From Horticoccus luteus (lineage in GTDB: Bacteria; Verrucomicrobiota; Verrucomicrobiia; Opitutales; Opitutaceae): 32,000 nt of DNA. A program made the translations under genes and the position numbers. This document shows, piece after piece, positions 1 to 32,000 of the stretch (position 1 is the first letter of the stretch; each line of letters opens with the position of its first letter). The notes below the pieces were generated by a model. It was not told where the DNA came from. It saw only the letters and a program-made list of their open reading frames with translations, and searched no databases. The stretch covers positions 2,160,001 through 2,192,000 of the forward strand of contig NZ_CP080507.1 in NCBI RefSeq assembly GCF_019464535.1, read 5' to 3'.

Positions 1-886
1 GGATCGCCCGCAGCAACCGCACCTTTTCGTCCCGAATCGCCTCCGCATCCAGCGACACTGGCGGCTCCATCGCCGTCAACGCGAGGAGCTGCATCGTGTG
101 ATTCTGGATCATATCGCGCAGCGCCCCGCTCTGTTCATAGTATCCGCCGCGCGAGCCGACGCCGACTTCCTCCGCCACCGTGATCTGCACGGACGAAATG
201 AAATTCCGGTTCCACAGCGGCTCGAAAATCGCGTTCGAGAATCGCTGCACGAGCAAATCCTGCACCGTCTCTTTGCCGAGGTAATGGTCGATGCGAAAAA
301 CCTGCGGCTCGGTGAAATATTTGCGCAACGTGCCGTTCAACGCCTGCGCCGACGCCAGATCGCGGCCAAACGGTTTCTCGATGATGACCTTCGATTGCAG
401 CGCCTGGCCTGCATATTTCTCCGCCAAACCGGCGGCGCCGAGATTCTCCAAAATCGGTGTGAACACCGAAGGCGGCGTGGAAATATAAAACAGCGACTGC
501 ACCTCCCGACCGAGCTTCTTTTCAATCGCGTCAATGTGCTCTTTCAACCGTTGAAACGCATCCGGGTCGTCGTAGCCACCCGCGACGTAGCTCGTGTTCG
601 CCGCGATCCGTTTCCAAGCCTCCGGCTGGAGCTCCCGCCGGGAAAATTCCTTGATCGCGTCCGCTGCGAGGGTGCGAAACTCGTCGTCGGGAATGGGCTT
701 TCGTCCGAAACCGATGAGGTAAAAATCCGTCGGCAACAGGCTATCCAGGCCAAGATTGTAGACCGCCGGAATCAACTTCCGCGCCGTCAGATCGCCGGAG
801 GCGCCGAAGATCACTACGACGGTGGGCGGCGCGCCACGATGCTTGCTGAGACCGTGAAGGAAGGGATGTCGCTGTGTATCTGCCAT
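1..886 (-). CDS. zwf: glucose-6-phosphate 1-dehydrogenase, N-terminal ~295 codons (3' end runs off the left edge)
   Basis: The reverse-strand frame is open from the ATG (complement of 884-886) to the window edge, so it is absent from the ORF track. Translation begins 'MADTQRHPFLHGL...VVVIFGASGDLTARKLIPAVYNL' (NADP-binding GxxGDL). It also contains 'IIEKPFGRDL' and the Zwf active-site signature 'RIDHYLGKE'. Confidence 0.9.
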   Translation of the reverse strand, partial: MADTQRHPFLHGLSKHRGAPPTVVVIFGASGDLTARKLIPAVYNLGLDSLLPTDFYLIGFGRKPIPDDEFRTLAADAIKEFSRRELQPEAWKRIAANTSYVAGGYDDPDAFQRLKEHIDAIEKKLGREVQSLFYISTPPSVFTPILENLGAAGLAEKYAGQALQSKVIIEKPFGRDLASAQALNGTLRKYFTEPQVFRIDHYLGKETVQDLLVQRFSNAIFEPLWNRNFISSVQITVAEEVGVGSRGGYYEQSGALRDMIQNHTMQLLALTAMEPPVSLDAEAIRDEKVRLLRAI

Positions 887-971
887 GGTGGACGCGCTTT
901 TTTTCGAGCCCCGCTCCCGGCGAAGCAAGGGAAATGCCTTGGATGACGCGCTCGCCGCGCAGTTCCGTCGG

Positions 972-1418
972 CTAAAGCCGAAAGTCGCGCCCCAACAGCG
1001 GGATGTTTTCGAAGTGCCGCACGATCGGCGTCGGACCGCGTTCAGCGGGCAACTCGACTTCTACCACGTCGAACCGCCACGTGTGCGGCTTTTCCTTCAA
1101 CGCGCCAAGATACGCGCGGCACGCCCGGCGCAGCGCCTCTTTTTTGCGTTTGTCCACCGCATAATACCCGGGCACCAACGCGGTCGCCGCCCGCGCTTTC
1201 ACCTCAACGAAGACGAGCACGTCCCCATCGCGGCAGACGAGATCGAGTTCATCGCGCCGGTCTTTCGGGCTGCGCCAATTCCGTGCAATCACCGCGAAAT
1301 TTCGTTCGCTGCGCAGGAACCGTTCGGCGGCGCGTTCGCCTTGCGCCCCGCTATCCGCCTCACGGCCGGTCAACGTGTTCCACCAGCGCGTCCAAGCCGA
1401 CGCTTCTGCGCGTTTCAT
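972..1418 (-). CDS. yraN: YraN/UPF0102-family endonuclease-like protein
   Basis: 148-aa ORF with the family pattern '[24 protein letters not shown]...[20 protein letters not shown]'. The N-terminus is longer than usual, so an internal TTG near 1373 is a possible alternative start. Confidence 0.8.
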
Positions 1419-1446
1419 TGATTCTCATTGCCGCATCTGGCGGCCG

Positions 1447-3663
1447 ATGGCAATTCCTGACGACCCCGCGTCTGCCATGGCTTCCTCCGGAATATCCAAC
1501 GCTCTTCGCCGTTCGCTTTTGATCAAGTTGATCTCCAAGCCCGCGCCCAGTCGCGAGGACGTCGATTCCGTCGTCGAGCTCACCGCCTCGAAAGTCGTCG
1601 AGGCGCTCCAAGCGCAGTCGATGACCCTCTATCTCGTCGAGGGAAACGATATCCTGTTCAAGCACGTCTACTATTCCCCCACGCTCTGGACGTCGCACCC
1701 GGCCCTCGAGCAAAAGTTGCAGGAAACCGCCGCCATCCTTCTGGAAACGAAACTGCCCCTCGGCACCGGCGTCGTCGGGAAGGTCATCGCGACCGGTGAA
1801 CCCGTGTTCTTCCGCAACACCGAGAGCCAGGCCCCGTTCATGAACTCCATGGGCGATCGCACCGGCTTCGCCGTTGAGTCGATGCTCACGGTGCCGCTCA
1901 AGACGACCAACGTCATCGGCGCGATCCAAGTGCTCAACAAAGAGCCCTCCGCCGGCACCGCAGGTTTGTTTGTCGACCGCGATCTCGCGCTTCTGCAAGA
2001 GGTCGCCGAATACTCCGCGACCCTCATCCAGCGCATGCTGGATCCGAAATTCCAGCTCAGCGCCGACGACACCGCCAAATTCGTCGCAAAGTTCACCGAC
2101 CTGCCGCTCGTCACTTCGCCCGATGAAATCGAATACGACGAGAAACTCGTCGAATCCGTGGGCGATGCGATCATCCGGCGCGAAGGCATTTTTCCGCACA
2201 AACGCCTTACGCCGACCGCCGTCGCGGCGGTGATGATCAACCCGCTCGATTACGCCAAGCGCGAATCATTCACCCAAGCCACCGATCTTGGCCTCGAGGA
2301 AATCCGCGTCGTTTCCGCCGCTCTGTTCGAGACCTTGCTCCGCCGTTTTTTCAAGGACGCGAAAAAAGACGCCGCGTCTGACAACATCGATATTTCCTCC
2401 GTCGCCGAAGTCATCACTAGTGCTTACGACACCGCCGGGCACAGCACGGAAATCACGGCCGCCGATCTCGAAAGCGAAGATTCCGCGCCGATCGTCCAAC
2501 TCGCCAATCGGATTATCGAAGACGCCTACATTTCCGGCGCTTCCGACATCCACATCGAACCGCAGGAAAAGGAGCTGATGGTCCGCTACCGCATCGACGG
2601 ATTGTGCCAGGAAAAGCTTCGCCTGCCCAAGCAGGTTTCCAACGCCCTCGTCACGCGGCTGAAGATCATGTGCAACCTCGACATCGCCGAACGGCGGCTG
2701 CCGCAGGACGGACGCATCGTTTTCAAAAAATACACCAAGAAGAACATCGATATCGACCTGCGCGTCGCCACCGGGCCGATGAATCACGGCGAGAAAGTGG
2801 TCATGCGCATTCTCGACAAGCAGAAGTCCACCTTGCCCCTGACTGCCTTGGGATTTTCCGAGGAGAATCTCGCGAAGTATCGCGACTGCATCCGCCAGCC
2901 TTACGGCATGATCCTGCACTGCGGTCCGACCGGCTCGGGCAAATCGATGACGCTCTACTCGGCGCTCGCCGAAGTGAACACGCCCGACGTCAATATTCAG
3001 ACCGCCGAAGATCCGATCGAATACACACTCCCCGGCCTCAACCAAATGCAGATGAGCCGGCAGATCGGCCTCACCTTTGCGCGGGCACTGCGCTGCTACC
3101 TGCGCATGGACCCCGACATCATCCTCGTGGGCGAAATCCGCGACGAGGAAACCGCCGGCATCGCGGTGGAAGCCGCCCTCACCGGGCATCTGCTCGTCTC
3201 GACGCTTCATACCAACGACGCGCCTTCCACCATCTCGCGCCTCGGCGAAATGGGCATCGAGCCCTTCAACATTTCCGCCTCGCTCATCTGCGTGTGCGCG
3301 CAACGCCTGCTGCGCCGCGTCTGCAAGAACTGCAAGGTCTCCTACGAGCCGGTGGGCCGCGAAAAAGACATCCTCGAAAAGGCCATCGGCTGGTCGGGCC
3401 CCATCTTCAAAGCCAACCCGCAGGGCTGCCCCACCTGCAACGGCATCGGCTACAAAGGCCGCGTCGGCATCCACGAATTGATGACCAACAGCGAAACGCT
3501 GACCGAAGCCATCAACAAGGAGGTGGAGGTCGCCGAACTGAAGCGCGTCGCCATGAAAACGGGCATGAAGACGCTGCACCAGGATTCGATGCTCAAGGTC
3601 AAACTCGGCCTCACCACCGTCGAGGACGCGCTGGCGAACGTCCCTCCCGACCTCATCCTCTGA
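1447..3663 (+). CDS. GAF-domain-containing type II secretion / type IV pilus assembly ATPase (GspE/PilB family)
   Basis: The N-terminal GAF-like module spans about nt 1555-2040 ('[18 protein letters not shown]...[19 protein letters not shown]...[20 protein letters not shown]'). A T2SSE_N-like segment follows. The ATPase core has Walker A 'GPTGSGKS' (nt 2923-2946), Walker B '[10 protein letters not shown]', His box '[13 protein letters not shown]' and a tetracysteine 'CKNCK...[12 protein letters not shown]'. I chose the ATG at 1447 because the track start at 1375 (GTG) would overlap yraN; the ATG at 1477 is also possible. Confidence 0.9.
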
Positions 3664-3696
3664 GGCTCGCGCCATCCCTGCAGCGCGGACCGGCGG

Positions 3697-5646
3697 TCAG
3701 CCCTTCGCGTGCACCTTCGGCTTTTCTTCCAATTCCTTGAGCGCGCGCTTCGCCGGCGGATAATCAGGCGTTTTCCGCAGCACTTCTCCCAGCAGCGTCG
3801 CCGCCGTGTCCTTCTGCCCGCGGGCACTCACTTCGGCCGCGAAATCCACCACCTGCTGCGCGCGCGCGTTCGAGCCATCCATTAACATCCGCGCCGCGCC
3901 GATCATCTCCGCGGTCGCGCCGTTTTCGAAATGTCCGCGCATCTCAATGCGCAGGAGCTCGCTCTCCCGCTTCGGCAGCCACGCCGGTTTGCTCAACAGC
4001 ACCGCCCGCGCCTGCTCGGCCGCTTCGCTCCACTTTCCTTCGCCGATCAACCGGTCCAAATCCTCGAACACCACGCGTTCGCGCGGACCCGCCGCCGGCC
4101 CCGGTGCGGCCGCTTTTTCGCTCTCCGCGGGCCGCGCCGCTGCGAGCTGCTCATCCACTTCCGCCTTCGACGTCGCCAGCGCCGCACTCGCCGGAAACGC
4201 CCCGATCCCCATCGCGAGCACTTCCCGCGCCGTGTCCAAGCGCCCGGCCTTGCGCAAAATCTCCTCAGTCTCCCGGTAGATGCTCACCGGGAACGGACGC
4301 GAACGCAGGAACGCCTGCAACTCCACGACCTGCGCGGACTCCGGCGGTCCGATGAGGGCCGGCAGCAGTTTGTCCATCCACGACACCCACATCTCCTCCG
4401 CCCGCGCCGCTTCTTTCGTGTCGCGCTTGAAATTCGCATACGCCTGCGCCGCTTCGCGAAATTGCCCCGTGTGCAAAAACGCCCGCGTCTCCGCCGCATA
4501 AAACGCCCGCGTTGGCAACCCCTGCGCTTGCGCTTCCGCCAGGCACCGCTGCAGCAAGGGCACCGCCCCGATTTCCGCCAGCGGCTGCGCCAGGGTGATC
4601 AGATTGTTCAGATCGCTTCCGAAGCGCAGCACGAATTCATCCATGCTCTGCGCGGCGCGCGTCGTTTCACCCGCCATCGTCTGCTGCACCACCGCGTAGA
4701 TGGTCGTGCGCGGATCCGCGGGCGCCAACGCCCGCAGACGGTCCAGCGTGTCGTTCATCGCGGTCATTTTCTTCTGCTCGCGAAATATCCGCACCTGCAA
4801 ACGCATCACCTGCGCCACTTCGGTCTTCGGCGCTCGCGCCAGCCATTGCGCGAGAAACGACTCCGCTTCGGGCAACCGTCCTGCATCCACAAGCGCGAGC
4901 ACGCGCGCCTCATCCGCTTCCGGCCCCCGCAGGTCAGGCATCGCGTCCAGCATCTCCAAGAGCTCGGGCGCGCGATGCGCCGCCACCAGCAGTTGCATCT
5001 TTTGTCCGCGCAACCACCGCCGGTCTGATTCCGGCACTTCCCGCGCCGGCCGCGCGAGAGTCTCATCGATGACGCGCAACGCCAGCGGGAAGTCCTCGCA
5101 CTGGCTGGCCACCTGCAGCATCGCGTTCAGGTAGATCCGCCCCGGATAAGTCCCCTGCAACCCTGCTTGCAACACGTTCAACGCGAGCACGCGTCGCCCG
5201 ATCGCGAGGTAAAACTGCCCCAACGTCATCCGCGCGCGCAGATTGTCCGGATGCTTGGAAAGCCCCACGCGCAACTTCATCTCGCCTTGCATCCAGCGGC
5301 CATTCTTCAAGTCCGCCATGCCTTCCTCGATGTAGCCTTTGCCGCGCAGGTCGGAAATTCGCGACCACCGCGTCGGCAACGCGATGTCGGAAAACGTCAC
5401 CATGTTGAACGGTCGCCGGTCCAGCCAAAGAAAGAGCGCGAGGGCCAGTGCCAGATAAGCGAGCACCGCCAGCACGCCGAGCCACGCGAGGATCCCGCGC
5501 ACGCTGAGTGCCACGCCGCGAAACCGGCCATGCGCGTCGGGATCGTGCAGCCCCACCACTCCCAGATACCACCGCCCCGGCACCGCCCGGGCGGACGCCC
5601 ACACCATTTTAAACTCCCGCTTCTGACGGCTGGATTTTCGGCTCAT
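3697..5646 (-). CDS. membrane-anchored TPR-like helical-repeat protein (function unknown)
   Basis: 649-aa ORF. One hydrophobic helix lies near the N-terminus ('ILAWLGVLAVLAYLALALALFLWL'). About 550 aa of Ala/Leu/Arg-rich helical-repeat sequence of TPR character follows. The alternative start at 5607 (Met14) is preceded by a GGGAG. Confidence 0.7.
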   Translation of the reverse strand: MSRKSSRQKREFKMVWASARAVPGRWYLGVVGLHDPDAHGRFRGVALSVRGILAWLGVLAVLAYLALALALFLWLDRRPFNMVTFSDIALPTRWSRISDLRGKGYIEEGMADLKNGRWMQGEMKLRVGLSKHPDNLRARMTLGQFYLAIGRRVLALNVLQAGLQGTYPGRIYLNAMLQVASQCEDFPLALRVIDETLARPAREVPESDRRWLRGQKMQLLVAAHRAPELLEMLDAMPDLRGPEADEARVLALVDAGRLPEAESFLAQWLARAPKTEVAQVMRLQVRIFREQKKMTAMNDTLDRLRALAPADPRTTIYAVVQQTMAGETTRAAQSMDEFVLRFGSDLNNLITLAQPLAEIGAVPLLQRCLAEAQAQGLPTRAFYAAETRAFLHTGQFREAAQAYANFKRDTKEAARAEEMWVSWMDKLLPALIGPPESAQVVELQAFLRSRPFPVSIYRETEEILRKAGRLDTAREVLAMGIGAFPASAALATSKAEVDEQLAAARPAESEKAAAPGPAAGPRERVVFEDLDRLIGEGKWSEAAEQARAVLLSKPAWLPKRESELLRIEMRGHFENGATAEMIGAARMLMDGSNARAQQVVDFAAEVSARGQKDTAATLLGEVLRKTPDYPPAKRALKELEEKPKVHAKG

Positions 5647-5692
5647 CGCGAGACAGATAGCAGGCGCGGAATACGATGCAATCGCCCTTGCG

Positions 5693-8600
5693 TCACGCGC
5701 CGACGGCGACCGCGCCGGCCCCCGTCACCGCCTCCGCGATGTTGCGCTGCTGCTGCTCCGGCTCGCCGCGTTCATGGTTGAAGCGCATCGAGACCGTCTT
5801 CGAAACACCGCGCTCTTCCATCGTCACTCCGTAAATCGCGCGCGCCGCCGAGACGGTGCGCTTGTTGTGCGTGATGATGATGAACTGCGACTCGCTCACG
5901 AACTTCTTCAGCAAATCGGTAAAGCGGCCGATATTCGACTCGTCCAGCGGCGCATCGAGTTCGTCCAGCAGGCAGAACGGCGAAGGCTTCACCATGTAAA
6001 GCGCGAATAACAACGCCACCGCCGTGAGCGTCTTCTGTCCGCCCGACAACAACGTGATGCTCTTCAACTTCGTCCCGGGCGGCTGCGCGACGATCTCGAT
6101 GCCGCTCTCCAGAATATCTTCCGCGACGATCAATTCGAGGGCCGCCCGGCCGCCGCCAAACAGCGTCTGAAACGTGTATTCGAAGTTCTTGCGGATCTGC
6201 TCGAACGTCACTTCAAACTGCTTTTGCGAGGTCTGATTGATCTCGTCGATCGCCCCGAGCAACTCCGTCTTCGCGCTCGTCAGATCGTTGCACTGCGCCT
6301 GGAGAAAATCATGGCGCTGCTTGAGCTCCGCATACTCTTCAATCGCCACCAGATTCACCGCGCCCATGCCGCCCAGCCGTTGCCGCAAGGCATCGACTTC
6401 GACTTTGATCGCCGCCCAATCCGTCCGCTCCAGCGCAGCCAGGTCTTCTTCCGTCGGCGCGCCCTTCGGCTCCTTCTTTTTCCGCCGGCGCTTGGGCGCC
6501 GTGTCGCCGTCGGCCGCGGGCTCTTGCTCGGCCGGAGCGTCGTCGTCTTCCTCGTCGAGATCCAACGGTTTGATGCCTTCCGGTTCGTCGTCCGCCCGCC
6601 ACAGGAACTGTTTCCAGTCCAAGGCGGCCACGTCGGATTGAAACTCGTGGGTCACCTCGTCCTTCAAAAATTGCGCCCGGGCGCGCGCCTCGGCCAGCTT
6701 CACTTCATGCGCGCCCAACTGGGTGTGCGCGCTCTCGGATTGCGTGCGCAACGCGGTCTGCGTGGCCTCGACGCCGGAGATTTCCCGCTCCACGTCCACC
6801 AGCTCAATGCGCACGTGCTCCACCTGCTGCTGCGCCACCGCGAGCGTTTCGCCCAACTGCGCGCCGCGGGCCCGCTGCGCTTCCGTTTCGCCCGCGAGTC
6901 CGGCGATCTGCGAAGTCCACGTTTCGATTTCCTGCTGCCGCTGCAAGAGCAGTTCGCTCAATTGCTGGCGGCGCTTCTCCATCTCGCCCAAACCGCGATC
7001 GAGCACTTCCACTTTCTGCCGCCGCTCCGCCAGCTCGAGCCGGGCCTGGCCGAGCGATTCGCGCTTCACGTCCCGATCCGTGCGCAATTCATTCACCCGC
7101 GTTTCCAACCGCCGGATTTGCTCCCGCTGCGTGGTCGCGGCCGTGTCCGCTTCCGTCAACCCCGTCTGCGCCTTCGTCCAGCGCGCCTGCGCTTCGTTGC
7201 GCGTGTGCTCCAGCGCGACCAATTCGTTCTCCATCCGCCGCAGTCGGGCGGCGATTTCGTCGAGCGCACGCTGCGCATTGCGCTGTTCCGTTTGCAGCGC
7301 GGCGACGGCCTGCGTCGTGTTGAGGACGTCGGTGCGGCACTGCTCCAAGCGTTGCTCGGCTTCCAGCAGGCGCGCGCTCAATCCGTCGATCTCCGCCTTC
7401 TGCGCATCATGCAGCCGTTGATCTTCCGCGAGGGCTTTCGCCGTCTCGCGTAGATCGATTTCGCGCTGCACGATGCTGTTCGCGGACTTCTTGCTGCTGT
7501 GGTGTCCGCCGTAAACGAGCCCGCGCCGATCGACCAGATCGCCCTTGCGCGTCACCACCGCCAAAAACTCGAACTCCGGATTCGACCGCCAAAACTCGAG
7601 GAACGCCGGCAGATCGTCTGCGATGAAACACTCGCGCAAAATGCCGACCGCCGGATGTGCCGGATCGCAATCCACCACCGCCTCGAGCGCCGGGCGCAAC
7701 CCCTCCGGCAGGCTGTTGCTCTGGCCGTTGCGGCCCGTGCCAAATTCGGCGACTCGCAGGACGACCGATCCAATCTGCTCGGCCTCGAGTTGCGCGAGGA
7801 TGCGCTGCGCCGTCGCCACGTCGCTGACGCTGATCGCCTCCGCCGCGGCCCCCAAAATCGCCTCGATCGCTTTGCCGCAGTCGCGGCGCAATTCCAGCCC
7901 CTGCGTGATCGGCTGCGGTTTCGCTCCGGCGAGCGCCCCGTCTAGCCGGCCTTGCAACACCGCCTTCGCCCCCTCGCCAAAGCCTTCCCAGCGTTCCTGC
8001 AATTGTTGCAACAACTTCAGCCGGGCGCTGCGTTGCGCGAGCTGCCGGTCGATTTCCGCCAGCTTGCGCTGGGCTTCGCGAAATTCGTGCGTGAGATCGG
8101 CGATCACCTGCTGGGCCGCCGCGGTTTCGTTGTGCGCCCGGGCTTTTTCGGCAAGGGCCTCCTCCACCCGCGTGTCAAACTCCGCCGCCATCTGCGCCGC
8201 CGCGGATTGTTGTGCCCGCACGCCTTCGATTTCCTCGGCGAGCGAACTGTGGCGGTGCGCACTCGTCTTCTGGTCCACCTCGTAACCGGAGCAATCCGTC
8301 CGCAAGCGCGCCACGGTGCTCTCCAGTTGCAGCAGCTGAAACTTCGCCTGCTGCAGCTCCTGCTCGACTTTCGTTAAAGCGCCTTCCACGACCGCGAGTT
8401 CCCGATTGCGGTTCTGAAACGTCGCGTCCGAGCTGCCCAGCAGATTGAGCTGGAGCTGCTTGTCCTGCGCTCCCGTGTCCGCCTGCGCGGTCACCTCGCG
8501 CAACTGCATTTGCAGCTCGCCAAAATTTTCGCGCGACGACGTCAGCCGGTCCGCAAGTCCCGATCGTTTGATCTCGGCGAGATTGGCAAAGTTTTCCGCC

Positions 8601-9496
8601 TGCTCCTTCTGCGAGCGCAAATCGAAAACCGCCTGCTGCGCTTCCTGCACCCGCTGGTTCAACCGGCTGCGATGGCTCTTCTTTTCGTCGAGCGCGGCCT
8701 GGTGCGTTTCCAAACTCGCCCGCCGCTGGTCCGCTTCCCCCCGCAAACCGCCCACTTTCTCCTCCAGGCCCGCGATCGTCGCGGCCAGTTCCGCAAACTG
8801 CCGCCCGCTCCAGGCGAGACTCAGATGCCGCAGCCGAAAACTCAGTCGCCGGTAACGCATCGCCTTCGCCGCCTGCCGTCGCAGACTCCCGATCTGCCGG
8901 CCCACCTCGCCAATGACGTCCGCCACGCGCGCCAGGTTCTGCTCGGTCAACGCCAGCTTGTTCAACGCCTCGCGCCGCTGGCTCTTGTATTTCGTGATGC
9001 CCGCCGCCTCTTCAAACACCGCGCGGCGCTCCTCCGGCTTCGACGACAGGATCTGGTCAATCTGCCCCTGCGCCATGATCGAGTAGCTCGTCCGGCCGAT
9101 GCCGGTATCCATAAAAAGCTTGTGGATGTCCTTCAACCGGCACGCCTGCCCGTTGAACGAGTATTCGCTCTGCCCATCGCGGTAAACGCGCCGCGTGATC
9201 TCGATCTCGTGAAACTCGCTGCCCAACTGCTTCTCGCACTCCGTCAACAGCAGCGAGACTTCGCACAATTGCGCCGGCTTGCGCGTGTCGGCGCCTTCGA
9301 AAATCACATCCTGCATCTTGCCGCCACGCAGCGCCTTGGCGCTTTGCTCGCCCAACACCCAGCGAATCGAATCGGCGATGTTGGATTTGCCGCAGCCGTT
9401 GGGTCCGACGATCGCCGTGACCCCGGGTTCGAATTGGAGCACGGAGGGATCCGCAAACGATTTAAACCCGTGGAGCTTGAGCGCCTTTAGATACAT
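5693..9496 (-). CDS. smc: chromosome segregation protein SMC
   Basis: N-terminal head 'MYLKALKLHGFKSFADPSVLQFEPGVTAIVGPNGCGKSNIADSIRWVLGEQS' (Walker A). Long coiled-coil arms flank a hinge. The C-terminal head has the signature 'LLSGGQKTLTAVALLFAL' and Walker B 'FCLLDELDAPLDE'. The start is set at Met9 of the track ORF (complement of 9494-9496). Confidence 0.95.
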   Translation of the reverse strand: MYLKALKLHGFKSFADPSVLQFEPGVTAIVGPNGCGKSNIADSIRWVLGEQSAKALRGGKMQDVIFEGADTRKPAQLCEVSLLLTECEKQLGSEFHEIEITRRVYRDGQSEYSFNGQACRLKDIHKLFMDTGIGRTSYSIMAQGQIDQILSSKPEERRAVFEEAAGITKYKSQRREALNKLALTEQNLARVADVIGEVGRQIGSLRRQAAKAMRYRRLSFRLRHLSLAWSGRQFAELAATIAGLEEKVGGLRGEADQRRASLETHQAALDEKKSHRSRLNQRVQEAQQAVFDLRSQKEQAENFANLAEIKRSGLADRLTSSRENFGELQMQLREVTAQADTGAQDKQLQLNLLGSSDATFQNRNRELAVVEGALTKVEQELQQAKFQLLQLESTVARLRTDCSGYEVDQKTSAHRHSSLAEEIEGVRAQQSAAAQMAAEFDTRVEEALAEKARAHNETAAAQQVIADLTHEFREAQRKLAEIDRQLAQRSARLKLLQQLQERWEGFGEGAKAVLQGRLDGALAGAKPQPITQGLELRRDCGKAIEAILGAAAEAISVSDVATAQRILAQLEAEQIGSVVLRVAEFGTGRNGQSNSLPEGLRPALEAVVDCDPAHPAVGILRECFIADDLPAFLEFWRSNPEFEFLAVVTRKGDLVDRRGLVYGGHHSSKKSANSIVQREIDLRETAKALAEDQRLHDAQKAEIDGLSARLLEAEQRLEQCRTDVLNTTQAVAALQTEQRNAQRALDEIAARLRRMENELVALEHTRNEAQARWTKAQTGLTEADTAATTQREQIRRLETRVNELRTDRDVKRESLGQARLELAERRQKVEVLDRGLGEMEKRRQQLSELLLQRQQEIETWTSQIAGLAGETEAQRARGAQLGETLAVAQQQVEHVRIELVDVEREISGVEATQTALRTQSESAHTQLGAHEVKLAEARARAQFLKDEVTHEFQSDVAALDWKQFLWRADDEPEGIKPLDLDEEDDDAPAEQEPAADGDTAPKRRRKKKEPKGAPTEEDLAALERTDWAAIKVEVDALRQRLGGMGAVNLVAIEEYAELKQRHDFLQAQCNDLTSAKTELLGAIDEINQTSQKQFEVTFEQIRKNFEYTFQTLFGGGRAALELIVAEDILESGIEIVAQPPGTKLKSITLLSGGQKTLTAVALLFALYMVKPSPFCLLDELDAPLDESNIGRFTDLLKKFVSESQFIIITHNKRTVSAARAIYGVTMEERGVSKTVSMRFNHERGEPEQQQRNIAEAVTGAGAVAVGA

Positions 9497-9623
9497 GCTG
9501 GAAAGAAACGGCCGATTCAAGAGGGGGCCCAGAGGTCGGCAACGGAAAAACCCGTGAGTTGTTCACAGGTCATTGCCAAGGCCGGACCTGCCGTCTGGCC
9601 GCCTCACCGCCGAGCTTTCGGCG

Positions 9624-10817
9624 TTAACGCCACCAGGCATTCGCCTGCATGCAGCCTCCGAGCATCGTGGGGCTGACCGGCTGGCTCTGCCCCGTCTCGG
9701 TATCGAGGATGCAAAGGCGGCTCGTGCGCCGATCGCGCGCCGTGTAAATCACGTGCCGCCCGTCCGGCAGCCAGCACGCTTCCAAACCATCGAACGGCGC
9801 ATGGGAGACCTGCACGCTCGCGCGCTTCGAGAAATCGTAAACGCCCACTTGGTAGCCCTTCCCCACGCCCATCGTGAACGCGATTTTTTGCGGATCGGCG
9901 CGATTCCAGTCCGGCTCCGCACAATAGCCGCTGATGTTGGTCGCCACGCGTTGCATGGTGCCGCCGCTCACCGGCAGCAGATAAAGCTGCGGCCCGCCCG
10001 CGGCGTCCGAAGTGAAGACGATGCGCGACCCATCCGGCGAGAAACACGGCGAGGCCTCGACCGCATCCGTGCGCGTCATGCGCCGAATCTGCCGGCCCTG
10101 CGCATTACCGATGTAAATTTCTGCATTCCCTTCGCCGCTCAGCACCATCGCGACCTGCTGACCGTTCGGGCTGAAACGCGCTCCGCTGTTCGTCCCCTTG
10201 AAACTCACGAACGTCGTGCGCTGGAGGCTGCTGAGGTTGATCTGAAAAATGTCCGGGAACCCCGATTTGTAGAAGCTCGTGTAAAGCAGGCGCGTGCCAT
10301 CCGGCGACCAGCGCGGCATCATCGCGATCGCGCCGTCATGGGTGATTTGTTTCACGTCCCGGAAAAACAAATCGGAAACGTACACTTCCTTTTTGCCCGT
10401 GCGCTCACTGATGAACGCGATCTTCGCGGAGAAAAACCCTTTCAACCCCAAACCGTTGGTTTTCTCCACCGCAAGATCCGCGGCGCGCAACAGCGCATCG
10501 TTCACGTCGCTGCCGCTCGCGATCTGGCTCAGCACCGGCGTGCCGGATTTCCCCTTGGTCACATCCACGCGCACCTGTGTGCTGCTCACCGGCGTGAACC
10601 GGATATCGTAGGCGTAATTGCCGCCTTCCACCCGGTAACGCCCGTGCGCTTTGAACGCCTGTTGCGCGAGACCGTTGGTCTCCGGTGTCGAACCCGACAC
10701 CCGCACGGGGATGACCTTGCCTTCGTTCGTTACGTCGACGTAGCCGAGCGAATGTTGCGCGAAAGCGGCGACCGCCGACGCGAAAAACAGGGCGAGAATG
10801 AAACGAAAATTTTGCAT
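9624..10817 (-). CDS. tolB: TolB-like periplasmic beta-propeller protein
   Basis: Signal peptide 'MQNFRFILALFFASAVAAFAQ'. A TolB-N-like domain is followed by repeated PD40-type motifs ('PRWSPDGTRLLYTS', 'ARFSPNGQQVAMV', 'PCFSPDGSRIVFTSD'). No pal or tolQRA genes are adjacent. Confidence 0.8.
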   Translation of the reverse strand: MQNFRFILALFFASAVAAFAQHSLGYVDVTNEGKVIPVRVSGSTPETNGLAQQAFKAHGRYRVEGGNYAYDIRFTPVSSTQVRVDVTKGKSGTPVLSQIASGSDVNDALLRAADLAVEKTNGLGLKGFFSAKIAFISERTGKKEVYVSDLFFRDVKQITHDGAIAMMPRWSPDGTRLLYTSFYKSGFPDIFQINLSSLQRTTFVSFKGTNSGARFSPNGQQVAMVLSGEGNAEIYIGNAQGRQIRRMTRTDAVEASPCFSPDGSRIVFTSDAAGGPQLYLLPVSGGTMQRVATNISGYCAEPDWNRADPQKIAFTMGVGKGYQVGVYDFSKRASVQVSHAPFDGLEACWLPDGRHVIYTARDRRTSRLCILDTETGQSQPVSPTMLGGCMQANAWWR

Positions 10818-10910
10818 GCGATGAGCGTTGCGAACAGTTTAAGGGCGAAGGGGCATTTCTATTTACTCCTCCGCCTGCCATAACAACTAATTTCTCGTCC
10901 AAAATCCATC

Positions 10911-12002
10911 GTGACCTCCGACGCCCTCAAAGACGCCCTCAAGCAAGTTAAATATCCCGGCTTCAGCCGCGACATCGTGTCATTCGGCCTCGTGCGGAGC
11001 GCGGGGTTCACCGACGGCGTCGCCAAGGTTTCGCTCGCGATCACCACCAGCGATCCGAAGGTCCCGCTGCAATTGAGGAACGACGTGGACCGCTGCCTGC
11101 GTGCCGTGCCCGGCGTGCAGGAAACGATCATCGATATCGCCGTTTCCGCCGCAAAAACCCCCGCCGCCGGCGGCAATCTCGGCGGTTCAGGCTCCGCGCC
11201 GAAGGGCCTGAAGCACTCCGTGGCCATCGCTTCCGGCAAAGGCGGCGTCGGGAAAAGCACGTTCGCCGTCAACCTCGCGTGCGCGCTGGCGCAAGTGCTC
11301 GGCGCCGAAGGCCGCCAAGGACGCGTCGGCCTGATGGACTGCGACATCTATGGCCCGAGCGTGCCGCTCATGATGGGCATCAACGGCCGTCCCGAGGTCG
11401 AAGGCGAAGGCGCCGACGCGCTCATCATCCCGTTGGAAAACTACGGCGTGAAAGTCATGAGCATGGGTTTTCTCGTCGACGACAACACCCCGGTCGTCTG
11501 GCGCGGACCGATGATCATGAAGACGATCCAGCAGTTCGTCCAAAACGTGAAATGGGGCGAGCTCGACATCCTCCTCGTCGACCTTCCGCCCGGCACCGGC
11601 GACGCGCAACTTTCCCTCGTGCAAACCCTGCCTCTCGATGGCGCGGTCCTGGTGACCACACCGCAAGCTGCCGCCACGAACGTGGCGCGCAAGGGTGGAT
11701 TGATGTTTCAAAAAGTGAACGTGCCCCTGCTCGGCGTGGCTGAAAACATGAGCTACTTCATCGACTCTGCCGGCCAGCGTCATGCGCTGTTCGGCGAAGG
11801 TGGCGGCATTGCCGTCGCGGAGCGTCTCGGCACCACCTTGCTCGGCCAGGTGCCGCTACTCAGCGCGATTCGCGCCGGCGGCGACTCCGGCATCCCCGTC
11901 GTCGTGAGTGAACCGGAAGGCGCCGCCGCCCAATCTTTCACGGCGATTGCGCGTAGTTTGCTCGCGCGTCTCGCTCCCCGCCCGACTCCGGAGACCACGT
12001 GA
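10911..12002 (+). CDS. apbC: Mrp/NBP35-family Fe-S cluster carrier ATPase with N-terminal DUF59/MIP18 domain
   Basis: GTG start. N-terminal 'LKQVKYPGFSRDIVSFGLV' (DUF59-like). Deviant Walker A 'IASGKGGVGKSTFAVNLA' and the family block 'LDILLVDLPPGTGDAQLS'. Confidence 0.9.
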   Translation: MTSDALKDALKQVKYPGFSRDIVSFGLVRSAGFTDGVAKVSLAITTSDPKVPLQLRNDVDRCLRAVPGVQETIIDIAVSAAKTPAAGGNLGGSGSAPKGLKHSVAIASGKGGVGKSTFAVNLACALAQVLGAEGRQGRVGLMDCDIYGPSVPLMMGINGRPEVEGEGADALIIPLENYGVKVMSMGFLVDDNTPVVWRGPMIMKTIQQFVQNVKWGELDILLVDLPPGTGDAQLSLVQTLPLDGAVLVTTPQAAATNVARKGGLMFQKVNVPLLGVAENMSYFIDSAGQRHALFGEGGGIAVAERLGTTLLGQVPLLSAIRAGGDSGIPVVVSEPEGAAAQSFTAIARSLLARLAPRPTPETT

Positions 12003-12069
12003 CACGACTCGCGGCATCGCAGGCATTGACAGTGCTTCTTCGCTCGCTCTCATTGCCGAGCGCCAGCGC

Positions 12070-12308
<239 letters not shown>

Positions 12309-12324
<16 letters not shown>

Positions 12325-12345
12325 CCCGGTTGAGGTCAGTTTCTT
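12309..12345. terminator. bidirectional intrinsic terminator between the small ORF (+) and rpmG (-)
   Basis: Hairpin with stem ctgacc (12321-12326), loop cggttga, stem ggtcag (12334-12339). TTTCTT follows on the + strand and TTTTCTTTTTT on the - strand (complement of 12309-12320). A second GC hairpin, gccgcgg-atgac-ccgcggc (12354-12372), lies just downstream of the rpmG stop. Confidence 0.5.
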
Positions 12346-12385
12346 GAAGGATTGCCGCGGATGACCCGCGGCCGGAAGAAAAACG

Positions 12386-12550
12386 TTACTTGATCTCCTT
12401 GTGGAGCGTGTGCCGCTTCAGGTGCGGATTGTATTTCTTCTTTTCGATGCGCTCCGTCACCGTCTTTTTGTTGCGCTTCGTGAGATAGCGCGAGACGGGT
12501 TTCCCCTCTTTGCGGGCTTCGGTGCACTCTAAGATGACTTGTTCTTGCAT
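12386..12550 (-). CDS. rpmG: 50S ribosomal protein L33
   Basis: 54-codon ORF below the track length cut-off: '[54 protein letters not shown]'. This matches the L33 pattern (..TKRNKK....ERLE.KKY.P....HT.HKE.K). The track ORF 12336-12608 is in the wrong frame. Confidence 0.85.
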
Positions 12551-12638
12551 GATCGTGGGCAGTTGAAGGGTCAGAGCAAACGTTGCCGCCCGGTGCCTGC
12601 AACCTCAAAGTTGCCCCACCCCATCTTCGCGCGTTCGC

Positions 12639-14003
12639 TCAGGTCGAGTTCGCGCCGACGGCGATTTTCTTTTCAGTCAGCGGGAGCATCACGCCGCGGC
12701 GAAACAACGTCACCAAGCCGGTGCTCGACGAGACGACCAGCGCAATGCAGTTCGCCGCCACGCTCACCGCCGCCGCTGCCGCGTGCCGGCTGCCCAGTCC
12801 GCTCGGCAACGTGTGATCGGCGTCCGTCGCTTGCACCAGGCTACCGGCCGTTTCCACCACCCCATCGCCTCGGATCACGAACGCTCCATCGATCGACGAA
12901 AACTCTTTCACCGTTTCGTCCATGAAGGGGTTGAGGATGTTGCGATCCTCTTCCTTGTAACCGTAAAACGGGTTGAGCACGAGGGGCTTGGTCAGCTTTG
13001 AAACTTTTTCGTAATCACCCACGACGAACAGGCAGCCCACCGGCCGGCCTTCGCGCCCCTCGACCGCGAGTTCGGTCGCGATCGCGATCACGCGCTCCAG
13101 CACTTCCGCCTTCACGTCGGCCGGCAAAAGTTGCGCCTGCCCGGTGAGCAAGGGCGAAAATTCCCGCTCCACATCGACGACGACGAGCGTGTCGAACTGA
13201 TTGCTGCCCGTGATTCCACCGACACAGCACACCCGGTCTTTGAAAGAAATCACTCCGCGCGTCAGCGCCACCAGCATCGCACTGCGCAACTGCGCGAGCC
13301 GGCTGCTGGAAAAGGACCGGACCTGAATCGTCTCCGTAAACGCCTTGCCCTCGTTTTCCGATGGCTCGATGGGATTGCGCGTCACCAAAATCGTTTTCAT
13401 CCGCGCGCGGAGCGAGTCCGACTGCAAGCCGCCAATAAACGTGTCGCCAAACACCATGATCGACGCGCAATCCGCCCCCCTCGCCACTCGCTCCGCCTCC
13501 GTGAACATCAGCCGGTTGATGCGATTCTGCTGCGCCTGCACCGGACGGATGCCGCCGAACCCGCCGATCAAGCGCTCGTAAAGGGCGTCCAAATCCGGCG
13601 CGCCGACGAGACTTTCCACGAGCTCGGGATCCTTCACCAGCCGCGCGATCGAGGCCAGCATCTGCAGATAATCGCGCGCATCTTCGCCGGCGATTAACAT
13701 CACGATCAACCGCACGCGCTCCTCATCCTTTGTCCCGTCGTGGCGAATACCCACCCGGCTGCGCCCGATCGCGAGAATATACCGGCGCTTCATTTTGACG
13801 CGCACGTGCGGCAGGGCGACGCCGTAGCCGAGATACGTCGTCATCGTGCTTTCCCGCGCCAGCAGCGCACGCAACAGTGCGTCGGGCTTCAAGTCGGGAA
13901 ACCGCGCCACGCACACCGCCAGCAATTCCTGCAGCGCCCCTTCGAGATCGAGACTGCGCAGGTCGACGACGCGACTGCGGGCGATGATTTGGTCGAGCCG
14001 CAT
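12639..14003 (-). CDS. PTS EIIA(Ntr-type) domain / PK_C-like domain / diadenylate cyclase (DAC, DisA_N) fusion protein
   Basis: The N-terminus has the EIIA-2 signature 'TYLGYGVALPHVRV' (His66 = nt 13806-13808) and 'VRLIVMLIAGEDARDYLQMLASIARL'. The C-terminus has DAC motifs 'DGAFVIRGDG' (DGA = nt 12882-12890), 'LGSRHAAAAAVS' (RHA = nt 12780-12788) and 'ALVVSSSTGLVTLFRRG'. There are no TM helices and no HhH domain. Confidence 0.88.
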   Translation of the reverse strand: MRLDQIIARSRVVDLRSLDLEGALQELLAVCVARFPDLKPDALLRALLARESTMTTYLGYGVALPHVRVKMKRRYILAIGRSRVGIRHDGTKDEERVRLIVMLIAGEDARDYLQMLASIARLVKDPELVESLVGAPDLDALYERLIGGFGGIRPVQAQQNRINRLMFTEAERVARGADCASIMVFGDTFIGGLQSDSLRARMKTILVTRNPIEPSENEGKAFTETIQVRSFSSSRLAQLRSAMLVALTRGVISFKDRVCCVGGITGSNQFDTLVVVDVEREFSPLLTGQAQLLPADVKAEVLERVIAIATELAVEGREGRPVGCLFVVGDYEKVSKLTKPLVLNPFYGYKEEDRNILNPFMDETVKEFSSIDGAFVIRGDGVVETAGSLVQATDADHTLPSGLGSRHAAAAAVSVAANCIALVVSSSTGLVTLFRRGVMLPLTEKKIAVGANST

Positions 14004-14040
14004 AAGTCAGTTCGCTGGCGGGCGGCTCGTCACCCGCGGT

Positions 14041-14415
14041 TTACTTCTCCCACTCGAGAGCGCCCTTTTTTACTTCGTAAAACAATCCCAGCACCAGCAC
14101 CCCGATGAAAAACAGCATCGGCGTGAGAATCGTAATGTGATTGGCGAGAAACTCCCGGTAAATGAACGACCACGGGATCAGGAACACCACTTCGATATCG
14201 AAGAGGATGAAGAGCATGACCGTGACGTAAAACTTCACCGAAAACCGGCTGTGCACCACGCCCTGGGCGGCGACGCCGCACTCATACGCGCTATCCTTGA
14301 TCTTGTTCTTGCTCGCCCGCTGGCCCAGAAACTGGCTCAGCCCGATGATCGTGCCGCCGATGGCCGCCGCCAGGCAGATTTGAATCAGAAACGGAAGATA
14401 GGCCGCGGAAGACAT
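14041..14415 (-). CDS. nuoA: NADH-quinone oxidoreductase subunit A (NuoA/ND3 family), not followed by nuoB-N
   Basis: 124 aa from the internal ATG (complement of 14413-14415). It has three hydrophobic helices and the family core 'YECGVAAQG...FSVKFYVTVMLFILFDIEVVFLIPWS'. The upstream extension of the track ORF to 15039 is out-of-frame shadow of the neighbouring gene. Confidence 0.85.
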   Translation of the reverse strand: MSSAAYLPFLIQICLAAAIGGTIIGLSQFLGQRASKNKIKDSAYECGVAAQGVVHSRFSVKFYVTVMLFILFDIEVVFLIPWSFIYREFLANHITILTPMLFFIGVLVLGLFYEVKKGALEWEK

Positions 14416-14459
14416 TGTCTGAAAAGTGCTCTGAGTGCGGGTGCTGGCGCAAGCGGTTT

Positions 14460-15536
14460 CTATGGCCGCACGTCGATGATGTGCGCCGAGGCCACCTTCG
14501 TCGATCCCACCCCGAGAATCTCGGCGTATTCCAACGTGCGGATGTCCTCCGAGATCGGGGGGAATCCGTAGCGCTTTCGCCACATATTCATCCGCGCGAG
14601 CATCATCGAATCGATGATCACTGGATCGCTGCTCAACCACAGAAGCGGTTCGGACTGCGTGTAGAGCGAATTGAAAAACGGTCCGCCAATAAACTGGTAG
14701 TGCTCGAGGCTCGCGATCGTGAATTCCCACGTCTCGCGCAATTCCGGGATCGCGCTCATTTCCGCGACCGCCGCCGGCGCATTGGCCGGCGAACGGAAGA
14801 AACGCGCCGTGTTGGACGCGTTCCACAATGTCGCATTCACCAGTGCACCGTTCACGCCCAACGTCGGATGATCGGTATAAACCGGCAGGTTGATCCAGAA
14901 ATCCGCATCGAGAAACAGCGGCGTCGCGAGAAAGCTCTTGCGATCTTCGTCCTTGGTCGACGAATTCGAGAAATCCTTGGTTTGCGATTCGGCGAAGATC
15001 GGATCGAAACGCTGCGGCAACGGACTGTCGTAAAACCAAACCGGGTCGTAAAACCGCCCCGATTCTAACACATAGACCGGATGGCCCTTGAACGGCGTTT
15101 GTCCGGTCACGAGCGCCGGCAGATAGCCTGTCATGCGCAACCGCAGCTGATTGAGGCCGACGAGAAAAATCCCTTCCTTGTCGAAGCCGCGCCGCTCCAG
15201 CGCCGCAATCACCGCCTGCACCAGCGGCACGGGCGTGGCCATGCCCGGCCCGGAATCCGTGTAAATCTTCAACCCAACTTTCTTCTTCGGCCCCGGCGCC
15301 AACCGTTTGCCGGTCGCCTGCTCAAAACGCGTGATCAACGTCTCCACGGCCGCGTCGTAACTCGGTTCGCTGAACGAGGGCAGTTTCGCCTCCCACACCG
15401 GCGCGCGCGGCGCCTTGGGCGCCGCCGCTACATTCGACGGTGGCAACTGCGGCGCCGCCGTCGGCGCAGCCGGTCCGGCCCCCGCCGAAACGGTCAGGCA
15501 AGCCCATCCGATCAGCGCAAACAAAAATGGCCGCAT
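14460..15536 (-). CDS. secreted DUF362-like protein
   Basis: Start chosen at 'MRPFLFALIGWACLTVSAGAG' (signal-peptide-like); the ATG at 15572 is an alternative. A Pro/Ala-rich linker follows. DUF362-like blocks are 'KKVGLKIYTDSGPGMATPVPLVQAVIAALERRGF' and 'DADFWINLPVYTDHPTLGVNGALVN'. Confidence 0.65.
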   Translation of the reverse strand: MRPFLFALIGWACLTVSAGAGPAAPTAAPQLPPSNVAAAPKAPRAPVWEAKLPSFSEPSYDAAVETLITRFEQATGKRLAPGPKKKVGLKIYTDSGPGMATPVPLVQAVIAALERRGFDKEGIFLVGLNQLRLRMTGYLPALVTGQTPFKGHPVYVLESGRFYDPVWFYDSPLPQRFDPIFAESQTKDFSNSSTKDEDRKSFLATPLFLDADFWINLPVYTDHPTLGVNGALVNATLWNASNTARFFRSPANAPAAVAEMSAIPELRETWEFTIASLEHYQFIGGPFFNSLYTQSEPLLWLSSDPVIIDSMMLARMNMWRKRYGFPPISEDIRTLEYAEILGVGSTKVASAHIIDVRP

Positions 15537-15642
15537 TGCTCGTATGTAGCCGGAGGGACACGGATGTTTCATCGATAAACCGCAAAACTTGACAGCCCCC
15601 CCGTCGGGTTGAAAGTGCATTCTTTCTCCTGCCGCCGATCCC

Positions 15643-17493
15643 ATGCCCGTCATCAAGCCCACCTGCGTTCGGGACCTGAAATTACGGGTGAACATAGCCG
15701 ATGTCGTCGCGCGGGTCGTCACCCTGCGCAAAGCCGGTGCGCGCCTCAAGGGCTTGTGCCCGTTTCACCAAGAGAAGACACCGTCGTTCAACGTCGATCC
15801 CGATAAGGGGTTTTTCAAGTGCTTCGGCTGCGGCAAAGCCGGCGACATCATCAGCTTCGTGCGCGAAACGGAGCAACTCAGCTTCAGCGAAGCGATCGAG
15901 ACGCTGGGGCAACGCTTTGGCGTCGTCATCGAATACGAAGAGGGCTCCGGCCCCTCTCGCGAAGAGCGTTCGCTGCGGCAGGAGCTCTTCGAAATTCACG
16001 ACCTCGCCACCGAGCACTTTCACCGCGCGTTTCGCGGCGATTCACCCACCGGTGAATTCATGCGGCGTTACTGGCAGGACGCGCGCCGCTTCGATCTCAC
16101 CATCGCCGAGGAATTCAAAATCGGCGTGGCCGCGCCCACGGACGACGGCCTCGCCGCCGCCCTCCTCAAACGCAAATTCTCCGAGGATGCGCTCCGCCAG
16201 TGCGGCCTGTTCTTCGTGCGCGAAACCGCCGTCCTCGGCCTCGGCTCGCTCAAGCCGCGTTTCCGCGGGCGCCTCATGATCCCTATTCGCGATCATCAAG
16301 GTCGCGTCGTCGCCTTCACCGCCCGCCAGACCGAACTCACCCCGGCCGACGATCCCGCGCACGACGCGAAATACGTTAACTCGCCGGAAACACCCATCTT
16401 CACGAAGGGCAATCTCCTCTTCAATCTCGACCGCGCCCGCACCGCCGCCGGCGACGGCCATCCCTTCGTGCTCGTGGAGGGCCAGCTCGACGCGATTCGT
16501 TGCTGGAGCGTGGGCCTCAAGACGGCCATCGCTCCGCAGGGCACCTCGATCACCGAAAACCAGCTCCTGCTCCTGCGCCGCTATCATCCGCAGGTCGAAT
16601 GCTTCTTTGATAGCGACAACGCCGGCCAAAAAGCCGCCCTGCGGTTTCTGCCCATGGCGTTGAAGGCCGGGATCGAAGCCCGGTTTCTCGTGCTGCCCGC
16701 CGGCGAAAAACTCGACCCCGACCTGCTCTTCCGCGAGCGCGGTCTTGCCGCTTACGAGGACCTCCGCCAGCACGCGGTGTCAGCCATGGCGTTTGCCACC
16801 AAGGCTATTTTGCCCCGCGCCGACGATGCCTCGGCCGAACATCGTTCGCGCGCCGCCCAGCAGTTATTCGAAATCGTCGCCATGGCCGAAAGCTCGGTCA
16901 CCCGGACCACCTTTCTCAGCGAGGCCGCCGGCCACCTCGGGCTTCAAACAGGCGCCGTGCAGCGCGATTTCGAAACGTTTCTTCAACGCGCCAGCCGCGC
17001 TCCTTCCTCCCGCCCCGCCCCGCCCGCGCCGACCCGCACCGCCACCCAAAACATTACTCCCGAACACGAGTTGCTTCTCCTCTGCCTCCATTGCGAACAA
17101 CTCGGGAAACCGCTCAGCCTCCACCTGCCGCACGAGTGGATCGATACATCACACGTCGCGGGCGTGCTCCTCAATCGCTTTCTCGCCGAGTTCGAACACG
17201 ACGGCTGGCCGGGCCGCGACCACCTGGACGCCCTGTTGGAGACACCCGAGGAAAAGACGCTCGTCGCCTCGCTCCTCTTTGATGCGCCGGAGTTTGAGGA
17301 TCCCGCAAAAATCGCCGCCGAAGGCCTCACCATGCTGCGCCGCCGGGCGCTCCAACCCCGCCTGCGGCAAATAGAACTTGCTTTAGCCTCCCCCCATGGG
17401 GACATTCATGCTGACCCAATTTCACTGCTAAAAGAACGCTCCGAAATTCAACGTCAGCTCCGCCAACCGCTCGGCCTGCCCGTAGCGGTTTAG
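15643..17493 (+). CDS. dnaG: DNA primase
   Basis: Zinc-ribbon '[37 protein letters not shown]'. RNA-polymerase core '[22 protein letters not shown]'. TOPRIM '[10 protein letters not shown]...[11 protein letters not shown]'. Confidence 0.95.
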
Positions 17494-17512
17494 TTTATTT
17501 TTCGAATCACAC

Positions 17513-19312
<1,800 letters not shown>

Positions 19313-19339
19313 GCGCGCAGCGCTGCCGTTTTCCTGCCC

Positions 19340-19370
19340 CGCCGTCGCCGTGCTGGCGACGGCGTTTTTA
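19340..19370 (+). terminator. Rho-independent terminator after rpoD
   Basis: Perfect 10-bp GC-rich stem cgccgtcgcc (19340-19349) / ggcgacggcg (19355-19364) with loop gtgct. TTTTT follows at 19365-19369. Confidence 0.85.
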
Positions 19371-19402
19371 TGGTCGGCCCACCGGCTAATTCCGTTTCCA
19401 CC

Positions 19403-19430
19403 TTTACACCCCCTCTGCGTCGCATAGATT
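19403..19430 (+). promoter_or_regulatory. possible sigma-70-type promoter for tatA
   Basis: TTTACA (19403-19408), a 16-nt spacer, then TAGATT (19425-19430). The -10-like hexamer ends only 9 nt before the tatA ATG, which would imply a nearly leaderless mRNA. This rests on hexamer matching only. Confidence 0.3.
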
Positions 19431-19439
19431 GGGCCTACC

Positions 19440-19661
19440 ATGAATTTTCCCTCTGCTCCGCTCGCGGGTATCTTCGGACTCGGTGCGCCCGAGCTCCTCG
19501 TGATCCTGGTGATCCTGCTCGTCCTCTTCGGCGGGGCCAAGCTCCCTTCCCTCGCCAAGGGCCTCGGCCAAAGCATCAAGGAATTTAAGAAAGCCAGTCG
19601 CGACGAAGAGCCCGAAACCGCCAAAACGGCGGCGACCAAAACGCCCCCTCCGACGCCCTGA
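19440..19661 (+). CDS. tatA: twin-arginine translocase subunit TatA/E
   Basis: 73 aa: '[43 protein letters not shown]' (TM helix, hinge Gly, amphipathic helix), then a charged, Pro-rich tail. Confidence 0.9.
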
Positions 19662-19709
19662 GTCCGGTCGATTCCCCTCTTTTTCCAGCGCGCCTTCGTG
19701 GCGAGCTTT

Positions 19710-22013
19710 TTATTTGCCGTCTTCCAGCGCAAGGGGCGCCAGCGCGGTCCGGAATTCGTCCAACTGCTCTGCCGTGCCCAGCGCGAGCAGTTCGTCACCG
19801 GCGGTCAGCACCTCCGTCGCGGGCGGATTCAACGTCCGCAAACGCCCGCGGTGAATCCCCGCGATTTGCACGCCGTGCCGCCGCGCCAGGCGCAACGCCG
19901 CGAGCGAAAGTCCCACCACCGGCGAATCGGCCGCCACCATCATCGTCTCCATGCGCACCGCCTCGATCCCGTCGAGGGAGGGCGCGGTGCCGGAGGTGCG
20001 CAGCAAGAACTCCTTCCCCGCGCGAACCTGCCGCCGCGTTCCGAGCAGCAGCAAACGATCCCGCGGATACAGCACTGTCGTGGCTTCCGGCAGCGAGATG
20101 AAAAAGCCCTGCCGGTCGATGCCCACGACCGAACAACCGAAGCGCTGGCGCACGCCGAGTTCCGCGATCGCCTGACCGCGGCACTCCGCCAGGTCCGGCA
20201 CGGTGCACTCGGCGATATGCAACCGCCACGTGCCATGTTCCTCGATCCATTCCGTCATCCCGCCGCCTTCGCTCACGTCCGAGATTTCCACCGCCGTTTG
20301 CAACTCCACCTCGAGCCGGCTGTGCCAGTAAACCAGCCGCCGTCGCAGCAGCAGGAGCCCGAGTAACGCCACCACCGCGCTGGCCAGCAGCAGCATCCGC
20401 GCCGTGCCTTCCGCCGGCAGCACCGCCGCGAGCCAGAAAAACAGCGCACCCCCGCCCACCGCTTTCAGCGCCGTTTCCAGCAGCGGCCGCGCGCTCACCG
20501 CGCGTTCTCCCCGCGCCGTGAGCACCTGCGTGTAAACCAGCGCCAGCGCTGACAAGTTTCGCCAGATCGCCACCACCGGCGCGAGCACCACCAGACTCAA
20601 CGCCACCCAAAAAATCACCTCCGGCCCATTGGGAAACAGCCAGTCCGTCCCCAGCCAGTTTTGCACCGCCCCCAGCAATTGTTGCGAAAAGAGCAGCAGC
20701 CCCGTCACGAACAGCACTTCGATGCCGATTTGCCAAAAACGCTTGCGACTCACCTTCCACAATTTTTCCAACCGCCCGCGAAAATGCAGCCGCCGCAACC
20801 ACGCGTGATAGACTTGCAGCCAGTCGAGCACCCACGGGCGTTGGTAGCGCAGCAAGCGGTCCGCCAGTTTCGCCGACCGGCGCGTCAACCACGGCGCGAC
20901 CGCCCCCGTGACCAGCGCGATGCCGATCACCAGCGGATAAAAACTGGCCCGCAACACCGCCGCGGCGAGGCCGAGTTGCGCGATGATAAACGAGAACTCG
21001 CCGATCGGCGTCAGGATGAACCCCGCGCGCAGCGCGTCGCGCACCGGCGTGCCCGTCAGCGCCAGCGCCACCGCGCTCGTTCCCACCCGCGCCACGATCG
21101 TCAGCAGCGAGATGCCCAGCACCAGCCACCACGCGCCGCCGATGTCGCGCAAATCCACTTGCATGCCGATCGCCACGAAAAACACCGGCGCAAAGACATC
21201 GCGCAACGTGTCGAACGTCCGCTCCACCTGCGCCCGATGCGGTGTATCCGCCACGACCGCACCCAGCAGAAACGGGCCCAAGGCCAGCGAATAGCCCGCT
21301 TGATACGCCACCGCCGCCCCGCCGAGCAACAGCCCCGCGGTGCCCAGCGTCTGCAGGTCCTCACTCGCGACCCGCCCCAGCCGCCGCAACAACCACGGCA
21401 GCAGCAGCAGTCCCAGCACCGCCGCCAGCGCGATGAAGCCCCCGAGCCGCGCCAGCGTGCTGCCGATTTCCGGCCGCGCCGCGTTGTCCAGGTGCACCCA
21501 CGAATTCAGCACCGTCAACATCACCACCGCCACCACCGCCTCCAGCAGCGAAAACCCCGCCGCGAGCTGCCCCGCCCGCTCGTGCATCGCCTCTGAGTCC
21601 TGCACCAGCCGCCCCACGATCGTCGAAGACGATACCATCAGCATGCTCGCAAAAAACACGCTCTCGATCGTCGTCCAGCCCATCGCCGCGCCGAGCAGCC
21701 GTCCCACGTAATACATCATCACCGCCCCGCCAATCGTCCCCAGCAGCAGCGAAAACCCCAACCGGCGGATACGCCGCCAGCTCAGGCGCAAGCCGATCGA
21801 AAACATCAAAAACACCAACCCGAGCTGCGCCGCCGCCGCCACCCGCTCGCTCCCCGCCACCAGCGTCAACGGCGGCGTATGCGGCCCCACCAGCGCGCCC
21901 GCCGCCAGATATCCCACCACCGGCGAAAGCCCGCTGCGCCGGCACAGCCACCCGGCCGCCGCCGCAACGATCAGGATCACCGCGAGATCTTGGATAAAAG
22001 CGACGCCAGGCAT
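19710..22013 (-). CDS. CPA2-family cation:proton antiporter with extra TM segments and two C-terminal RCK_C (TrkA_C) domains
   Basis: N-terminal Na+/H+-exchanger-type TM domain ('IQDLAVILIVAAAAGWLCRRSGLSPVVGYLAAGALVGPH...'). About 4 further helices follow. The two RCK_C-like modules span about nt 19713-20228 ('ECRGQAIAELGVRQRFGCSVVGIDRQG...LYPRDRLLLLG' and 'VVGLSLAALRLARRHGVQIAGIHRGR...LTAGDELLALG'). Confidence 0.9.
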   Translation of the reverse strand: MPGVAFIQDLAVILIVAAAAGWLCRRSGLSPVVGYLAAGALVGPHTPPLTLVAGSERVAAAAQLGLVFLMFSIGLRLSWRRIRRLGFSLLLGTIGGAVMMYYVGRLLGAAMGWTTIESVFFASMLMVSSSTIVGRLVQDSEAMHERAGQLAAGFSLLEAVVAVVMLTVLNSWVHLDNAARPEIGSTLARLGGFIALAAVLGLLLLPWLLRRLGRVASEDLQTLGTAGLLLGGAAVAYQAGYSLALGPFLLGAVVADTPHRAQVERTFDTLRDVFAPVFFVAIGMQVDLRDIGGAWWLVLGISLLTIVARVGTSAVALALTGTPVRDALRAGFILTPIGEFSFIIAQLGLAAAVLRASFYPLVIGIALVTGAVAPWLTRRSAKLADRLLRYQRPWVLDWLQVYHAWLRRLHFRGRLEKLWKVSRKRFWQIGIEVLFVTGLLLFSQQLLGAVQNWLGTDWLFPNGPEVIFWVALSLVVLAPVVAIWRNLSALALVYTQVLTARGERAVSARPLLETALKAVGGGALFFWLAAVLPAEGTARMLLLASAVVALLGLLLLRRRLVYWHSRLEVELQTAVEISDVSEGGGMTEWIEEHGTWRLHIAECTVPDLAECRGQAIAELGVRQRFGCSVVGIDRQGFFISLPEATTVLYPRDRLLLLGTRRQVRAGKEFLLRTSGTAPSLDGIEAVRMETMMVAADSPVVGLSLAALRLARRHGVQIAGIHRGRLRTLNPPATEVLTAGDELLALGTAEQLDEFRTALAPLALEDGK

Positions 22014-22116
22014 ACTCGACGCGACTACTGGGGCGCGTAAAAGCGATTCGCGTCAAGCCCCACCGCCACCGCTCCACACGTATCCAGCAATCGCCTGTTT
22101 ACCTCGTTGACAGTAA

Positions 22117-23181
<1,065 letters not shown>

Positions 23182-23287
23182 GCGCGTGCGGCCTGCGTGC
23201 CGCGGTCGCTGCGCACCGAGCGGCCCGTCCGCTGCCGCGCGTTTTTGCTCGTCACGTCTCCCGCGCCCCCTGTCACTTCCCGGCGTC

Positions 23288-24118
23288 GTGCCTCCCCGCC
23301 GCTTCGATCAAGCCAAGCCTTTCGCCACCCTCGGGTTGCTGCTTCTCGCGTGGCTCGTGCTTCCGGTCGCGGTCAAGTCGTTCCTCCGCGCGAGCTTCTT
23401 CGAATTCCAAGCCCCGCTTCCCCTCGCCACGTCCTACGTCCGCGATCTGCAGGAATACTGGGGCCTCCGCGCGCATTCCAACGACGAACTCATCGGCGCC
23501 GGTCGCGATCTCGCCCGCGTGCTCTCGTCTTACGAATTCGCCGTGCAGCAAAACACCGAACTGCGCGATCAGGTCGATCGCCTGGATGCCTTGCTCGCCT
23601 TGCCGCCCATGCCGAATTTTCGCTACGAACACGCCCGCGTCGTGTCCCGCGATTCCGCCGGCTGGTGGCAGCGCCTGACGATTCGCAAGGGCCGCAACTA
23701 CAACATCCCGCTGGGCGCGCCCGTCGTGTTTTCCGGCGGCATCGTCGGCCGCATCGCCGAAGTGCACGCGTTCACTTCCGTCGTCGAAATGGTCAGCAGC
23801 CCCACCTTCCGCATCGCCGCCACCGTGCAGGGCGACACGCGCCCGATGAGTTATCAGGGCACGGTCAATCACGCCTTCGGCACCGCCGAAGGCACCGTTG
23901 AATTCGTCCCCGTCGATATCTTCGCCAACGCCTCCGCTCCCCAACACCTCGTCACGTCGGGCCTGGGCGGCGTGTTTCCGCCCGGCCTTTATCTGGGCAC
24001 CGTCACGAAACTCGAACCCAGCACCGACGGGTTGTTCAAGAGCGGCGAGGTCGATCTCGATCCGCGACTCGACGCCTTGACGGAGGTCACTGTGCTCGTC
24101 CCGCAACCCGCGCCGTGA
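23288..24118 (+). CDS. mreC: rod shape-determining protein MreC
   Basis: N-terminal TM 'FATLGLLLLAWLVLPVAV', a coiled-coil segment, then beta-barrel domains with the MreC motif 'LVTSGLGGVFPPGLYLGTVTKLE'. The start is set at the in-frame GTG at 23288. The track start at 23186 adds an Arg/Pro-rich, non-protein-like extension, so the start remains uncertain. Confidence 0.8.
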   Translation: MPPRRFDQAKPFATLGLLLLAWLVLPVAVKSFLRASFFEFQAPLPLATSYVRDLQEYWGLRAHSNDELIGAGRDLARVLSSYEFAVQQNTELRDQVDRLDALLALPPMPNFRYEHARVVSRDSAGWWQRLTIRKGRNYNIPLGAPVVFSGGIVGRIAEVHAFTSVVEMVSSPTFRIAATVQGDTRPMSYQGTVNHAFGTAEGTVEFVPVDIFANASAPQHLVTSGLGGVFPPGLYLGTVTKLEPSTDGLFKSGEVDLDPRLDALTEVTVLVPQPAP

Positions 24119-24194
24119 GCGGCGCCGAAAAAAAGGGCGCGGCGGACTTGTGCGCCGCCGCCTAGGCGCGCATCACTGCTCGCATTCCGTGCCC

Positions 24195-24707
24195 ATGCGC
24201 CGTCGCGTGCTCGTCCTCTTTCTCTCTCAAGTGATCCTGCGTGTCCTCGTCGGGCAGGTGAACCATTCCCTCGCCGCCTGGCACATGCACGTCTTCCTCG
24301 GCGCCCTTTTCATTCTGCTCCCCACGCTCACGCTCCCGTTCGGCGAAGGTCTTGCGCTCGCCCTGCTCGGCGGTCTCCTCAACGACGCCGTCGCCCCGGT
24401 CGCGTTCGGCACGCACGCGTTTCTCTTCGGCGCCGTGCACGTCCTCCTGTTTCGCATCCGCGATCGGGTGCCGCGCGACCAGACGCTCGGCCTGATCGTC
24501 ATCGTCCTCCTCGCCAACCTCGCGCTCTTTCTCGTCTTTTCGTTCATCGAAGTCGCCGGGCTTCCCGTCGCCGGCGCGCTCTGGCCGCGCTTGATTCTCG
24601 ACCTCGTCTGGTCGCAACTGCTTCTCGTCGCGGCCACGCCGTGGTTCGTCGCGCTTCAGGAGCGGGCTCTCGTGCTGGTCCGCGCCCAACCGCGCCCCGC
24701 CCTCTAG
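24195..24707 (+). CDS. mreD: rod shape-determining protein MreD
   Basis: 170-aa polytopic hydrophobic protein between mreC and mrdA, with its stop 3 nt before the mrdA ATG. The ATG at 24195 is preferred over the GTG at 24150. The assignment rests mainly on position and hydrophobic profile. Confidence 0.7.
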   Translation: MRRRVLVLFLSQVILRVLVGQVNHSLAAWHMHVFLGALFILLPTLTLPFGEGLALALLGGLLNDAVAPVAFGTHAFLFGAVHVLLFRIRDRVPRDQTLGLIVIVLLANLALFLVFSFIEVAGLPVAGALWPRLILDLVWSQLLLVAATPWFVALQERALVLVRAQPRPAL

Positions 24708-24710
24708 CGC

Positions 24711-26684
24711 ATGCAGAAGAACCTCGAGTCTTCCGAGAGCGGGTCACTCCTCGAAACCCACAAGGGCTCCGATCCGCGCATCCTGTTTTTTTACCCGGTC
24801 ATCTTCGGCCTCCTCGCGATCCTCGCCGGCGGCCTCTTTTATCAACAACTCCTCAACGCCGGCGCGCATCAGGATCGCGAGCGCATGCAGAATCAGCGCC
24901 GCATCCTCGTCCCCGGCCCGCGCGGCAGCATTTACGATCGCAACGGCCAGTTGCTCGTCGGCAGCCGCCCACGGTTTTCCGTTGTCCTCTACCTTGACGA
25001 GCTCCGTTCCGAATTCCGCCGGCAGTTCATCGAGATTCGCAAGGCCTACCGCCGCGGCGGCGATGCCCAGATGCCCAACAGCTCCCAGATGGAGCAGATC
25101 GCTCGCGCCACCGTCGTCCAACGCTACCTCGATCAGGTCAACGAAATCCTCGGCCGCCACGAGAAGGTCAGCGTCAAGGACGTGCAGGATCACTTCGAGG
25201 GCCAGCTCCTCCTGCCCTACACGCTCGTCGACGGCCTCGAGCCCACCGAATACGCGCGCCTGCTCGAGCGCCTGCCCGTGCAGTCCCCCCTCCAGCTCTA
25301 CACGTCCAGCGCGCGATATTATCCGTATGGCTCCGCCGCCGCGCACACGCTCGGCTACGTCGGCACCGATCCCGATGTCTCGGCCGAGGGTTTTCCGGGC
25401 GACGATCTCACCACCTTCAACATGAAGGGCGCCATCGGTCGCGACGGCCTCGAAAAAACCTTCGACGCCCAACTCGAAGGCAAGGCCGGCGGCACCATCT
25501 TTCGTGTCGATCATTTCGGCTACAAAGTCACGCCGCCGATCGCCCGCCGGCTCCCCGTCCAAGGCCATTCGCTCACCACCTCGCTCGACATCGACCTCCA
25601 GCTCGCCGCCGAGCAAAAACTCCACGAAACCAACACCCCCGGCGCTGCCGTCGCCCTCGACGTCCGCACCGGCGAAGTCCTCGTCCTCGCGAGCGTGCCG
25701 GATTACGACCTGCGCGAATTTTCGCCCCGGTTGAGCTTCGCCGCCGCCGCGGACATCAAGGAGCGCCAGGCCTGGGCCAACCGCGCCATCAGCTCCGCCT
25801 ACCCGCCCGGTTCCACGTTCAAGATTCTCACGACCATCGCCGCCCTGCGCAGCGGATCGATCACGCCCGATCAGCCCATCGTCGATTGCGAAGGCGTCCT
25901 CCACAAATTCGGCCGCGGCTTCGTCTGTTACAACGGCCGTGGCCACCACGGCGAGGTCTTGCTCCCCGACGCCATCGCTTCGAGCTGCGACATCTTTTTC
26001 TACGAAGCTGGCTGGCGCACCACGCCTGATCGTCTCGCCGAGGAGGCCCGCCGTTTCCACCTCGGCCGGCCCACCGGTATCCAACTGCCGTACGAGACCA
26101 GCCGCATGGTCATCCCCGATCCCGCGTGGAAACAAAAACACATCGGCGCCGCCTGGTATCCCGGCGACACCGCCAACATGGCCATCGGTCAGGGCTACGT
26201 CCTCGTCACCCCGCTCGAGATGGCCTGCTTCGCCGCCTCCGTCGCGCGCGGCGAGGTCTTCACCAAGCCCACGCTGCTCCACGATCCGCACGCCCCCACG
26301 CAACACACCGAACCCATCGGCCTGACGCCTGAGCAACGTCAGGCGTTGATCGCCGGCATGGTGGGTGTCACTCAGCCGCCCCACGGCACCGCCCGCGTCC
26401 TCACCACGCTCGAAAGTCTTCGTGTCCCGGGCGTCGAGATCGCCGGCAAAACCGGCACCGCCCAGATTCCCGGCAACAAAAACGTCGCGTGGTTCATCTG
26501 CTTCGCCCCCGCGCAAAACCCCGAGATCGCCATCGCCGTCGCCATCGAGGGCGACACCGCCGGCGAGGAATTCAGCGGCGGCATTTACTCCGCGCCCGTC
26601 GCCAGCCGCATCCTCCAGACTTACTTCAAGAAAAAAGCCGCCGGCGCCGCCACGCGCACCGCGAGCCCGTTTACGCTGCGTTGA
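24711..26684 (+). CDS. mrdA: penicillin-binding protein 2 (elongasome transpeptidase)
   Basis: N-terminal TM anchor and a PBP dimerisation domain. Transpeptidase motifs are SxxK 'GSTFK', SxD 'SSCD' and 'KTGTAQ'. It sits directly after mreBCD. Confidence 0.92.
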   Translation: MQKNLESSESGSLLETHKGSDPRILFFYPVIFGLLAILAGGLFYQQLLNAGAHQDRERMQNQRRILVPGPRGSIYDRNGQLLVGSRPRFSVVLYLDELRSEFRRQFIEIRKAYRRGGDAQMPNSSQMEQIARATVVQRYLDQVNEILGRHEKVSVKDVQDHFEGQLLLPYTLVDGLEPTEYARLLERLPVQSPLQLYTSSARYYPYGSAAAHTLGYVGTDPDVSAEGFPGDDLTTFNMKGAIGRDGLEKTFDAQLEGKAGGTIFRVDHFGYKVTPPIARRLPVQGHSLTTSLDIDLQLAAEQKLHETNTPGAAVALDVRTGEVLVLASVPDYDLREFSPRLSFAAAADIKERQAWANRAISSAYPPGSTFKILTTIAALRSGSITPDQPIVDCEGVLHKFGRGFVCYNGRGHHGEVLLPDAIASSCDIFFYEAGWRTTPDRLAEEARRFHLGRPTGIQLPYETSRMVIPDPAWKQKHIGAAWYPGDTANMAIGQGYVLVTPLEMACFAASVARGEVFTKPTLLHDPHAPTQHTEPIGLTPEQRQALIAGMVGVTQPPHGTARVLTTLESLRVPGVEIAGKTGTAQIPGNKNVAWFICFAPAQNPEIAIAVAIEGDTAGEEFSGGIYSAPVASRILQTYFKKKAAGAATRTASPFTLR

Positions 26685-28827
26685 CGCGCGCCCCTCGCCG
26701 CCGCCACACCTGGCGCGCCCGCTTGAACGTCCGCTCCGCCTCCGGCCCGTCCGCCTCCGGCCCAAAGCGCAAGCGCTGCAACTCGCCGATCAGCGGCGCC
26801 ATCTCCTCTTCGCGCCCGCCCGCGATCGACCCCACTCGCGCCAGCCACCGGCCCGCCTCCTGCCGCACCGGATTTCCCCGCTGACTGCCGCGTCGCCACG
26901 CGCGCCAGCCGCGTCGCATCGCCCATCCCGCCGTCGCGAGTGCGACCACTCCGCCGATCCATCGGCCCGCCCGCCCCGGCGTCCACGGCGCACTCGCCCA
27001 GCGGCGCAGCGTGCGCCCCGCGTTTTCCAGCCACGCCCGCAACGCCCGCCCCGCGTCCTGCGTGCGCGTCTTCAACGCGCGCAACGTCTCCACCTGCGCC
27101 GTCTGGTCAAAGCTCACGATGCGGCGATACCAGAACACCCGCAGGCTGTCGAAGCGCGCCGCCCAGCTCCGGTCGATCCGCCGCGCCGCCACCGGCCCCA
27201 AGGCGTCCGTGCCCAGCCCCGCGTTCGTCCCGCCCGGCGTCGGATCCACTCGCAGCCACCCGCCCCGCGCCGGGTCAAACACCTCGCACCACGCGTGCGC
27301 GTCGGCATTTCGCACCGTGAAATTTCCGCTGTAGCCATTCCACCCGCCGCCCTTGAAACCCGTGATCACGCGCGCCGCCAATCCCGCCTCCCGCGCCATC
27401 ACGACGAGGCTCCCCGCAAACAGCTCGCAGTGCCCGCCTTCCTTTGACGCCAGCCAGCGGACCAACGGATCGCCCGCCCCGCTCGGGATCGTCGGCCGCA
27501 ACGAATACGCGTGCTCGCGCGCCAGCCACGCACACGCCCGCCGCGACCACTCTTCCACCGGCAGATGCGCCTCCGCGCCGCTCGCGATCAACGCCCGTTG
27601 CACCGCCGCCTGATCGGCCGCGCTCAACTGCACCTGCCGCATCGTGCGCACCAGCGCCGTCGCCCGCTCCGCCCGCCATTGCTGCGCAAACGCCTCGTCC
27701 GGCAGCCAGCCCGCGAGGTTCACGTCCTCCACGCGATAGGCCGTCATCGTCACCGGCTCGTCGCGCAACGCCACCACGCGCAGTTCCCGGCTGCCCCGCA
27801 CGTTCTGCGGCTCCCGAAATTGCACCCGCCCGAAATCGCCCGGCAACGCGAGGAAGCGGCTCACGCCCGCCTCCAGATAAAACGTCCACGGCGCCTCCCC
27901 GTGCGTCGCCGGTCCGTCGATCGCCATGCGCGTCCGCTCCCGTTCAAACGCCGCCCGCCGCAGCAGCGCCGATAACCGGAAAGTCCCGTCCCGGTATTCG
28001 TCGAGGACCACCATCCGCCAATACGGCACCGCCGGCAGTCGCTGCGCATTCGCCACGTCCACTCGCAGCGCCGCGCTGTTGTCCTCCTGGATTTCCGTCA
28101 CGTCGCCGAATCGGATCGTATCCGAAAAACCCGTGCGCGCCTTCTTCGTGATGAACCGCTCGAGAAACAAGCTGTTCTCCAGTTGAAACCGCGGGATCAC
28201 CAGAAACAGCCCCGCCGCCAGCACCACCAGTCCCGCCAGCAACGCCCCGCCCCACACCGCCATGCGCCAGTGCCACACCGCGCCGACGCGCCGCGCCAGC
28301 CGCCCCCAGTGCACCTGCGTCCAGGCCCGCCCCGCGTCTTCCCGCCCCGGTCCGCTCAACGTCAGCACGAACAGCAGCGCCAGCGCGCACGCCGTGAACG
28401 CCAGCACCTGCGCCGCAAACGCGATCGATACGCTCAGCACGCCTCCCACCACGATGACGAACAGTCCCAGCACCACGATCTGCAGATCGTCCCGACGCTG
28501 CCGATACGTTACCCCGCGGTAGAGCAGCAGCAGCAGATCCAGCCGCACCATCGCCGCCAGCAACTCTCCCGTCAGCAGGAGATCCAGCACGAACCACGTC
28601 ACGATCACGGGAAACGCGAACGCATGCGCCAGCCGCGGCACTCGCCCCGGCAGCGTCGGCCACCTCGTCGCCGCCGCCACCAGCAGCAGCGTCACCACCG
28701 CCAGCGGCTCCGCGCCCGTGTCCAGCAGCAGCGCCGGCCACACGCCCAGCAGCGTCAACGCGCCGCCCAGCAGCCAGCGCACTTGCTGCAACTCCGCCGC
28801 GTCAAGCTGTGGCCGTCGTGATGCCAT
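26671..28827 (-). CDS. transglutaminase-domain membrane protein (TgpA-like)
   Basis: Multi-TM N-terminal region. Transglutaminase core with Cys 'GHCELFAGSLVVMAREAGLAARVITGF', His 'AHAWCEVF' and Asp 'WLRVDPTP'. A C-terminal TM and an Arg-rich tail follow. The start is set at Met14 (complement of 28825-28827); 28866, or a TTG/GTG near 28791/28782, is also possible. Confidence 0.85.
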   Translation of the reverse strand: MASRRPQLDAAELQQVRWLLGGALTLLGVWPALLLDTGAEPLAVVTLLLVAAATRWPTLPGRVPRLAHAFAFPVIVTWFVLDLLLTGELLAAMVRLDLLLLLYRGVTYRQRRDDLQIVVLGLFVIVVGGVLSVSIAFAAQVLAFTACALALLFVLTLSGPGREDAGRAWTQVHWGRLARRVGAVWHWRMAVWGGALLAGLVVLAAGLFLVIPRFQLENSLFLERFITKKARTGFSDTIRFGDVTEIQEDNSAALRVDVANAQRLPAVPYWRMVVLDEYRDGTFRLSALLRRAAFERERTRMAIDGPATHGEAPWTFYLEAGVSRFLALPGDFGRVQFREPQNVRGSRELRVVALRDEPVTMTAYRVEDVNLAGWLPDEAFAQQWRAERATALVRTMRQVQLSAADQAAVQRALIASGAEAHLPVEEWSRRACAWLAREHAYSLRPTIPSGAGDPLVRWLASKEGGHCELFAGSLVVMAREAGLAARVITGFKGGGWNGYSGNFTVRNADAHAWCEVFDPARGGWLRVDPTPGGTNAGLGTDALGPVAARRIDRSWAARFDSLRVFWYRRIVSFDQTAQVETLRALKTRTQDAGRALRAWLENAGRTLRRWASAPWTPGRAGRWIGGVVALATAGWAMRRGWRAWRRGSQRGNPVRQEAGRWLARVGSIAGGREEEMAPLIGELQRLRFGPEADGPEAERTFKRARQVWRRRGARVNAA

Positions 28828-30004
28828 TGATGTGTGCTTCCACGCCCCGCGCTCCCGCCGGCGCAAAGGTCACCACCTCCCGCGCCCGCGCCCACTGCAG
28901 CGCCGTCCCGCTCGGCTGCGCCGCCCGCGTCACCACCGCCAGCTCCGATAAAAACGCCGCCAGATCGCCCGCCTGCCGCAACGCCACCGGCGCTCCCGCG
29001 CCCACCGCCACCCGCGTCAACCGCCCCGCGTGAAACAAATCCTCCGCGAGGGTCGCCGCCAAACTCACCATCACTTCAAACTGCTCCTCGCGCGGCCAGA
29101 GCCCCGCATCCGGGTTGACCCACAATTGCAACGCGTCGCGCGTCTCCTGCGCAAACTGCCGCACCAGCAATTCCCCCGCGCGCGCACTCGCCTTCCAATG
29201 AATCAACCGGTGCGAATCGCCCGGCGCGTAGCTGCGCACCGCGAGCAAATCCCCCCCCGCGCCCGCGCGCTGCTCCGACTCCCCGCCTTGCGGTTGCGGT
29301 CGCGCGCCCGCCGCCACCGGCTGGTAGTCCACCGGCGCCGGCCACACCACCCGTTCGCCCCGACACTCCCCGCGCCGCGCCTTTTCCAAAAACCCAAACG
29401 GAAACGCCGACCCCACGTGATCGAGGCTCACCACCCAGCGCCCGCGCCGGTCCGGCAAAAAGCTCCACTCCAGCCGCGCCATCTCGCCGCCATCCAGTCG
29501 CCCCTCCTGCCGCAGCCGTCCGCGCGCATCGCGCCGGTTCCACTCCGCCAGCCGCGCCCGCAACGTCCGCCCGTTGCTCGCCGGCGTCACCACCGCCCGC
29601 TCGCGCACCGCGCCCACGTCCACCCACAACGCATACGTCGGCCACGTCCGCTTGTCGTTGCGCAGTTCCACCGCCACCACCGCCCGCTGCCCCGCGCGCC
29701 ACGGTCCCGGCAGATCGAGCTGCCAGTCCACCCGCCGCAGGTTGATCCACGCCAGCACGCCGCTGCCGACCAGCGACGCCAGCAGCAACGCGAGGGTGAT
29801 GAACAGAATATTGCTCGCCGAATTATACGCCGCCGTGCCCACCCCCATCGCGAGCCCCATCAGCAGCCAGCCGGGCAGCGTGGGCACCGTGCGTTCCTGC
29901 CGCACGGGATAAACCACCGCCCACAACGCCCGTCGCCATGTGAAACGCTCGCGCGCTTCGCGCCGCCCCGCTTTCCTTCCGCCCTCCAGTTTCAAGCGCA
30001 CCAC
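28802..30004 (-). CDS. DUF58-domain protein
   Basis: Two N-terminal TM helices and the DUF58 hallmark 'LLAVRSYAPGDSHRLIHWKASARAGELLVRQF'. GTG start. It lies between MoxR and the transglutaminase gene, which is the usual arrangement. Confidence 0.85.
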   Translation of the reverse strand: MVRLKLEGGRKAGRREARERFTWRRALWAVVYPVRQERTVPTLPGWLLMGLAMGVGTAAYNSASNILFITLALLLASLVGSGVLAWINLRRVDWQLDLPGPWRAGQRAVVAVELRNDKRTWPTYALWVDVGAVRERAVVTPASNGRTLRARLAEWNRRDARGRLRQEGRLDGGEMARLEWSFLPDRRGRWVVSLDHVGSAFPFGFLEKARRGECRGERVVWPAPVDYQPVAAGARPQPQGGESEQRAGAGGDLLAVRSYAPGDSHRLIHWKASARAGELLVRQFAQETRDALQLWVNPDAGLWPREEQFEVMVSLAATLAEDLFHAGRLTRVAVGAGAPVALRQAGDLAAFLSELAVVTRAAQPSGTALQWARAREVVTFAPAGARGVEAHINGITTATA

Positions 30005-30068
30005 AGCAGTTCACGGTTTCGCCCTTCGCCCCGGCTCCTTTCCCCGCGCCCCATCACGCTTTCCGCGT

Positions 30069-31040
30069 TCACCCCGGCACCTCCACCGCGGCCACGATTT
30101 GCCGCAACAACGCCGCGATCTGCCGCCGCTCTTCGAGCCCTTTTCCCACGTGCCGCGCCAGCGAAAGCCGATGCGCCAGCACCGGCCCCACGAGGTCCGC
30201 CACATCCTCCGGCAGCACGAAGTCGCGCCCCCGCAACAGCGCCCGCGCCTGCGCCGCCGTGCGCAACGCCAGCCCTGCCCGCACGCTCGCCCCGATTTTC
30301 AGCTCCGCCTCCGTGCGCGTCGCCGTCACCAGCCGCAGCACATAATCGAGCACCGATTCCTCGACGAACACCCGCCGCGTCATCGCCTGCAACTCCAGCA
30401 CTTCTTCCCGCGAGAGCACGGGCGACACCGCGATTGCGTCATAGCTGGTCTGCGCCGTGCGCAGGATTTCCCGCTCCGCCTCCGGTTCCGGATAACCCAT
30501 TTCCAGTCGCAATAAAAACCGGTCCATCTGGCTCTCCGGCAGCGGAAACGTGCCTTCGTAATCCACCGGATTCTGCGTGGCGAACACCATGAACGGCGCG
30601 CCCACCGCATGCGCGCGTCCATCCACCGTCACGCGCGCACGGTCCATCACTTCGAGCAGCGCCGACTGCGTCTTCGGCGTGGCGCGGTTGATCTCGTCCG
30701 CCAGCACGATGTTCGCAAACACCGGCCCCGGTTTGAACAAAAACTCCCGCGTCACCTCGTCGTAAATCGCCACGCCCGTCACATCCCCCGGCAGCAGATC
30801 GCTCGTGAACTGGATGCGCGAAAACTCCCCGTCGATCGCCCGCGCCAACGCGTAGGCCAGCGTCGTTTTGCCCACGCCCGGCATGTCTTCGATCAACACA
30901 TGCCCGCCCGCCAGCAACCCCACCAGCACCCGCTCGATCACGTCGTCCTTCCCTTTGATCGTCACGCGCATCGCCGTGCGCACCCGCGTGAGGGCACTCC
31001 GCGCCAACGCCACCTTTTCTGCCGGCAGAAAATCAGCCAT
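30069..31040 (-). CDS. MoxR-family AAA+ ATPase
   Basis: 'HVLIEDMPGVGKTTLAYALA' (Walker A). 'ANIVLADEINRATPKTQSALLEVMDRARVTVDG' (Walker B and the MoxR signature). 'FMVFATQNPVDYEGTFPLPESQMDRF'. The start is set at Met27 of the track ORF (complement of 31038-31040). Confidence 0.92.
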   Translation of the reverse strand: MADFLPAEKVALARSALTRVRTAMRVTIKGKDDVIERVLVGLLAGGHVLIEDMPGVGKTTLAYALARAIDGEFSRIQFTSDLLPGDVTGVAIYDEVTREFLFKPGPVFANIVLADEINRATPKTQSALLEVMDRARVTVDGRAHAVGAPFMVFATQNPVDYEGTFPLPESQMDRFLLRLEMGYPEPEAEREILRTAQTSYDAIAVSPVLSREEVLELQAMTRRVFVEESVLDYVLRLVTATRTEAELKIGASVRAGLALRTAAQARALLRGRDFVLPEDVADLVGPVLAHRLSLARHVGKGLEERRQIAALLRQIVAAVEVPG

Positions 31041-31215
31041 GCCCGCGACGCTAACCTCCGCCCGCCGCGGTGCAAACGCCTTCACCCGCCACCGCGTTTC
31101 CTTTCCCCTGTTCCCCATCCTTCATCGCCGCAAACGCCCTCGCCGCCTGCCCGCGGCACGGTCTCACCGAAAAGATTCGCCCCGTGGCCATGCCCGCGCA
31201 AATAAGCCTCCCGCC

Positions 31216-32000
31216 ATGCCGCTCATCGACAAACCGCTGCCCGAACTCCTCCGCTATCAGGGCCTGAATCCCCGCCCCGCCGACTTCGACGCTTATTGGG
31301 CCGATGCCCTCCGCGAACTCGACGCCACCGATCCCCAGCCCGAACTCGTGCCCACCGCCGAGATCGCGCCCCGCCACAGCGAGGCCTTCGATCTGTGGTT
31401 CACCGGCGTCGGCGGCGCGCGCGTTTACGCGAAATACGTCCGCCCGAAAAAATCCCCCGGCCCCGGTCCCGCCGTCCTCCAATTTCACGGCTACTCCGGC
31501 AACGGCGGCGATTTCCTTTCCCGCCTCGCCTGGTCCGGTGAGGGCTTCTGCGTCGCCGCCATGGATTGCCGCGGCCAGGGCGGCCGCTCCCAGGATAGCG
31601 GCAGCGTGCACGGCCCCACGCTGCGCGGCCACATCGTGCGCGGACTCGACGATCCCGACCCGCGCAAACTCGCATTCCGCCAGATCTTTCTCGACACCGT
31701 CCAACTCGCACGCGTCGTCATGAACTTTCCCGAGGTCGATGCCGCCCGCGTCGGCGCGATGGGCGGTTCGCAAGGCGGCGCCCTCACGCTCGCGTGTGCC
31801 GCGCTCGAGCCACGCATCAAACGCGCCGCGCCGCTGTATCCGTTTCTCTGCGATTACCGCCGCGTCTGGGAGATGGATCTGGCCAAGGATGCCTACGAAG
31901 AACTCCGGATTTTCTTCCGCCAGTTCGATCCGCGCCACGAGCGCGTGGACGAGATTTTCACCAAGCTCGGTTACATCGACTGCCAGCACCTCGCGTCGCG
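31216..32000 (+). CDS. acetylxylan esterase / cephalosporin-C deacetylase family (CE7, AXE1) protein, N-terminal ~261 codons (runs off the right edge)
   Basis: The frame is open from the ATG at 31216 to the window end, so it is absent from the ORF track. Sequence: 'MPLIDKPLPELLRYQGLNPRPADFDAYW...'. CE7 motifs are 'DCRGQGG' and the nucleophile elbow 'GGSQGG'. Confidence 0.85.
   Translation, partial: MPLIDKPLPELLRYQGLNPRPADFDAYWADALRELDATDPQPELVPTAEIAPRHSEAFDLWFTGVGGARVYAKYVRPKKSPGPGPAVLQFHGYSGNGGDFLSRLAWSGEGFCVAAMDCRGQGGRSQDSGSVHGPTLRGHIVRGLDDPDPRKLAFRQIFLDTVQLARVVMNFPEVDAARVGAMGGSQGGALTLACAALEPRIKRAAPLYPFLCDYRRVWEMDLAKDAYEELRIFFRQFDPRHERVDEIFTKLGYIDCQHLAS

Follow-up and report, generated by a model that had tools for sequence, protein, structure and literature searches.

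What does a protein do in which an EIIA domain of the phosphotransferase system (PTS) is joined in a single chain to a diadenylate cyclase (DAC) domain, and could the former control the latter? The question is raised by a gene of Horticoccus luteus located in the 32,000-nucleotide stretch of DNA analysed here (the window). Positions 12639–14003 of the minus strand form one complete open reading frame (ORF) of 454 amino acids with an ATG start, in which three significant Pfam domains, PTS_EIIA_2, DacZ_P and DAC, were found; no further Pfam domain was matched, and HhH is absent. The gene and its domains are arranged as follows.

12639–14003, minus strand: complete gene of the EIIA/DacZ_P/DAC protein (ORF list, three Pfam domains, homologues of 80–93% identity with the same architecture)
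13569–13943, minus strand: PtsN-like EIIA (PTS_EIIA_2) domain, residues 21–145 (Pfam, phmmer, Foldseek)
13158–13526, minus strand: DacZ_P domain, a pyruvate-kinase C-terminal-like α/β fold, residues 160–282 (Pfam, model of the isolated domain)
12690–13067, minus strand: DAC (DisA_N) catalytic domain, residues 313–438 (Pfam, phmmer, Foldseek)

The AlphaFold2 model of the whole protein consists of three packed globular domains, with a mean pLDDT of 91.4 and a pTM of 0.74, and shows no sign of transmembrane helices. The model and Foldseek concur in assigning the N-terminal domain to PtsN, the middle domain to the C-terminal domain of pyruvate kinase and the C-terminal domain to CdaA/DisA, and by the Pfam boundaries the chain ends only 16 residues beyond the DAC domain. 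Both the three-module reading of the preliminary description and its statement that the protein possesses neither the transmembrane helices of CdaA nor the HhH domain of DisA are thus borne out. All three domains are similarly constrained, the identity per domain ranging from 76 to 88% in 120 close homologues. It might be suspected that the three modules are an artefact of assembly or annotation, two genes having been fused by a sequencing error. No evidence favouring this reading was found; the model packs as a single chain (pTM 0.74), the architecture runs uninterrupted through more than 3000 database proteins, including one encoded on the finished chromosome of Opitutus terrae, and it is carried by 80 genome loci and about 90 clusters at 50% identity, so that we regard an artefact as practically negligible.

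The more than 3000 database homologues also answer whether the fusion is unusual or new: it is not. The architecture is already recorded for thousands of genomes and metagenomes by Pfam, NCBI and JGI, and it figures in published DAC classifications. The best 120 homologues share it at 80–93% identity, and the O. terrae homologue, 80% identical and syntenic, is named ‘diadenylate cyclase’ by NCBI; other NCBI/JGI labels read ‘diadenylate cyclase’ or ‘DisA.../mannitol-fructose-specific IIA’. The family is spread over the class Opitutia of the Verrucomicrobiota, with a second clade in the Spirochaetota. In the literature, the name ‘DacD’ was reportedly given to a class of DACs by Corrigan and Gruendling (2013) and used in Braun et al. 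2019, and a survey by Galperin from 2023, ‘All DACs in a row’, is said to cover it too. We take this class to be the one defined in the 2013 review by its PTS_EIIA_2 domain. Representatives of DacD come from Lacunisphaera, Coraliomargarita, Puniceicoccaceae and Opitutae (PMC6741144), the same taxa that carry the gene described here. The family is therefore probably the DacD class, of which the H. luteus protein looks like an ordinary member, probably with no difference. Judged from its sequence, the gene is an intact copy, of the ordinary kind, from a catalogued bacterial enzyme class, predicted to encode a c-di-AMP synthase. A literature search found no assayed enzyme of this class.

The middle domain ties the protein to a particular lineage of cyclases. 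It is recognized by Pfam as DacZ_P (PF21755) at residues 160–282, with an E-value of 3.1e-28 and 98.4 bits against a cut-off of 27.4. Modelled in isolation it has a pLDDT of 88.4, and its best 50 PDB matches are pyruvate kinases without exception, the comparison with PykF (8eu4) giving an E-value of 5e-6 and a TMq of 0.61. Pfam PK_C is matched by several homologues; in the query sequence itself it was not reached (maximum E-value 1). The early guess of a ‘PK_C-like’ module hence stands at the level of the fold, with 50 of 50 PDB matches, but not at the level of a Pfam match by sequence. A loop of DacZ_P that includes G263 and D271 is conserved. A PK_C-like DacZ_P domain directly before the DAC domain is shared with archaeal DacZ/CdaZ (H. 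volcanii HVO_1660, M. jannaschii CdaZ and P. yayanosii PyaDAC), enzymes which are also soluble and have the DGA motif in common with the present protein. Unlike them, the Opitutia protein begins with an additional EIIA domain and comes from a bacterium, and its gene shows no link to mscS, to which H. volcanii DacZ is linked. The best DAC-type match in NCBIfam is NF041371, the haloarchaeal DacZ equivalog; its score of 109.8 bits lies so far below the cut-off of 430 that the protein is a relative of DacZ rather than an equivalog. Within that limit, the kinship to archaeal DacZ/CdaZ proposed at the outset is supported by the presence of DacZ_P and by the rank of this model. Among ten two-domain (DacZ_P–DAC) representatives searched by cluster, no archaeal names were seen; P0239, the most archaeal-looking of the two-domain members, was considered as an archaeal one and rejected, its RimP-NusA-IF2 neighbourhood being bacterial.

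Is the cyclase domain catalytically competent? Pfam matches DAC (PF02457) to residues 313–438 with an E-value of 8.6e-19 and 67.7 bits against a cut-off of 27, phmmer aligns the domain with CdaA structures at an E-value of 1e-5, and its Foldseek matches include DisA and CdaA. The Opitutia protein has the catalytic fold, the DGA motif and the R-H pair in common with CdaA (DacA) and DisA. It differs from CdaA in having a globular EIIA at the N-terminus instead of three transmembrane helices and SSS for SEE, from DisA in having no C-terminal HhH DNA-binding domain, and from both in having RHA instead of RHR. The motifs concerned are the following.

12882–12890, minus strand: DGA motif, D372-G373-A374 (D and G invariant in 90 three-domain and 39 two-domain representatives)
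12780–12788, minus strand: R406-H407-A408, counterpart of RHR (alignment to CdaA)
12723–12731, minus strand: S425-S426-S427, counterpart of S-E-E in CdaA (alignment to VVSEETG of CdaA)

In the alignment with CdaA, GSRHAAA pairs with GTRHRAA and VVSSSTG with VVSEETG. The stretch GSRHAAA...VVSSS therefore carries RHA at nucleotides 12780–12788, exactly where it had been placed from the letters alone. The change had also raised the possibility that the protein is catalytically dead and serves instead as a sensor of ATP or c-di-AMP; on this reading, synthesis would have been lost with the replacement of RHR by RHA and of SEE by SSS. It is true that the second arginine of RHR and both glutamates of the SEE motif of CdaA are missing, and that every named DAC equivalog of NCBIfam scores far below its cut-off, TIGR00159 (CdaA) reaching 26.5 of 188.8 bits and NF010009 (DisA) 20.2 of 201. 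However, RHA is present in 121 of 121 close homologues, and across 90 diverse three-domain representatives position 408 is variable (Ala in 48, Thr in 15, Gln in 8, Arg in 8, others in the remainder), while D372, G373, R406, H407 and S425 are invariant at identities of 27–62%. The same five catalytic positions are almost always retained in the 39 two-domain DacZ-type representatives, and position 408 varies in both kinds of protein, that is, throughout the DacZ-type clade. RHA is thus the norm of the family and not a peculiarity of one protein. A position that is free while the other catalytic residues stay invariant suggests a working site in which residue 408 is not needed, and the invariance of D372, G373 and S425 makes a dead enzyme unlikely. 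The third RHR position consequently no longer hints at an inactive sensor.

The serine-rich motif deserves a separate look. Across the family the motif reads S-[E/Q/S/A]-S: S425 is invariant, S427 is found in 87 of the 90 representatives, and SSS is fixed in close homologues. Ser426 and Ser427 stand where CdaA has its two glutamates; Glu426, kept by most members of the family, is absent in Opitutaceae. The metal site is thus unlike the only well-studied ones, which weighs against the proposal made below. DisA, too, is not known to have the SEE glutamates, and among the 120 close homologues conservation within the chain is highest in the DAC domain (88%). Moreover, DacZ-type enzymes are proven cyclases, active in H. 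volcanii, P. yayanosii and M. maripaludis, where c-di-AMP controls osmotic and K+ functions (PMC6741144; PMC12699388). With all of this taken together, we consider the dead sensor improbable and proceed from a competent cyclase.

The second part of the question concerns the EIIA domain. PTS_EIIA_2 is matched at residues 21–145 with an E-value of 2e-19 and 70.4 bits against a cut-off of 27 (Pfam). The domain is aligned with the PtsN structures 3urr and 4gqx at an E-value of 4e-8 (phmmer), and almost superimposes on E. coli PtsN 1a6j, with a TM(target) of 0.88 and an rmsd of 1.7 (Foldseek). With PtsN (EIIA-Ntr) it shares the fold, the His-Pro context and the Arg-Glu pair, and like PtsN it is predicted to be a terminal phospho-acceptor with a regulatory rather than a transport role; PtsN stands alone, whereas the EIIA of the Opitutia protein forms one chain with the enzyme that it presumably controls. 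The PtsN equivalog TIGR01419 (NCBIfam) gives 39.4 bits against a cut-off of 138.7, and no rpoN, the usual neighbour of a stand-alone PtsN gene, lies within the 32-kb window. The putative phosphorylation site is the following.

13806–13808, minus strand: codon of His66, predicted phospho-acceptor, motif G-x-G-V-A-L-P-H (alignment, conservation)

His66, within YGVALPHVR, lies in the alignment opposite the active-site histidine of PtsN and His65 of EIIA-Mtl. The phospho-acceptor context that the preliminary description had recognized holds up under the conservation analysis, the histidine being found in 121 of 121 close homologues and in 83 of the 90 diverse three-domain representatives, together with Pro65 (89/90), Arg50 (81/90) and Glu51 (87/90).

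Nevertheless, an active cyclase might carry an EIIA domain that receives no phosphate at all. Independently of phosphorylation, such a module would dock onto a partner or bind a ligand (a metabolite, say, or a kinase or K+ transporter), or it would simply aid oligomerisation, and the histidine would be retained for its structural part. Seven of the 90 representatives have Gln, Ser, Asn or Arg for His66 and still retain the domain, and Tyr112 takes the place of the second active-site histidine of the EIIA fold in the H. luteus protein, as a tyrosine does in Opitutaceae. Fusions of EIIA_2 to transporters outside the PTS occur as well, one distant member (L083) having the gene of an AA_permease-EIIA_2 transporter next to its cyclase gene. 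The search for PTS carriers points the same way, as no carrier genes were found near any member: HPr/NPr or EI genes are absent from the window, none was found next to the spirochaete members, and tblastn with HPr of E. coli and B. subtilis and with EI of E. coli gave no match in the window and 85 loci, a search that covered 32 kb of the host genome and 1.28 Mb of related loci. Against such a module speak the conservation of R50, E51, P65 and H66, at least 90% among proteins otherwise about 30% identical, and the near superposition on PtsN, a protein which acts by binding its partners in a phosphorylation-dependent way (PMC13104625). We therefore regard it as rather unlikely, though it deserves to be kept in mind.

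A further observation concerns the order of the domains. EIIA is N-terminal in most members, and a permuted form, DacZ_P-DAC-EIIA, exists as well (P0185, with EIIA at the C-terminus). Fusion in both orders, as independent fusions, suggests a functional link between EIIA and the cyclase, for which the AA_permease-EIIA_2 gene beside the cyclase gene of one distant member can also be counted; as far as sequence comparison can tell, the conserved EIIA site and the permuted form support a real regulatory link.

On balance we lean slightly towards the following proposal. The protein would be a soluble diadenylate cyclase with a working catalytic site; it would belong to the DacZ/CdaZ lineage and, there, to a Verrucomicrobia/Spirochaete subclass corresponding to DacD of the older literature, with EIIA as a phospho-input that tunes c-di-AMP. 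Its DAC domain would convert two ATP into c-di-AMP once paired face to face with a second DAC domain, which is, to our knowledge, how all characterised DACs work. DacZ_P would be the built-in regulatory or oligomerisation module of the lineage, and the PtsN-like EIIA a second input, whose His66 may be phosphorylated by a carrier of the NPr/HPr type fed from phosphoenolpyruvate (PEP) through EI or EI-Ntr. The phosphorylation state of His66 could then alter the pairing of the cyclase domains, in which case c-di-AMP output would track PEP and the carbon/nitrogen status. That phosphorylation of His66 by a PTS carrier switches synthesis on or off in cis is a tentative element of this proposal, and since seven of the 90 representatives possess no His66, phosphorylation cannot govern control everywhere. 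In proteobacteria, K+ uptake of the Trk type is held back by dephosphorylated EIIA-Ntr, and in Gram-positives c-di-AMP has the same effect on K+ uptake; by this analogy our guess is that the cyclase is more active when His66 carries no phosphate.

A precedent for the proposed wiring is found in Caulobacter, where PTS-Ntr controls SpoT (PMC4848567), so that a PtsN-type domain reports the metabolic state to a nucleotide-messenger enzyme, as it might do here. The Caulobacter control was demonstrated by experiment and reaches its (p)ppGpp enzyme in trans; in Opitutia, control would be exerted in cis, on a synthase of c-di-AMP. PTS-Ntr likewise controls K+ systems (PMC9239096). Our literature search found nothing relevant on a link between EIIA and DAC, and c-di-AMP is absent from a 2026 review of PTS-Ntr.

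As the outcome of a genome scan this adds little, the architecture being catalogued and the unusual-looking motif being the norm of the family. If gating through His66 is true, it would be the first case of a direct connection from the PEP-dependent phosphotransferase system to c-di-AMP, and in Opitutia and some spirochaetes a single protein would unite PtsN and c-di-AMP, the two great systems of K+/osmotic control. Characterising the class would reveal how PTS phosphorylation feeds c-di-AMP, and would provide a first entry into the c-di-AMP signalling of Verrucomicrobia, in which phylum we know of no study of it.

The neighbourhood of the gene comprises the following features.

14041–14415, minus strand: nuoA-like gene, 124 residues, NuoA/ND3 family with three transmembrane helices (Pfam Oxidored_q4, E-value 5.6e-29)
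12386–12550, minus strand: rpmG, for ribosomal protein L33, on the downstream side of the cyclase gene (NCBIfam L33 model, 73 bits, cut-off 50)
12317–12343, minus strand: terminator-like hairpin and T-run after rpmG (consensus scan, 11-pair stem followed by CTTTTTT)

A promoter scan gave nothing near the cyclase gene. rpmG follows it in O. terrae and in 43 loci, and the hairpin behind rpmG, a pattern match only, is likely to mark the end of the transcription unit. The nuoA-like gene lies 37 nt upstream of the cyclase gene on the same strand, and the two are probably co-transcribed. The best NCBIfam NuoA model gives its product 82 bits against a cut-off of 155. In 69–70 Opitutia loci a nuoA-like gene is found directly upstream of the cyclase gene, with a gap of 2–175 nt (median 56 nt). 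Its three-helix product might, as a membrane partner of the cyclase, take over the part of the transmembrane anchor of CdaA, or might couple the cyclase to respiration.

The predicted diadenylate cyclase is encoded by one open reading frame, whose product carries three Pfam domains, all highly significant and none overlapping another.

12639..14003, minus strand: EIIA/DacZ_P/DAC reading frame, ATG start, 454 aa
aa 21-145: PTS_EIIA_2 (Pfam E 2e-19)
aa 160-282: DacZ_P (PF21755, 'probable sensor domain DacZ_P'; Pfam E 3.1e-28)
aa 313-438: DAC/DisA_N (Pfam E 8.6e-19)
13806-13808, minus strand: codon of His66, within YGVALPHVR
12780-12788, minus strand: RHA, within GSRHAAA

Both motifs lie where the preliminary description had placed them. 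The Pfam scan matched no further domain in the 454 residues and hence no HhH domain, as had been stated, and nothing suggests a transmembrane segment. The AlphaFold2 model of the full cyclase, built on an alignment of 81 homologues, is confident (mean pLDDT 91.4, pTM 0.74); its N-terminal domain fits onto E. coli PtsN (1a6j) with a TM score of 0.88 and an rmsd of 1.7 Å, and its C-terminal domain has structural matches to DisA and CdaA. For the middle domain, modelled alone (pLDDT 88.4), the top 50 PDB matches are all pyruvate kinases over about 120-130 aligned columns (PykF, 8eu4: E 5e-6, TMq 0.61), so the by-eye assignment as PK_C-like was right at the level of the fold. The original observation and annotation of three modules are thereby confirmed. 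That the three-module frame is an artefact is virtually out of the question; the best 120 homologues (80-93% identity to the query) all have three domains as well.

The EIIA-DacZ_P-DAC architecture is already known, widespread and annotated in a very large family. A search of 5.8 billion proteins gave at least 3359 significant homologues among the 8000 candidates scored, and the best of them are named 'diadenylate cyclase [Opitutaceae bacterium]', 'diadenylate cyclase [Opitutus terrae]' or 'DisA.../mannitol-fructose-specific IIA'. When 1.84 billion cluster representatives were scanned exhaustively with HMMER, 5036 relatives came up, among them 301 at E ≤1e-30; a GTDB scan with one genome per species returned more than 569 stretches encoding relatives. 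The best 80 of these stretches belong to the class Opitutia (Opitutales, Puniceicoccales), bar one contig binned as 'Polaribacter' (CAXQRK010000040.1, 'MAG: Polaribacter sp.'), in which the nuoA-like/cyclase pair is of the Opitutia type (54% identity) and which is probably mis-binned. A profile of distant members revealed a further large clade, in Spirochaetota (among them Spirochaetia and Salinispira pacifica); NCBI calls its proteins either 'diadenylate cyclase' or 'PTS sugar transporter subunit IIA'. The bacterial class DacD of Corrigan and Gruendling is reportedly defined by a PTS_EIIA_2 domain. The DacD representatives listed by Braun et al. 2019 (PMC6741144), from Lacunisphaera, Coraliomargarita, Puniceicoccaceae and Opitutae, come from the taxa found here to carry the three-domain cyclase; the Galperin 2023 census of DAC architectures reportedly introduced finer families.

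The preliminary description had noted RHA, in place of the canonical RHR, as a variant that might inactivate catalysis. In an alignment to the L. monocytogenes CdaA structures, GSRHAAA stands opposite GTRHRAA, which bears out the residue assignment, and VVSSSTG stands opposite VVSEETG. Conservation was assessed in the best 150 of the 5036 relatives, of which 89 representatives together with the query align across all three domains at 27-62% identity; one of these 90 rows, P0215, lacks EIIA by Pfam, and its EIIA alignment is spurious. R406, H407, D372, G373, G404 and S425 are invariant in this set, and S427 is kept in 87 rows. Position 408 is variable (A 48, T 15, Q 8, R 8, E 3, others), and 39 two-domain DacZ-type representatives give a like picture (A 13, H 6, V 3, R 3, others). 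Among close sequences (the query and its best 120 homologues), RHA is present in 121 of 121 and SSST in 115, and DAC is the best-conserved domain with 88% identity. Since position 408 drifts while its neighbours are frozen, it is not required in this lineage. We regard it as resolved, at the level of sequence, that RHA is a family trait and does not point to an active site in decay. Cyclase activity is established for the DacZ-type enzymes of H. volcanii, P. yayanosii and M. maripaludis (PMC6741144, PMC12699388), and that the present protein is a dead sensor is very improbable. The family has Ser at the position of CdaA's second Glu, and in Opitutaceae Ser426 replaces the family's usual Glu426; with Ser in place of Glu at 426/427, the metal site may differ from that of CdaA. 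The DacZ of H. volcanii depends strictly on Mn (PMC6741144).

Alignment of the EIIA domain to PtsN and EIIA-Mtl places His66 opposite their phosphorylated histidine and Arg50 opposite Arg49 of EIIA-Mtl. His66, Pro65, Arg50 and Glu51 show no variation among the 121 close sequences and are kept in 83, 89, 81 and 87 of the 90 diverse rows, respectively. At the position of the fold's second His, 57 of the 90 have His, but Opitutaceae have Tyr. In EIIA-Mtl this residue is needed for onward phosphate transfer; its loss would fit a terminal regulatory acceptor. A metagenomic contig encodes a permuted DacZ_P-DAC-EIIA_2 protein (P0185; L084, 10001-11443), in which the same modules were joined independently and in another order, and a distant member on a 5.05-Mb contig (P0253; L083, 8050-11302) has an AA_permease-PTS_EIIA_2 gene directly upstream of its EIIA-DAC gene; together they argue that the link between EIIA and cyclase is functional rather than accidental. 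Other relatives are DHH/DHHA1-DacZ_P-DAC (P0215, with a DHH/DHHA1 phosphodiesterase), DacZ_P-DAC-DAO (P0229, with an FAD oxidoreductase) and acyltransferase-EIIA-DacZ_P-DAC (P0137). Some of these may be gene-call fusions; the swapped and added modules underline a modular sensor-DacZ_P-DAC design.

Judged from these comparisons, the protein would be a working cyclase of the DacZ type, with its two N-terminal modules setting the output. The PK_C-like domain would sit where pyruvate kinase has its allosteric and dimer-interface domain, and its loop with G263 and D271, both invariant, may serve in pairing or in the binding of a phosphorylated ligand. EIIA would report the PTS phosphorylation state through His66, which presumably alters whether two DAC domains meet face to face. 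In its dephosphorylated form PtsN holds back Trk-type K+ uptake, and c-di-AMP likewise curbs K+ uptake; from this parallel we would guess that the cyclase is more active when unphosphorylated. Published work, PMC9239096 for example, links PTS-Ntr to K+ handling. No PTS carrier or EI gene was found in the 32-kb window, up to 10 kb from the cyclase gene at 85 related loci, or in three spirochaete cyclase contexts. According to a 2026 review, which makes no mention of c-di-AMP, PTS-Ntr genes occur in Chlamydiales, Spirochaetales and Planctomycetales (PMC13104625). We consider gating through EIIA phosphorylation a reasonable inference with roughly even chances, and a phosphorylation-independent docking role of EIIA an unlikely one. 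The idea that PTS state feeds into c-di-AMP is plausible and should attract specialists in both fields.

The cyclase gene is flanked by a nuoA-like gene and rpmG, all on one strand, with a terminator-like hairpin after rpmG.

14041-14415, minus strand: stand-alone nuoA-like gene, 124 aa, Oxidored_q4, directly upstream of the cyclase
14460-15749, minus strand: conserved hypothetical, signal-peptide-like N-terminus (MRPFLFALIGWACLTVSAG...), just upstream of the nuoA-like gene
19710-22013, minus strand: CPA2-family K+/H+ antiporter with two C-terminal TrkA_C (RCK_C) domains

The nuoA-like stop codon lies 37 nt upstream of the cyclase start. This pair is the most conserved linkage, seen in 69-70 Opitutia loci with gaps of 2-175 nt and persisting down to 43% cyclase identity. 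No nuoB was found after the nuoA-like gene, and its product scores below the NCBI NuoA cut-offs (82 versus 155 bits); it keeps YECG and FDxE, which we take to be NuoA hallmarks. It could be a true subunit of complex I or, alternatively, a cyclase partner. The hypothetical gene has no Pfam or NCBIfam match and holds its position in 49 loci. The finished chromosome of O. terrae PB90-1 has an orthologue at 80% identity and the gene order of the window: MreB, CPA2 antiporter, RpoD, DnaG, hypothetical, nuoA-like, cyclase, rpmG and Mrp. This synteny places the window in an Opitutaceae genome. The antiporter lies 5.7 kb from the cyclase gene in the window and within 10 kb of it also in O. terrae and nine other loci; RCK_C is a known type of c-di-AMP receptor domain.

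Two further genes of the window may be mentioned.

1375-3663, plus strand: GAF-MshEN-T2SSE secretion/pilus ATPase
11908-12324, plus strand: small reading frame, convergent with rpmG

MshEN is a c-di-GMP-binding module, so with this ATPase the window would contain a second element of nucleotide-messenger signalling. The only match for the small frame, to DUF4032, is weak (E 7e-4); in 37 loci its C-terminal part is conserved beside Mrp.
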